A DNA stretch of 64,000 nt from Acidimicrobiales bacterium (GTDB lineage Bacteria > Actinomycetota > Acidimicrobiia > Acidimicrobiales > Poriferisodalaceae). A program made the position numbers and the translations under genes. The stretch is taken from assembly GCA_014239555.1 (NCBI GenBank), contig JAAZYR010000007.1:3141-67140 (forward strand), given 5' to 3'. Shown one piece after another: positions 1-64,000 of this stretch (its first letter is position 1; each line of letters begins with the position of its first letter). The notes beneath the pieces were generated by a model. That model did not search any database and was not told the origin of the DNA. It saw only the letters and a list, made by a program, of their open reading frames with translations.

Positions 1-1863
1 TGGCACCTGGCCCCAACCAATGACATCTCGTCAGCCGGTCCTTTCGATCAATGGCCCCTTGCAAGAGGATTCGATCGGTTTTATGGGTTTCTTGAAGGAG
101 AGACCGACCAGTTCTATCCCGAGTTAGTGGTGGACAACCACCACATCGAACCACCAGCTACTCCGGCTGACGGATATCACCTCAGCGAAGACCTCGTCCA
201 GCAGTTGCTGCGAATGATCAATGACAGCAAAGGGGTGCGTCCGGATCGTCCCTTCTTCGCCTATCTGCCGTTCGGAGCGACGCACGCCCCCCATCAGGCG
301 CCCGAGTATTACCTCAGGAAGTATCGAGGTCGATACGACGAAGGATGGGATGTCGTTCGACAACGTTGGTACGAACGACAACTTGAACTTGGGGTCACCT
401 CGCCAAGCACGCAACTTGCACCCAGGAACCCCGGGGTCGAACCTTGGGAAGAGCTACCGTCCGCTCACCGTGAATTTGCCTGCCGACTCCAAGAAGCTTT
501 CGCCGCATTTCTTGACCACACTGACGACCAAATAGGTGTCTTTGTTGACGGACTCCGCTCAATGGGTCAATTAGATAACACGATTTTTGTCTTCCTCGCC
601 GATAACGGAGCTTCACAAGAAGGCGGCCCGTTCGGTGTAATGCACGAAATGAAATTCTTCAACGGTGTTTTCGACTCTCCTGAAGACCTCATCGACCAGG
701 TTGAAGAAATCGGTGGACCTCACAGCCATACCAACTACCCATGGGGTTGGGCCCAGTGCGGCAATGCCCCATTCAAGTGGTACAAGCAAAATACTCACGA
801 AGGTGGCGTACACGTTCCACTGATCTTTCATTGGCCTGCCGGCATCGATCACGAACAAGACGGGACATTGCGTAAGCAATTCGTGAACGTCTCAGATATA
901 ACACCAACTATTTACGAACTTCTAGGGATCGCCGCACCCGATACTTACAACGGGTTCGAACAACTGCCCATCACCGGCTCGTCGTTCGCTTCAATCCTCA
1001 ACGCTGCTGATGCTCCAGCAACCAACACGCTTCAGTACTTCGAACAATTCGGTTCTCGAGCCCTCATCGCGCAAGAGAACGGGACATGGTGGAAGGCAGT
1101 AACGCGGCACATCAAAGGACAGCCATTCGAGGACGACCGTTGGGAGTTATACAACCTCTCTGAAGACCAATCTGAATGTAATGACCTCGCAGACACAGAA
1201 CCAGACCAGCTCGAATCATTAATCAACCGCTGGTGGGGAGAAGCAGAAATCCATGGAGTACTTCCACTAGACGACCGCACGATCGAACTCTTTGGTTCAC
1301 GTCTTGATGATCACTCACCACACCCCACTCATCGGCGCTACCGCTATCAGCCACCGATGTCTCCGATACCATCTCAGGCCGCACCATCGCCTTCGGGCCG
1401 ACTATGGGACATGACTGCGCGGATCAACTGTGGAGAAAACGACGAAGGTGTGATCTACGCGACAGGTAATGAAAACTCGGGGTTAACGGTGTTTGTTCAA
1501 AACTCTCGTTTGGTAGTCGACTACAACGCTTTCAACGACCACTCGATTGTTGAATCGGAAATCACGGTGCCGCCGGGTGAAAGTGTGTTGTCCGTCAAGG
1601 TTGCGCGTACGAGTTCCACGACTGGACGAATCGACCTTGCCGTGAATGAAACCGTCTGTGGGACGATCGAATTGCCGTTCATGATGAGAATGATTAGCTC
1701 GATTGGAGCGAGCGTCGGCCGAGACCATGGTTCAGCTGTCTCAGCGAGATACACAGCGCCATATGAATTCACGGGCGAGCTACATGAACTCGTTATTGAA
1801 CTAGGTAAAAGAACGGCCACCGAGACGCAGACAACCGCTAAGGCCGAAATGTCTCGTCAATGA
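1..1863 (+). CDS. Arylsulfatase-family hydrolase, 5' end cut by the window edge
   Basis: Frame 1 is open from base 1 (WHLAPTNDISSAGPFDQWPLARGFDRFYGF...) and is continuous with the 127..1863 ORF. Sulfatase-like motifs FGATHAPHQAP and LADNGASQEGG are present. The long C-terminal domain resembles AtsA-type sulfatases. Confidence 0.85.
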   Translation, partial: WHLAPTNDISSAGPFDQWPLARGFDRFYGFLEGETDQFYPELVVDNHHIEPPATPADGYHLSEDLVQQLLRMINDSKGVRPDRPFFAYLPFGATHAPHQAPEYYLRKYRGRYDEGWDVVRQRWYERQLELGVTSPSTQLAPRNPGVEPWEELPSAHREFACRLQEAFAAFLDHTDDQIGVFVDGLRSMGQLDNTIFVFLADNGASQEGGPFGVMHEMKFFNGVFDSPEDLIDQVEEIGGPHSHTNYPWGWAQCGNAPFKWYKQNTHEGGVHVPLIFHWPAGIDHEQDGTLRKQFVNVSDITPTIYELLGIAAPDTYNGFEQLPITGSSFASILNAADAPATNTLQYFEQFGSRALIAQENGTWWKAVTRHIKGQPFEDDRWELYNLSEDQSECNDLADTEPDQLESLINRWWGEAEIHGVLPLDDRTIELFGSRLDDHSPHPTHRRYRYQPPMSPIPSQAAPSPSGRLWDMTARINCGENDEGVIYATGNENSGLTVFVQNSRLVVDYNAFNDHSIVESEITVPPGESVLSVKVARTSSTTGRIDLAVNETVCGTIELPFMMRMISSIGASVGRDHGSAVSARYTAPYEFTGELHELVIELGKRTATETQTTAKAEMSRQ

Positions 1864-1947
1864 ACGAACCGAAACCGGTGTTACTTGGTGTGAAGGGGCA
1901 AGACCGTTGTTCTTAGACGGACCGACAACGAGATACGAAAATGAGGA

Positions 1948-2370
1948 GTGATGATGGAAGTCACTAATGAAGTACTGCCAACTAGCGCAGAACGCATACA
2001 GGAGATGATGCAACCCGGCCCTGAAGGACCGATCTACATGGTGAATTTGCTGAAATTTAAGGATCGTGCGCAATACGAAGATGACCGGCGAAGCGAACTC
2101 TCCGGACGGGAGGCCTATCAACTGTACGGGCGAGCTGTCTCAAAGTTGATAGGCGAATTTGGAGGGGAAATAGTTTTTCACGCCGATGTCACTTTCTTGG
2201 CCCTTGGGCAAGTAGAAGAACTATGGGACGAAGTCGCAATAGCAAAATATCCGAATCGGGCGGCACTGCTCGCCATGAGCTCATCTCAGGAGTGGAGAGA
2301 CGCAGCGGTGCATCGCAGTGCGGGACTTGCCGGGCAACTCAACATAGAATCGGTTTCTCCACACTGGTAG
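1948..2370 (+). CDS. DUF1330-domain protein
   Basis: 140-aa ORF with a GAGGAG Shine-Dalgarno at 1943-1948. The start could be the ATG at 1951 or 1954. The sequence (PIYMVNLLKFKD...YPNRAALLAMSSSQEWRDA) resembles the DUF1330 family. Confidence 0.7.
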   Translation: MMMEVTNEVLPTSAERIQEMMQPGPEGPIYMVNLLKFKDRAQYEDDRRSELSGREAYQLYGRAVSKLIGEFGGEIVFHADVTFLALGQVEELWDEVAIAKYPNRAALLAMSSSQEWRDAAVHRSAGLAGQLNIESVSPHW

Positions 2371-2389
2371 TCCGACGGCGTCGGGGGGC

Positions 2390-3904
2390 GTGATGACTCG
2401 ACCCGACCGCAGACGGCGGGGACGCACAGCAGCAGAAACAAGGCGCGAAACGTCGCCGAACCCGGTTCCTCCAGGCCTCACGGGGGGCCGCTATCAGCCC
2501 CTTACCATGCAACAGGTCACCGAAATAGTTGAGGGAACCTACACCCTGTTGGAAACGGTGGGTGTGAGCGAAGCACCCGATTTTGTAAATGACCTTGTCG
2601 TCGAGGCTGGCGGACAGGTGGTCAACGGGAGGCTGCTGTACCCGCGCGAACTGGTCCAATCTTTGGTCGAGCAGGCGCCATCAGGTTTCGTCCTTTGCGG
2701 TAGAGACCCCAAGTACGACTTAGATCTCTCCGCACACCGTGTCCATCTAGGAACGGGAGGTGCGGCACCGATGATTATCGACATTGACAACGGCCAGTAC
2801 CGTCCCTCAACCCTTCGAGATCTTTACGATGTAGCCAGGCTCGTTGAAGGTTTGCAACATATCCACTTTCTGAGCCGACCTCTTGTCGCAGGAGACATGC
2901 CCGATGAGGAAACACTTGACATAAATACTGCCTACGCATGCCTAGCGGCAACGAGGAAACATGTCGCCACTAGCGCCACAAACGGCGCGACAGCAGCAGA
3001 GGTCGCGGAACTGTGTTTCGAGATAGCGGGATCTCAAGAAATGTTTCTTCAACGCCCATTTCTCTCATTTAACGTCAACCACGTCACACCGCCCTTGCGG
3101 ATGAGTGAACATGCAATGGAGGTGCTCCGCGTTGCAGCGCAATTGGGAATACCCGCGCATGCAAATGTGTTTGGCCAAGTCGGCGCTTCGTCTCCAGCTG
3201 GAATTGCTGCTGCGATCAGCCAGGCCATGGCAGAAGCATTGGCGGGAATGGTCTTCAGTTGGCTTGTAAATCCTTCAGCCAAGGTAATTTGTGGACCTGA
3301 GCCGATGATCGTCGACTTACGTACCGGAGGTATGAGTGGCGGCGGTGGCGAACAAGCATTGGCGATGGCAGCGGCGACACAAGTTGCTCGATCGCTGGGC
3401 CTGCCCAATAGGTCGATTGCTGGGGCCAGCGACGCTAAAACCTCCGATGTCCAAAGTGGAGCAGAGAAGGCTTTAACCGTAACGTTGGCCGCCCAGGCGG
3501 GAAGCAATCTGGTCACACAAGCTTGCGGGATGCAGGCCGCACTTATGGCTGCCTCATTCGAAAGCTACGTCGTTGACAACGACATGCTCGGTGCCGTCAT
3601 GAGCTCCTTGCGTCCCGTGAAGACTCAAGAAATCGATTCGTTAATGATTCAGGAAGTCGTTGCAGGGGCCGGACATTTCCTAGGTGAATCCGACACACTC
3701 AAGAGGATGACCACGGACTTCGTCTATCCGAGCGTGGCTGATCGAACAGACTTCAAACTCTGGGAGCAAGCTGGGCGTCCCACGCAACTAGACGCGGCTC
3801 GCAGCGAAGTGGAACGGATTCTAGAGGAACACCCGGGTTGTTTCTTTGAAGACGGGCTTGACCAACGAATTCGTTCGCGGTTCGACATTCGACTTAATTG
3901 GTAA
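2390..3904 (+). CDS. Trimethylamine methyltransferase (MttB) family protein, non-pyrrolysine type
   Basis: 504-aa uninterrupted ORF with no in-frame TAG. It has the arginine-rich N-terminus (RRRRGRTAAETRRE) and the overall pattern typical of non-Pyl MttB-superfamily quaternary-amine methyltransferases. Confidence 0.8.
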   Translation: MMTRPDRRRRGRTAAETRRETSPNPVPPGLTGGRYQPLTMQQVTEIVEGTYTLLETVGVSEAPDFVNDLVVEAGGQVVNGRLLYPRELVQSLVEQAPSGFVLCGRDPKYDLDLSAHRVHLGTGGAAPMIIDIDNGQYRPSTLRDLYDVARLVEGLQHIHFLSRPLVAGDMPDEETLDINTAYACLAATRKHVATSATNGATAAEVAELCFEIAGSQEMFLQRPFLSFNVNHVTPPLRMSEHAMEVLRVAAQLGIPAHANVFGQVGASSPAGIAAAISQAMAEALAGMVFSWLVNPSAKVICGPEPMIVDLRTGGMSGGGGEQALAMAAATQVARSLGLPNRSIAGASDAKTSDVQSGAEKALTVTLAAQAGSNLVTQACGMQAALMAASFESYVVDNDMLGAVMSSLRPVKTQEIDSLMIQEVVAGAGHFLGESDTLKRMTTDFVYPSVADRTDFKLWEQAGRPTQLDAARSEVERILEEHPGCFFEDGLDQRIRSRFDIRLNW

Positions 3905-4024
3905 AGGGCCACGACGAAGGGACTCGATGAGATCGACCGAATTGACCAAGGAATGTGCCGGGTCGCAACTGGTGGTCAAAGGTATCTCTTAGGAGAAATA
4001 GCAAATGGCGCTCCTCGAGCGTCA

Positions 4025-4047
4025 GGCCGTGAAGGCACGGTCATTTT
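4025..4047 (+). terminator. Hairpin plus U-tract in the mttB-cysD spacer (possible terminator or attenuator)
   Basis: GGCCGTG-AAGG-CACGGTC forms a 7-bp stem including one G-U pair (4025-4042). It is followed by A-TTTT (4044-4047). Confidence 0.3.
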
Positions 4048-4204
4048 GTACCGGTTTCGGCCATTGATTGAGGCTTCACGGAGTTATGAACCGCTGTCGC
4101 ATCGCCGGAAAGTGATTCGGAGCCAGGTCACGCTTGTGGCCTTACCTGCTACGGACATCTAACATCGCAGAGCGCAACGAGGCCGAAAGGTAGGTAGCGG
4201 CACC

Positions 4205-5128
4205 GTGCAGAATTCATCACTTTCCCCACAGCGCCGTAGCTATCTGGACTCGCTTGAATCGGAAGCTATTCATGTGTTCAGAGAAGTTGTTAGCCAATTT
4301 CGACGACCGGTCATGCTGTATTCGATTGGTAAAGACTCATCGGTGCTTTTGCACTTAGCGCGAAAAGCCTTCCACCCCGGATCGATTCCTTTCCCGCTAC
4401 TGCATATCGATACGACATGGAAGTTCAAAGAGATGATTGAATTTCGCGATCGAATCTGCGCCGAACTCGGTTTGGACCTACTAGTACACACCAACCTTGA
4501 AGGTCTGGCGGCTCAGATCAATCCGTTCGATCACGGATCTCAAACATATACCGACATCATGAAAACCGACGCGCTGAAACAGGCATTGACTCGTGGGAAC
4601 CACGACGCAGCCTTCGGCGGTGCACGCAGAGACGAGGAGCGCTCAAGGGCGAAGGAACGAATCTTTAGTTTTCGAGATTCGAACCACCGTTGGGATCCCA
4701 AGAATCAGAGACCCGAGCTATGGAATCTCTACAACGGAAAGGTTTCAGACGGAGAAAGTATCCGTGTTTTTCCCATAAGTAATTGGACCGAACTCGACGT
4801 TTGGCACTACATCCATCTTGAAAACATTGAGATAGTTCCGCTCTATCTCGCTGCACCCCGACCAATTGTGGAGCGTGAACAGAACTTAATCATGGTCGAC
4901 GACGCTCGATTCCCGCTAAGACCAAAAGAACAACCGCGCACGCGATCGGTGCGGTTTCGGACCTTAGGGTGTTACCCGCTATCAGGAGCTATCGAATCCA
5001 TCGCTTCAACCGTTCCAGAAGTTATTCAGGAAATGCTCTTAGATAGGCACTCCGAGCGTCAAGGCAGAATTATTGATCATGACCAACTCGCGTCGATGGA
5101 AGAAAAAAAACGTGAAGGGTATTTCTGA
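4205..5128 (+). CDS. cysD: Sulfate adenylyltransferase subunit 2
   Basis: Near-collinear with E. coli CysD as I recall it ([46 protein letters not shown]-terminal KKREGYF). GTG start. The stop overlaps the cysN start (TGATG). Confidence 0.95.
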
Positions 5129-7044
5129 TGTTTGAGAGCGACCCGCTCATCGAGTCAGACATCGACGCGTACCTGGATCAACGAGTTCGTAAGGACCTGG
5201 TGCGGTTTATCACCTGCGGTAGCGTTGATGACGGAAAATCCACGCTTATAGGACGTTTACTACACGATTCACAACTCATCGCAGACGACCATTTGGAGAC
5301 CTTGAAAACCGATTCTCAGCGCAGAACTGGAACCGACGACATTGATTTGTCTCTCGTCACCGACGGATTAAAGGCGGAACGAGAACAAGGAATCACAATT
5401 GATGTCGCGTACCAGTATTTCTCGACACGGCATCGTAATTTCATCATCGCGGATACACCGGGTCACGAGCAATACACCCGAAATATGGCGACTGGAGCAT
5501 CGACAGCAGACCTGGCTGTGATTCTGATAGATGCTCGAAAAGGAGTGGTGCAACAGACACGGCGACATTCCTACTTAGCCGCGCTTCTCGGCGTGAAACA
5601 CATAGTCATCGCGGTCAACAAAATGGATCTTGTTGACTATTCCGAACAGAGATATCTGGAGATCGTTGCCGAATACACCGAATATTCAGCGAACCTAAAC
5701 ATCGAATCGCTTGAGTACATTCCCCTCTCAGCGCTTCACGGCGACAACGTTGTCGAATCCAGTGAGGTGATGCCATGGTTTGTCGGGCCGACCTTGATTG
5801 ATTACCTCAACGCAGTAGAGGTAGCCGTACCCATTAGCACCAATGAGTTTCGCCTTCCTGTGCAACTAGTCCTTCGCTCCGGCGCCGATTTCAGAGGGTA
5901 TGCGGGGAGTATCACTTCGGGGCAAATTCACCGCGGTGATCGAGTCACGGTCCTCCCTTCCGGTGTTTCTTCCACTGTGCAACGCATAGTGACGTTTGAT
6001 GGTGATTTGGATATGGCATCTGCGGGGGACGCTATTGCGGTGACGCTTGGAGACGAGATTGACATGAGTCGAGGAGACCTCCTCGTCAAAGAGGGCGAGA
6101 ACGTCGAACTTGACACATCAATTGCAGCGACAATTATTTGGATGGCAGATAAACCGCTTGATCTTGGTGAACAGCTAATTCTGCAATCACATAATGGGAC
6201 CGCGAACGTGAGGGTTGACACGGTTCGATACCTATTAGACGTGAACACTGGCCAAAAAGCGAAAGCAACTGCCCTTCAACTTAACGAGATAGCCGAATGC
6301 TCGATAAGTGCTGATCGCAAATTGCTCTTTGAGTCTTATGAAAGCAATCGCGCCGGAGGTTCCTTTATTCTGATCAACCGAATTAGCAACTCGACTGTTG
6401 CAGCCGGGATGATTGCAGGTCCACTTTCCCCATGGGATCAGGCGCCAAAAGATTCACTCGAAGTGCAGGATTCAGAAATCGGGGCACTGGAACGGCAGCT
6501 GCGCTATCGGCAGCGTCCGTGCACTGTCCTATTAACCGGGCTCACCGGGGCCGGGAAAAGCAGCATTGCGACTGCGCTCGAACGTTGTTTATTTGACCGA
6601 GGGAACTCAACTGTGAGGTTGGACGGGGAAAATGTTCGCCTCGGAATTAGCAAAGATCTTGGATTTACGGCTGTGGATCGCTCCGAAAATCTCCGCCGTG
6701 TCGCGGAGATCGCTCACTTGATGAACAGTCAGGGATTGATTGCGATAGCGGCCCTGCTGGCACCACAGGCCGAGGCAAGGGCACGGGCTCGCCAGTTAGT
6801 GGGAGCTGACCAATGGGTCGAGGTGTTTCTCGACACGCCACTTTCAGTTTGTCGCAGCAGGGACACCACCGGTCTGTATGAAGCTGCTGACCGGGGTGAC
6901 ATCGAAGAATTTCCGGGAGTTTCAGCTACCTATGAGGCACCGGAAGACGCGGATTTGCGTTTAGATACTTCTGACATGACGGTGGACCGGTGCGTGGAAG
7001 TCATTGTCACGTTGCTCAAAGAGAAGGGCTTTATCCATGAGTGA
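5128..7044 (+). CDS. cysNC: Bifunctional sulfate adenylyltransferase subunit 1 (GTPase) fused to an APS-kinase-like domain
   Basis: GTPase motifs GSVDDGKST, DTPGHEQY and NKMD are present. The C-terminal roughly 190 aa has a P-loop (GLTGAGKSS) and APS-kinase-like sequence (LDGENVRLGISKDLGF). Confidence 0.93.
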   Translation: MFESDPLIESDIDAYLDQRVRKDLVRFITCGSVDDGKSTLIGRLLHDSQLIADDHLETLKTDSQRRTGTDDIDLSLVTDGLKAEREQGITIDVAYQYFSTRHRNFIIADTPGHEQYTRNMATGASTADLAVILIDARKGVVQQTRRHSYLAALLGVKHIVIAVNKMDLVDYSEQRYLEIVAEYTEYSANLNIESLEYIPLSALHGDNVVESSEVMPWFVGPTLIDYLNAVEVAVPISTNEFRLPVQLVLRSGADFRGYAGSITSGQIHRGDRVTVLPSGVSSTVQRIVTFDGDLDMASAGDAIAVTLGDEIDMSRGDLLVKEGENVELDTSIAATIIWMADKPLDLGEQLILQSHNGTANVRVDTVRYLLDVNTGQKAKATALQLNEIAECSISADRKLLFESYESNRAGGSFILINRISNSTVAAGMIAGPLSPWDQAPKDSLEVQDSEIGALERQLRYRQRPCTVLLTGLTGAGKSSIATALERCLFDRGNSTVRLDGENVRLGISKDLGFTAVDRSENLRRVAEIAHLMNSQGLIAIAALLAPQAEARARARQLVGADQWVEVFLDTPLSVCRSRDTTGLYEAADRGDIEEFPGVSATYEAPEDADLRLDTSDMTVDRCVEVIVTLLKEKGFIHE

Positions 7045-7642
7045 AGGCCCGACTTCGAACAACATCACCCGATCAGAGGGGTTGATCGATACCAGAGCCC
7101 GGAATCTGCGATTCGGACATGGATCCTGCACCGTTTGGTTTACCGGTCTTTCGGGATCCGGAAAATCTACCCTTGCTCTTGCTTTAGAGGCAGAACTGCA
7201 TTCTCGCGAGGTCGGAAGTTACGTCTTATACGGTGACAACATTCGGTTCGGTCTGAACAGCGATTTGGGCTTTTCTCCTTCGGAAAGAACCGAGAACATT
7301 CGCAGAGTTGGGGAAGTTGCGCGTCTCTTTTGTGACGCTGGACTGGTTGTTCTCACTGCTTTCATATCGCCATACCTTCGCGATCGAGAGCTTGTACGAA
7401 ACCTCCACGCTCCTTCAACGTTTATTGAGGTGTACCTCAATACCCCTCTTGAAGAGTGCGAGCGACGCGACGAAAAAGGTTTGTACCGTAAAGCTCGCAA
7501 CGGAGAAATCAAAGAATTCACGGGGATTTCCGCCCCGTATGAACCGCCGGTGAACCCGGAACTAGTTGTAGATACGCGAAGACCGCTGGAAGAATGCGTC
7601 AACGAACTGTTGGCGATGTTGGCAAGCCACGGCGCTATTTAA
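7037..7642 (+). CDS. cysC: Adenylylsulfate (APS) kinase, stand-alone copy
   Basis: The ATG at 7037 overlaps the cysNC stop (ATGAGTGA). Motifs: FTGLSGSGKSTLA, NIRRVGEVARL, TAFISPY, GLYRKARNGEIKEFTGISAPYEPP. The ORF-track start at 7004 lies inside cysNC and is unlikely. Confidence 0.88.
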   Translation: MSEGPTSNNITRSEGLIDTRARNLRFGHGSCTVWFTGLSGSGKSTLALALEAELHSREVGSYVLYGDNIRFGLNSDLGFSPSERTENIRRVGEVARLFCDAGLVVLTAFISPYLRDRELVRNLHAPSTFIEVYLNTPLEECERRDEKGLYRKARNGEIKEFTGISAPYEPPVNPELVVDTRRPLEECVNELLAMLASHGAI

Positions 7643-7658
7643 GGAAGAAGGAATCGCA

Positions 7659-8600
7659 ATGTCGAGTGGTTCATGGATGAGCTCCGAACAGCACCGAGAA
7701 CTTTTTGAATCTGTAAAGAATTGGGGTCGATGGGGGCCTGAAGATGAAGCAGGAGCCTTGAACCTAATTACTCCAGAGCTGCGAGCCGCCGCTGCGGCCG
7801 AGGTGGTTCACGGTCAAGCTGTTAGCTGCGCTCGAGAATTGCCCGTCGAACCCAATGCCGAGAATCGTCACCCTGCACTCCACATGATGGTGCGCGGTGG
7901 CGACGATTGTGTTTCCCCGAGCATCAATATGGAATCGACTGGTGATTTCGTTGGTGTCGCGTTCCATGGAATGGCAACCTCGCACATAGACGCCTTGTGT
8001 CACGTCTTTGTTGACAAACGCATGTACAACGACTTCGGTGCTGAGACGGTGAGGAGCACTGGGGCGACTCGTTGCAGCATCATGGCCGCTTCGGACGGTG
8101 TCGTAGGGCGAGGCGTGTTGTTAGATGTTCCCAGACTGCAAGGGGTCGACTGGCTTGAACCTGGATACGCCATCAGTTCTGAAGAACTGGAGGCTTGTGA
8201 AAAGGCCCAAAACGTTTCGGTAGGGAGTGGCGACATCTTGCTGGTGGCAACCGGCCGCGATGCTCGAAGGGCTGAACTCGGTCCCTGGCATCCTTTTCAG
8301 GTGGGGATGGCTGGTTTGCACCCGGATTGCATTTCATGGCTAAGAGAGCGTGACGTTTCCGTTTTGGGTTGTGACGGGGTAAGCGACGTCTTGCCTGGGA
8401 ATCACCCAGACGACTGGGTGATGCCGATTCATCAGACGGTCATCGTGGCCATGGGAGTGCACCTTCTCGACAACTTACGCTTGGACCGTCTCGCTTCCGC
8501 GTGTCAGATGCACTCCAAATGGAGCTTCCTGTTTACCGTGGCGCCTTTAAGAGTCGAGGGGGGTACCGGATCACCGGCAAACCCCATTGCTCTGCTTTGA
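7659..8600 (+). CDS. Cyclase-family protein (kynurenine formamidase-like fold)
   Basis: NWGRWGPEDEAGALNLITPE N-terminus and an HIDALCH metal-site-like motif typical of the putative cyclase family. It starts 16 nt after cysC. Confidence 0.75.
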   Translation: MSSGSWMSSEQHRELFESVKNWGRWGPEDEAGALNLITPELRAAAAAEVVHGQAVSCARELPVEPNAENRHPALHMMVRGGDDCVSPSINMESTGDFVGVAFHGMATSHIDALCHVFVDKRMYNDFGAETVRSTGATRCSIMAASDGVVGRGVLLDVPRLQGVDWLEPGYAISSEELEACEKAQNVSVGSGDILLVATGRDARRAELGPWHPFQVGMAGLHPDCISWLRERDVSVLGCDGVSDVLPGNHPDDWVMPIHQTVIVAMGVHLLDNLRLDRLASACQMHSKWSFLFTVAPLRVEGGTGSPANPIALL

Positions 8601-8615
8601 CAGACTGCTCTTCCC

Positions 8616-10448
8616 TTAGCTGACGGCTGCCCCATCCAAGCGTCCGTCTTCTCTCCAGTCATGCAGTATGCGATGAAACCGAAGGGGACCGGCACCGTAG
8701 CTAGTGGTGAAAAAGCCGTCAGGATTGCCAGTTTTTCCTTCGTTGTTGTAATAACCGGGGGTGCATTCAGCGCGGAAACGTTCCCCGAGTTTTGATTTGT
8801 CCTCGATTTCATCGACCCAGAGTTGCTCACCTTCAGCAGTCGCTTCAATGGTGGTTCCTTCCTGATCGCGAACTTGCGAAATTAGGTAGGAAATGTGCAT
8901 CGCTTGCTCGTTGAGAGCTTGCGGAACGTTCACGGTGACAGCTGTGTGAGTGAAGCCGAGAAAAAAACAGTTCGGGAAATCTGTGGTCTGCATTCCATGC
9001 AACGTACGGGGACCATTTTCCCATTTCTGACTCAGAGTTAGGCCGGCTCTGCCGACTACCTCGTAACCAGCTCGGCGGGTGTAGCCGGTACCAACTTCGA
9101 ACCCGGTGGCGAAAACAATGCAATCAACTTCGTATTCCACGCCGTTTGCGACAAGGCCAGTCGGGGTGATGCGCTCCACGCCTTTGCCATCGGTATCAAC
9201 CAGGGTCACATTTGGCAGGTTGAAAGTAGGTAGATACTCATCGTGGAAACAGGGTCGTTTGCAAAACTGCCGGTACCAGGGTTTCAGAGCCTCAGCAGTT
9301 GCGGCGTCCTCGACGATTGCATCGACTCGTTGTCGAACCGTGTTCATCTTCTGGTAGTCGGCCATCTTCATGAGGTGGCCTTTTTCGCGACCCGTGATCC
9401 GGCGACCGAGCTTTCGGCCAGCCAACTTGGCTGCTGTTCCAGTTAGGTTCCGAAAAATGTCGGTCCAACCGTCAGATACCAGATCTTCATCTTGGTCACC
9501 ACCGCTGACGAGCGTATTGAAGTTCTCCATTCGGCGGTATTGCCAGCCTGGTTCCAGCGATTCCGCCCATTCGGGGTCGGTCTCACGGTTGTTTCTCACG
9601 TCAACGGACGACGGAGTTCGTTGGAAAACGTACAAATGTTCGGAAGATTCGCCAAGGTGAGGGATGCACTGGATTGCTGTAGCGCCGGTGCCAATAATTG
9701 CAACTTTTTTGTCGGCTAAACCGCTCAAGTTTCCTGTGTTGTCGCCTCCCGTGTAGTCATAATCCCACCGGCTCGTGTGGAAGGTGTGTCCTTCGAAAGT
9801 GTCGATGCCGGCAATGCCGGGAAGCTTGGGACGGTTAAGGGGACCATTCGCCATCGCGACGAACTGAGCGTGCATCCGGTCACCGCGGTCAGTTTCGATA
9901 ATCCACCTTGAGATGTCCTCATCCCAACGCAGGTTCGTAACTGAAGTGCTGAAGCAAGCGTTTTTGTACAGGTCGTAGTGGCGACCAATATTTTGGGTGT
10001 GGTCCATAATTTCTGGAGCGAAGGAATATTTGTGTTTGGGTATGTAGTCGAGTTCTTCCAGCATTGGGAGGTAGCAGTAACTTTCGACATCGCACATTGC
10101 TCCGGGGTAGCGGTTCCAGTACCAAGTGCCGCCGAAATCTCCGCCGCGTTCAATGACCCTAATATCTTCAAAACCGGCTTCTCGTAGACGCCCACCCATT
10201 AGTAACCCGCCAAAGCCACCGCCAATAATGGCGATTTCGACATCATCGAAGAGCGGCGCTCTGTCAGCTACTTTCTCGTAAGGGTCATCGAGGTATTTGG
10301 CGAATTCGCCGCTGACTTCCACGTACTGCTCATTGTGGTCGTCGCGAAGGCGTCTATCGCGCTCTGAGAGGTATTTCGCGTGTAATTCCTGAGGGTCGAA
10401 ATCGATCTCACCTAGGACCGCGGTAACGGCGTCGTGCATGTCGTCCAT
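8616..10448 (-). CDS. Baeyer-Villiger (type I flavin) monooxygenase with N-terminal extension
   Basis: Rossmann motif IIGGGFGG, then GGTWYWNRYPGAMCD. BVMO fingerprint FEGHTFHTSRW. Second dinucleotide motif IIGTGATA. Confidence 0.9.
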   Translation of the reverse strand: MDDMHDAVTAVLGEIDFDPQELHAKYLSERDRRLRDDHNEQYVEVSGEFAKYLDDPYEKVADRAPLFDDVEIAIIGGGFGGLLMGGRLREAGFEDIRVIERGGDFGGTWYWNRYPGAMCDVESYCYLPMLEELDYIPKHKYSFAPEIMDHTQNIGRHYDLYKNACFSTSVTNLRWDEDISRWIIETDRGDRMHAQFVAMANGPLNRPKLPGIAGIDTFEGHTFHTSRWDYDYTGGDNTGNLSGLADKKVAIIGTGATAIQCIPHLGESSEHLYVFQRTPSSVDVRNNRETDPEWAESLEPGWQYRRMENFNTLVSGGDQDEDLVSDGWTDIFRNLTGTAAKLAGRKLGRRITGREKGHLMKMADYQKMNTVRQRVDAIVEDAATAEALKPWYRQFCKRPCFHDEYLPTFNLPNVTLVDTDGKGVERITPTGLVANGVEYEVDCIVFATGFEVGTGYTRRAGYEVVGRAGLTLSQKWENGPRTLHGMQTTDFPNCFFLGFTHTAVTVNVPQALNEQAMHISYLISQVRDQEGTTIEATAEGEQLWVDEIEDKSKLGERFRAECTPGYYNNEGKTGNPDGFFTTSYGAGPLRFHRILHDWREDGRLDGAAVS

Positions 10449-10499
10449 GCCACGACACTACCCGGAACCTAACATCAGTTAGTTAATTGGCCCAAGAAT

Positions 10500-11840
10500 T
10501 CATTCCCAAGAGATCCTTGCCCACGTAAGCGTCGAACAATAGTAGACATCCCGTTCGTCCCCAGCGGAGAGAAACATACCGTTTGCAATGCGCGACCCAG
10601 TAGGAACCCGTGCCAGTAATTCACCGGTTGGGATGTCAATCACGACGACATCATCGGACTGGTCGTCGGTGAAGTCGTTTATGACGAGTTCACCAGAATC
10701 TGGAAAGACGACTGGTTGCATGGTTGGTTTAATGTCTAAATGCCAGAGTGGCTCCAAACTACCGGCGGTCGAAATGCCCGCGAGTCCCCCGTTTATTGAG
10801 TCCCAAGCCACGGCAACCCCGTGTTCGGGAACGTTGACAGGGGGAGCAAATATGCCTCCGCCTGGAATCCCAAATGGTTCGATGCTGTCCATGTGACCGT
10901 TTAACTGATCGATACGAAGGAGCCGCTGAGCGCCCGTCCACGGAGCCGGGTTCTGCCATGACACGCGTTTGCCCGGCGGTTGATCGAAACGTCCGTTTGG
11001 GAGGGTGCGATGGATACTCTGGACGGCTTCGATGTCGCCGCAATCCATCAGCCAGAGGTGACCGTCGGAGATACAAGAGTCCCACGCGAGCCCCCATTCT
11101 GAACCTGAGTGGCGATATCTGCAGTTCCAATCAGCGACAGCGGGGGAGCCATCAATCATGTCAATTCGCCAGACGTGCTCAGTGCCTGGGACATAAACAG
11201 AGTCAATGCCGTCGTGCTGGTCGGCAGCAATTCGACCCATTGAGCCCTCCGGCAAGACCAAAGTGTCAAGGACTTGCAAGCCTTGCGGTTCTATAAAGGT
11301 GAGGGTGGTCCCACCTTGACCTTCAAGGCGTAGGTCTTTAGTCACCAGCGTGCCGTCGGAAAGAGCCAAAAGCCCGTTGTGGGCGCGGCTGACGGGCAGT
11401 TCCCTTTCACAAACAACTGACAGATCGTGAGGGTCAAGGCTGTGTAGGTAGGAACCATTGACTGACATGATTAACCCGTTCACATGAACAAGGATTGCGC
11501 CGCACCACACATGATCGCCACAAGGTAAAGGAGGTGATTCAGCCAACGTTTCCAGAGAAGTCGGGTGATATCGGGTGACCCATCCGAATGGAGGAGGCCC
11601 GATAAAGGCGGGCATTGTTCCCCCGAGATACCACTCGCCGGGATCACGCCTAACGGTCATGACGTTCCAACGATCGTTCCTAATCGAGGTCACATTGACT
11701 TTGCCGCCGATCGCGTCAAGGCGGCCGCTCTGCGCTTTCTGTCGACGGTTACCCCCGCATTCCACAGGCCAAGTGGAATTCCAATAGCCAGAATGGACTT
11801 CGGTGCGATCGAGAGGTGCGTTAGTCATCGGGTATCCCAC
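10500..11840 (-). CDS. Hypothetical protein, probably beta-propeller-like; function unknown
   Basis: 446-aa ORF on the same strand, 51 nt upstream of the BVMO. It has repeated short beta-strand/turn segments (DGTLVTKDL, DGHLWLMDCGD, VVVIDIPTGELLARVPTG) reminiscent of PQQ-like propeller repeats. No signal peptide. The start is GTG 11840 or ATG 11828. Confidence 0.55.
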   Translation of the reverse strand: MGYPMTNAPLDRTEVHSGYWNSTWPVECGGNRRQKAQSGRLDAIGGKVNVTSIRNDRWNVMTVRRDPGEWYLGGTMPAFIGPPPFGWVTRYHPTSLETLAESPPLPCGDHVWCGAILVHVNGLIMSVNGSYLHSLDPHDLSVVCERELPVSRAHNGLLALSDGTLVTKDLRLEGQGGTTLTFIEPQGLQVLDTLVLPEGSMGRIAADQHDGIDSVYVPGTEHVWRIDMIDGSPAVADWNCRYRHSGSEWGLAWDSCISDGHLWLMDCGDIEAVQSIHRTLPNGRFDQPPGKRVSWQNPAPWTGAQRLLRIDQLNGHMDSIEPFGIPGGGIFAPPVNVPEHGVAVAWDSINGGLAGISTAGSLEPLWHLDIKPTMQPVVFPDSGELVINDFTDDQSDDVVVIDIPTGELLARVPTGSRIANGMFLSAGDERDVYYCSTLTWARISWE

Positions 11841-11895
11841 TAATCTTCTGATAAGGAATTGCGGATCCAGCTAGTTCGGGGTTGATGGAGACTTC

Positions 11896-13116
11896 ATGCA
11901 GCGTAGCGAGCAGATAGCGCAGGTAAAGGTGCTACTAGCGAGCCTCGATTCGGGGGTGAACGTAGATGCAGGCGGGATCCGCCTCAACCCCACCGACAGT
12001 TACATCAATACGGAGACCGCTCAGAGGGAACGCTCCCTCTTTTTCCAGAGTCACCCACAAGTATTGGGTCTAAGTGGTGATCTACCCGAGCCTGGATCGT
12101 TCATCACAATCAATGATTTAGACACTCGCATCCTCGCGACTCGCGACGAAAAAGGAGAATTCCGAGCCTTTGTTAATGCATGCAGACACAGAGGAGTCGC
12201 TGTTGAAGAACGAGAGAACGGAAGGGCTCGGCGTTTCGTGTGCCCGTTCCATAGTTGGTCCTATGACCCTCAAGGAGCGCTAGTTGGGTTACCCAAAGAG
12301 GACCATTTCGGTTCCATCGACAAGAAAAGCTTCGGTCTTATCGAATTGGCCGCTGAGGAGAAATACGGGTTCCTTTTCGCAAACCCAGATCCGTTGGCCT
12401 CCCTCGATGTCGACGCATTACTTGGGCCTGAGCTCAGCGAAGAACTAGATGCATGGGACTTTGGTTCGCTGGTGCGCCTCGGCGGTGACCGCTACGAAGT
12501 GGACTGCAACTGGAAACTTGCGATGGACACATTCGGCGAGACGTACCACTTCAATTCCCTCCATAAGGATTCACTAGCAACGTTCTTCGAGGGCAACGTC
12601 CAGTGCTATGACACATTTGGGCAGCATCACCGAATGATCCTCTGTCGCAAGGCCATTCATGCCATGCGAGAGCTACCAGAAGATCAGTGGGATATCACCA
12701 TCGCCGGGCTGCCCGTGTATTGGCTTTTCCCGAACACCATTTTGCTTCCCAATGATTTCGGTATGTATCTGGTACGCGCTTACCCAGATTCGGAGTCCCC
12801 TGGACGTCATACGAGTGTGATTACCTTTTACACCCACTCAAGTGAGGACCGGGATGGAACTAATGGCAAGATTGGGGCAGAACGTAAGGCTCAGATCCAA
12901 TCCGCGCCGATTGAAGCGTTGAAAGAAATTGCGCAGGGCTTTGCCGACATCATTCGCGATGAGGATTATGTGGCTAGCGCAAGCCAGCAACGATCCGCAG
13001 CGAGTGGGGCATTACCCCATGTGGTGTTCGGTCGCAACGAACCTGCTCTCCACCACTACCACAACACCTATCGTGACGCGTTAGGCGAAGCTCCCCTACC
13101 ACTACTCGAGGCCTAG
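11896..13116 (+). CDS. Rieske [2Fe-2S] ring-hydroxylating oxygenase, alpha (catalytic) subunit
   Basis: Rieske motif CRHRG...CPFHSW. The C-terminal catalytic domain has a size typical of this family. Confidence 0.85.
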   Translation: MQRSEQIAQVKVLLASLDSGVNVDAGGIRLNPTDSYINTETAQRERSLFFQSHPQVLGLSGDLPEPGSFITINDLDTRILATRDEKGEFRAFVNACRHRGVAVEERENGRARRFVCPFHSWSYDPQGALVGLPKEDHFGSIDKKSFGLIELAAEEKYGFLFANPDPLASLDVDALLGPELSEELDAWDFGSLVRLGGDRYEVDCNWKLAMDTFGETYHFNSLHKDSLATFFEGNVQCYDTFGQHHRMILCRKAIHAMRELPEDQWDITIAGLPVYWLFPNTILLPNDFGMYLVRAYPDSESPGRHTSVITFYTHSSEDRDGTNGKIGAERKAQIQSAPIEALKEIAQGFADIIRDEDYVASASQQRSAASGALPHVVFGRNEPALHHYHNTYRDALGEAPLPLLEA

Positions 13117-13162
13117 CCGTCGGCTAACTAAAAGTTTCGGCCGGCGAATTGGATTTTGTGAC

Positions 13163-13180
13163 CAGACGCCAAAGCGTCTG
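13163..13180. terminator. Perfect 7-bp hairpin between convergent genes
   Basis: CAGACGC-CAAA-GCGTCTG lies in the 100-nt spacer between the Rieske and carotenoid-oxygenase stops. Neither side has a clear U-tract. Confidence 0.3.
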
Positions 13181-13216
13181 CGGCCCATTGCGGGAACCCT
13201 TTAGCGACGACAGTGC

Positions 13217-14686
13217 CTACAGGTCAGTACTCGGTGCCCAGGTCGAATGAGTACCGCTTGAGATTCGTTCAGGAAGCCGAATCTTACACACGGGTCCTTC
13301 CATCATTTGTGACGCGTCGAAGACCAATGCTTCGGAAAAGTCGTTGTTGATATCAGATGAGAAGGTGACTAAGTATCCGTCATCTTCAGCGGTGGACTGA
13401 TCCCTAGGGGCCATCACCGTTTCGCTAACAAAAACCCCAGGTTCGAACTCGTATAGCTCCTCGGTTCCGCTGTCGAGGTCGTGTTTGATCAGTCCATCAA
13501 ACGCGAAGAGTCCCGGCGAACACCGAGCGTTATAGGAATACCTGTGCCTCCTACCGGCATGACGACCATTGATCATCGGAAATTCGGCACAAGTGTCGCT
13601 GGTTTGTTCTTCGCGGCATTCGCCAGTCCGGACGTTGAACTTCCAACGATGCGCGCGAGCTTGTAAAACATTCATATCCAAGGTTTCAAAACCCTTCAAT
13701 GGGCCTGTCTGCCGCTCTACCCCTCGGGCAGTGGGGTTGTGTTGGAAGAAACCATCCAAGATGACCCAATCACCATCCTCGTATGCGTTCGTCCAATGAA
13801 GCACGAAAGTGGGATCGGACTCGAACCAAAGAATGTCCTCGGTTGCACCGTGGCGAGGAATGAGAGCAAATCGGCTCGGGAGGTCGCGGTCAAAGATATT
13901 CGAGTAGTAGCCGTCAGCGAGGGCTTCCGGGCTCCAGAAAAGAGGGAGATCGTTCAGAATCGACCAGTTTTCGGTAAAGGCCATGTCATGGGGGAGTCGC
14001 GGGCCAGGTAACGGGACATCTACGTGATCGGTGAGTTCACCGGCACGATTAACCACGCCATAGCGAAGATACGGGGCCTCAGTGAAATAGCTGAAGAACA
14101 GCAAATCGCCAGTGTGTTCATCAACTTTGGCATGAGCCGAGACCCCTTCAGTGGGAAAGAAGCCATCCCAACTGGTTTTGCCCAAATTCTCCAAGGTTCT
14201 GGGATCTAGCCGATACAACTCACCGCATTGATAAAAACTTGCTAAAGCGACCCCTCCATGAACGGTGACATCGGTAGACGCGTTGTCTTTCATCAAAGTT
14301 CTGGCGCCCCACCCCTCATCGGCGATCGAATTAGAAGGATGCTCGGATATTCCGGCCCAGAGGCTGCTCTTCGATTCTTGTTCAGCGAGAAATCCGTCGG
14401 TTTGGACGAAACGGTTCGCATAACGAGCTTCACCGTTTTCGAAGGAGATGGCGTGCATCATGCTGTCGCCGTCGAACGGGTGATATCGCTTTATCGGCTC
14501 AAATAACGGGTTCTCAGTGTTCCTTAGGTAAACACCGTTTAAATCGTCGGGTATTTCACCCACGACATCCATGTCCCAAGCGTTGTACTCGCGGTGTTGG
14601 GGTTGCCATATTCCTGACCGATATGGATGGTCATCGTCAGGAGGTAGTCCTGCCTCGAAGGTTCGATTTAGCGCGATAGTCATCAT
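13217..14686 (-). CDS. Carotenoid/stilbene cleavage oxygenase (RPE65/CCO family)
   Basis: Motifs YLRNTENP, HPFDGDSMMHAISF and VLHWTNAYEDG are typical of CCOs. I chose the start at ATG 14686 (or 14683) because GGGAG sits just upstream. The TTG at 14710 is the maximal ORF. Confidence 0.85.
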   Translation of the reverse strand: MMTIALNRTFEAGLPPDDDHPYRSGIWQPQHREYNAWDMDVVGEIPDDLNGVYLRNTENPLFEPIKRYHPFDGDSMMHAISFENGEARYANRFVQTDGFLAEQESKSSLWAGISEHPSNSIADEGWGARTLMKDNASTDVTVHGGVALASFYQCGELYRLDPRTLENLGKTSWDGFFPTEGVSAHAKVDEHTGDLLFFSYFTEAPYLRYGVVNRAGELTDHVDVPLPGPRLPHDMAFTENWSILNDLPLFWSPEALADGYYSNIFDRDLPSRFALIPRHGATEDILWFESDPTFVLHWTNAYEDGDWVILDGFFQHNPTARGVERQTGPLKGFETLDMNVLQARAHRWKFNVRTGECREEQTSDTCAEFPMINGRHAGRRHRYSYNARCSPGLFAFDGLIKHDLDSGTEELYEFEPGVFVSETVMAPRDQSTAEDDGYLVTFSSDINNDFSEALVFDASQMMEGPVCKIRLPERISSGTHSTWAPSTDL

Positions 14687-14794
14687 GTCTCCCAAGTGGG
14701 AGCGTAGCAATGACTTGAACCGATGAGGAGCTTAAGACTCTCCTCGTCGGATGGGGCAGACTACGACAAGTTGAACACCACAGAAAGACCAGCA

Positions 14795-16048
14795 ATGATC
14801 GCACCTACGTCAGAAGAGATTTATCGGCTTTGTGCCAATGACTCGGAATTTCGAATGGCGGCCCGATATTGGACCGGTGGAATTCGCTTTGAGATGGGTT
14901 CGGTCCTGACCGGCGTCACCGTGGAAGACGGTGTTGTTCGGGTAGGCGTTCCAGATGAGGGGCAAGGTGTCGTTGTTATCGCTGGACCCGACGATCTTTG
15001 GGAAAAAGTCCGAGCCGCCACGCCTCCACGTTTTTTCAACGACATCAATGTTGCCACTGGTCGAGGAGGCTTATCGTGGAACGGTGATCGCCTCACATGG
15101 TGGCAGTACCTGCCTGCTATTCAACGAATCACTGAGCTTTTGAGATATTCAGAAATAGTCATTCCCGACAGCGTGAAGGAAGGCGGAGGAGCGGGATCGT
15201 TTGATGCGCCCAGCGGTCGTTATGTCCGGGTGGAGTTGCAAGGGTTAGAGCACCGTATTTACTTTGAAGAGGCCGGATCTGGCATTCCGCTGTTGCTCCA
15301 GCACACAGCTGGCTCACACGGAGTGCAATGGCGACATCTGTTCGAAAGTTCCGCTATTACAGAAAATTTTAGATTAATTGCCTACGATTTGCCGTTCCAC
15401 GGCAAATCTATTCCTCCCGTTGATCGACGCTGGTGGGCGGAGGAATATCGGCTCGAAGGGGAGTTCCTGCGCTCAGTTCCGTTAGCGCTGACGGAAGTAC
15501 TTCAACTGAATCAGCCGGTCTTTATGGGATGCTCGGTTGGCGGTCTTCTAGCACTCGATTTGGCGCACAAACATCCTGATGTGTTTCGTGCTGTGATCTC
15601 GTTGGAAGGAGCGTTGCATATTGGTGGTGATATTGAGGCGTTAGAAGGTTTTTGGCATCCAAAGGTTTCCGGCGAAACGAAGGCTCGGATGATGGAGGGT
15701 CTAACTGCACCCACTTCTCCCGAGCCGTACCGGAAAGAAACCGTACAAACCTACGCTTCGGGATGGCCGCCTGTGTTTGTAGGGGACCTTTGGTATTACA
15801 TCTCTGAGTATGACCTTCGCGAGGTGGCGTCCAGCATTGACACCTCGTCGGTCGGCGTACACATCTTCTCGGGGGAGTACGACTACAGCGGAACGATAGA
15901 AAAAGGACTCGAAGCTCATGCCGCAATCAGTGGGTCAACGTTTTGTGAAATGAGGGGAATGGGTCACTTCCCAATGTCGGAGAATCCTCGCGCATTTATC
16001 GAGTATTTGTTACCGGTCCTTGAGACGATAAAGGCGATGTCGTTATAA
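14795..16048 (+). CDS. Alpha/beta-hydrolase with an N-terminal extension of about 150 aa of unknown function
   Basis: Nucleophile elbow GCSVGG, plus IYFEEAGSGIPLLLQHTAGSH. The N-terminal part is possibly SCP2-like (weak). The start is uncertain (14723 or 14795). Confidence 0.7.
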   Translation: MIAPTSEEIYRLCANDSEFRMAARYWTGGIRFEMGSVLTGVTVEDGVVRVGVPDEGQGVVVIAGPDDLWEKVRAATPPRFFNDINVATGRGGLSWNGDRLTWWQYLPAIQRITELLRYSEIVIPDSVKEGGGAGSFDAPSGRYVRVELQGLEHRIYFEEAGSGIPLLLQHTAGSHGVQWRHLFESSAITENFRLIAYDLPFHGKSIPPVDRRWWAEEYRLEGEFLRSVPLALTEVLQLNQPVFMGCSVGGLLALDLAHKHPDVFRAVISLEGALHIGGDIEALEGFWHPKVSGETKARMMEGLTAPTSPEPYRKETVQTYASGWPPVFVGDLWYYISEYDLREVASSIDTSSVGVHIFSGEYDYSGTIEKGLEAHAAISGSTFCEMRGMGHFPMSENPRAFIEYLLPVLETIKAMSL

Positions 16049-16852
16049 GTCTTCAACGGGTGGAAAGTCCGAAGGTGGCATGATGTCGACTGTCGCCGAT
16101 CGCTGTTGAGCCAACATCCCCCCGTCAACTTTGATGACGTCGCCTGTGACGTAGCCCGCGTCATTCGATGCGAGAAACAAGGCCGGGCCGGTCATGTCGA
16201 AGGGTTCGCCGATGCGACCCATGGGGACGTTCTCGCCTCGTAAAATTCGTTGGTCGGCGTCTAGGCCACTTGTGTCTATTGAGCCTGGCATAAGAGCGTT
16301 GACTCGTATTCCGTAAGGTCCTAGATCAAGTGCGAGTGCTCGCGTGAACGCCTCGATGCCGCCCTTTGTGGCGTCGTAGGCGGTAAAGGACCTATGTGCC
16401 CGTGTTGCACCGCCTGATGACATGTTGATGATGATTCCTTCGCCTGCTCGAGCCATAGGCCGTGCTGCTCGATGAGAGCAAAGGAAGTGCCCAGTCAAGT
16501 TCACATCGATAATGCGCCGCCACCACTCTTCGTTCGCTTCGAAGAAATGCAGCATGGGTCCGACGAGGCCGGCGTTGTTTACCAGAACCTCAACATGGCC
16601 CCATTCGGATTCCACTTGATCAAACATGACACCGACCTGCTCACCGCTAGCTACATCGCATGGAACGGACATAGCTGCGCCGCCAACATCGCTAATTTGG
16701 GCGCATGTCCTTGACGCAGCCTCAATATCGACGTCGTTTACCGCGACTCGGGCTCCTTGATCTGCGAAGCGATTCGCTAAAGCTTGGCCGATGCCACTGC
16801 CGGCTCCAGTAACCAAAACGACCTTGTTGGCTAAGTCTGGATAATGGGACAT
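16043..16852 (-). CDS. Short-chain dehydrogenase/reductase (SDR)
   Basis: TGAGSGIG cofactor motif, NNAG, and a catalytic YxxxK (YDATK). Its stop overlaps the hydrolase stop within the sequence TTATAA. Confidence 0.9.
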   Translation of the reverse strand: MSHYPDLANKVVLVTGAGSGIGQALANRFADQGARVAVNDVDIEAASRTCAQISDVGGAAMSVPCDVASGEQVGVMFDQVESEWGHVEVLVNNAGLVGPMLHFFEANEEWWRRIIDVNLTGHFLCSHRAARPMARAGEGIIINMSSGGATRAHRSFTAYDATKGGIEAFTRALALDLGPYGIRVNALMPGSIDTSGLDADQRILRGENVPMGRIGEPFDMTGPALFLASNDAGYVTGDVIKVDGGMLAQQRSATVDIMPPSDFPPVEDL

Positions 16853-16885
16853 GTGTCCTCCGGGTTCCGCCTCAAAGGCTCAGGT

Positions 16886-17902
16886 TTATGTGAAAAATTT
16901 GGGCGTATGCCCAAGGTCGGGACGTGCGGATCCGTCGACGTCGCGGTCCGAGACTATGTAGCGGCATATACGTTGACCGTGATCGGAAAGCGTCTGGTAG
17001 ACGGAAGTCGGCATGGACAACGCCATTGGTTCTCGAAACCAAGGTGCGTAGTACTCAATGTTGGGGATGGCCCTGAGTTCGTTGGATAAATTGGGGGTGC
17101 CCCCGTGCCAAGCTCTCGGGTCTCTGATAAGGACACTCCCAGCCGGAGCAGGGCAAACCGTGCTGAATTTCATCCAGTCGGGTTCTTCGTCAAGTCCCGG
17201 GATCTGTTGCCGGGAGTGTTGGGTACCTGGAATTTGTCTAGTTGGACCGTTTTGGCTCGTGAAATCGGTCATCAAAAAATTGCAACAGACGTAGGGACAC
17301 GGGAGGTCCCTAATCGTCATGAGCCCTCGCGGATCCCAAAAAGCGCCAGATGTTTTGCTATCGCTGCTGTCTGCCGCAGCGGCGTGATCGGCTATTTCGC
17401 GTCGGTCACCGACATCACTATGAAGGGGTTGATAATCAACGGCACCCGGCAAGCAAAAGTCCCCGCCTCCGCCACGACAGATGTAATCAGGGGATTCGAA
17501 GATTGCCTCGAGTATGGGAGTAACGGTGGGTAGATCGATGAGCATCGCCCACTCCGGTTGGTGGACCTGATGGCCGCTTTTGCTGGCAGATCCCAAGCTA
17601 TAACGATGTGAGCCACGGTTGCCTTGCCGCTCGGTATCGATATTCATAATTTCCGCAATGACGCGATCGCATCCGTTGCGCACTGTGAGGAGCTGTGTGT
17701 CTGTTAATACGTCACTCACCACCACAAAGCCATCCCGATAGAAAATTCGTTTGGCGTCTTGAACCTGGTCGGGTGTGACGATTTCGAGCCCGGTTATTCC
17801 GTTCTTGTGGGCGAAGAGATCCCTCTGTTGTTGCAGCTCTGAGGATTGAGAGTCGCGACCCACCCACCCGTAACGCAATCCGAGGCTTAGCGGGTCACTC
17901 AC
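16886..17902 (-). CDS. Phytanoyl-CoA dioxygenase (PhyH) family Fe(II)/2-oxoglutarate oxygenase
   Basis: FYRDGFVVVSDVLTDTQL N-terminal motif, an HxD triad element (LHSDVGD) and a distal His (AWHGGTPN). Confidence 0.75.
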   Translation of the reverse strand: MSDPLSLGLRYGWVGRDSQSSELQQQRDLFAHKNGITGLEIVTPDQVQDAKRIFYRDGFVVVSDVLTDTQLLTVRNGCDRVIAEIMNIDTERQGNRGSHRYSLGSASKSGHQVHQPEWAMLIDLPTVTPILEAIFESPDYICRGGGGDFCLPGAVDYQPLHSDVGDRREIADHAAAADSSDSKTSGAFWDPRGLMTIRDLPCPYVCCNFLMTDFTSQNGPTRQIPGTQHSRQQIPGLDEEPDWMKFSTVCPAPAGSVLIRDPRAWHGGTPNLSNELRAIPNIEYYAPWFREPMALSMPTSVYQTLSDHGQRICRYIVSDRDVDGSARPDLGHTPKFFT

Positions 17903-18896
17903 CGCCGGCCGCTTTCACGAGATTTCGTAATAAGCGGATCGCCTCATCATGTGGAACGCGCCCACATCCACAAGACGTTGATAACAACAGTCTGTCTTCG
18001 TCCACAACCTCGAGGAGGGCCGCGATTCGATCACTGAGTTCGGACACAGATTGTGGTTCGCGTTTTACGTCCGCAATTCCAGCAACAATCTCAATAGATG
18101 GTGGTATTTCAGCGAGGAGGGCACGATCAGACCACTGCCCGGCGTGGCTGCATTCAATGTGTGCTCGGTCGATAAAGCCGTCTAGGGCTTGGAAAAGTGG
18201 AATTAGCGAAACCAGATTTTGGACTTCGGTCCCGGGCTTTCTCGAAATGTCGCCCAAACAAAAATGGATGGTCCGAGTAATTCCCTCGAGGCCGCTAAAT
18301 GGTGAAATTAAGGAATCGACGAGGTCAGTGGCTTGACGGGTGCCGTTAGCCAAAGCCATCGCTTCTGCAGGAGCATCTAGCTGGATTTCATTTGCGCCAG
18401 CTTTCACCATGTCATCGACTTCGGCTTTAACAATCTTGACGTAGTTCGGCAGTTGTTCTTCGATCCGCGGGTCAGCGTCTAATCCGAGGGTCATTGTTCG
18501 AGGGCTCGGCACCGCACCCTTGTCCAGCCGAGGTTCAATTTTGTGTTCACGTCGAAATCCCAACGCGTGCCCCGTGCCTATAGGGGCAGACACATCACCA
18601 ATGATTTGATATTGACCGATGCCTTGGTAACCCTTAGACGTATCTCGGCGTTGCAGGGTTTCGAGGCCCAAGAGCCGTGGAGGCACGTGATGGACGAAAT
18701 CTGGTCCCCACACCTCGCCGCCCGTGATTTGGTCAACTCCGCATGCGATCATTTCGTCCATGGTGATGCGCGCGGCACGACTGAGAAGTTCTTCAGCTTC
18801 GGTGTCGGTCAATGTTCCGGCGTAATAGCTTTTGAGAGCAGGACGCAAACCAAAGGGGATCGGCCATGATCCGACGCATGTTGTTCGGATAGTCAT
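17895..18896 (-). CDS. Cobalamin-independent methionine synthase (MetE C-terminal domain)-like Zn methyltransferase
   Basis: 333 aa. MetE-like Zn-ligand pattern HxC (IHFCLGD) and a C-terminal Cys (STSCGCG). It overlaps the PhyH start by 8 nt. Confidence 0.75.
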   Translation of the reverse strand: MTIRTTCVGSWPIPFGLRPALKSYYAGTLTDTEAEELLSRAARITMDEMIACGVDQITGGEVWGPDFVHHVPPRLLGLETLQRRDTSKGYQGIGQYQIIGDVSAPIGTGHALGFRREHKIEPRLDKGAVPSPRTMTLGLDADPRIEEQLPNYVKIVKAEVDDMVKAGANEIQLDAPAEAMALANGTRQATDLVDSLISPFSGLEGITRTIHFCLGDISRKPGTEVQNLVSLIPLFQALDGFIDRAHIECSHAGQWSDRALLAEIPPSIEIVAGIADVKREPQSVSELSDRIAALLEVVDEDRLLLSTSCGCGRVPHDEAIRLLRNLVKAAGGE

Positions 18897-18900
18897 GCGT

Positions 18901-19893
18901 TCATACCTTTTCGAGGCCTCCGCTGAGGAGTTCTTTCCAGAGCGAGCGATAGTTAGGCCACGTTATTTCTGGTGTGATGTAACCCTCCTCTTCGAGGATT
19001 TCGGTCAGTTTGGGTAAATTCCGGAACGGAATTCCACTGTCAACATGATGAGCGAGATGGTGACCGACACAATGTGGCACAAGAATTATTCGAGCAATCA
19101 GGCCCTGCTCAACATGGTGAGCAGTGTTTCGACGATCCAAAGACCTAGTCATTCCTCCATGCTCGGCGATTGCTCTGAGTCGGTTAAGGACTTGGTATGC
19201 CGTTGCAAACGGGAGCACCCACAAGAAGAGATACGCCCATGGGTGTCCAAAAAGGGCAAAGAGTGCAAAAATAATTACCTGTCCGAGGTAAAAGCGAAAA
19301 CTGTTAGCCCAGTAACGCCGTTGGAATAAACCGGTGAGTCGCGGACGCAACGCCCTATATGCAGAAACGCCAGTGCTATCTCGACGGAGCTTTCGCCGCA
19401 TCGACGCCCGCGTTATTGGGTAGAGGGCATACAGGAGAAAGTCGGGCTCCTTGGGCCCGAATTCATCGCGGTGGTGATGGGTGTGTGCCCGACGATAGGC
19501 GTGAGTTCCGGTCCCGAACGACAACCAACCGAAGATTGTCACTCCAATGAGATCGTTTAACCGTCGATTGGAAAATAAAAGACGGTGAGCTCCTTCGTGA
19601 TGAAGAACAAACATTCGATTTTGAACGATCCCCATGATGGGAACGGCCACAAGAATGGCTGCCCAATGGTCGAAGTAAAATACTGCGGCGAGAACGGCAA
19701 TCGGCAGGGCTAGCGAAGATAAGCAAGCCCACAAGTTCCGCAGGTCACTTATCGTGCGGAGCTCTGCTCGTAGTCCTGGCGAAGGCTTGCCATCGGGTCG
19801 ACAAATGTCGCTACCAGCAAAGGTTGCTGGTGACGGCACCATGCCACCGGTCATTGTCTCGACAAGAGCTTCGTGACTCGGAGCAGTGCTCAT
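18901..19893 (-). CDS. Membrane fatty-acid-desaturase-family di-iron oxygenase
   Basis: Three histidine boxes (HEGAH, HTHHH, HHLAHH) and hydrophobic segments. I chose the start at ATG 19893. The longer ORF to 20004 would overlap the divergent thrH-like gene. Confidence 0.8.
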   Translation of the reverse strand: MSTAPSHEALVETMTGGMVPSPATFAGSDICRPDGKPSPGLRAELRTISDLRNLWACLSSLALPIAVLAAVFYFDHWAAILVAVPIMGIVQNRMFVLHHEGAHRLLFSNRRLNDLIGVTIFGWLSFGTGTHAYRRAHTHHHRDEFGPKEPDFLLYALYPITRASMRRKLRRDSTGVSAYRALRPRLTGLFQRRYWANSFRFYLGQVIIFALFALFGHPWAYLFLWVLPFATAYQVLNRLRAIAEHGGMTRSLDRRNTAHHVEQGLIARIILVPHCVGHHLAHHVDSGIPFRNLPKLTEILEEEGYITPEITWPNYRSLWKELLSGGLEKV

Positions 19894-19963
19894 AGCGCAA
19901 CGGTACTGGTTTCTGGCATTTGGTTTGCTATTACACCCCCAGTAGGTGAAAGGCTGTCTGTTC

Positions 19964-20569
19964 GTGCAACGCATAATCGCATTAGATATGGAAGGTGTCG
20001 TCACTCCTGAGATTTGGATTGCTGTGGCCTCGCGTACTGGGATTTCTGAGCTGCGGCTTACTACACGCGATGAACCTGACTATCAAAAACTGATGGATAG
20101 GCGAATTGCCATCCTTGATGAACACAAAATCCCGTTGTCACTCATCACCGATGTCATCTCAGAGTTGGATGTTTTGGAAGGATCACGGGCTTTCCTAGAT
20201 GGTTTACGGCGAAAATACCCTGTAGTTCTGTTGTCCGACACGTTCGCTCAATTCGCGAATCATTTCATGACACAGCTGGGGTATCCGCATCTGTTGTGTC
20301 ACCGGCTGGTTATTGAAGCGGACCAGATCACACGCTTTGTTCCAAGGGTTGAGGACGCTAAACGGCGAGCGGTCCTTGGCTACCAAGAATTGGGCTATCA
20401 CGTGACGACAGTTGGTGATTCTCATAACGACATCAGCATGTTGCAACAAGCAGAAGCTGGATGCCTGTTCCGCGCTGCGCCGGGCCTCCCAGAGAAATAT
20501 CCGAACTTGGTCTCCTTAGAGGCCTACGATGAACTCATCGAATGGATTGACATCTCCGCAGGCAGCTAG
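19964..20569 (+). CDS. thrH: ThrH-like HAD phosphatase (phosphoserine phosphatase / homoserine phosphotransferase family)
   Basis: LDMEGVVTPEIWIAVASRTGISELRLTTRDEPDYQKLMDRRIAILDEH closely follows the Pseudomonas ThrH N-terminus as I recall it. HAD motif GDSHNDISML is present. GTG start at 19964. Confidence 0.7.
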   Translation: MQRIIALDMEGVVTPEIWIAVASRTGISELRLTTRDEPDYQKLMDRRIAILDEHKIPLSLITDVISELDVLEGSRAFLDGLRRKYPVVLLSDTFAQFANHFMTQLGYPHLLCHRLVIEADQITRFVPRVEDAKRRAVLGYQELGYHVTTVGDSHNDISMLQQAEAGCLFRAAPGLPEKYPNLVSLEAYDELIEWIDISAGS

Positions 20570-20586
20570 CGACATAGGAGAACAGC

Positions 20587-21108
20587 GTGACTAAACCCGC
20601 CAAGCTCGCACATTTTGTTTTGCGCACAAGCGACATTGATCGTCTAGCCGACTGGTACTGCTCAGTGCTCGAAGCAAGGGTCGTCCATCGCAACAAAATG
20701 ATCTCCTTCGCCACATTCGATGATGAACATCATCGGATCGCTTTTATAGATCGAGGGTTTAAAAGCGGCCCCGACCTTGAGAGCAACGGTGTTGATCACG
20801 TGGCTTTCACTTATGAAACCCTCGAAGACTTACTGTCGAACTACGTGCGTCTACGCGATCAAGGAATCGTGCCCGAGCGCACAATCAATCACGGACCGAC
20901 AACTTCGATGTACTACCGAGACCCTGATGGGAATCGCATTGAACTGCAGGTCGAGAACTTTGCAGACTCACAAGACGCGATTGACTTCATGAACGGTCCG
21001 GTATTTGAGGCAAACCCTATTGGGGTGCTGTTCGATGCCGATGAATTAGTGGATCGATTTGACGCAGGTGTGCCTGAAGAAGAACTGGTTCGCCAAGGGG
21101 ATGGTTGA
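20587..21108 (+). CDS. VOC-family protein (single-domain extradiol dioxygenase / glyoxalase-like)
   Basis: LAHFVLRTSDIDRLADWY...HHRIAF...VDHVAFTY...YYRDPDGNRIELQ shows the typical VOC metal-ligand pattern. Confidence 0.8.
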   Translation: MTKPAKLAHFVLRTSDIDRLADWYCSVLEARVVHRNKMISFATFDDEHHRIAFIDRGFKSGPDLESNGVDHVAFTYETLEDLLSNYVRLRDQGIVPERTINHGPTTSMYYRDPDGNRIELQVENFADSQDAIDFMNGPVFEANPIGVLFDADELVDRFDAGVPEEELVRQGDG

Positions 21109-21125
21109 GTAGCAGCAGGGCTAGC

Positions 21126-22196
21126 TCAAGGTTTCTTGCTGATGAAGTAGTTGTTGCCGCGATCATCCCGTATTCCCGCAATCTCTATGTCGACGAATCC
21201 AGCATTGGTCAAATACTCGGTCGCGAGTTGATGGCCCCAAGCGGCGCCTAGGCCTTCTCCTCCATAGGCCAAAGACACCGTCATGCAGTGCATTGTGGAA
21301 ATGGTGTACATGTACGGTGCCATTGGATCTGGAATGTTGTCTTCCAAACGACTTGATGCCTTTGGTTCCACGCACAGATATGTGCCGCCAGGCCGAAGCA
21401 TCGCGAAAATGTTCGAAAGCACTGTTGTCGGATGAGCTTGATCGTGGATGGCGTCAAAGGTGGTTACGAGATCGAACCGCTCGTGTTGGTCCAGTCCTGC
21501 CGCGTCCGCGACCTCGTAAGAAACATTCGTTTGTTCACGCGCCACTTCAGACGCGTGTGCGATCCCATCTTGAGACATGTCAAAGCCGACAAATTGACTA
21601 TTGGGGAATTCCTTGCCCAAGAGGTAACTAGCTAAGCCGCTGCCGCACCCTACGTCAGCTACATCAATGCCTGAGGTGAAGGCGTCATCCATATCGAGCA
21701 AGGGGACTACCTGATTGACCAGACCACTATGAAAACGTCGTTCGCTACTTTCTGCCGTCAAAGCTTGAAATCGCGGGAATTTGTCGTAGGGAACACCGCC
21801 ACCATTTTGGAAGGCGTCGACGAGATCATCCTCAACTTCTCCCAGGAGAGAGATGTGTTGCATTGGCACCGTTAGGTTCAGAGGCCCAGCGCGTCGCGTT
21901 ACTAGCCCAGAATGTTCCGCAGGTAGTTGAAAGGTTTCATTGTCTGCGTCATAGTCAACGATCCCGCCGCAAGCCATCGCTGCTAGCCACTCGCGCACGT
22001 AGCGTTCGTCGAGACCAGCATTCGCAGCTATTTCGGACGAGCTTCTGGCCGCAGTTCCGTCCATCGCGTCGAAAAGACCAGCCTTGTGGCCGACACTCAT
22101 CATGAGGGACAGAGCACCGTCGTTCAGGATGTCGAGCATTCGTTTTGTGAAGGCACGAGCCCTGTCTTTGTCAAAGGATGTTGCGGTTTCGGTCAT
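21126..22196 (-). CDS. Class I SAM-dependent methyltransferase with N-terminal winged-helix-like domain
   Basis: SAM motif I (DVGCGSG). Size and N-terminal domain resemble Rv2258c-type methyltransferases. Confidence 0.85.
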   Translation of the reverse strand: MTETATSFDKDRARAFTKRMLDILNDGALSLMMSVGHKAGLFDAMDGTAARSSSEIAANAGLDERYVREWLAAMACGGIVDYDADNETFQLPAEHSGLVTRRAGPLNLTVPMQHISLLGEVEDDLVDAFQNGGGVPYDKFPRFQALTAESSERRFHSGLVNQVVPLLDMDDAFTSGIDVADVGCGSGLASYLLGKEFPNSQFVGFDMSQDGIAHASEVAREQTNVSYEVADAAGLDQHERFDLVTTFDAIHDQAHPTTVLSNIFAMLRPGGTYLCVEPKASSRLEDNIPDPMAPYMYTISTMHCMTVSLAYGGEGLGAAWGHQLATEYLTNAGFVDIEIAGIRDDRGNNYFISKKP

Positions 22197-22214
22197 GCGA
22201 TAATTATCTCATCA

Positions 22215-23672
22215 TCAAGTTGACGTTTGCTCGGGAAGTTGCGCCCGTGGATACAAAAACCACATAAGTGGCGCAACGAGCAGCATGAGTAGCCCGAGTA
22301 CGAGCCACATGAGGTCATATCTCGCAATTGTGTGGGTCCCGTTTAATACAGTGATGGCTATAGCGACACCCATTCCTCCCACTGCGTACCGCAGGCTTTG
22401 ATGAATACCGTTCGCTGTAGCAATGGACCGTTCGGGAATATCGCGTAGTGCTGCGCTGTTGAGTTGACTCGCGAGAATTCCCATACCCAACCCAAACAAA
22501 ACTGAAGCTGGGAAGAAAGCGAGCCAGTACTCAACCTCCTCATCGAGAAGGAAGTACAGCCAAAAGAAGCCCACAGTTGCAGTCAACGAGGCAAGTGTCA
22601 TTATTCCTCGGAACCCGTGCTTGTCCGCCCAACGCCCGCCCATGACAGCCACGCACGCAGAAATTACTGGAGATGGAGTAAAAGCCAACCCAACTTTAGT
22701 TTTGCTGTAACCCCAAATCTCTGTGAGGAAAAGGGGCCATAAGAACCAACTTGTGAAGGCGCCGACCATGGCGAAAGTCACCGCGATGTTGGAAATGGTG
22801 AAGGAGCGAATACGAAACAAAGCCGGATCAAACAAGGGCTCTGGATGGTTCGAAGATCGGCGGATGAAGATTGGGAGTAGCAGCGCTGCACCCACAAAGC
22901 AGGCCAAGGTGTACGGAGAGGCCCAACCCCAAGCCCTTCCCTGGAGGGTTCCGAGGACAAGCAAAAACACGGATCCGCTGCCCATCAAGACACCAAGGAG
23001 ATCCAGCGACTGCTTTGTTGACGGCTCAGCGGTTTCCCTCAAGAAGAACTTGGCTCCCAGCAGACCTAAGCCGATGATGGGAACGAGTACCAGATACACC
23101 CAACGCCAAGAGCTGATTTCCAAGACGAACGCCGCGAAACCTGGTGACAATCCGGAAGCAAACATTCCAGCCGCGGCCCAAAGCCCGATCACGCTGGCTT
23201 GTTTTGCCTGCGGAAATTGTGGAAGTACTAGAGCGAGAGACGAAGGCACCGTTAATGCCCCGAACATGCCCTGAAGAGCCCTTGCCAAAACGAGGATTAG
23301 AGGGTTAGGGGCGAGGCCAGCACCTAATGCACCAAGGAGTAAGCCGAACAATCCGATACGAAATATTGTCAACCGCCCGTAACGGTCGGCGAGGCGACCT
23401 CCTGCCAACATGGTGGTGGCAAACGCCAATGAGTAGCCCGCAATAATCCAGCCAGTCATGCCGGTGCTGACTCCAGGAAACGACCTCACTATCTCGGGAA
23501 ACGCAACGTTAGAGACTGTCACGTTGACCGTGCCGAGGACGAAGGCAAGGGATCCGGTTGCTAGCGCGAAATAAGGTCGCCCCGCCCGCTGCTTTCCGAT
23601 ATCGGGTGCGTGTTCACCGCGTTGCACAGCGAACACCATTGGGGTTCGCTGATCTAGCCGGGCGTCATCCAC
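22215..23672 (-). CDS. MFS transporter (14-TMS DHA2-like)
   Basis: Highly hydrophobic 485-aa ORF with an MFS motif-A-like GRLADRYGR. The start is uncertain. Confidence 0.85.
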   Translation of the reverse strand: MDDARLDQRTPMVFAVQRGEHAPDIGKQRAGRPYFALATGSLAFVLGTVNVTVSNVAFPEIVRSFPGVSTGMTGWIIAGYSLAFATTMLAGGRLADRYGRLTIFRIGLFGLLLGALGAGLAPNPLILVLARALQGMFGALTVPSSLALVLPQFPQAKQASVIGLWAAAGMFASGLSPGFAAFVLEISSWRWVYLVLVPIIGLGLLGAKFFLRETAEPSTKQSLDLLGVLMGSGSVFLLVLGTLQGRAWGWASPYTLACFVGAALLLPIFIRRSSNHPEPLFDPALFRIRSFTISNIAVTFAMVGAFTSWFLWPLFLTEIWGYSKTKVGLAFTPSPVISACVAVMGGRWADKHGFRGIMTLASLTATVGFFWLYFLLDEEVEYWLAFFPASVLFGLGMGILASQLNSAALRDIPERSIATANGIHQSLRYAVGGMGVAIAITVLNGTHTIARYDLMWLVLGLLMLLVAPLMWFLYPRAQLPEQTST

Positions 23673-23734
23673 CGGCTTGAGGGTACGCTGCGCCCGCCTC
23701 TAAAAGTGCTTCAACGAACGCTAGTGAGAACAAT

Positions 23735-24490
23735 ATGGAAACTGATCTTGTTGACACCAAGACAAAGGGCCACATAACGATCATTACGCTGCATCGTCGC
23801 GACAAACGAAACGCTTTCGACCCAAACCTGACTTTTGCTCTCAATCAGGCGCTGGATTCGTTTGAAGACGACCCTGACCAGTGGGTAGCCGTACTAACGG
23901 GCGGGACCGACATGTTTTCCGCCGGGAGTGACCTCAAAGAGGGAAGCGGTAAGTCTGACCGGGGGGGCGAGTACGGCATAATTCGCCGGCGCCGGGTCAA
24001 ACCACTGGTGGCGGCAGCGGAAGGGATGGCCCTTGGGGGCGGACTGGAAATACTGTTTTGCTGTGACCTAATTGTCGCTTCAACGGATCTCCGCTTGGGT
24101 TTACCCGAAGTTAAGCGTGGGGTGTTGCCCACCAGCGGCGGGCTTTTTCGAGCCCTCCGGTCGCTTCCACTGCACGTAGCGAAAGAAGTTGTCTTAACGG
24201 GTGAAGAGCTATCAGCGGAACGGGCGTTGCAGTATGGCCTAATCAATCGACTTGTGGGGCCGGGGCAAGCCTTAGAAGTCGCTGTTGCATTGGCCGAACA
24301 AATCGCGTCGAATTCTCCTACCTCGACACGGCACTCTGTGCAGGCAATGGAACGGATCCTCGCTAGCGGAGACGAACTTGGCTGGTCTGTGACTGACTAC
24401 GCTCGATCAGAGGTTTTTGCGAGCGAAGACCGCAAAGAGGGCATCAAAGCGTTTTTTGAACGGCGTGACCCAGAATGGAAAGGTCGCTAA
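23735..24490 (+). CDS. Enoyl-CoA hydratase/isomerase (crotonase) family
   Basis: FSAGSDLKE and ALGGGLEILFCCD oxyanion-hole motifs. C-terminal EGIKAFFERRDPEW. Confidence 0.9.
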   Translation: METDLVDTKTKGHITIITLHRRDKRNAFDPNLTFALNQALDSFEDDPDQWVAVLTGGTDMFSAGSDLKEGSGKSDRGGEYGIIRRRRVKPLVAAAEGMALGGGLEILFCCDLIVASTDLRLGLPEVKRGVLPTSGGLFRALRSLPLHVAKEVVLTGEELSAERALQYGLINRLVGPGQALEVAVALAEQIASNSPTSTRHSVQAMERILASGDELGWSVTDYARSEVFASEDRKEGIKAFFERRDPEWKGR

Positions 24491-25056
24491 TGCGATTATC
24501 GATTCCTGACGAGAGCCAACTTTCCACATCGCAGCGCAAGCTTCGAGACGCAGTTGTGGGCAGCAGGAAAGGCCTGGGCCCCGAAATTTGGGGACGTGGC
24601 CCGTTTGGCGTGTGGCAGAACGCTCCTAACGTGGGCCAGCCTGCATTGGATTTAGGCGGGGCTGTTCGCTTCAGTACCGAGATCCCCGCCGATGTTCGTG
24701 AGGTAGCTATTTGCACCGTTGGGGTCCATTATCGAGCGAAATTCGAATTCGCGGCGCACAAAGCAATCGGTATCGCCGCGGGCCTTGAAACGGATGCGCT
24801 CGATCGTCTGGCTGAAGGAGAAAGTCCAGGATGGGTCGGGGCCTTAGAGCTAACGCACCGATATACGAAAACGCTTCTGGAGGAACACCGTGTGGCTCAA
24901 GGGTTGCATGATGAACTCACAGCCGAATTTGGTGAACAAGGTGCTGTGGAAATTGTGACAACCATCGGCTACTACTGCCTGATCTGTCTCACGCTCAACG
25001 CCTTCGAGGTTCCGCTGTCGACTCAAATGAATGATCCGTGGCCTGAAGATAGTTGA
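24490..25056 (+). CDS. Carboxymuconolactone decarboxylase (CMD/AhpD-like) family protein
   Basis: The start ATG overlaps the crotonase stop (TAATG). The REVAICTVGVHYRAKFEFAAH segment is typical of the CMD family. Confidence 0.75.
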   Translation: MRLSIPDESQLSTSQRKLRDAVVGSRKGLGPEIWGRGPFGVWQNAPNVGQPALDLGGAVRFSTEIPADVREVAICTVGVHYRAKFEFAAHKAIGIAAGLETDALDRLAEGESPGWVGALELTHRYTKTLLEEHRVAQGLHDELTAEFGEQGAVEIVTTIGYYCLICLTLNAFEVPLSTQMNDPWPEDS

Positions 25057-25248
25057 ATGCCCTAGGGACCGCAGGCCTCCACAATGAATGTTTGTATTGA
25101 ATTTCTCGTGAAATGTCGGGTTAGTGGTGGCCTCCGCGAGACCGAGGTCAAAGTCGCCCCCAAAAGATAGGGAGACAGCCCGAAGTAGCGGTCGGCCCAG
25201 GGTTGAGTGGTAAACGTCACGGTTTGCTCGTGATCTACGCTAAGGGAC

Positions 25249-25893
25249 ATGTCTTCCGAAGCTGTGCAGATAACCGTTTGGTCCGATTACCTCTGACCTT
25301 GGTGTTGGGTTGGGGCCGTGCGTCTCGACGAGTTGGCTGAACAAGAGGGGGACGGTATTGCGATCGAGTGGAAATCGTTCTTGTTGCGGCCTGAACCCGA
25401 GCAGAGGACGCTCGCGGAATTTACTGAATATACGAAAAGTTGGGAACGTCCAGCTGGGCTTGAACCTCTAGCTGAGTTCAACACCCCGTGGTCTGGTGCT
25501 AGCCCACCGCCATCACATTCTTTACCTGCGGCCATAGCCGGCAAAACTGCCGCCACATTCGGCCAAGAGGCCTGGCGCCGCTACCACCAAAAGTTGTTGC
25601 GTGCCTATTTTATTGAGAACCGGGATATTTCGAGTTCTCATGTTCTTTTAGAAGTTGCTCGCGAAGCTGACATCGATGCGAATGTTTTCGAAGAGACCCG
25701 AATAGCCAACGGTAAAGACTTTGAGACAGAGGTGTTCGCGGAGTACAACGAGGCCTTAACGAGTGGCGTTAATGGGGTGCCAGCTGTAGTGATTGATCAC
25801 CGGTACTTAGTTTCTGGTGCCGTTGAAGTTGAGCATTACCAAAAAGCTCTGGCCCACTACAGAGAAATTCGAGACGAAGAAAATAGCCGCTAA
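25249..25893 (+). CDS. DsbA/FrnE-like thiol:disulfide oxidoreductase with in-frame TGA at the first Cys of CxxC (selenoprotein candidate, or pseudogene/sequencing error)
   Basis: The ATG at 25249 reads MSSEAVQITVWSDYL-TGA(25294-25296)-PWCWVGAVRLDELAEQ. This continues in frame into the 25318..25893 ORF. The WSDxxCPWC motif of this family is reconstituted if the TGA is decoded. Confidence 0.65.
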
Positions 25894-25898
25894 TAGTG

Positions 25899-25919
25899 CT
25901 CTGGGGTGCGTCGCCAGAG
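25899..25919 (+). terminator. Weak hairpin after the DsbA-like gene
   Basis: CTCTGG-N9-CCAGAG followed by TT, 6 nt after the stop. Confidence 0.25.
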
Positions 25920-26114
25920 TTGATCTAGGCCTTACGGACTTATCACTAAGGAAATTAGTCGCCGCTGAGTTCCGAGAGGTTCCGAACTGACTCTTCTATG
26001 TGACTTGCCACAGTGCTTGTCGTCACTGTTCTAGATGTAGGGAACGACGCTGGTCAGCGCTAGACCGAACCAGCGCTAGTTTCGTGCCGGTCGGAGATAT
26101 AGGGAGAATCGCGA

Positions 26115-28535
26115 ATGCTGTCGCCGTATCGAGTACTTGATCTCACTGATGAACGAGGCCAACTGGCGGGTGCCACTCTTGCCGACCTTGGGGCAGAGGT
26201 TATTTTGGTGGAGCCTCCGGACGGTTCACGTTCGCGCCGACTTCCGCCGTTTGTTGTGGGACGAGAGGGTGACCCTGAAGCATCTCTGTGGTTTTGGTCA
26301 TATAACCGCGGGAAGCGAAGTATCTCCATGGATCTTGAGCATCCGGCCGATCGCGAACGTTTTCTAGAGTTAGTCGCAGGTGCAGACATTGTTCTTGAGT
26401 CGGACCGGCCAGGGGCTATGGCTGAACGTGGACTCGGCTACGACGATCTCGCGGCGGTGAATCCTGAAATCGTGGTGACATCGATTTCTCCGTTTGGTCA
26501 GAGCGGACCCAAAGCCGACTGGGCCGCGACGGACCTCACTGTGGCTGCGGCAGCGATGGTGCCCAAGATGACCGGCGACGAAGACCGCGCACCTTTGCGT
26601 GTGCCTCTAGCACAGTCATTTCTACATGCTTCAGCCGAAGCTGCAGGAGCGTCCCTCATCGCTTTACATGAACGTAACCGTTCCGGTAAGGGGCAACACG
26701 TTGACGTCAGTGCTCAGCAATCTTTTATGCAAGCCACCCAATCGATGGTTCTGTGTCACTTGTACAACTCACCCGAGACGACTCGGATGAGTGGCGGAGC
26801 GGCCGTGGGTCCATTCCGAATTCGTCTCCGTTCCCCGGCTGCCGACGGATTCGTCTCCACCACAATCCTTTTTGGCGAAGCGATCGCCCCCTTTAGTTCC
26901 CGCCTTTTTGAATGGATCCATGAGGAGGGCATGTGTGAAGCTAGTGATCTCGAGATTGACTGGCTCAACTTCGTTGAAGGAGTGACAACCGGCCGCATTG
27001 GGCTGGGGGAATACGACAGAATCCAAGAAGTCGCTGCCCAATTCTCTGCGACAAAGACCAAAGCTGAACTGCTCTCGACAGCTCTTGAGAAGCGTCTGCT
27101 GATCGTGCCGATTTGCAACGTCCAGGAAGTTTCGGAACTTGACCAGTACCAGGACCGTGACTTCTGGCGTGAAATCGAATGCCCTGATTTCGGGCCAGTT
27201 CAATTTCCGGGCCCTATGGCTAAATTCTCGGCGACGCCGCTTGATATATCCGTGCCCCCGCCTGCCATCGGTCAGGACAACGGTGAGATCAAAACCCGGG
27301 TTGCCGAACCCACCAACGAACTTGAGGCGAGGCCAGTAGCACCACTCTCTGATATCAAGATCCTTGACCTGATGTGGGTGATGGCGGGGCCGGCCGCAAC
27401 TCGAGTATTCACCGATTGGGGGGCGACGGTGGTGAGGGTTGAGTCCTCACACAAAATTGAAGGAGCGCGTACGTTTCAGCCGTTGCTCAACAATGAAGGA
27501 GGTGCAGAAAACAGCGGGCTGTTCCAAAACCTCAACGCGGGCAAACTCGGCCTTACCGTCGCGATGGACACCCCTGAAGCGAGAGAGCTGATCCTCGACC
27601 TTGTGCGCTGGGCGGATGTGGTCTGTGAGTCGTTCTCACCCAAAGCCATGGCCGGATGGAACCTGACGTATGAGGATTTAAAGGAAGTGAATCCTGACGT
27701 CATCATGACAAGTAGTTGCTTGTTCGGACAAGACGGCCCGATGTCGCATCTAGCGGGTTTCGGAACCATGGGGGCCTCAATGTCGGGTTTCTATGAAATG
27801 ACTGGTTGGCCTGACCGCGACCCAGCAGGAGTAGCTGGGGCGTACACCGACTATGTCTCTCCCCGCTATCTCGAGGTTGCAATTCTTGCCGCCCTTGACC
27901 ATCGGCGCCGAACTGGCGAGGGTCAATACATCGATCTGTCCCAAGCTGAGTCGTCGATGAACTTTTTAACCCCGCATCTACTTAACTGGACGGTTAATGG
28001 GCAGCTAGCCCCGAAGATCGGGAACGCTGACCCGTCGATGTTGCCCCACGGCATCCACCCCTGTTCGGGAGACGATGAGTGGGTAGCGGTCTCGTGTGAA
28101 AACGATGAACAGTGGCGCAGCTTGTGCGAGCTTCTGGGCTTTTCCACCGAGTGGGGCGAAACCGACATTGCTGGTCGACGGCTCCTTGGGCCGCAGATCG
28201 AATCCGCAATTGAGGCGTGGACATCGGTTCGAAGGGGGGCCGAGGTTCACTCCAGTTTGCAAGCCGTCGGAGTACCCGCCCATGTTGTGCAGGACTCGAT
28301 CGTGGTGGCTAGTGACCCACAACTGGAACACCGCAACCACTTCCGGCAAGCGTCCCACGACGAACATGGTTCGATGTGGATAGAAGGACCCAGATTCTCG
28401 ATGTCCCGTAGCACCGATGTGATTAGCAACGCAGCACCAACTCTTGGCCAGCACACTTTCGATGTACTTGAGGGAATCCTGGGCTACGACGCCGACCACA
28501 TAGCGGAACTGGCCGTGGCAGGGGTCCTTGAGTGA
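26115..28535 (+). CDS. Tandem (two-domain) class III CoA-transferase, DddD-like architecture
   Basis: There are two CaiB/BaiF-type modules. The N-module runs YRVLDLTD...GKGQHVDVSAQQS. The C-module runs IKILDLMW...GEGQYIDLSQAES. Confidence 0.88.
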   Translation: MLSPYRVLDLTDERGQLAGATLADLGAEVILVEPPDGSRSRRLPPFVVGREGDPEASLWFWSYNRGKRSISMDLEHPADRERFLELVAGADIVLESDRPGAMAERGLGYDDLAAVNPEIVVTSISPFGQSGPKADWAATDLTVAAAAMVPKMTGDEDRAPLRVPLAQSFLHASAEAAGASLIALHERNRSGKGQHVDVSAQQSFMQATQSMVLCHLYNSPETTRMSGGAAVGPFRIRLRSPAADGFVSTTILFGEAIAPFSSRLFEWIHEEGMCEASDLEIDWLNFVEGVTTGRIGLGEYDRIQEVAAQFSATKTKAELLSTALEKRLLIVPICNVQEVSELDQYQDRDFWREIECPDFGPVQFPGPMAKFSATPLDISVPPPAIGQDNGEIKTRVAEPTNELEARPVAPLSDIKILDLMWVMAGPAATRVFTDWGATVVRVESSHKIEGARTFQPLLNNEGGAENSGLFQNLNAGKLGLTVAMDTPEARELILDLVRWADVVCESFSPKAMAGWNLTYEDLKEVNPDVIMTSSCLFGQDGPMSHLAGFGTMGASMSGFYEMTGWPDRDPAGVAGAYTDYVSPRYLEVAILAALDHRRRTGEGQYIDLSQAESSMNFLTPHLLNWTVNGQLAPKIGNADPSMLPHGIHPCSGDDEWVAVSCENDEQWRSLCELLGFSTEWGETDIAGRRLLGPQIESAIEAWTSVRRGAEVHSSLQAVGVPAHVVQDSIVVASDPQLEHRNHFRQASHDEHGSMWIEGPRFSMSRSTDVISNAAPTLGQHTFDVLEGILGYDADHIAELAVAGVLE

Positions 28536-28692
28536 TCTGAGCCTTGCCCGTGTCCCAACAGCAGGTTCCTTGAGGATGGATCTCTTCAATAGTGCCGATA
28601 TTTACCTAATGGAAGCTCATTGGAACTGAGGACCAATCGAAGTTGGAGAGTTATTTCGTCGCGCGAATAACGGATGCCCCTAGGGTGTCGAG

Positions 28693-29136
28693 ATGACATT
28701 TGATGGAGAGTATGGTCCGAGTACCTGGGACTGGGTGGCGGAACAAGCCGAGGAATACGAGGCGTCCAACGGCCAGAAGGCGAGCACGCTTCGAGACACC
28801 GGTTTGCCGATCATTGTTATGACAACTATTGGGCATCGAACAGGGTTGGTTCGCAAAGTACCGCTTATGAAAGTTGAGCACGAAGGCCAATATGCCATCG
28901 TTGCCTCTAAAGGCGGGGCAAAAGAACATCCGGGTTGGTACCACAACCTTATGGCGGATCCTAAAGTCTTGGTCCAGGACGGACCCGCGCCGTTCGAAAC
29001 AACAGTCCGCCTTTTGAGTGGGGAAGAACGAACTGCGTGGTGGGAACGATCAGTTGAAGCCTTTTCCCCGTACGCGGAGTATCAAGAAAAGACTGACCGA
29101 GAAATCCCGTTGTTTATCACCGAGCCTCAAGTTTGA
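28693..29136 (+). CDS. Deazaflavin (F420)-dependent nitroreductase-family oxidoreductase (DUF385)
   Basis: IIVMTTIGHRTGLVRKVPLM, VASKGGAKEHPGWYHNLMADP and REIPLFI match the family consensus. Confidence 0.85.
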   Translation: MTFDGEYGPSTWDWVAEQAEEYEASNGQKASTLRDTGLPIIVMTTIGHRTGLVRKVPLMKVEHEGQYAIVASKGGAKEHPGWYHNLMADPKVLVQDGPAPFETTVRLLSGEERTAWWERSVEAFSPYAEYQEKTDREIPLFITEPQV

Positions 29137-29154
29137 TTTTGAGTTGAATGACTG

Positions 29155-30390
29155 ATGCGCCTTCAAGAAGTGCGCACATACGCAACGGTGCCCCCCACCG
29201 GGGTCGGGGGTTCGTTCTGGGTGTTCGTAGAAGTCGAAACTGACGATGGGATTACCGGTGTAGGGGAGTGTTACGGAGTCCCCTTTTCGGCAGACATCGC
29301 GTCTTCGATGGTCGCGGATGTATTCGAACGTTACGTTCTGGGAGTAGATCCCCATCACCTGGAAACTCTTTTCCGACGGGTCTATTCGGCGGGATTTACT
29401 CAACGCCCCGATCTTTCCACTATGGGGGTTTTCAGCGGTATCGAGATGGCAATTTGGGACATCCTTGGCAAGGCCCATGGAGTACCGGTGTACGAACTGT
29501 TGGGAGGAAGATTTCACGACCGGCTTCGCACCTACTCCTACCTATATCCATTGGAAACAGATGCTTCCGGTAACGCACTCCCAGATCAAGCTGACGTTTA
29601 CCATGACGGGGACGCTGCCGCCGAAAGCGCGTTGCGGTACCTCGATATGGGTTTCACCGCCGTTAAGCAAGACCCGACCGGGCCGTATTCGTTTCAAGGG
29701 GGCCGGGAACTATCACTATCTGAGTTAAGTCGAGCGGAATATTCGATCCGTCGCATCAGAGAAGCCGTCGGAGATCGGGCCGACATTTTGTTCGGGACCC
29801 ACGGGCAGATGACCGCAGGTTCAGCAATTCGTCTTGCGCAACGTCTAGAGCCTTATGACCCGCTCTGGTTCGAAGAGCCCTGCCCTCCTGATCAGGTGGA
29901 AGCGATCGGCGCTGTTGCCGCGGCGACCACCATTCCTGTCGCCGCAGGTGAACGAGTCACCACTCGCAAGGAGTTTCATGACTTGCTCAAAGCGGGAGTA
30001 AAAATTCTTCAACCGAACGTAGGTCGGAGCGGGGGGTTGTGGGAAACCAAGAAAATTGCTGCCCTGGCAGAATTGTTTAACGCTCAGATCGCCCCTCACA
30101 TCTATTGCGGGCCAATTGCGCATGCCGCGGCGACTCACCTGGGATTCACCCTTCCAAATTTTCTGATCCTGGAAACTATCCTCAGCGATTTTCACGACGC
30201 TGTCGTAAGAGAACCTTTGGAGTGGGATGCCGGTTGGATGATGCCTCCAACTGGGCCGGGGTTAGGTGTTGAATTGAATCACGACATTGTCTTAGCGAAT
30301 CCGTACACGACAGGTGGGCGCCTTCACCTCGAGATGACACAAACGCCACTTGATTCAAACAACAGCCGCTTAGCTCAAGAGTTGGATTGA
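29155..30390 (+). CDS. Enolase-superfamily enzyme (mandelate racemase/muconate lactonizing family, acid-sugar dehydratase-like)
   Basis: N-terminal capping domain (VEVETDDGITGVGEC) and barrel-domain motifs (LWFEEP, AAGER). Confidence 0.85.
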   Translation: MRLQEVRTYATVPPTGVGGSFWVFVEVETDDGITGVGECYGVPFSADIASSMVADVFERYVLGVDPHHLETLFRRVYSAGFTQRPDLSTMGVFSGIEMAIWDILGKAHGVPVYELLGGRFHDRLRTYSYLYPLETDASGNALPDQADVYHDGDAAAESALRYLDMGFTAVKQDPTGPYSFQGGRELSLSELSRAEYSIRRIREAVGDRADILFGTHGQMTAGSAIRLAQRLEPYDPLWFEEPCPPDQVEAIGAVAAATTIPVAAGERVTTRKEFHDLLKAGVKILQPNVGRSGGLWETKKIAALAELFNAQIAPHIYCGPIAHAAATHLGFTLPNFLILETILSDFHDAVVREPLEWDAGWMMPPTGPGLGVELNHDIVLANPYTTGGRLHLEMTQTPLDSNNSRLAQELD

Positions 30391-30417
30391 AGTCCGCGAG
30401 TCGACCGCTGGAGGACT

Positions 30418-31671
30418 TCAAAGCAAAATGGTTCGTGGTGAATTGTTGAGAGTTTCGATGGCAAATCCAGCTGCCGCTTTGTATCGAGCCATGTAGTCCT
30501 CAATCTCTGCGCGCGGTATTACGTCTTCAATGTCGTCAAACACGCCACCGCATCTTTCTTCGACTAATCCAAGAATGCCGATGGGGCCGGCACCTCGATT
30601 TCGTAATACGAGCTCATTCAAATCTCGAAGCATGGCGTCTTCGAATGACTTCAACGCTGCGATGCCCACGCCCAGACGTTGCATTTCAGCGCCCAGGACG
30701 CGAGCGTCGACGATGGCTTGGCTAGCGCCGTTAGAGCCGACCGGGTACATCACATGTGCAGCATCGCCGATAAGGACGCAGCGGCCATCGACCCAACTCT
30801 CGATTGGGTCTCTATCAACCATGGGGTACTCATAGACGTTGGAGGCGCTTCGGATTAGCTCAGGAATATCTAGCCAATCGAATGCCCAGTCTTCGAATTC
30901 ACCAAGAAATTTGTCTATGGACACCTCTCGGTTCCAGTCACTGTCGCCCCAATCTTGGGAGGTGTCATAGGTCAGTTCCGCGATCCAATTTATTGTCGCC
31001 AACCCGGTAGCTGGGTCGGGACGGCTTATTGGGTAGCAGACGAACCGTTGGTCGAGTTTTCCCACTAGCACGAAGGATCCACCTGTTCTGATAGGAACGG
31101 CTTCAGAGGTGCCTCGCCACATGACGGGACCTCCCCAAACTGGAGGTCCCTCTGTGGGGCACATTTGTCGGCGGGCGGCACTATGTAAGCCGTCTGCGCC
31201 TATGAGTACGCTGCCCTCGATTGTGGTGACCTGACCCGAGGCGGAACGAAACGAAGCTTGGACCTTGTCATCCTGAGACTCATAGCTCATAAGTCGGCTC
31301 CCTGTGATGACTGCGCCGGCGCCAAGGCGGCTCAAGACTTCTTCATACAGCAATATTTGCAACCGCCCGCGATGAACGGAAAATTGCGGCCACAAGTAAC
31401 CGGCGTCGAGGCCGCGCGGTTCTGCCCACACATCATTTCCGTTGCGTCCGACCAGAGCCCATTCTTTTGCCGGCACTCCGATTGCGTTGAGTTGCGTTTC
31501 TAAACCCAGGTCATATAGCTCCCGGACAGCGTTGGGTTGGAGGTTGATTCCAACACCCAAGGGTTCCAGTTGGCTTACTGATTCATGGACTATCACTGGA
31601 AGTCCCAACTCATGGCAAGTGAGCGCCATGGTCATTCCTGCGATCCCGCCTCCTGCCACAATCACCGTCAT
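30418..31671 (-). CDS. FAD-dependent aromatic-type monooxygenase
   Basis: GGGIAG dinucleotide motif at the N-terminus, plus LIGDAAHVMYPVGSNGASQAIVDA. Confidence 0.85.
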   Translation of the reverse strand: MTVIVAGGGIAGMTMALTCHELGLPVIVHESVSQLEPLGVGINLQPNAVRELYDLGLETQLNAIGVPAKEWALVGRNGNDVWAEPRGLDAGYLWPQFSVHRGRLQILLYEEVLSRLGAGAVITGSRLMSYESQDDKVQASFRSASGQVTTIEGSVLIGADGLHSAARRQMCPTEGPPVWGGPVMWRGTSEAVPIRTGGSFVLVGKLDQRFVCYPISRPDPATGLATINWIAELTYDTSQDWGDSDWNREVSIDKFLGEFEDWAFDWLDIPELIRSASNVYEYPMVDRDPIESWVDGRCVLIGDAAHVMYPVGSNGASQAIVDARVLGAEMQRLGVGIAALKSFEDAMLRDLNELVLRNRGAGPIGILGLVEERCGGVFDDIEDVIPRAEIEDYMARYKAAAGFAIETLNNSPRTILL

Positions 31672-31709
31672 GGCAAAAGACTAGAGCGAGTACGTGTAAC
31701 ACTCCTGAC

Positions 31710-32972
31710 GTGTCTCTCATAAATAGCTCAAGAATTGCAGACCCAGAACTTGCACCCGAAGGGCATCGTTCAATCGAATGGGCGCGCCGCCACTCACCAT
31801 TAGTGGATGGATTTCTTCGAGACCGTCTAAAAGATGGTGCTCTAGAAGGTCGCCGCGTCGCTGTCGTGGTTCACCTGGAAGCGAAAACGGCGCTTTTGGC
31901 GACGGTATTGGCTGATGCTGGTGCTCAGGTGGTCGCCGCTGGTTCGAATCCTCATTCAACCCGAGATGAAATCGCTGCAGCTCTGGTCGACCGCGGCGTG
32001 GAGGTCCACTCAACTCGCGATAGTGGATACGACGCCTGGGAAAAAGACCTAATGGCAGTCGCGGACACCGGCCCGGAACTAATTATTGATGATGGCGCTG
32101 AACTGACGATCCGAATGGCGAGCCAGCGACCCGCTGCGTTTCAGGAACTGAAGGGGGTGACAGAACAAACAACCACAGGAGTTGCACGGTTAGTCGAATT
32201 GGAATCTCGCGGCCGTTTGCCGTTCCCTGTTCTGGCAGCTAACGATGCTGCCTGTAAACATCTCTTTGACAACAAATATGGAACAGGTCAGAGCACTGTT
32301 CAGGCCATCTTGAATCTGACCAACATGTTGATGGCTGGCAAAGACGTCGCAATCCTTGGTTATGGGTGGGTGGGGCGCGGAATAGCAGCTCACGTGCGTG
32401 CGTTGGGAGGCACCGCATGGGTCATTGAGATAGATCCCGTGAAGGCTCTGGAAGGGTTTATGGACGGGCACCGCGTTGGCAGCCTAAGCGACGTTTTGCC
32501 TCGGGCAGATTTCATTTTGACGGCGACCGGGGGGCGCCGCGCAGTGGCGCGTCACCATTTTTCCATGATGAAGGATGGCGCAATCTTGGCCAATGCCGGC
32601 CACCATGATCTGGAAATCGACGTCGAAGCGCTGGCCGATGAAGCATCTGACTTCAGGACGGTACGCCCAGGCATTGATGAGTACAAAATCAACAACAACC
32701 AGTCGGTCTTGGTGTTGGCGAATGGAGCCCTGGTCAACATTGCAGGTGGCCTTGGGCACCCGATCGAAATCATGGATCTTTCGTTCGCCGTGCAAGGTGT
32801 GGGATGTCACGAACTGGCCCGAGGAACGGTACCTCAAGGAGTGAACGTCATAGATCCCTTATTAGATTCAGAAATAGCCCGGGCGAAACTCTCATCCCAT
32901 GGGATTCTTCTCGACGTAAAAGAACCTGGCCAAGCTGACATAATTGACGATTTACTCGGACCGGAAGCCTGA
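31710..32972 (+). CDS. ahcY: Adenosylhomocysteinase (short form)
   Basis: HLEAKTA, SNPHSTRDE, VTEQTTTGV, and NAD motif GYGWVGRG. GTG start. Confidence 0.92.
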   Translation: MSLINSSRIADPELAPEGHRSIEWARRHSPLVDGFLRDRLKDGALEGRRVAVVVHLEAKTALLATVLADAGAQVVAAGSNPHSTRDEIAAALVDRGVEVHSTRDSGYDAWEKDLMAVADTGPELIIDDGAELTIRMASQRPAAFQELKGVTEQTTTGVARLVELESRGRLPFPVLAANDAACKHLFDNKYGTGQSTVQAILNLTNMLMAGKDVAILGYGWVGRGIAAHVRALGGTAWVIEIDPVKALEGFMDGHRVGSLSDVLPRADFILTATGGRRAVARHHFSMMKDGAILANAGHHDLEIDVEALADEASDFRTVRPGIDEYKINNNQSVLVLANGALVNIAGGLGHPIEIMDLSFAVQGVGCHELARGTVPQGVNVIDPLLDSEIARAKLSSHGILLDVKEPGQADIIDDLLGPEA

Positions 32973-32973
32973 A

Positions 32974-33688
32974 ATGTCGACTCCCCACATAGATGCCGAA
33001 ATGGGTGATTTCGCACCAGTTGTCCTAATGCCGGGAGACCCGTTACGCGCAACTCATATAGCGGAACGCCACCTTGAAGATGCCCGCTTAGTTACGAACA
33101 TTCGCAACGCGAGCGGATACACCGGCACGTACGAAGGTGTGGCTGTTTCTGTGATGACCTCCGGGATGGGTATGCCATCAGCAGCTATATACATGACTGA
33201 GCTTTACCGGTTTTACGGCGTGGAGACGATCATTCGCGTTGGGACAGCTGGAGTGTTTGATCCGAGTCTGAATCTGCGTCGCATCGTGGCAGCAACAGAG
33301 TGCATCACCAACAGCTCGATACCGGGCCACCTCCTACCCGACGAAAATTTGATGCTGGCACCGACACAAGAATTAGTGACCAAGGCTGTGCGCATTGCCC
33401 TCCAAGAGGGTCTTGATCTGGTGACTGGCAAGATATTCACTACAGATCTTTTCTATGAACCCGACCAAAACCTAACGGCGAATATGGCAGCCGATGGGGT
33501 TTTGTGCGTGGAGATGGAAACTGCGGGTCTCTACGCCTTGGCGAAATCTGAAGGACGGCAGGCCTTGAGTCTGCTGACAATGTCTGATCACCTAACGACG
33601 GGAGAAAGCCTTTCGTCAGCTGAACGACAGGTGACGTTGGATGAGATGATTGAATTCGCGTTAAAAGTCGCCGTGGCTGACTCAGAAG

Positions 33689-33699
<11 letters not shown>
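32974..33699 (+). CDS. deoD: Purine nucleoside phosphorylase, DeoD type
   Basis: MSTPHI...VLMPGDPLRATHIAE...VSVMTSGMGMPSAAIY...VEMETAGLYAL. The start is 1 nt after the ahcY stop. Confidence 0.9.
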
Positions 33700-36251
<2,552 letters not shown>

Positions 36252-37175
36252 TTAGAGAGCAGAAGAGCGAATAGCCACTCGCTGTTGAAACCAATCTCCG
36301 AGCATGTTGAGCGATACGACAGTCAGAGTCAAGAATAATCCAGGCCAAAAAATCGGCAAGATGGTTTGTCGGATGTCTCGCCTACCTTCGTTGATCATGT
36401 TGCCCCAGGTTGGTTCCGGAATTTGAACGCTCAGACCAAGGTAAGAAAGGGTGCCCTCGACCACGATTACGAATCCAGCGTTAATCAGCGCATATGCGAA
36501 GAGCGACGGAAGAATATTAGGGATGATTTCCCGAAAAAGAATCCAAAACCTTTTTGTCCCAATTGCTTCAGCTGCTTGCACAAATTCGCGACTTGCTACT
36601 CCCAATGTGCTTGCTCTGGCGATCCGCACATATGTGGGAATGCTCAGGATTCCAAAGACCAACGCGATGATAGGAAGACTTCGTACCTTGTAGATAGCGA
36701 CCAATGCGAGGAGTAGAACGAGCGGAGGAAACGCCAGGACAACATCCATGATGCCCATGACGAGGGTTTCCCAACGCCCCCTCGCGTACCCGACGAATGC
36801 ACCGAGTAAACCGCCAAAAACAATGCCGAACGAAACGACGGTGATAGCTACGACGAGTGATACCCATGCTCCGTGCAGGAGCCTGGAGAGGTTGTCTCGC
36901 GAGAGAATGTCGGTGCCGAGTACATGGTCGAGAGATGGTCCCTCGGTAGGAGAAGCACCACCAAAAAGAAACCCTTGATAAAAAGGATCCTGCAGCGGTA
37001 GCGCTTGACCAAAGAGCCGATCAAGTCGTGTGTAAATTGCAGCGGAAACGATAAACACCAACCAAAACAAAGCGCATTTAACGAAAAACGGCATTTCTTT
37101 GACTGCGGACAAGCGACCATTGCCTTTCAACTTGGCATCCGGTGAGCCTGTGATGTTTTTAGATTTGGACATCAT
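36252..37175 (-). CDS. ABC transporter permease (DppC/OppC type)
   Basis: Multi-TMS ORF with permease family features. It overlaps the upstream permease by 4 nt. Its stop abuts the argG stop. Confidence 0.88.
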   Translation of the reverse strand: MMSKSKNITGSPDAKLKGNGRLSAVKEMPFFVKCALFWLVFIVSAAIYTRLDRLFGQALPLQDPFYQGFLFGGASPTEGPSLDHVLGTDILSRDNLSRLLHGAWVSLVVAITVVSFGIVFGGLLGAFVGYARGRWETLVMGIMDVVLAFPPLVLLLALVAIYKVRSLPIIALVFGILSIPTYVRIARASTLGVASREFVQAAEAIGTKRFWILFREIIPNILPSLFAYALINAGFVIVVEGTLSYLGLSVQIPEPTWGNMINEGRRDIRQTILPIFWPGLFLTLTVVSLNMLGDWFQQRVAIRSSAL

Positions 37176-38128
37176 TGCCTCCGGATCCTCGGGTCGAGTA
37201 GCAAATAGAGCAAATCAACAAACAAATTGACGACCACGTAGACGGTGGCAATGAAAAGAGTGATGCCTTGGATCATCATGACGTCACGTTGATAAATACC
37301 GCTTATGAGGCGGGTACCTAACCCGGGTAGCGCGAAAACTGTTTCGATGACAACAGTGCCGCCGATGAGACCTCCGAATTGGAGGCCGAAGACAGTGATC
37401 GCGGTCAGAGAGCTTGGCCGCAGGGCATGTCGCATAAGGATGTATCTGCTCCGTAGGCCCTTTGCGCGGGCTGACAGTATGTAATCCTCTTTGAGGGTTC
37501 CGATCATGTCCGCTCGGATGAGTCGAGCGTTAATGGCAAGCGCGGCCAGGGAAAGTGCCCCAGCGGGCAATATCGCGGTTTTGAGATTCGCGACGATGCC
37601 CTTGTCAGTAATACGGTTCCAGCCCGAGGAGGGGAGCCAGTTGAACTTGAGGGTAAATAGCCAGATGAAGAAAATTCCGGCTAGGAACGCAGGGATTGAT
37701 AGCGCGGTTGTAGTGAAAGCTGACGCGATTCTGTCGAAACGCCCACCCTCGTGGTAGGCGGAGAAAGCGCCGATGGGTATTGCAGCCAACGCGGCGATAA
37801 GAGTAGCGAGGAAAGCCAGTTCAATTGTGACGGGTATTCTGTCTTTTATTGCGTCAGAAACGGGCTGATCGGTGATGTAGGACTTACCCAAGTCACCTTG
37901 CATAGCGTTTCCAACCCAGCGCCCGTATCTGGTTAGGACTGGATCATCGAGGCGTAACTCGGAGCGTATCCGTTCGATGTTTTCGAGGTCATCGAGCGCT
38001 TCAGGCGGAAGAATCGCCAAAATCGGATCTCCAGGTAGTTGCTCAACCATTAGGAAGGTCAACAGCGAAACGGCGAATAGGGTGGCAACGAGCCGTGCTA
38101 TTCGGGCTGCTATGACTTTGCTTAACAA
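37172..38128 (-). CDS. ABC transporter permease (DppB/OppB type)
   Basis: The N-terminal IARLVATLFAVSLLTFLMV...LPGDP is typical of DppB/OppB permeases. Confidence 0.9.
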   Translation of the reverse strand: MLSKVIAARIARLVATLFAVSLLTFLMVEQLPGDPILAILPPEALDDLENIERIRSELRLDDPVLTRYGRWVGNAMQGDLGKSYITDQPVSDAIKDRIPVTIELAFLATLIAALAAIPIGAFSAYHEGGRFDRIASAFTTTALSIPAFLAGIFFIWLFTLKFNWLPSSGWNRITDKGIVANLKTAILPAGALSLAALAINARLIRADMIGTLKEDYILSARAKGLRSRYILMRHALRPSSLTAITVFGLQFGGLIGGTVVIETVFALPGLGTRLISGIYQRDVMMIQGITLFIATVYVVVNLFVDLLYLLLDPRIRRQ

Positions 38129-38171
38129 TTGAGTTCCTACCTGGAGATCGCGATTAGAGGCGTATTAAGCC

Positions 38172-40019
38172 TTAGTCAGTTATGAATGCTTGGTTCAGGT
38201 TTGGTACTGCCCAACCTTGGCCACCAAATGTCCCATCAGGGAGCACCCAGCCGTTGATACCGCTGATGTTGGTATCAAGGGCAAGCAGCGTAGCGGTGTG
38301 ACCAGAGAAATAGATCGGTACGTCGCGTGCGAGACGCATCATCACCATTTCATAAAGTGCGTAACGTTCCTCAAACACATCGGTACCGATAGCCGCTATT
38401 AGCCAGCCAAAGATTTCGATATCGAAGTAGTTCGGGAAGTTGGTCGGTGTGAAGATGCCGTCAAGCCCATATGCCGCAGCTACTCCCAAAGTATGTGGAG
38501 CGAGCTGGCGGTTTAACTCAGTTGACGGATCGTTTTGACTTGACCAACGCCAGCAATGCACACCATGTGACCCCTGGAAGTCCGGAGGAGCACCTAACGC
38601 ATAACCGATGTGAGTTTGCTGGTCGTAGTTCGTGAGGTTGACATCAACCATCCCAGATGCACTCCACAACTGCTCAACGACCTGGATCGCCGCGATAAGT
38701 GTTGGGTCGGGTGGGCAAGAAAGTTCAACTTCAATCTTGTCGCCAACTGCTCGACCATCGGACCTGTCCGGATCGTTCACGTACTCCTCGATGAGCGCCT
38801 TTCCAGCGTCGAAGTCGAAGCTTGGGAAAGCAGCAGCAACCTTTTCGGAATACCACGGGCTGTCTGGGCTGTACCACTGGGTACCAGGAAGCGAAATTCC
38901 TGTACCGCCAAGAGCCTCGATGACGGCATCTTGGTTGTTCATGTGGGTCAAGCCGCGACGAACGCGAACATCATCCAATGGAGGATTGTTCAAGTTGTAC
39001 ATGCCGCCACCGACGTTGTTTCCTTGGAATTCAAGAAGCGTGATGTCGGCCCCATCTTCCTTAGCGGAGCGGGCATCGCGAATGGTGCCCTGACGTAGTG
39101 TTTGCATGGCATTAGTGGTGCCCGAAAGCAACGAATCCAATCGGGTTCCTTCATCAGGAATCGGACGGAATGTCACTGAGTCAAGATATGGCAACTGGTT
39201 GCCGTCTCGATCGTTCATCCAATAGTTCGGGTTTCGCACAACGATGGTCTCGTTATCCAGATCGCGTTTGTCCATCGTAAATGGACCGGTTCCGATTGGA
39301 TTCATGGAGTAGCCATCAAAGTCGTCGTTAGCGGCGTACGGCTCAAACACTGCGCCGAGAGGCGTTTGCACTAAGAACGACGGGAACGCTGAGTGGGCTG
39401 CTCCTAGAACATATTTAACGGTGTAGTCATCTACTGCGATTACCTCTTGGAGGTTGGCCGCGGTGACAATTCCGGCCGCTGAAGCGCCGACTTTTTGGAG
39501 CTCAAACATTTCGACAAGGGTCTGCGCTTTGAACGAGTACCCGTTGTGGAATGTGACGCCTTCGTTAAGCGAGAATGTCCACTCGGTGAAGCCGTCGTTT
39601 GCCTCCCATGATGTTGCTAGCCATGGACCAATGGTTCCATCGGCGCGCTGTACTACCAAAGTGTCATGTATGGCGAGGACCATGGTGAGACACGGGGATG
39701 AGCATGCGTCTTCCCACGGGCGAAGCCCGGTCGCTTCTGCTTCAAGGCCAATGGTCAAGTTGCCGCCGTAGTTGACTTCGTCGACTATCTCCTCGACCTC
39801 AGTGTCGACATCGCCTTCGGCTTCAGTGCCGGCCTCGATGACTTCCTCAGCCTTTTCAGTAGTTTCGGTTTCTTCTTCGGTTTCTGCTTCGGTTTCTGTG
39901 CTGCTCGCGGCATCCGAGCTACTGCTCGACCCCGAGTCGCTGTCGCTACCTCCACAGGCAGCGGCGATCAACGCAATCGTAAACAACGATGCGAGGATCT
40001 TTAGCCAGCTTTTATTCAT
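38172..40019 (-). CDS. ABC transporter family-5 solute-binding lipoprotein with an acidic low-complexity linker
   Basis: The start at ATG 40019 is preceded by GGGAGGG. Signal peptide plus lipobox (LIAAACGG). The Ser/Glu/Thr-rich tract is followed by a peptide/nickel-type SBP domain. Confidence 0.88.
   Translation of the reverse strand: MNKSWLKILASLFTIALIAAACGGSDSDSGSSSSSDAASSTETEAETEEETETTEKAEEVIEAGTEAEGDVDTEVEEIVDEVNYGGNLTIGLEAEATGLRPWEDACSSPCLTMVLAIHDTLVVQRADGTIGPWLATSWEANDGFTEWTFSLNEGVTFHNGYSFKAQTLVEMFELQKVGASAAGIVTAANLQEVIAVDDYTVKYVLGAAHSAFPSFLVQTPLGAVFEPYAANDDFDGYSMNPIGTGPFTMDKRDLDNETIVVRNPNYWMNDRDGNQLPYLDSVTFRPIPDEGTRLDSLLSGTTNAMQTLRQGTIRDARSAKEDGADITLLEFQGNNVGGGMYNLNNPPLDDVRVRRGLTHMNNQDAVIEALGGTGISLPGTQWYSPDSPWYSEKVAAAFPSFDFDAGKALIEEYVNDPDRSDGRAVGDKIEVELSCPPDPTLIAAIQVVEQLWSASGMVDVNLTNYDQQTHIGYALGAPPDFQGSHGVHCWRWSSQNDPSTELNRQLAPHTLGVAAAYGLDGIFTPTNFPNYFDIEIFGWLIAAIGTDVFEERYALYEMVMMRLARDVPIYFSGHTATLLALDTNISGINGWVLPDGTFGGQGWAVPNLNQAFITD
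39864..39899. repeat. Three tandem 12-nt units inside the SBP linker-coding region
   Basis: TTCGGTTTC occurs at 39864, 39876 and 39888 (units ttcggtttcttc / ttcggtttctgc / ttcggtttctgt). On the minus strand these encode the TETEAETEEETE tract. Confidence 0.6.
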
Positions 40020-40113
40020 GTGAACCCTCCCTGAGTTCTTGCTGAAATACGTGATTTTGCGGAGGACGAATGCCCAACCGCTAGAGCTTCTGCCGGGCAG
40101 AAGCAATGCTTAA

Positions 40114-41136
40114 TCAAACGCTCACCCCCGCCGAGTTGGCGACAGAGGCGAGCGGGTGATGACACGCGACGTAGTGGTCATCAGAAATCTTTTGCATTTG
40201 AGGTTCTTCAGCCACACATCGATCGGAGGCATAAGCGCATCGAGTGTGAAAACGGCAGCCGGTCGGCGGATCGATTGGAGAGGGCACATCCCCCTGTTCA
40301 ACCAAATCCGTGTCCAGCGTCACGTCAGGATCTGGTATCGGACTCGAATTCAACAACAATTCCGTGTACGGATGCGCCGGGCTGTTGTATAGCGCGTTGG
40401 ACTCAGATACTTCGCAAAGTTTGCCGAGGTACATCACGGCTACTCGGTCAGAAATATTTTTCACCACTGCGAGGTCATGTGCGATAAACACCAATGTCAA
40501 TCCGTATTCGGCTTTGAGATCCCCAAGCATATTGAGGATTTGAGCCTGGACTGACACATCGAGTGCTGAGACCGGTTCGTCACAGATAATGACCTGGGGG
40601 TTAAGGACCAAAGCTCGGGCAATCGAAATTCGCTGACATTGACCTCCGGAAAACTCGTGAGGTCGTTTATCGCGCGCCTCGTCAGGGTTTATGCCGACGG
40701 TTTCGAGCATCGCGTTTACTTTCTCGACTTGCGATGCGGCGTCGCTCGGACCCCAAACCTTTAGAGGTTCGGCAACCACATCTCCGATTCTGCGACGTGG
40801 ATTGAGAGAAGAAATTGGGTCTTGAAAGATGATTTGCAGGTCGGTGCGTGCTTGACGAAGGCGCTCTCCGTCAAGCTTCGTTAGATCTTCGCCTTTGTAA
40901 TGTACGGTTCCTGAATCAGGCGGCGGTAGCTGAATTAATGCTTTAGCCGTTGTCGATTTTCCACACCCGGATTCGCCTACAAGGCCTAGCGTCTCTCCTT
41001 CTTTTACGTCGAGACTGATCCCGCTCACTGCCTTGACAACACGGCCGCGTGATGCTGGAAACTCCACCACCACATCTTGAGCAGAAATGAGAACTTCCTC
41101 GCTTGGGCGAAGGTGAGCCTTGCCGCCACCTGCCAT
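40114..41136 (-). CDS. ABC transporter ATP-binding protein (DppF/OppF type)
   Basis: Walker A GESGCGKST, signature FSGGQCQR, Walker B IICDEP, and a C-terminal oligopeptide-transporter extension. Confidence 0.92.
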   Translation of the reverse strand: MAGGGKAHLRPSEEVLISAQDVVVEFPASRGRVVKAVSGISLDVKEGETLGLVGESGCGKSTTAKALIQLPPPDSGTVHYKGEDLTKLDGERLRQARTDLQIIFQDPISSLNPRRRIGDVVAEPLKVWGPSDAASQVEKVNAMLETVGINPDEARDKRPHEFSGGQCQRISIARALVLNPQVIICDEPVSALDVSVQAQILNMLGDLKAEYGLTLVFIAHDLAVVKNISDRVAVMYLGKLCEVSESNALYNSPAHPYTELLLNSSPIPDPDVTLDTDLVEQGDVPSPIDPPTGCRFHTRCAYASDRCVAEEPQMQKISDDHYVACHHPLASVANSAGVSV

Positions 41137-42284
41137 CAGGAAGTTCCCGACGGTAACTGCACCGATACGTCATCAACGATTTGACCGTTTGCGATTGCAA
41201 GTGTGGAAGGCCGCCCGGCTGAAAGGTTCTTTTCCCAGGCTGCCTGGTTTTCGGGCGTTCCTACTGGGTACCAGCAGGCTGACAAGTGGTCTGTTGCTAG
41301 AGCTTCCAACTGTGGGTCTTCTTCAAAGCAGCGTTCCTGAGCATAAGGGCATCGGGGGCTGAAAGAACAGCCTTGGAGCGAGTCAGCGAGGTCCGGAGGG
41401 CGGCCCGCTATAGCGGCGAGGCGTGTGTGGCTTGGTTGATCGATTTTGGGAATAGATCGCAGTAACGCTTCGGTGTAAGGGTGAGAAGTGCGGTGAAAGA
41501 TCTCTGAGGTATTGGCCTGTTCAACAATTTTTCCGGCGTACATGACAATAATTTCATCGGTGCGGCCGGCTACCACTCCTAAATCATGAGTGACCAACAC
41601 CATCGCCATGTCTCGTTCTTGTTGCTGCATGCCAAGTAGGTTCAGGATCTGATGTTGGACCGTTACGTCTAGCGCTGTTGTGGGTTCATCGGCGAACAGC
41701 AGCTTTGGGTTGCAAGCAAGAGCGATGGCGATCGAAACTCTTTGGCGCATTCCACCTGATAGCTCGTGAGGAAAGCTTTCAAAGCGAGCTTCCGCTTCAG
41801 GAATGCGCACACTTTGCAGTAGTTCGATCGCTAGGTTTCGCGCTTCGGCCTTCGATATCCCAAAATGTTTGCGGACGTGTTCCGTGACTTGTCGACCAAT
41901 CTTCACAACGGGATTCAATGACGTCATCGGATCTTGGAACACCATCGCGATTTCTCGTCCCCAAATTCGTGTCATATCGGAGATGGGCACATCAAGCAGG
42001 TCTTTTTCCAAAAACCGTACGTGCCCGGAAGTCCGAACGTTTCCCCCAAGATTCAAACGCATAATTGTTCGAGCCAGCACGGTTTTCCCTGAACCGCTTT
42101 CGCCAACAATGCCAAGAGTCTGACCCGGATAAAGCTTAAAGCTCACGCCATCAACGGCGCGAACGAGCCCGGCATCGATAGCGAAATGCGTCGCTAGGTC
42201 CTCGACTACCAGAAGTGGGGCGTCACCAAGATGGGTTGTCGCGTCTGCCACAGTCGTTTTGGTCCCTTCCTGAGCCCCCGCCAA
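41136..42284 (-). CDS. ABC transporter ATP-binding protein (DppD/OppD type)
   Basis: Walker A GESGSGKT, signature LSGGMRQR, Walker B LFADEP. The start is uncertain (TTG 42284 or GTG 42251). Confidence 0.88.
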
Positions 42285-42371
42285 ACATCAGACGCATCGT
42301 GGTGAGCCTAACGGTCGTTCAGTCGCAAAAAACTAAAGCACGGTGCGTCGGGATAGCAAGCACAAAGCAAG

Positions 42372-42391
42372 ACAATTTCGAAACAATTTCG
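42372..42391 (-). promoter_or_regulatory. Direct repeat upstream of the ABC importer operon (candidate operator/promoter element)
   Basis: ACAATTTCG occurs at 42372-42380 and 42383-42391 (11-nt period) within the 134-nt spacer. Confidence 0.2.
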
Positions 42392-42418
42392 GGGACCGGC
42401 ACCAGGCCAAACCTTCAG

Positions 42419-43843
42419 TTACCACGTGTCGATCGTGTGTTTCTTCTTTCGATGGCTTGAACGGCGCTCGACCGAGGTGGGCAAGTGCTTCAGGAGTCGG
42501 GACAAACCGAGCCGAGTTTCTACAGGTTCAATGATGTCGTCAAAGGAGTTAAAACTTCTAGTGGCGGTGAACGGATCGTGACTTCCAAGGTGTGCCGTAG
42601 GCCAGGCGACCTGCCACAAGGGGACCGTATGCCCGGTGGGAGAGCCCGCCATGAGGTGCCCGCTAAAGCCCCCTGCTTGCCTTAGCTGAATTGAGGCGAT
42701 TGGTACCGTACGGCGTTGTTGGGTTTGCAGCACTCGAGTGTGCCAACGGCTAAGTCCGGGTTGCAGACCTGTCTGGGTTTCAATAGCGGTGTAGGGACTA
42801 TCGATAAGAGAAACGACTGGGTACTCATAGGAGTCACATAATTCTACGAAGCGTCCGATCTTGGTGGCCGTTGCTTCGCTGATTATCCCGGCGTCGACCG
42901 CGGGATTGCTGGCGAGTATCCCAACTGTTCTTCCGTCAACGCGTGCAAGCGCGGTGACGACGCTCCGTCCAAAATTAGGCCGCAATTCCAAAATGGGTTC
43001 GTTGTCCACTATGGCTTGGATGACTGGATGTACGTCGTAGGGACCAGACTCCGGCACCAGATCGGCGATTCCCTCGGACGATGCGTTTGGCTGTCCATTG
43101 GGTTGATCCCATAGAAAGTTGAGATACCTCTTTGCTGACTGAATTGCTGTGGGTTCATCGTCGACGAGGAGATCAATTCCGCCGGTTCGGTCATGCATCT
43201 CCACTCCCGCTAATTCTTGAGGAGAGAGAGTTAATCCGAGCGCAGCTTCAACCATCGGTGGACCGCCCATGCCGATGGCTGATCCGCGAGTTGCAATGAC
43301 GATGTCGGAAAAGCCGGCGAGGCTGGCGTGCCCTGCGAACGAGGGGCCGGACACGATAGCCACGGTGGGAACCCATCCGGACAATTCGGCCATTCCATCG
43401 AACAAAGTGAACCGGCCGATCTGGCCGCTCAGTTCTAAGTGACCGAGGCCTGCTCTCGGATGTCGGGCGCGACTTCCACCCCCGTCAACAAAGAACGCAA
43501 CCGGCCATCGATGTTCGTGGGCAAGCGATATCAGGTGCTCAAGTCGCGCTGCACCGTATCCACCACCACGATCGGTGTAGTCGGTTGAGGAGGTGATGAT
43601 CGGGTGGCCATTGATGGTCCCAACAAAATCAACTCCGCCACTTTCGGGTACCCACCCACCATCGTTATCTCTCGCCGCTATCGAACCAAATTCGACCTCT
43701 GACCCGGGATCGAGGAGGGTGGCTGTGCGCTCACGAGCCGTGAGGTGGTGCATGGAGCGGACTTTTTCCACGGCTAAGGGGCGCGAAGCGTCAAGCCGAA
43801 GTGCTTTAGCGTCTCGAAGTTTTTTGAGTAGGTAGTCGCGCAT
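42419..43843 (-). CDS. Carboxyltransferase-domain protein (divergent acyl-CoA carboxylase beta-like)
   Basis: Two crotonase-fold halves resembling the PccB/AccD family (FVDGGGSRARHP, GMGGPPMVEAALG). It is more divergent than its upstream paralogue. Confidence 0.8.
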   Translation of the reverse strand: MRDYLLKKLRDAKALRLDASRPLAVEKVRSMHHLTARERTATLLDPGSEVEFGSIAARDNDGGWVPESGGVDFVGTINGHPIITSSTDYTDRGGGYGAARLEHLISLAHEHRWPVAFFVDGGGSRARHPRAGLGHLELSGQIGRFTLFDGMAELSGWVPTVAIVSGPSFAGHASLAGFSDIVIATRGSAIGMGGPPMVEAALGLTLSPQELAGVEMHDRTGGIDLLVDDEPTAIQSAKRYLNFLWDQPNGQPNASSEGIADLVPESGPYDVHPVIQAIVDNEPILELRPNFGRSVVTALARVDGRTVGILASNPAVDAGIISEATATKIGRFVELCDSYEYPVVSLIDSPYTAIETQTGLQPGLSRWHTRVLQTQQRRTVPIASIQLRQAGGFSGHLMAGSPTGHTVPLWQVAWPTAHLGSHDPFTATRSFNSFDDIIEPVETRLGLSRLLKHLPTSVERRSSHRKKKHTIDTW

Positions 43844-43849
43844 TTTTAA

Positions 43850-45322
43850 TTACCTGGTGTCGATGTCGTGGACTTTTTCAGACGGTAGGGCGCGTTTTGA
43901 ACGACGGAGCATTGATGCGATTAGTGGTCGCGTCTCCTCGGGCAAGATCACATCATCAAATGAGAAAGTGCGCCCCGCTCGAACCCCTGAAGCAACGTCG
44001 CGCATTTCTTCTGCATACTGATCTCGGATGTTTCTGGCCTTTATGGGGTCCTCTGCATCTCGAATTTCTTTTCGTTTGACCAAGTACGCGGCCCCCTCAA
44101 GGCTCATACCTCCGCTTTCAACTGTTGGCCACGCGACACGTAACTCCGGCATTTTCCGGCTTGTTCCATAGCCAGACATTGCAAACGGACCCAACCCGTA
44201 GGCCTTTCGGATTTGGATCGTGTACAGCGGGACCGTTCGATGGTGAATTGCGGAGAGAGGCCGGGCATGGTGACGAGCTATGCCTTCTTGCTCTGCGTCG
44301 GGGCCGACCATGTAGCCCGGATTGTCGACGAAAGAGACGAGTGGCAGACCATACGCGTCGCACCATTCAACGAATCTGCTCGCTTTATCGGCAGCGGCAC
44401 TATCTATTGCCCCGGCGCGCGGTGACGATGGTTGGTTAGCGAAGATCCCTATGGATTTTCCCTCTAAACGAGCGAACACAGTGATCAACGACTGCGCCCA
44501 CTCGGCCCCAACTTCGTAAACGCTGGCTTTGTCGGCGAACGCCTCAATCACTTCGCGCATGTCATACGCTCTTCGACGGTTGCTCGGAACAATTTGCCCG
44601 ATCGTCGATGCGGAGGCTGCAGCCGAGAATTCTGGAGAGTCGTCATACCAGTACTCCAGGAACCGCTGGGTGGCGTTCACTGCCTCATTGACATCTTCAA
44701 CGATGAGGTCAACGTCGCCGCGAGCGGCAGCGGTTTCGGAAGACATCTGCGTCGTTGGATCGATCAGGCTCCCAAAATCAGAGTTAGTCGTGGCGATAAC
44801 TAGGTCGCAGAGGAAGGCAAGAGCGCTGTGGCTGTCACGGGCCGGTCCGGTGACAACGGCAATGGTTGGAGCCCATCCAGACATTTGTGTCAATCCTTCC
44901 AGGGCATCCCAACGAGCCCTGGTGTAGTTCACAATTGGCGGTGCAGGACGGGGATCTGAAGGGCGGGAGCCATCACCCTCGATGAACAGGACCAGTGGCC
45001 ATCGGTTGGACACTGCGATGGTTGTAAGTTTTGCCAGTTTGCGCATGTTGCGATCGCTGTGGGTGCCAGCTTCGACTGACCTGTCATGTGCCGCGACGAC
45101 GACCGGTCGCCCATCAATATCGCACACTCCGCCGACTATCCCGTCAGAGGAACCGTCATCATCGACCGATGTTGTTCGCCCAGCGAGCAACCCGTATTCG
45201 GTAAAGGATCCGGTGTCGGCTAACAGATCGATGGCTTTGCGGGCAGTGGGACACCCCGTAAGAGCACGAGCTCTGGCGGCGATGATTTGTTGCCGCGGGT
45301 CGATATCCGATGCGTCAGTCAC
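43850..45322 (-). CDS. Carboxyltransferase-domain protein (acyl-CoA carboxylase beta-like)
   Basis: FVDNPGYMVGPDAEQEGIARHHARPL and IRKAYGLGPFAMSG match the C-terminal half of PccB-type carboxyltransferases. Confidence 0.85.
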   Translation of the reverse strand: MTDASDIDPRQQIIAARARALTGCPTARKAIDLLADTGSFTEYGLLAGRTTSVDDDGSSDGIVGGVCDIDGRPVVVAAHDRSVEAGTHSDRNMRKLAKLTTIAVSNRWPLVLFIEGDGSRPSDPRPAPPIVNYTRARWDALEGLTQMSGWAPTIAVVTGPARDSHSALAFLCDLVIATTNSDFGSLIDPTTQMSSETAAARGDVDLIVEDVNEAVNATQRFLEYWYDDSPEFSAAASASTIGQIVPSNRRRAYDMREVIEAFADKASVYEVGAEWAQSLITVFARLEGKSIGIFANQPSSPRAGAIDSAAADKASRFVEWCDAYGLPLVSFVDNPGYMVGPDAEQEGIARHHARPLSAIHHRTVPLYTIQIRKAYGLGPFAMSGYGTSRKMPELRVAWPTVESGGMSLEGAAYLVKRKEIRDAEDPIKARNIRDQYAEEMRDVASGVRAGRTFSFDDVILPEETRPLIASMLRRSKRALPSEKVHDIDTR

Positions 45323-45327
45323 CGCAG

Positions 45328-47547
45328 TTAAGAAGCGAATTGATCGATGATTGAGTTAAAAGTCGCGCTGGGACGCATGGCCTGCGAAGCCATCGCAGAA
45401 TCAGGGAAGTAGTAACCGCCTATATCCATGGGCACCCCTTGACAGTCAATAAGGTCCTGAATGATGGTCCCTTCGGCGTTGGCTAGGGCAGTCGCCAGCG
45501 GCGTAAAGAGGGTTGCGAGTTCGTTATCTTCGCTCTGATTGGCCATCGCTTCGGCCCACCACAAAGCGATGTAGAAATGGCTTCCACGGTTGTCCAGCTC
45601 GTTGACTTTTCGGCTGGGTGATTTGCCTTCGTCGAGAAGGCGACTAGTCGCGTGATCAAGAGCGTTTCCCAACAAGGAAGCCGTGGGATTATCTGTTGAA
45701 GAACCCAGGTGTTCGAATGAGACAGCCAACGCAAGGAATTCCCCGAGGCTGTCCCACCGCAAATGATTTTCGGCTTCGAACTGTTGAACGTGTTTGGGGG
45801 CGGACCCGCCGGCACCCGTCTCGAAAAGTCCGCCACCGTTCATGAGAGGAACAATGGAAAGCATTTTGGCGGAAGTTCCGACCTCAAGGATTGGGAAAAG
45901 GTCGGTGTTGTAATCGCGTAACACGTTCCCTGTGACGGAAATTGTGTCGTGGCCTTGCCTGATGCGTTCTAGCGAAAGTCGTGTGGCTGCCACGGGCGAC
46001 AGAATCTTGATATCAAGGCCATCTGTATCGTGATCGCCTAAATATTGTTCAACTTTTTTAATCAGTTGCGCATCGTGGGCTCGATCGCGGTCAAGCCAAA
46101 AGACCACGGTTACTCCAGTGGCGTGCCCTCGGGCAACTGCAAGTTTCACCCAGTCTCTGATTGGTTCGTCTTTGACTGAGCACATACGCCAAATATCGCC
46201 GGCTTCAACCCGGTGCTCTAAGAGCACGGTGCCGTCTGGTTGGGATACGCGCATGGTTCCTGTTTCGGCCAATTCAAAAGTTTTGTCGTGGCTTCCGTAT
46301 TCCTCCGCTTTTTGAGCCATAAGGCCAACATTCGGTACTGAGCCCATCGTCGTGGGATCGTATGCGCCATTCTCAATGCAGTCTTCGATCACCGCCTGGT
46401 AGACGCCGGCATAACTGGAATCTGGAATAACTGCTTTCGTGTCTTGTTGGGTACCTGCCGAGTTCCACATTTGCCCCGAAGTGCGGATCATCGCCGGCAT
46501 TGACGCATCCACAATGACGTCGCTAGGTACGTGAAGATTGGTTATGCCTTTGTCTGAGTCCACCATTGCGAGCGCCGGCCCAGACTCGTAGGCGGCTGCG
46601 ATGTCAGCCTCGATCCTTGCGCGATCTGCCAGTGGAAGTTCCTGTATTGCCTCCAGCACGTCACCCAATCCGTTATTGACATTTGCGCCAACGCTTTCAA
46701 GGACGTCGCCATGGGTTTCGAAGACGTCAGCAAAATAGGCACGTACGCCGTGGCCGAAGATAATCGGATCAGAAACCTTCATCATTGTGGCTTTGAGGTG
46801 GAGGGAGAACAACACTTCACGCTCTTTGCTGTCCTTAATTTGCTCGTCCAGGAAGGCGCTCAAATGCTTGGCCGACATGAATGTCGTGTCAACGACCTCA
46901 CCAGCGAGGACCGTCACCTCTTTGAGGGTAGTGAGTAGGCCCGATTCGTTTTCGTGTTCGATTCGAAGAACTGAGTCAGACTGAATAGTGGTTGACAACT
47001 CGTTCGACCGAAAGTCGTGTTTGCCCATCGTCGCCACATGTGTTGCCGAATCAGGCGACCAAACGCCCATTGGGTGCGGAAACTTCCGAGCGAAGTCTTT
47101 GACTGCCCGAGGTGCGCGTCGGTCGGAGTTACCTTCGCGTAACACCGGGTTCACCGCCGAACCCTTGATTACGTCATAACGAAGGCGTGTCTCTTCTTCC
47201 TCAGGTGTAGAGGGGCTCGTCGGATAGTCGGGAACGCCGTAGCCAGCAGCTTGTAACTCAAGGATTGTTGCCTGGAGTTGGGGCAACGATGCAGAGATGT
47301 TGGGAAGTTTGATGATGTTCGCGTCTGCTAGGTGGGTCATTGCCCCTAGCTCAGCCAACGCATCACCGACGCGTTGCTGTTCGTCAAGAAGCTCGGGGAA
47401 CGATGCAATCACCCGCCCAGCAAGAGAAATGTCTCGAGTTTCAACAGCTACACCTGCTGCTCTCGCGAACGCCTGGATGATCGGCAAGAAAGAATAAGTT
47501 GCCAACGCTGGCGCCTCGTCGGTATGGGTATAAATGATCTTGGACAT
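45328..47547 (-). CDS. icd: Monomeric NADP-dependent isocitrate dehydrogenase
   Basis: 739 aa. The N-terminus [23 protein letters not shown] and the overall length are diagnostic of the monomeric IDH class. Confidence 0.95.
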
Positions 47548-47683
47548 TCCACTCCACTGGGCGCGTTAACGGACGGTCTAACGGTACATCCTCGCGGTGG
47601 GTGCACATCGGGTCGCCTGGCGGTTCTTAGTGGCTATCGTTTCCTCACAGTTCGTTGTCCCCAAAAAATGAGGTTCTGGTTCC

Positions 47684-49258
47684 ATGTCGTCAATTTCTTC
47701 CATCGGAGACATAGCTCGAGTGCATGCCGCTAATAATGCGGACAAGGTTGCGCTGATCTATCAGGAACGCCAGTGGACCTACGGTCAGCTTGACAAGGAA
47801 TCGAACAGAGTCGCTAATGCACTACTCGCAGCCGGCGTGAACCCTCAGGATCGCGTGGCTCATCTCGATAAGAACGGGCCCGAATATTTCACTTATCTCA
47901 TAGGAGCCAGCAAAGTTAATGCTGTCAGCATGTCCGTCAACTGGAGGTTGGCTGCTCCAGAAATGGAGTACGTGTTGAACCATGCTGAAGCCAAGGTTCT
48001 CCTGATCGGCGAAGAGTTCCTGGGACATTTTGAACAAATGAATGTCGAGTCTGTGACGACCGTGGTGGTCGTGGGCGATGGTGGCCAATACGTTTCTTAC
48101 GACAGCTGGATTGCTGGATCCGAGGAGACCGATCCCGAAGTCGATGTCGGGTGGACCGATACCTGTTACCAGCTGTACACGTCGGGTACTACGGGCCTTC
48201 CCAAAGGGGTGGAATTAACAAACCGGAACTTTTTTTCGTTCCTCCCCGTTGCCAGCGAGGAATGGTATTTCGATTCTGACAGCGTAAATCTCGTTGCCAT
48301 GCCGCTTTTCCACATTGCGGGTAGCGGTTGGGGAGTGGTCGGACTTTTTAATGGGGGTACCAATGTTTTGCTCCGTGAGGCCGACCTGGTGGAGTTACTT
48401 CAACTTGTTGAGACTTACCAAGTCACCAATGCGTTGTTAGTGCCTGCAATTCTGCAGTTCCTGTTAATTACGCCCGAAGCACAGGAAACAGACTTTTCCA
48501 GTTTGCGATGCATGATTTACGGTGCATCGCCCATTACGGAAGAAGTTTTGTCAGCGAGCATGGAACTCATGGGATGCGACTTTGTAGGCGCATATGGCTT
48601 AACCGAGACCACCGGTGGCGGAACCCTTTTGCGGGCCGAACATCATGATCCGGGCGGTCCTCGGGCACATTTACTGCGGTCTGCTGGGCAGCCATGGGCT
48701 GATATCGAACTCCGCATAGTTGACCCGGAAACATTTGTAGATCTCGGAGACGGCGAAGTCGGCGAAATATGGATCAAATCGGTGGTGACCCTAAAGAGTT
48801 ATTGGAAAGACGCTGACGCGACCGACGAGGCATATCCCGAAGGTAGAGACGCTGAAGGGCTCGGTTGGTTCCGGACAGGCGACGCTGGGTATATGTCCGA
48901 AGGCTTCCTGTTCATTCATGATCGAGTGAAGGACATGATTATTTCCGGAGCTGAAAATATTTATCCCGCAGAAGTCGAAAACGCGTTGATGAGTCACAGT
49001 GATGTCGCTGATGTAGCTGTCATCGGAGTCCCCGACGCGAAATGGGGTGAAACGGTTAAAGCGATTATCACTCCAGCCGAGGGGGCGGACCCCAGCGAAG
49101 CCGATCTCATTGAACACTGCCGAGAACGCCTCGCTCACTACAAATGTCCGACCTCCGTGGATCGCTTATCAATGATTCCTCGGAATCCATCAGGAAAGAT
49201 TCTCAAAACCGAATTACGGAAGCCGTACTGGGAAGGTGAACAGCGTCGGGTTAACTAG
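47684..49258 (+). CDS. Acyl-CoA synthetase (AMP-forming, FadD-like)
   Basis: AMP-binding motif YTSGTTGLPKGV, GYGLTE-like AYGLTETTG, WFRTGD, GKILK. Confidence 0.9.
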   Translation: MSSISSIGDIARVHAANNADKVALIYQERQWTYGQLDKESNRVANALLAAGVNPQDRVAHLDKNGPEYFTYLIGASKVNAVSMSVNWRLAAPEMEYVLNHAEAKVLLIGEEFLGHFEQMNVESVTTVVVVGDGGQYVSYDSWIAGSEETDPEVDVGWTDTCYQLYTSGTTGLPKGVELTNRNFFSFLPVASEEWYFDSDSVNLVAMPLFHIAGSGWGVVGLFNGGTNVLLREADLVELLQLVETYQVTNALLVPAILQFLLITPEAQETDFSSLRCMIYGASPITEEVLSASMELMGCDFVGAYGLTETTGGGTLLRAEHHDPGGPRAHLLRSAGQPWADIELRIVDPETFVDLGDGEVGEIWIKSVVTLKSYWKDADATDEAYPEGRDAEGLGWFRTGDAGYMSEGFLFIHDRVKDMIISGAENIYPAEVENALMSHSDVADVAVIGVPDAKWGETVKAIITPAEGADPSEADLIEHCRERLAHYKCPTSVDRLSMIPRNPSGKILKTELRKPYWEGEQRRVN

Positions 49259-50756
49259 TCCCGTGTGCTCCGGCGCTTTTGCCCGCCAGTCTCCCGAATA
49301 CCGCACCAGCCATTAGACCGGTGCCTCCCGGATAATTACCGTAGAACAAACCCCCAACGAGTTCGCCCGCCGCGTACAGTCCCGAAATGGCGTCGAGTCC
49401 GGTATCCAACACCTGGCCTTGTTGGTTGATTCTCAGCCCGCCGAAAGTGAAGGTCAGCCCACAAGTAACGTTGAAGGCCTGAAACGGCGCCTCGTCAACC
49501 GTGTTCGCCCAGTTTGATTTGTTAATTTCAAGGCCAGTAGTTGAGCGACCGTCTTTGATGTTGGGATCGAAATCGATAGCCCTGTCAACGGCTTCGTTGT
49601 AGGCCCTGATGGTCGCAACTGCTGCATTTGTATCAACGCCTTCCATGCGGGCGCACAGTTCCTCGATTGAATCCGCCTGAACTTTCGTTACTTGTTTGAT
49701 CCGATACTCATCTCTGAGCAGGTGGTCTACCTTTGAATCAAAGATTTGCCATGCAGAGTGCTCAGGTTGGGCCAGGATTTCGCGGCCATATTTTGCGTAC
49801 GTGTAATTTCTGAAATCAGCACCTTCGTCAATGAATCGCTGGCCTTTGTTGTTGAGCACAATTCCAAACGGGTAGCTATGTTTTTGAAAGGCATCGCCGA
49901 CCGCTAGGTCGCCAAACTCCGGAGCGTTGTATTCCCAAGCCACAGCATGGGCACCACTCCAGTTCCCATAGGGCATCGCTCCAATGTCGAGAGCCATGCG
50001 TATACCGTCGCCGGTATTGAATCGTGTTCCGCGGACTTTTGCTAGGTCCCAACCCGGACCCAAGTATCTTGTGCGCCACTCGGCGTTGGCCTGGAAACCA
50101 CCGGCCGCCAGTACGACACATTTCGCAGGAATGTCAACTGTGTCTCCCGCTTTGCGGGCATGTATGCCAGTAACGGAATTTCCATCGAAGAGTAAATGTT
50201 TGGCTGTTGTGTCGTGCCAGAGTTCCACGCCGCTGTTTTCTAAAGCGCTGTGCAGGGAATCGACGAGGCCTTCGCCGCCTCCCCAAGCTTCAACAGTCAA
50301 TCCGCCCCAGAATTTGAATTGTCCATCGACTTGAAAAGCTTGCCGACCCCAGATAGGAGCGAATCGAACTCCGTGGTCGCGCATCCACATAACGGTTGGC
50401 TTGCTCTCGGAAACAAGAAAGCTTGCGAGTTCAGGGTCCGTTCGGTAATCGGTGACCCGACCCATATCGTCATAAAACTGTTCCTCGGTATAAGTCCCAA
50501 AGTCAGTGCGGGTTAGTTCGCTTTGAGTCAAGTCAGGCATTAACGCTACTAAGTCATCGACGCCTTCGTAAGCGAAGCGAATAGCTCCGGCGGTAAAGCG
50601 ACTATTGCCGCCAGATTCGTGGCGAGGGGCTCGCTCTAGTACAAGAACGCGAGCTCCTTCTTCCGCCGCTGCTAAAGCGGCACAGCAGGCAGCATTGCCG
50701 GCACCGACTACCACGACGTCAAAGTCGTTCAACAGACACTCCTTGTTGGTAGTCAC
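49251..50756 (-). CDS. FAD-binding dehydrogenase, TcuA (tricarballylate dehydrogenase)-like
   Basis: FDVVVVGAGNAACCAALAAAEEGARVLVLERAP...GGNSRFTAGAIRF, and a C-terminal YAAGELVGG. Confidence 0.8.
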   Translation of the reverse strand: MTTNKECLLNDFDVVVVGAGNAACCAALAAAEEGARVLVLERAPRHESGGNSRFTAGAIRFAYEGVDDLVALMPDLTQSELTRTDFGTYTEEQFYDDMGRVTDYRTDPELASFLVSESKPTVMWMRDHGVRFAPIWGRQAFQVDGQFKFWGGLTVEAWGGGEGLVDSLHSALENSGVELWHDTTAKHLLFDGNSVTGIHARKAGDTVDIPAKCVVLAAGGFQANAEWRTRYLGPGWDLAKVRGTRFNTGDGIRMALDIGAMPYGNWSGAHAVAWEYNAPEFGDLAVGDAFQKHSYPFGIVLNNKGQRFIDEGADFRNYTYAKYGREILAQPEHSAWQIFDSKVDHLLRDEYRIKQVTKVQADSIEELCARMEGVDTNAAVATIRAYNEAVDRAIDFDPNIKDGRSTTGLEINKSNWANTVDEAPFQAFNVTCGLTFTFGGLRINQQGQVLDTGLDAISGLYAAGELVGGLFYGNYPGGTGLMAGAVFGRLAGKSAGAHGTS

Positions 50757-51533
50757 TCATCCGACGACTGTGGGGTCACTCACCCTGGAACGGACGAGCC
50801 ATTGAAACACGTGCCAGCCGTGGTTCTCGGCTCCAACTGAAGGGTGTACTGCGTCAGCGGCCTCTGAGCTAATTTCTCGCCCGTGTGGAACCTTTACGCA
50901 AACCTCCGCGGCCCTTTCTGCGTTCAAATAAAAGCCAATTGCCGAGGCGACTGTTGTACCTACAGTTAACAAACCATGATTGGCCAAGATCACGAGTCTC
51001 CCGAGGCCGAGTGCGTCGGCGATTCGTTGCCCGGTCTCTAAATCGCTGACGCCGACTTCCTCTCCAGTGAAGACACCTTGGCGACCGTGGAAAGCGACAG
51101 CTTCTTGGCTGGTCATCGGCAGAGGGACGGCTAAGGCAGAGAATGGTGTGCCATAGGGGGTGTGAGTATGGATTGCCCCAATGACGTCGTCTCGACTCGC
51201 GTGGATGGGCGCATGGATATAGAAAGCCGCCGGATTGATGTCATACGAGCCTTCAATGACGTGACCGGTGTCATCGACAAGGACTAAGTCATCAATGGTT
51301 GCTTCGCCAAACGCAACTCCGTATCCCAATGACCAAAAACAGTCAAGACGTTCCGGGTCTCTCGCCGTGATGTGGCCTGAGCCATCGGCTCCCCATCCCC
51401 AGGAATCCATGATCCGATAACCGAGGGCTACTTCTCGCTTGCGTAGGAGACGATCGGTATGGGGGTCAGAGGGGGTTAAGGGCTGCGAACTGAGGGTGAA
51501 TCCACGGTGCTTTCGGTTATCGGTAACAGTCAT
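50757..51533 (-). CDS. Class II aldolase/adducin-family protein
   Basis: GHITARDP and the metal-site motif AIHTHTPYG. I chose the start at ATG 51533 (GGAG upstream). Its stop abuts the TcuA-like start. Confidence 0.8.
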   Translation of the reverse strand: MTVTDNRKHRGFTLSSQPLTPSDPHTDRLLRKREVALGYRIMDSWGWGADGSGHITARDPERLDCFWSLGYGVAFGEATIDDLVLVDDTGHVIEGSYDINPAAFYIHAPIHASRDDVIGAIHTHTPYGTPFSALAVPLPMTSQEAVAFHGRQGVFTGEEVGVSDLETGQRIADALGLGRLVILANHGLLTVGTTVASAIGFYLNAERAAEVCVKVPHGREISSEAADAVHPSVGAENHGWHVFQWLVRSRVSDPTVVG

Positions 51534-51564
51534 TGACGGCTCCAGGGTCCAACTCAGGGGTCCT

Positions 51565-52737
51565 TTATAGCCCAAGAGCGTTGTGCTCTATATCGCTCAT
51601 CACGCGACCGGCTAATTCCATGACGGGTTCGGCGACCATCATGTGCTGTGACGCGACATGAATATCTCGAAAGTGGCGTTGCAATGGCGACTCTTCGTAG
51701 ACGGATGTGCCGCCTACAGCTGTGTACATGCGATCGACGACATCGATTGAAGTTGAGACCGCGTGGACAGTCGATGTTCGCAACAGCCGTCGAGTTTCGA
51801 GTCCACCGATCTGTCGCTGCGCCTCGTCCCACGCGTGTTGAATATCGGCGTAGAAAACGGATCTAGCGGCACGAAGGGAGGCATCAGCGACTGCTATTTC
51901 TCGATGAAAGGCGGGTCGTGCTGCGAGGGTTCGTCCAGACCCTGTTGGTGTCTTGCTGGTTGCTACTACAAGGGCTTCATCGATGGAGGCTCGGGCCATA
52001 CCTAAGGCGATGGCGCCGATCGGCAATGCGAGATACCCGAAACGGGGAAAGCGGTAGATAGGTAAGTCGGCCAGGGGTGAGGACCGTAGGGCTTCTACCG
52101 TCGCCACTCGGTAGTCCTCTAACTCGACGTCTTGGGCGGTGTAGGAATTCGAGCCAGATCCGCGGAGGCCACTTGTGTGCCAGTTGTCGACGATGTTGAT
52201 CTCATCTGGCCGGAAGAAAGCGCGAGCCTCGGTTGGTCGGTCATGCCGATCGCGAATTGGGGCGCCTTCGGGGTCGCACAGAATCACACCACCAGAGATC
52301 CATTCAGCGTTTCGGCAACCGGAGCCCCAATCCCAACGGCCGTTGATTTTCCAAGTAGGTGATGTGTCTAGAGCAAGCTGAGTGGCAGTCCCGGAGTAGG
52401 CAAACACGCCACTCGTGATGACGTTGGGGTTGTCTAGCAATTGTTGAAGTAACTGCGAAGACGCTGCCGGGAACATGTATTGCGACGTCGCTCCGATGAA
52501 AACACACCAGGCCGTTGATCCGTTACCCATAGCCAGAATTTCACATACCTCGGCAAGAAGTCGCGGTGGAGCGCCGATACCGCCGAGTTCTGTCGGAGTG
52601 CACAGCCGATAAAATCCGTCTCCAGCGAGACGGTCGGCTATGTCTTGAGGCAGAGCTCGATGGGTGTCGATCTCAACCCCGCGGGTGCGCAACTCAGTGA
52701 GATACCCGCTGGCTACTTCACAAAAATCGATACCCAT
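51565..52737 (-). CDS. Acyl-CoA-dehydrogenase-fold protein (HsaA/DszC-like flavin monooxygenase or ACAD)
   Basis: LPQDIADRLAGDGFYRLCTPTELGG and NGSTAWCV are typical of the ACAD-fold group D monooxygenase family. I chose the start at ATG 52737, 8 nt after the upstream gene's stop. Confidence 0.8.
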   Translation of the reverse strand: MGIDFCEVASGYLTELRTRGVEIDTHRALPQDIADRLAGDGFYRLCTPTELGGIGAPPRLLAEVCEILAMGNGSTAWCVFIGATSQYMFPAASSQLLQQLLDNPNVITSGVFAYSGTATQLALDTSPTWKINGRWDWGSGCRNAEWISGGVILCDPEGAPIRDRHDRPTEARAFFRPDEINIVDNWHTSGLRGSGSNSYTAQDVELEDYRVATVEALRSSPLADLPIYRFPRFGYLALPIGAIALGMARASIDEALVVATSKTPTGSGRTLAARPAFHREIAVADASLRAARSVFYADIQHAWDEAQRQIGGLETRRLLRTSTVHAVSTSIDVVDRMYTAVGGTSVYEESPLQRHFRDIHVASQHMMVAEPVMELAGRVMSDIEHNALGL

Positions 52738-52745
52738 GGCGTTTG

Positions 52746-54821
52746 TCAGTTCGTGTACGTGCTTAGAGATCCGCCGTCTGAGGCCAGACGTTGAATTAAT
52801 GGAGAAATCTCCCAATGGTCGCCGCCGAGGGTAGACGCGTAATTCTGGATCCGTTGAGCTACTTCTTGAATGCCAATCGTGTCCGCCCAAAACATTGGGC
52901 CACCGGTATACATCGGCCATCCATAACCGTTGATCCAAACGACGTCGACATCGCTTCCGCGAATCGCTATGCCTTCATCCAAAATTTTTGCGCCTTCGTT
53001 GACCATTGGGTATAGGCACCTTTCCAGTATCTCTTGGTCTGATATCTCGCGTTGGCTGACACCTTGGCGTTCAGCGAAGGCTTGAATTATTTCTTCAACT
53101 TCGTTATCCGGTGTTGCTGCACGCGTCTGTGGGTCGTATTTGTAATAGCCATTGCCGTTCTTTTGGCCACGTCGCCCGCTTTCACATAGCAGTTCGCGGA
53201 CGGTTGAGCCAGAGGATGTGGCTTCGTCCCACCCGATGTCGAGTCCTGCAAGATCGCTCATAGCGAATGGTCCCATCGGAAATCCGAAATCAAACAGGAT
53301 CTGATCTACTCGCGATGGCGAAGCGCCTTCAAGAATCATTTTCTCCGCCTCTATACCTCGCATGAACAGCATGCGGTTACCCACGAAACCATGGCACACT
53401 CCGCACAGCACAGGTGTTTTGCCAATCGATCGACCAACTCCCATCGCGGTGGCTATAGCGGTGTTAGAAGTGGCATCGCCACGTACGACCTCAAGCATCT
53501 TCATCACATTTGCAGGGGAAAAGAAATGCATTCCGATCACGCTGTCCGGTCGTTGTGTTGCCGACGCGATTTCATTGATATCGAGGGCGGAAGTGTTTGA
53601 GGCCAGCACAGCCCCGTCTCGGCAGATGCCATCTAGCTGTTCGAAGATTTGTTTCTTTAAAGCCATGTTTTCGAACACAGCTTCGATGACGAGATCGCAA
53701 TCGGCAAAATCTCCCATATCGGTCGAACCTGAAATTAAACCCATGCGAGTTTCAACATCATCGCTTGAGATGCCACCCCGAGCAGCTGTTCGTTCATAGT
53801 TGGAACGAACCACTCCGAGACCACGTTGTAGCGCCTCGTCGTCTCTTTCGACGATCGTGACAGGTATCCCCGAGTTAGCAAAGTTCATTGCAATGCCACC
53901 ACCCATGGTGCCGGCTCCCAGTACGCCGCAGCGGCTCACTTCGACCGTAGCCGTGTCCTTTGGTAACCCAGGAATCTTTAGAGCAGCTCGTTCCGCGAAG
54001 AAATAATACTGTTGGGCTTTGGATTGCGTCCCTTTCATAAGGTCGCGAAACAGTTCCTGCTCTCGTTCGAGCCCTGCTTCGAAATCGAGTGCCACTGCTG
54101 CCTCTATGCAACGAATGTTGTATTCGGGAGCTAGGAAGCCGCGGGTGCGCCGAGCGATACTCGCGCGAAAATCGTCGAACAAAGAATCTGGCGTGTTGGC
54201 GACTTTGTCGTTTTTGTCTCGAATGCGGAGAAGGGGCATTTGTTCAGCTACCGCCCGGCGGGCGAAAGCCACGGCACCGCTCTGTAGGTCATCGACCAGT
54301 TCATCGATAAGTCCGCATTGCAAGGCCTCCTGGGCGTCGATGGGATCACCGCTCGTCATCATGTCCAGGGCTTTGGCGGCACCCGTAACTCTGGGCAATC
54401 GCTGAGTACCTCCCGCGCCTGGCAGCAGACCTAGCTTCACTTCGGGCAAGCCGTACTTGCTTCCCGCAATTCCGACTCTGTAATGAGCGCAGAGCGCTAC
54501 TTCAAGACCACCACCGAGTGCAGTGCCATGTACTGCTGCGATGATTGGCTTTGAACAGTTTTCCATGGCGTCTTGTACCGACTGCAGTCCCGGAGGCTGA
54601 GCTGGTCCCGAAAACTCGGTGATGTCAGCTCCGGCAATGAAGGTCCGCCCATCACAGATGATGACGATGGATTCGGCGTCGCTGGACTCGGCTTGAGTGA
54701 CTCCATCAAGTAACCCTTGGCGCACATGCTGGCTGAGGGCATTGACTGGGGGATTGTCGATTCGGATCAGAGCGACGTCGTCGTCGAATTCCAGGCTGAC
54801 TGATTGCGTGAGTTGCGTCAT
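52746..54821 (-). CDS. Bifunctional enoyl-CoA hydratase / 3-hydroxyacyl-CoA dehydrogenase (FadB/FadJ-like)
   Basis: The conserved protein begins at ATG 54821 (MTQLTQSVSLEFDDDVALIRIDNPPVNAL). Crotonase motif ALGGGLEVAL, NAD motif GAGTMGGGIA. The upstream 149 codons of the ORF are R/S-rich and overlap ilvE. Confidence 0.9.
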   Translation of the reverse strand: MTQLTQSVSLEFDDDVALIRIDNPPVNALSQHVRQGLLDGVTQAESSDAESIVIICDGRTFIAGADITEFSGPAQPPGLQSVQDAMENCSKPIIAAVHGTALGGGLEVALCAHYRVGIAGSKYGLPEVKLGLLPGAGGTQRLPRVTGAAKALDMMTSGDPIDAQEALQCGLIDELVDDLQSGAVAFARRAVAEQMPLLRIRDKNDKVANTPDSLFDDFRASIARRTRGFLAPEYNIRCIEAAVALDFEAGLEREQELFRDLMKGTQSKAQQYYFFAERAALKIPGLPKDTATVEVSRCGVLGAGTMGGGIAMNFANSGIPVTIVERDDEALQRGLGVVRSNYERTAARGGISSDDVETRMGLISGSTDMGDFADCDLVIEAVFENMALKKQIFEQLDGICRDGAVLASNTSALDINEIASATQRPDSVIGMHFFSPANVMKMLEVVRGDATSNTAIATAMGVGRSIGKTPVLCGVCHGFVGNRMLFMRGIEAEKMILEGASPSRVDQILFDFGFPMGPFAMSDLAGLDIGWDEATSSGSTVRELLCESGRRGQKNGNGYYKYDPQTRAATPDNEVEEIIQAFAERQGVSQREISDQEILERCLYPMVNEGAKILDEGIAIRGSDVDVVWINGYGWPMYTGGPMFWADTIGIQEVAQRIQNYASTLGGDHWEISPLIQRLASDGGSLSTYTN

Positions 54822-54865
54822 ACGCACAAAGTAGGTGACGGAACGACCTAAAGTCCCGCTGGGAT

Positions 54866-54889
54866 GAATAGTCGCGTCGCAATCTATTC
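54866..54889. promoter_or_regulatory. Inverted repeat in the divergent fadB-like / ilvE spacer (candidate operator)
   Basis: GAATAG (54866-54871) and CTATTC (54884-54889) are separated by 12 nt. Confidence 0.2.
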
Positions 54890-54937
54890 GGCAGCGGCAC
54901 GCGTTGGAGTAGAGTCTCGCCTTCGAAGGGAGTTGTC

Positions 54938-55963
54938 GTGAGTGAGAAACCCGACCCGATGACGGTCCCATTTGGAACCGTTTTCTGTGACTGGATGACG
55001 ACCGCGCTGAGTCAAGATGGCGTCTATGAATATTCGGGGAAGGTGGAAGAGTACGGAGATTTCTCCTTGAGCCCAGCCGCCCATGCACTCCATTATGGGA
55101 GCACAGTCTTCGAAGGGTTAAAAGCTCACTGGCAGGCTGATAGCTCTCTGGCGATCTTTCGGTTGGATGATCACGTGGCGCGAATGTGTCAAAGCGCTGC
55201 ACAGCTTCGCTTGCCGATCCCAGAGTCATCGACATTGAGACAGATGATTGTCGACGCCGTGGAGGCAAATGTTGCAGAAGTTCCAGCGGCCCCTGGATCG
55301 CTTTACATTCGCCCCACCATTATTGGTACCGAACCCAACATTGGCGCCGCAGCTACACCCAGCTGTGAGGGGTTGCTCTTTGTCGTCAATTGCCCTGTTG
55401 GGGACTATTTCAAGGGTGGGGTGCGGCCGTTAACGTTGCTCGTTGAGGAAACAATTCCCCGAACCACCCCACAATTTGGCATGGTGAAATCTGGTGCTAA
55501 CTACGCGATGGCTTTAGCTCCGACCTTGGATGCGATGGATCGGAACTCCGCTGTCGACCAAATTCTCTTTGCAACCGGTGGAGACATTACAGAGACGGGC
55601 GCGGCGAACTTTTTCTTAGCTGACAATGATCGGGTGGTCACCCGACAGCTCGACAGTTCTTTTCTGCATGGTGTCACTCGGGCATCAGTAATAGCTCTTG
55701 CCCACGATCTTGGCTACCAAGTGGAGGAACGGCCCATTGAGCTCGACGAATTAAGCGAGTGGGCGAACCGGGGTGAAGCGTTTCTGTCGGGAACAGCTGC
55801 CGTGCTGTCTCCTGTAGGAACGATTCTTCGCGGCGATCAGAACATCGTATTTGGTGACGGCCAACCGGGCCTGAACACGCTTCGCCTGAGGGAAAGCCTG
55901 GTCGCTATCCAGAGCGGAAAAAGCGAGGATAAGCATGGTTGGCGAACAACAGTCAGGTCGTGA
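54938..55963 (+). CDS. ilvE: Branched-chain amino acid aminotransferase (fold type IV)
   Basis: AAHALHYGSTVFEGLKAH, YIRPTIIG, and GAANFF...VTRQLDSSFLHGVTR are typical of class IV aminotransferases. GTG start. Confidence 0.88.
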   Translation: MSEKPDPMTVPFGTVFCDWMTTALSQDGVYEYSGKVEEYGDFSLSPAAHALHYGSTVFEGLKAHWQADSSLAIFRLDDHVARMCQSAAQLRLPIPESSTLRQMIVDAVEANVAEVPAAPGSLYIRPTIIGTEPNIGAAATPSCEGLLFVVNCPVGDYFKGGVRPLTLLVEETIPRTTPQFGMVKSGANYAMALAPTLDAMDRNSAVDQILFATGGDITETGAANFFLADNDRVVTRQLDSSFLHGVTRASVIALAHDLGYQVEERPIELDELSEWANRGEAFLSGTAAVLSPVGTILRGDQNIVFGDGQPGLNTLRLRESLVAIQSGKSEDKHGWRTTVRS

Positions 55964-55993
55964 CTTTCTTTCCTATGGCTCGGGAGTTTTGGG

Positions 55994-56881
55994 GTGAATG
56001 AGCACGCAACTGGTCTAAAATTTGGGTGGTTGTCTCCGGTAATTGGTAACAAGTGGAGCGATTATCAACCCATCGTGCAATACCAGTGTGAACACATACT
56101 CCCAGCGGTAACTCCCGAGTTTGACAGCCTGTGGATAGCCGACCACTTCTATGGTTTCGACCAAAAAACAGACCCATTTCTTGAAGCGTGGACGACGCTG
56201 ACCTGGTGCGCTGCGAAATTTCCCGATATTGATTTGTGTCATCACGTACTAGGTGCTGGCTACCGCCCTCCTGCTCTGACAGCCAAAATGGCGAGCACAT
56301 TGCAGTTTCTGAGTGGAAACCGATTCATCCTAGGAATCGGCGCCGGGTGGAGAGAAGACGAGTACTTGGCCTACGGCTACAACTTTCCTCGACCTAGCAT
56401 CCGATTTCGACAACTTGAAGAGACGATCAAAATCTGCCGGCTTATGTGGGCTGAGGATGAACCAAGCTTTGAAGGTGAATTTTTCCGTATCGACGGGGCG
56501 TCGGCTCCGCCATTACCCAGTGTGCCGCCCCCTATTTGCATCGGGGCATCAGGCGAAAAGATTGGATTACCGCTAGCGGCCCGCCATGCCGACATTTGGA
56601 ACACCGTGTGGCGAGGCAGTAGCGAATCTTTGATTCGGAAACGAAACGTAGTTTTAACCGAGCTTGATCGGGTAGGCCGTTCGCGTTCAGACATCGAATT
56701 CTCCTTGACCATAGAGAAGGCTCTCCCGAATGACGGCCCCGAATGCGAACAATTCATCGAGCTTTTGAGTGAACTTATTGAACTCGGCATAAGCCATTTC
56801 GTTTTGGACTTCGGCAACCCCCAGTCACCTGCAGAAGCGGATCGCTTTATCGCGGACGTTATGAGGCCGTTGCGTCCCTAG
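55994..56881 (+). CDS. Luciferase-like (LLM class) oxidoreductase, possibly F420-dependent
   Basis: LKFGW, DSLWIADHF, ILGIGAGW, EGEFFRI are LLM-family landmarks. Confidence 0.85.
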   Translation: MNEHATGLKFGWLSPVIGNKWSDYQPIVQYQCEHILPAVTPEFDSLWIADHFYGFDQKTDPFLEAWTTLTWCAAKFPDIDLCHHVLGAGYRPPALTAKMASTLQFLSGNRFILGIGAGWREDEYLAYGYNFPRPSIRFRQLEETIKICRLMWAEDEPSFEGEFFRIDGASAPPLPSVPPPICIGASGEKIGLPLAARHADIWNTVWRGSSESLIRKRNVVLTELDRVGRSRSDIEFSLTIEKALPNDGPECEQFIELLSELIELGISHFVLDFGNPQSPAEADRFIADVMRPLRP

Positions 56882-56993
56882 CGGCATACGCGATGCCTGA
56901 CCGAATCGAGTGGCAGGCGTCTACTATTAACGCGTCGAATATCCTCAAGGAACACGTTTGAGCAAGTCAAACTTAAATCGTCGAGGTAATTAA

Positions 56994-57800
56994 ATGGTGT
57001 TACGGCTCCGTCAAGTCGCGATCGTTGGCAACGACTATGAAGAGACCGAAGCGGCTCTTTCGGCAGTGTTCGACCTTCGAGCCGCCTACCGTGACCCGGG
57101 TAACCGGCCCGCTCGAGAAGCCGGGGTCAGCATCTTCGGCCTCAAGAATTTTGTCATGCCGATTGGGAATCAATTTCTCGAGTTAGTTGTGCCACTGGAA
57201 GACGGGCCGACATCCGCAGCGGGCCGCTATTTGCAACGACGCGGAGGGCCCGGCGGCTACATGCTTCTTTTCCAAGTTCCACGGTCGGAATACGGAGCTC
57301 ATAGTGAGCACCTGAGTGAAATGGGTGTGCGCACGGTGGCAGGCGGCGATATCAGTGAAGAAGGCAGCGAAGCGATGCACGTCCACCCTAAGGACTTGCC
57401 AGGATGCCTGGTTGAGCTTCGCTGGTGCGAAAATGAAGACGTGTCAGACGGCGACTGGTGGCCAGTAGAAAGAGATTGGCGGGATCATCGCAACACTAAG
57501 TTCGTCGACGCCATTTGTGGTGCAGAAATTCAAACTCCCGACCCTCTTTCCTTGGTCGAAAGATGGGCGGAAGTCCTTCAAGTGCCGATGACAATGTTGG
57601 ATGGAGTTCCAACAATTCCAACCATCGACGGTCCAGTCCGGTTTACCGAACCATTTGATGACCGTCCCGAAGGGTTGGGTGCTATTGATGTGCGAGTTCC
57701 AGATGCGCAGTTGATTGCTGATCGCGCAGCTAGTTTCGGTTTGCGCTGTGACGATAGAACGATCGAAATTAGCGGTTTACGCTTCCACCTGGTTGGGTGA
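56994..57800 (+). CDS. Glyoxalase-like (VOC) domain protein, function unknown
   Basis: LRQVAIVGNDYEETEAALSAVFDL...NQFLELVVP...MHVHPKD resembles the glyoxalase-like domain family. This is a weak call. Confidence 0.55.
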   Translation: MVLRLRQVAIVGNDYEETEAALSAVFDLRAAYRDPGNRPAREAGVSIFGLKNFVMPIGNQFLELVVPLEDGPTSAAGRYLQRRGGPGGYMLLFQVPRSEYGAHSEHLSEMGVRTVAGGDISEEGSEAMHVHPKDLPGCLVELRWCENEDVSDGDWWPVERDWRDHRNTKFVDAICGAEIQTPDPLSLVERWAEVLQVPMTMLDGVPTIPTIDGPVRFTEPFDDRPEGLGAIDVRVPDAQLIADRAASFGLRCDDRTIEISGLRFHLVG

Positions 57801-57802
57801 CT

Positions 57803-58930
57803 TCACCCTAAATAGAATTCGGTATGTTGCCCCAGCAAAGGTGCCGCGCTCATCGTCCACCAATCGCTATTGGTCCTAAACGGGGCACCGGGAACAGAGA
57901 CCGAAGAACCATCGGGCAATTGTGTCTCACTCCAGAACTCAGCCGCCTTGAGATGTGGGTCGTCAAGAAGCGCGCTGACGGTATTTACAGGAGTAATAGG
58001 GATGCCGCGCCGTTGACCTTCATGAAATAACGCTTGCCTGGTTTGCCCGGTAGTCAGTTCTTCTACCCAGGTGTCGATGAGCTCCTGGGTCTCCATCCGC
58101 ACTCCGAGATCTTCGAACACCTCTTCGGTAATGGTTTCGTTTCCGGTCGCCTCCGCTACCCATGCGGCCATTGCGGTCCAATGGCGAGGCAACAACACAA
58201 TGATGGAAACAAAACCGTCGCTGCACGGGTACAGCCCGAATGGTCTACCAAGGTCTCGCCTATTACCTGAGCGTTCTCGGTGCACCCGGTCATCAAGAAA
58301 AACTGGCACCCCGGTTTCTGGAGCAATAGCAAGGGCAGCCTCTTGAATCGAAATTTCGACCTGTTGCCCTTTGCCACTTGTGCGTTTGGCGCGCAACGCC
58401 AGGAGTGTTCCCACCAACGCGGAAGCTGCGGATGCGTGGAGTGCAAGTTGAACATGTCCTGCGGGAGCGACTGGAGCTCGGTCTCGGAAGCCGGTGGCAT
58501 ACAACACGCCAGAGGCCGCCCAAGCAACAAGGTTCGAGCTTTTCCAAGAACGCTTGGGTCCGGTTAGCCCGAAAGGCACGATACTGGTTCGAACCGTGGT
58601 GTCGGAAATGAGAGCCGTCTCTATTAGCGAGTCTTCCGGCAACCGATCTTCAAAAATCACGTCAGCGCTTGCCAGCAGCCGTGCGAGTGAATCTTTGTCA
58701 TCAGGTTCAATCACCACGCTTCGCGTGCCCATTGCGAGGTAACTCCACCAAAGACTGTCCTCGGGTGGAGCTATCGACTCGGCAAAGGGAGCTAAGTATC
58801 TAAGCGGCGAGCCATCAGGTGGTTCGAGTCGAATTACTTCAGCTCCTAACCCAGCAAACAGTCGCGTCGCATAAGCCCCTGCGAGACCTGTGGTGTCGAT
58901 CACTCGGAGACCGCTGTAAGGACCTGCCAT
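57803..58930 (-). CDS. Class III CoA-transferase family protein, lacks the conserved catalytic Asp
   Basis: LRVIDTTGLAGAYATRLFAGLGAEVIRLEPPDGS...GKGQQVEISIQEA. It closely resembles the N-module of the 26115..28535 fusion. Confidence 0.88.
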   Translation of the reverse strand: MAGPYSGLRVIDTTGLAGAYATRLFAGLGAEVIRLEPPDGSPLRYLAPFAESIAPPEDSLWWSYLAMGTRSVVIEPDDKDSLARLLASADVIFEDRLPEDSLIETALISDTTVRTSIVPFGLTGPKRSWKSSNLVAWAASGVLYATGFRDRAPVAPAGHVQLALHASAASALVGTLLALRAKRTSGKGQQVEISIQEAALAIAPETGVPVFLDDRVHRERSGNRRDLGRPFGLYPCSDGFVSIIVLLPRHWTAMAAWVAEATGNETITEEVFEDLGVRMETQELIDTWVEELTTGQTRQALFHEGQRRGIPITPVNTVSALLDDPHLKAAEFWSETQLPDGSSVSVPGAPFRTNSDWWTMSAAPLLGQHTEFYLG

Positions 58931-60261
58931 TAGAGATCCCTCGCGTCATCTGTACCGGGAACCAAGAGGTGAATCCAGTCGTCCCACGGTCGCGAGACAA
59001 GGGTTTCTGGTTCTGTTTGTTCGAATGCGGCCTTATCGCTTACCAGTTGAGATATTTCTTCATCAGACATGCCTACGACGTCTCTCAGCACTTCACGGGT
59101 GTGTTGGCCCAACGAGGGGCCAGCATCAGTCCACCGACCTGGTGTGTCCTTCAACGTCACGGCGCAGTCGCTGAATACATCTCTTCCCAGTCGAGCGTGA
59201 GGTGCCACCTGATACCAGTTCCGACTCATTGTGTGCGTGTCGTGGAGTAGGTCTTCATTGCTTGAGACGACATGGGCGGCGACCCCGATGTTTTGCAATC
59301 TGTGGGCAAGGTCATCTGCATCGAAATTAATCGTCCACGTGCCAATCTGGTCATCCAGGTCTTCTTGTTGGGACATACGAAATTCGGAATCGTCGAAACG
59401 ATCGTCTTCTAACCCCATCAACAAACTAAGAGCATTCCAACTTTGGTCGTCAGTTGCGCTGATAGCGATCCAACGTTCATGCCCGTCGCATGGATACACG
59501 CCCTGAGGGGCGCCCCACAGAGACCGATTTCCAATTCGGCTGTGAATGGTTCCGCTCAAGTCGTAGTCCATAACAAAGGGCCCAAGCAAAGCCAGCGTGG
59601 TTTCAAATTGGCTGACGTCGACATGTACTCCATCCCCAGTAAGTTCCCGATGTTCGAGGCCCGAAAGGGTCGCTATAGCTGCGTGAAGGGCGGACATGTA
59701 ATCAGGAGGAGCAACCGTAGCTATCCCCGCGGGAGGATCGGAAGCGTGACCAGTGAAGTCGTCAAACCCCACTAACGGTGCCTGGTTCGGTCCCCACGCC
59801 ACATAGGGGTAATACGGCATGGCAGGATCGCTTCCAAACCCAGGTAACTGCACGTAAATAATCTTTGGATTGACGGCAGCAACCGACTGGTAGTCGAGCC
59901 CAACGTCGCTAAGCGCTCGTGCACCAAAATTAGCTAAAAACACATCACATTCCGCGACGAGAGCCAAAGCGGCATTTCTTCCCCCGGTTGTCTTCAATTC
60001 AAGACCTACGCTTCGTTTTGATGCATTCATCTCAGGCACATATGGGCTCGTATCAGGAGCAGCAGCTGCCAGGTCGTCGCGATCTTTTAACCAAGCCGAT
60101 CCAAGCATTCGCACTACATCAGGACTTAGCTGTGATTCGATTTTTAGTACGTCGGCACCGAAGTGAGCCATAAGCCGCCCACAAAACGGTGAAGCAATCG
60201 CTGTTCCGAGTTCGAAAACTCGGACACCCTCAAGCGGTAATTCAGTGGTGGTGTTCGTCAT
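58930..60261 (-). CDS. Class III CoA-transferase family protein, catalytic Asp present
   Basis: VRVFELGTAIASPFCGRLMAHFGADVLKIES...PPDYMSALHAAIATLSGLEHRELTGDGVHVDVSQFE. It resembles the C-module of the fusion. Its start overlaps the hyuAB stop (ATGA). Confidence 0.88.
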   Translation of the reverse strand: MTNTTTELPLEGVRVFELGTAIASPFCGRLMAHFGADVLKIESQLSPDVVRMLGSAWLKDRDDLAAAAPDTSPYVPEMNASKRSVGLELKTTGGRNAALALVAECDVFLANFGARALSDVGLDYQSVAAVNPKIIYVQLPGFGSDPAMPYYPYVAWGPNQAPLVGFDDFTGHASDPPAGIATVAPPDYMSALHAAIATLSGLEHRELTGDGVHVDVSQFETTLALLGPFVMDYDLSGTIHSRIGNRSLWGAPQGVYPCDGHERWIAISATDDQSWNALSLLMGLEDDRFDDSEFRMSQQEDLDDQIGTWTINFDADDLAHRLQNIGVAAHVVSSNEDLLHDTHTMSRNWYQVAPHARLGRDVFSDCAVTLKDTPGRWTDAGPSLGQHTREVLRDVVGMSDEEISQLVSDKAAFEQTEPETLVSRPWDDWIHLLVPGTDDARDL

Positions 60262-63200
60262 GAATAATCTTCTTTTCTCATGTCAGTGACGTAACCCAAG
60301 CGGCGATCGCGTTCTCGAGCTTGGCTGGTGCGCCGAGCGGGGTCACCTAGGCCTCCACCACCCGGAAATTCGACGATCAGGTGACGGCCCGAAGGAACAG
60401 TGGTGTTGCCTTTGGCTGCCACAGGTGATCCATCGTCGAGGGTCAATCGGCCCGTCATGCCATTTTCTCCGCCGTGCCGACCCCGAGCAGGATGTTTGAC
60501 CCTTTCGTAGGTCGCGCTGAAAACGAACTCGCCGTCGCCCCTGTGCGCCAATTCAACCACTTGTCCAAGGCCACCCCTAAATTCGCCATCGCCCCCTGAA
60601 TCCGGCCGAAATTCTTTCCGCCAAAAGACCAACGGTGACACAACTTCGTTGATTTCCACTGGCATGTTTCGCACACCGCTTGGAAACGCCGTCGCAGATA
60701 ATCCATCTTGACCCGGCCGCGCGCCGGCGCCACCCGAGTTGAAACTCATCATCATGAATGACTCCGAGCGACCATTTCCCCATTGTCCGCTAGCCAGCAG
60801 GTTCCACAAAGAACTGGTCCCCTCAGCTGGAACCTTCGTCGGTAGGACCTGTCCAAGGCAACCATAAACGGCGTCAGGCAGCATCTGTCCCATGACATGA
60901 CGAATGTTCACTGCCGCTGGTCGTGGGGCGTTCAAGATGCAACCGTTAGGTGCGCTAACCCGAATAACTTCTAAGGAACCCGCGTTATTGGGGATGTTGG
61001 GGCCAATAATGCAACGAACACCAAACGAGGTGTAAGCGACGGTATACGACATCGGAACGTTAATTCCATGGGGTTGCATTGGGCTAGTGCCGGCGAAGTC
61101 AACGGCGATGCCGTCCGAGTTGATCGTCAGTTTCGTTGCGATGTCGAGCGGCATGTCGACACCATCGACGCGCATGGTGGATTTCCAAGTTCCTTCGGGA
61201 AGCGCTCGAATCTCAACAAGCATGGCTTCTCGAGAGGTACGAATTATGTAGTCCCCTAAGTTTTCCAAGTCGTCAAGATCGTATTCCTCCATCATTTCGA
61301 GGAGACGAAGCGCACCTACACGGTTGCAGGCAGCTAACGAATGAATATCGCCCATAACTTGCACGCTGTCGCGCACGTTGGCTTCGATGACGGAAACAAC
61401 GTTGGGATCAAATACTTCATCAACTGCAAATCTCATTATCGGCAGTTGGAGGCCTTCGTGGAAAATCTCGCGTGACGCCGAGCTGAAGCCCACGCCACCG
61501 ATATCGACCACATGACTGGTGCATGCGAATAAAGCGACAACGTTTCCGCGGTGAAACACCGGAGTAACCACGACGACATCGAATAGGTGGCCGGTGCCTT
61601 TCCAGGGGTCATTGGTGAGGTAAATATCCCCAGGACGCATGGTCTGCGCCGGAAACACGTCAAGGAAATGTTGAACTGACGCCGCCATTGAATTCACATG
61701 ACCCGGGGTGCCCGTTATTGACTGCGCCAACATTCGACCCTGTGGATCGAAGACACCTGCTGACAAGTCACCAGCCTCCCGCGTCGACGTAGAGAACGCG
61801 GAACGAACGAGCGTTGTGGCCTGCTCTTGAACCACGGCGATCAAGCGGTTCCACATGATGTCTCGCTGAAGATCCTTGAGTTTGATAGAAGCTTTTTTGG
61901 CTGCATGCCGCGATTCTTCGCTTTGCCGACGCACCCGAAGGTGACCACTCTCAGTCAGCCAAGCGTCGTAGCCATTTGGAATCACTGTGGTGGTTTGATC
62001 CTCAACTATTAGGGCGGGGCCAACAACTCGGGCACCGCCGAGTTCGGTCCGCTCAACAACTGCGGCGGGCTCAACCGAACCTGTGGCGACGTCGGAAACC
62101 AAAACCGTGGGTAAATTCGTGACAGCTTGCTCCGGTCGTACGTCATTCTCAATTGGTCGTTCTTCCTGAACTGAAGTAACAGTGACTACCCAACTAAGAG
62201 CTTCGACTCCCAAACCGGTTATCTCCCGGCCGTAGAGGCGCCGGTACTCATCGACAAATGCCTCTTCGAACACTTTCCTCAAATGTGACGCGTCCGGACT
62301 GGGTGTTTGAAAAATTTCTCCTAAATCAAGATTTACGGTGATCTCGTGACCTTGCCCTCTGTAGCGCATGAAGGCCTTAGCGCTTTGAGAAAGTTCCGCA
62401 CCTTTGGCTGCACGCCGGACCACGTTCTCGGCTTCTTGGAGCATCTCTTTCAGCATCAGAGCAAGCTCATCGACGACAAGATCATCAAGCCGAATATGAC
62501 GGGTGCGAACATTCTCGTGGGCCGCGGGAGCGTGAAGGAAACCAATCGCTGATCCAACACCTGCACCGCTAGGTATCAGAACGTCCTCTATTCCGAGCTT
62601 TTCGGCGACGCGGACGGCGTGAAGTGGCGCTGCACCTCCAAAGGCAATGAGCGTGCCGTCGGTGATGTCGCAACCTTGTTCAATAGCGTGCACACGGCCT
62701 GCACTAGCCATGTTCTCGTCCACAATTTCAGCTATACCAAGTGAAGCTGTCTCTAGATCGAACCCTGCCTCGGTTACCAGAGAAGTTTCGATAACGGCCA
62801 AGGCGGCTTCCTTGGTAAAGGTGAGATCACCCCCAGCAAATCGATCTGGGATGATGCGACCCAACGCCACATCAGCATCCGTGACCGTGGGCGATAGCCC
62901 GCCCCTGCCGTAGCAAGCAGGCCCAGGCTCACTGCCAGCGCTTAACGGCCCAACGGCTATTCGACCGAGTTCGTCCAGGCGTGCAATGGAAGAGCCGCCA
63001 GCGCCGATCTCGACCATCTCGATGACAGGCAACCGAAGGGGTATACCGCTTCCGGCAAGAAAACGATATTCCCGCCCGACCTCGAACTCCCTGGATGTTC
63101 GCGGATGCCCTTCATTAATGATGCACAGTTTCGCCGTCGTGCCTCCCATGTCGAAGCTCAATGCCTTCTCAATCTGAAAGGCACGAGCGAGTTCGGCTGA

Positions 63201-63998
63201 TAGAAGAGCTCCCCCCGCTGGACCGCTTTCGATGAGCCGCACAGGGAACCGCAACGCGTCCTCCAGGGTTCCAAGTCCGCCGCCCGATTGCATCAGCAAC
63301 ATCGGGCACTGCATTCCGAGGGCTCGGCGGCGGTTTTCAAGATCTTGTAGATACTCGCTTACAAGGGGTTGAATGTACGCGTTGGCGCAAGCGGTTGAGA
63401 AACGTTCATATTCGCGAATCTCGGGACACACCTCGCTTGAAAGTGTCACCCTCGCTTCAGGCCATAACTGTTCGATGATGTCGCGTGTTCGAATCTCGTG
63501 ACCGGCATTGACATAACTGTGCAAATACCCGACAGCGACACTTTCAACTCCGTCGTTTTTTAAGTTTGAGAGTTCAGCCGCCAGAGTCTCTTCGTCTAAA
63601 TCCAATAACACGGCACCGGTGGCCGAAATCCGTTCCGGGATACCTCTTCGCCAGTTCCGGGGGACTAGAGGGTCAGGTCGGACCATTGCTAAGTCGTATT
63701 GTTCGAACCGGTTTTCGTGCGCCATTTCAATGGAGTCGCGCATTCCCCCCGTCGTGATGAGCGCAGTTTTGGCGCCCCGACGTTCGATCAACGCGTTGGT
63801 GGCGAGTGTTGTCCCGTGAACAAAAACATCGACATCGGACGCAGAAAGGGCGGCCTCCGTTAAGACGTGTTGGATTCCCTCCAGAACAGCCGTCGCGGGT
63901 TCTTGGGAGGTGGTCAGCAGCTTTTTTGTTATCAAGCCACCATTTGCCTCGAGAGCTATGTCGGTGAAAGTTCCGCCGATATCCACAGCAAGACGCAC
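60258..63998 (-). CDS. Fused hydantoinase A/B family ATP-dependent enzyme (5-oxoprolinase / N-methylhydantoinase / ketone carboxylase-like)
   Basis: N-terminal HyuA motif VDIGGTFTD. The C-terminal HyuB half has LTNDPWKGTGHLFDV. 1246 aa. The GTG start at 63998 is 2 nt from the window edge, so the true start could lie outside. Confidence 0.9.
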   Translation of the reverse strand: MRLAVDIGGTFTDIALEANGGLITKKLLTTSQEPATAVLEGIQHVLTEAALSASDVDVFVHGTTLATNALIERRGAKTALITTGGMRDSIEMAHENRFEQYDLAMVRPDPLVPRNWRRGIPERISATGAVLLDLDEETLAAELSNLKNDGVESVAVGYLHSYVNAGHEIRTRDIIEQLWPEARVTLSSEVCPEIREYERFSTACANAYIQPLVSEYLQDLENRRRALGMQCPMLLMQSGGGLGTLEDALRFPVRLIESGPAGGALLSAELARAFQIEKALSFDMGGTTAKLCIINEGHPRTSREFEVGREYRFLAGSGIPLRLPVIEMVEIGAGGSSIARLDELGRIAVGPLSAGSEPGPACYGRGGLSPTVTDADVALGRIIPDRFAGGDLTFTKEAALAVIETSLVTEAGFDLETASLGIAEIVDENMASAGRVHAIEQGCDITDGTLIAFGGAAPLHAVRVAEKLGIEDVLIPSGAGVGSAIGFLHAPAAHENVRTRHIRLDDLVVDELALMLKEMLQEAENVVRRAAKGAELSQSAKAFMRYRGQGHEITVNLDLGEIFQTPSPDASHLRKVFEEAFVDEYRRLYGREITGLGVEALSWVVTVTSVQEERPIENDVRPEQAVTNLPTVLVSDVATGSVEPAAVVERTELGGARVVGPALIVEDQTTTVIPNGYDAWLTESGHLRVRRQSEESRHAAKKASIKLKDLQRDIMWNRLIAVVQEQATTLVRSAFSTSTREAGDLSAGVFDPQGRMLAQSITGTPGHVNSMAASVQHFLDVFPAQTMRPGDIYLTNDPWKGTGHLFDVVVVTPVFHRGNVVALFACTSHVVDIGGVGFSSASREIFHEGLQLPIMRFAVDEVFDPNVVSVIEANVRDSVQVMGDIHSLAACNRVGALRLLEMMEEYDLDDLENLGDYIIRTSREAMLVEIRALPEGTWKSTMRVDGVDMPLDIATKLTINSDGIAVDFAGTSPMQPHGINVPMSYTVAYTSFGVRCIIGPNIPNNAGSLEVIRVSAPNGCILNAPRPAAVNIRHVMGQMLPDAVYGCLGQVLPTKVPAEGTSSLWNLLASGQWGNGRSESFMMMSFNSGGAGARPGQDGLSATAFPSGVRNMPVEINEVVSPLVFWRKEFRPDSGGDGEFRGGLGQVVELAHRGDGEFVFSATYERVKHPARGRHGGENGMTGRLTLDDGSPVAAKGNTTVPSGRHLIVEFPGGGGLGDPARRTSQARERDRRLGYVTDMRKEDYS

Positions 63999-64000
63999 AT

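Follow-up and report, generated by a model that had tools for sequence, protein, structure and literature searches.

The question raised by this locus is whether a TGA codon, lying in frame where a DsbA/FrnE-like oxidoreductase would carry the first cysteine of its CxxC motif, ends the reading frame, marks a damaged gene or is translated as selenocysteine (Sec). The window, meaning the whole 64,000-nucleotide stretch of the Acidimicrobiales contig JAAZYR010000007.1 that was analysed, had been described in a first-pass annotation, made from the sequence alone, as containing a candidate UxxC selenoprotein at this point. Our comparative analysis bears that reading out, and it is very probable that positions 25249-25893 encode a 214-residue cytoplasmic FrnE-like (COG2761) DsbA oxidoreductase of marine Acidimicrobiia, with Sec as residue 16 (U16). 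The UxxC selenoprotein reading is supported by the in-frame UGA at a Cys position, by a conserved hairpin downstream that fits the consensus of a bacterial SECIS element, and by a published orthologue of 68% identity.

The coding sequence (25249..25893, forward strand; 214 residues including Sec16) was defined by translation, a Pfam match and tblastn. The frame is preceded by an in-frame stop (TGA, 25231-33) and opens with the ATG at 25249. It reads MSSEAVQITVWSDYL, then the TGA at 25294-25296, then PWCWVGAVRLDELAEQEG, and runs on in frame into the listed ORF 25318..25893, all as the first-pass annotation had read it. Its estimate of about 214 codons was exact, as 214 sense codons (Sec16 counted) were found before the TAA at 25891-93, which is followed by TAG. 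The AAGGGA at 25242..25247 (forward strand), read from the sequence 1 nt before the ATG, is a possible Shine-Dalgarno sequence, although a poorly spaced one. The start position is kept in the orthologues as ATG or GTG. No sigma-70-like promoter was found in 24900-26200 by a simple scan, and the promoter and terminator scan gave nothing useful.

When Cys was put in place of the TGA stop, the Pfam DSBA family (PF01323) matched residues 7-202 over profile positions 1-191 of 191 (E = 5.6e-25). As this match spans the whole profile only with the 23 N-terminal codons, the N-terminal extension is needed for a complete domain. In GTDB genomes, tblastn aligned query residues 1-213 straight across the TGA. 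Among the NCBIfam models, none reached its cut-off for the window protein and none names the orthologue group. The active-site motif, U16-P17-W18-C19 (25294..25305, forward strand), was located by translation and by alignment with FrnE, and C19 is the sole cysteine of the protein, which ends in ...YREIRDEENSR at residue 214. A proline that is invariant in three alignments, Pro178 (in G-V-P; codon 25780..25782, forward strand), occupies what we take to be the cis-Pro position of the DsbA/thioredoxin fold, opposite the active site.

By sequence, FrnE of Deinococcus radiodurans (5cnw, E = 3.7e-13) is the closest protein of solved structure, with SCO1869 of Streptomyces coelicolor also near. The FrnE segment IWSDIACPWCYIG aligns with VWSDYL[U]PWCWVG, so that the CPWC of FrnE, like that of other homologues, is aligned with UPWC and the TGA falls, as had been claimed, on the first Cys of CxxC. 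D. radiodurans FrnE (5cnw, 5co3 and related entries) is a cytoplasmic DsbA-family disulfide oxidoreductase/isomerase and, like the window protein, is without a signal peptide ahead of its active site. However, it has Cys where the window protein has Sec, the two are only about 25% identical, and FrnE is about 45 residues longer, ending in a Cys-containing tail (crystallised as a C239S mutant) that is absent from the window protein. This tail may be a feature of Deinococcus and not necessarily a defining one for the FrnE-like subfamily as a whole.

For the fold, an AF2 model was made not of the window protein but of a Cys homologue that is 49% identical to it, P0028 (45-sequence alignment, pLDDT 97). 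In this model, strand beta1 covers residues 6-12 and CPWC opens helix alpha1 (17-36) right after the strand. Its best PDB match by Foldseek was FrnE (5co3, TM 0.81), followed by SCO1869, the cytosolic reductase DsbM of Pseudomonas aeruginosa, YjbH of Bacillus subtilis, HCCA isomerase and kappa-class GSTs. DsbM, YjbH, HCCA isomerase and the kappa-class GSTs (TM 0.68-0.80 against the homologue model) share the thioredoxin fold with a helical insertion, but they show lower sequence similarity and have other active sites or functions (GSH-dependent isomerase or transferase, adaptor), and none of them is a selenoprotein. The predicted structure therefore has a thioredoxin fold into which a helical domain is inserted, and it most resembles that of FrnE.

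Only 15 residues, mostly polar, precede U16 and there is no signal peptide; this short polar N-terminus points to a cytoplasmic location. With no signal peptide and with C19 as the only cysteine, the protein would be a cytoplasmic one with a single U16/C19 selenenylsulfide couple. Its gene is flanked by genes for an enoyl-CoA hydratase, an unknown 188-aa protein, a CoA-transferase and an F420H2-quinone-reductase-like protein. This gene order is kept among close relatives only, and because synteny is lost beyond them the context gives no clue to substrate or function. At a distance of 0.76 kb upstream is the enoyl-CoA hydratase gene, a linkage that is not conserved across species.

The Sec codon (UGA, 25294..25296, forward strand; residue 16, first position of U-P-W-C) was then placed by orthologue comparison. 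The same TGA is present in all four independent assemblies whose DNA was read, including the MAG GCA_965662015.1, and the exact C-terminal window protein is recorded in 61 blocks of the contig collection. A scan of GTDB with one genome per species gave 44 loci, 43 of which are labelled Acidimicrobiia, Acidimicrobiales or Actinomycetota, many of them marine, while the remaining one is from an uncultured bacterium. The aligned codon was readable in 42 of these loci: it is TGA in 39, TGC in 2 and TAC in 1, the TAC form being a decayed extra copy. In 77 metagenome loci the corresponding counts were 52 TGA, 14 TGT and 11 TGC. The expected alternation of TGA with Cys codons was thus seen, apart from the single TAC, and TGA is kept across GTDB orthologues of Acidimicrobiia whose identity ranges from 38 to 93%.

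The comparative set, with approximately 90 Sec forms and 25 Cys forms, also allowed the codons on either side to be compared. Upstream of the TGA, where the first-pass annotation had left coding constraint to be established, the pattern is GAY-TAY-CTN, and Asp, Tyr/Phe and Leu vary essentially at third positions only. Downstream, Pro is encoded by CCT, CCG, CCC or CCA and Cys19 by TGT or TGC. At the protein level, VWSD(Y/F)L is found 5' of the UGA and PWC.V(G/A)(A/T)VRL 3' of it, again with variable third positions. Judged from these codon patterns, both flanks of the UGA are under purifying selection and translation runs through it. It is also much more likely that the Sec form of this FrnE-like orthologue group predominates in Acidimicrobiia (39 of 42 species) than that the codon is decoded in a non-canonical way.

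If the UGA is read as Sec, a bacterial SECIS element is expected just downstream, and here our results depart from the first-pass annotation, which had drawn two imperfect hairpins (25315-23 with 25328-37, and 25316-26 with 25345-55) and rated the SECIS evidence as weak. Neither of those pairings is conserved. The conserved hairpin lies at 25309..25329 (forward strand), with a stem formed by 25309-25316 (GUUGGGGC) and 25322-25329 (GUCUCGAC) around the loop CGUGC (25317-25321). It has an 8-bp stem and a 5-nt loop, a predicted energy of -7.9 kcal/mol, a spacing of 12 nt from UGA to stem, and a loop that begins 23 nt from the U of UGA.

This hairpin was derived from an alignment of 40 Sec-form sequences, taken from the TGA onward. 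In these 40 orthologues, pairing is found in 92.4% of the stem cells; shifting the 3' arm by 1-3 columns as a control lowers this to 40-48%. Most stem columns are also under amino-acid constraint, and the independent evidence therefore comes most strongly from the G/A-U/C covariation, the GGG bias at one glycine codon and the differing stems of divergent subgroups. The covariation is clearest at the pair 25315/25323, which is G-C in 15, G-U in 13 and A-U in 10 sequences and unpaired in none, while the pair 25314/25324 shows one full swap from G-C to C-G (in L040). A C-U mismatch in the stem was found in 5 of the 38 distinct GTDB Sec-form sequences. Independently, RNAalifold predicted the same helix and no other conserved structure over the 84 nt analysed, and a longer lower stem was predicted for the marine subclade only. 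In the divergent Sec subgroups, which come from sediment and soil metagenomes, other amino acids are encoded and the hairpin stands at the same distance with different stems (for example, GGCCGA-GGU-UCGGCU in L097) and with loops that contain G-U.

Constraint at synonymous sites, which the first-pass annotation had named as a further check, was found as well. The Gly codon at +6 is GGG in 65 sequences and GGC in 2, whereas a downstream control glycine (+18) uses GGC (46), GGT (16), GGG (10) and GGA (4). At +9, 74 of 83 Sec forms encode Arg by CGT or CGC; in the Cys forms the codons are CGG, CGC and CGA. When codons were replaced by random synonymous ones, the rate at which sequences passed a consensus-style hairpin scan fell from 60% to 4%.

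The Cys forms, in which the hairpin is lost, can be considered as a control. In the same register, a mean of 6.7 of the 8 pairs is formed in 74 unique Sec forms compared with 4.0 in 23 unique Cys forms, and the mean energy of the canonical hairpin is -6.9 compared with +2.3 kcal/mol, respectively. In a consensus-style scan, 67 of 68 Sec forms had a best qualifying hairpin whose loop started 22-24 nt from the U of UGA, while in the Cys forms the position of qualifying hairpins was scattered. From these comparisons the support for a SECIS element at this position is strong.

The RNA structure was also checked by consensus and by folding, as had been suggested. The published bSECIS consensus (PMC13188914) describes a loop of 3-9 nt with a G within the first two positions and then a U, a stem of 4-16 bp, a spacing of 16-37 nt and an MFE of -7.5 kcal/mol or lower. 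The window hairpin falls within every one of these limits, with its loop G at position 2 and U next. It also resembles the E. coli fdhF-type SECIS and the bSECISearch consensus in lying in the coding region directly after the UGA (as the fdhF-type element does), in having G then U at the first loop positions, in a loop 20 nt beyond the UGA (23 from its U), and in an 8-bp upper stem with an energy of -7.5 kcal/mol or lower; however, its stem sequence is unrelated to that of the fdhF type and no bulged U was identified in it. The fold of 25285-25370 as a single sequence, on the other hand, was not stabler than that of shuffled sequences (z = +0.49), and the MFE structure of the wider region favours pairings other than the conserved hairpin. 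As the single-sequence fold is unremarkable and the alignment is strong, the support for the hairpin is comparative and not thermodynamic. No match to Rfam was obtained, either for the whole window at the gathering threshold or for 25150-25500 at E <= 10. Such an outcome is not surprising, given the poor coverage of bacterial SECIS elements in Rfam.

Whether the TGA could instead be a defect has to be considered, since TGC and TGT are each one base away from TGA and the public gene callers all take the codon as a stop. The gene would then be a pseudogene, or a Cys-type DsbA gene with a recent nonsense mutation, or the codon would be a sequencing or assembly error, as the first-pass annotation had allowed. 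A sequencing error is excluded by the four assemblies that share the TGA, the TGAs of the orthologues in general coming from many projects and not from one shared assembly pipeline. A recent nonsense mutation is excluded by the conservation of the codon over dozens of species, down to 38% identity and in the metagenome loci too, and both the purifying selection on the two flanks and the co-conserved hairpin speak against any form of decay. There is next to no chance that a defect explains this codon. A different possibility is that two products are made, a 15-codon upstream peptide and a 191-aa protein started at the GTG 25318 and lacking the redox motif. This GTG (25318..25320, forward strand) is a legal start in the window and is the one used by automatic annotation; indeed, the public gene calls for the orthologue group are all truncated, starting at this GTG or still further downstream (191, 170 or 158 aa). 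The nearest approximately 50 protein clusters (50-92% identity) are nearly all of 186-193 residues, cover about 86-89% of the query and begin in the alignment exactly at the counterpart of Val24, the residue that this GTG encodes from within the SECIS loop, while more distant clusters (43-49% identity) are of 204-214 residues and carry SD(Y/F)LCPWC. However, 31 of 84 Sec-form orthologues have GTA, GTC or GTT at Val24, which are not start codons, and the seven codons from the TGA to the GTG (PWCWVGA) are preserved at the amino-acid level while varying synonymously. Initiation at this GTG would cost the product strand beta1, the opening turns of the active-site helix and Pfam positions 1 to approximately 17. 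The coding constraint found on either side of the TGA, together with the non-start codons at Val24, excludes a peptide followed by reinitiation, which we regard as extremely improbable. The orthologue codons and the P0028 model both agree with the earlier remark that a start at 25318 drops the redox motif, and the starts at this GTG are truncation artefacts, without strand beta1 and the whole of that motif.

A further alternative is that a residue other than Sec is inserted at this UGA, as comparative data prove read-through and not the identity of the inserted residue. The codon could have been reassigned (genome-wide or in this context; to Trp, Gly or Cys), or the hairpin could stimulate near-cognate suppression. 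In particular, the lineage could read UGA non-canonically, with hairpin-stimulated read-through inserting Cys or another residue without the full Sec machinery. Such a reading would be consistent with selABCD not having been seen in any sequence examined: ARAGORN found no tRNA-Sec in the window and 44 loci, no sel gene is present among approximately 40 Pfam-annotated window ORFs and the precomputed neighbour annotation, and when the window and 48 loci were searched by tblastn with the SelA, SelB and SelD proteins of E. coli, the GTPase domain of CysN was the sole match. Little follows from the absence of sel genes here, since the window and the related loci represent no more than 1-2% of each genome. 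When the window and loci were crudely scanned for further selenoprotein genes, on the basis of an in-frame TGA, a redox motif and a hairpin, only noise was obtained apart from this gene, and the TGA-joined ORF pairs in the window included no other convincing case. Against reassignment, true stops in the window are most often TGA, which ends 26 of its 48 large ORFs, among them the four genes for which the first-pass annotation had already pointed this out: cysD (4205-5128), cysNC (5128-7044), ahcY (31710-32972) and argG (34845-36251). As TGA is an ordinary stop for these ORFs, the code is not reassigned. Further, the codon alternates only with Cys, and does so at the CxxC nucleophile, which is the signature of a Sec/Cys pair, and the loop sequence and spacing of the hairpin fit the SelB-type bSECIS consensus. 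Selenoprotein catalogues have included the family since 2005, and a sister order carries the machinery: selA, selB, selC and selD were reported in all 84 complete genomes of Actinomarina, which belongs to the order Actinomarinales in the class Acidimicrobiia (bioRxiv 10.64898/2026.04.03.716425). Actinobacteria have also long been numbered among the selenoprotein-rich phyla. Insertion of a residue other than Sec, by whichever of these routes, is therefore very unlikely, and the read-through without the full Sec machinery described above is given the same small probability.

The selenoprotein reading has a direct precedent. In the Sargasso Sea data, Zhang, Fomenko and Gladyshev (2005; PMC1088965) described a "DsbA-like protein" family (COG2761, UxxC, 9 sequences), and the first-pass annotation had referred to DsbA-like selenoproteins from marine metagenomes in general terms. 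One member, AACY01078317, shares 68% identity with the window protein in a gap-free alignment of 208 of 214 residues (E = 4e-114); it is given in the supplement of that paper as MTSSQLVKITVWSDYLuPWCWVGTVRLDELANREGD... and its DNA carries the same hairpin, GUUGGGAC-UGUAC-GUCUCGAC. In AACY01178397, the member whose SECIS is drawn in a figure of the same paper, GUCGGGAC-AGUUC-GUCUUGAG occupies the same hairpin position. The 2005 family shares PF01323, the UxxC motif and the marine habitat with the window protein, and nothing essential is different. The set itself is heterogeneous, with some members (e.g., AACY01028493) in other DsbA subgroups.

In the GOS analysis of 2008, 63 Sec sequences and 704 Cys homologues were counted for a marine-enriched "DsbA 1" family (pfam01323, UxxC). 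Because the two agree in Pfam family, motif and habitat, this is probably the "DsbA-like" family of the Sargasso Sea. A 2016 survey found DsbA-like selenoproteins in 41 organisms, and a 2026 review (PMC13188914) still carries the family, as "DsbA-like protein form 1". The same review has an entry "DsbA-like form 2, DxxUP, crotonase family"; a D-x-x-U-P sequence occurs in the window protein as well.

By its sequence, the gene is a member of the selenoprotein family published in 2005 and in that sense already known. The published accounts of the "DsbA-like" family that were consulted for comparison make no assignment to Acidimicrobiia, and in the literature on Acidimicrobiales or FrnE with selenocysteine only the Actinomarina preprint was found. 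What is added here is the placing of the family in Acidimicrobiia, the predominance of its Sec form, a precise SECIS element with a Cys-form control, and the recognition that the existing annotations are truncated.

With Sec at U16, the nucleophilic active-site residue of U16-P-W-C19 would be selenocysteine, and the mRNA hairpin at 25309-25329, 12 nt past the UGA at 25294-96, would act as the bacterial SECIS. Following the canonical bacterial pathway, SelB with GTP and Sec-tRNA(Sec) would bind the hairpin loop, and selenocysteine could be delivered to the ribosome before release factor 2 terminates. From what is known of the family, the protein could then cycle between the selenol/thiol state and the U16-C19 selenenylsulfide, and disulfides of cytoplasmic substrates may be reduced or isomerised in the process.

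To summarise, a marine selenoprotein known since 2005 from the Sargasso Sea as "DsbA-like" is placed in Acidimicrobiia, which leaves general knowledge of selenoproteins unchanged. The value of this is mainly in the correction of annotation, as the public calls of 158-191 residues lose the catalytic motif. The locus also provides a compact example of a bacterial SECIS element with a Cys-form control and a measurable constraint on synonymous sites. If this orthologue group nearly always has the Sec form in Acidimicrobiia, as the count of 39 in 42 species suggests, it would mark a widespread Sec trait in a class for which the use of Sec has only recently been reported.

For the orthologue group of the DsbA/FrnE-like selenoprotein gene (protein clusters P0001-P0090), all the public gene calls seen begin downstream of the TGA (25318-25893 in the window), giving predicted proteins of 191, 170 or 158 aa. 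Where the sources give a name, it is only DsbA family protein, isomerase or hypothetical protein, and no NCBIfam model matched the group at or above its cut-off.

In the marine subclade only (window 25297-25345; related loci L001-L020), RNAalifold added a lower stem to the SECIS hairpin, in which the CCUU directly after the UGA pairs with AAGR approximately 50 nt downstream. More distantly related Sec forms do not keep this extension.

Locus L043, on contig CAWCAL010000008.1 of the same MAG as the related locus L039, carries another copy of the selenoprotein gene at approximately 437-904, and this second copy has decayed. The match to this copy spans residues 6-162 only. SDFL is followed by TAC-CTG-TGG-TGC (Y-L-W-C) at the point where the intact gene has U-P-W-C, and the sequence of the SECIS hairpin is still present. 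The copy is probably a pseudogenised duplicate.

The selenoprotein table of a 2026 review (PMC13188914) has two DsbA-like entries, form 1 and a form 2 described as DxxUP, crotonase family; D-Y-L-U-P is also found in the selenoprotein of the window. An enoyl-CoA hydratase gene (23735-24490) is located 0.76 kb upstream of the selenoprotein gene, an adjacency that is not kept across species. Further upstream, ARAGORN called an 87-nt tRNA-Arg(ACG) at 23329-23415 (-), which falls within an MFS transporter gene (22215-23639, -). Rfam reported no tRNA for this call at its gathering threshold, and it is probably a false positive.

On the other side of the selenoprotein gene, the region 29155-30390, with a mandelate-racemase-like gene, differs from the corresponding region of MAG GCA_965662015.1 (13854-16980 of locus L045), where this gene is shortened to 91 aa and approximately 2.1 kb of additional DNA is present, with a 53-aa ORF and genes for a PhyH-family protein and for a 539-aa protein without a Pfam match. 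The insertion is absent from the window and from three other assemblies. The difference is a strain-level indel.

Among the other genes of the window, the sulfate-activation cluster (4205-7642, +) consists of cysD, cysNC, which is a fusion of cysN with an APS kinase, and then a stand-alone APS kinase ORF. The kinase domain is duplicated within the cluster, the stand-alone ORF being its second APS kinase, and there is a 41-nt overlap between this ORF and the end of cysNC. At 2390-3904 (+) lies a gene of the MttB family (trimethylamine methyltransferase-like), which matched Pfam MTTB over its full length (E = 9e-109). Its listed ORF contains no internal stop, and the gene probably represents a non-pyrrolysine member of the family.
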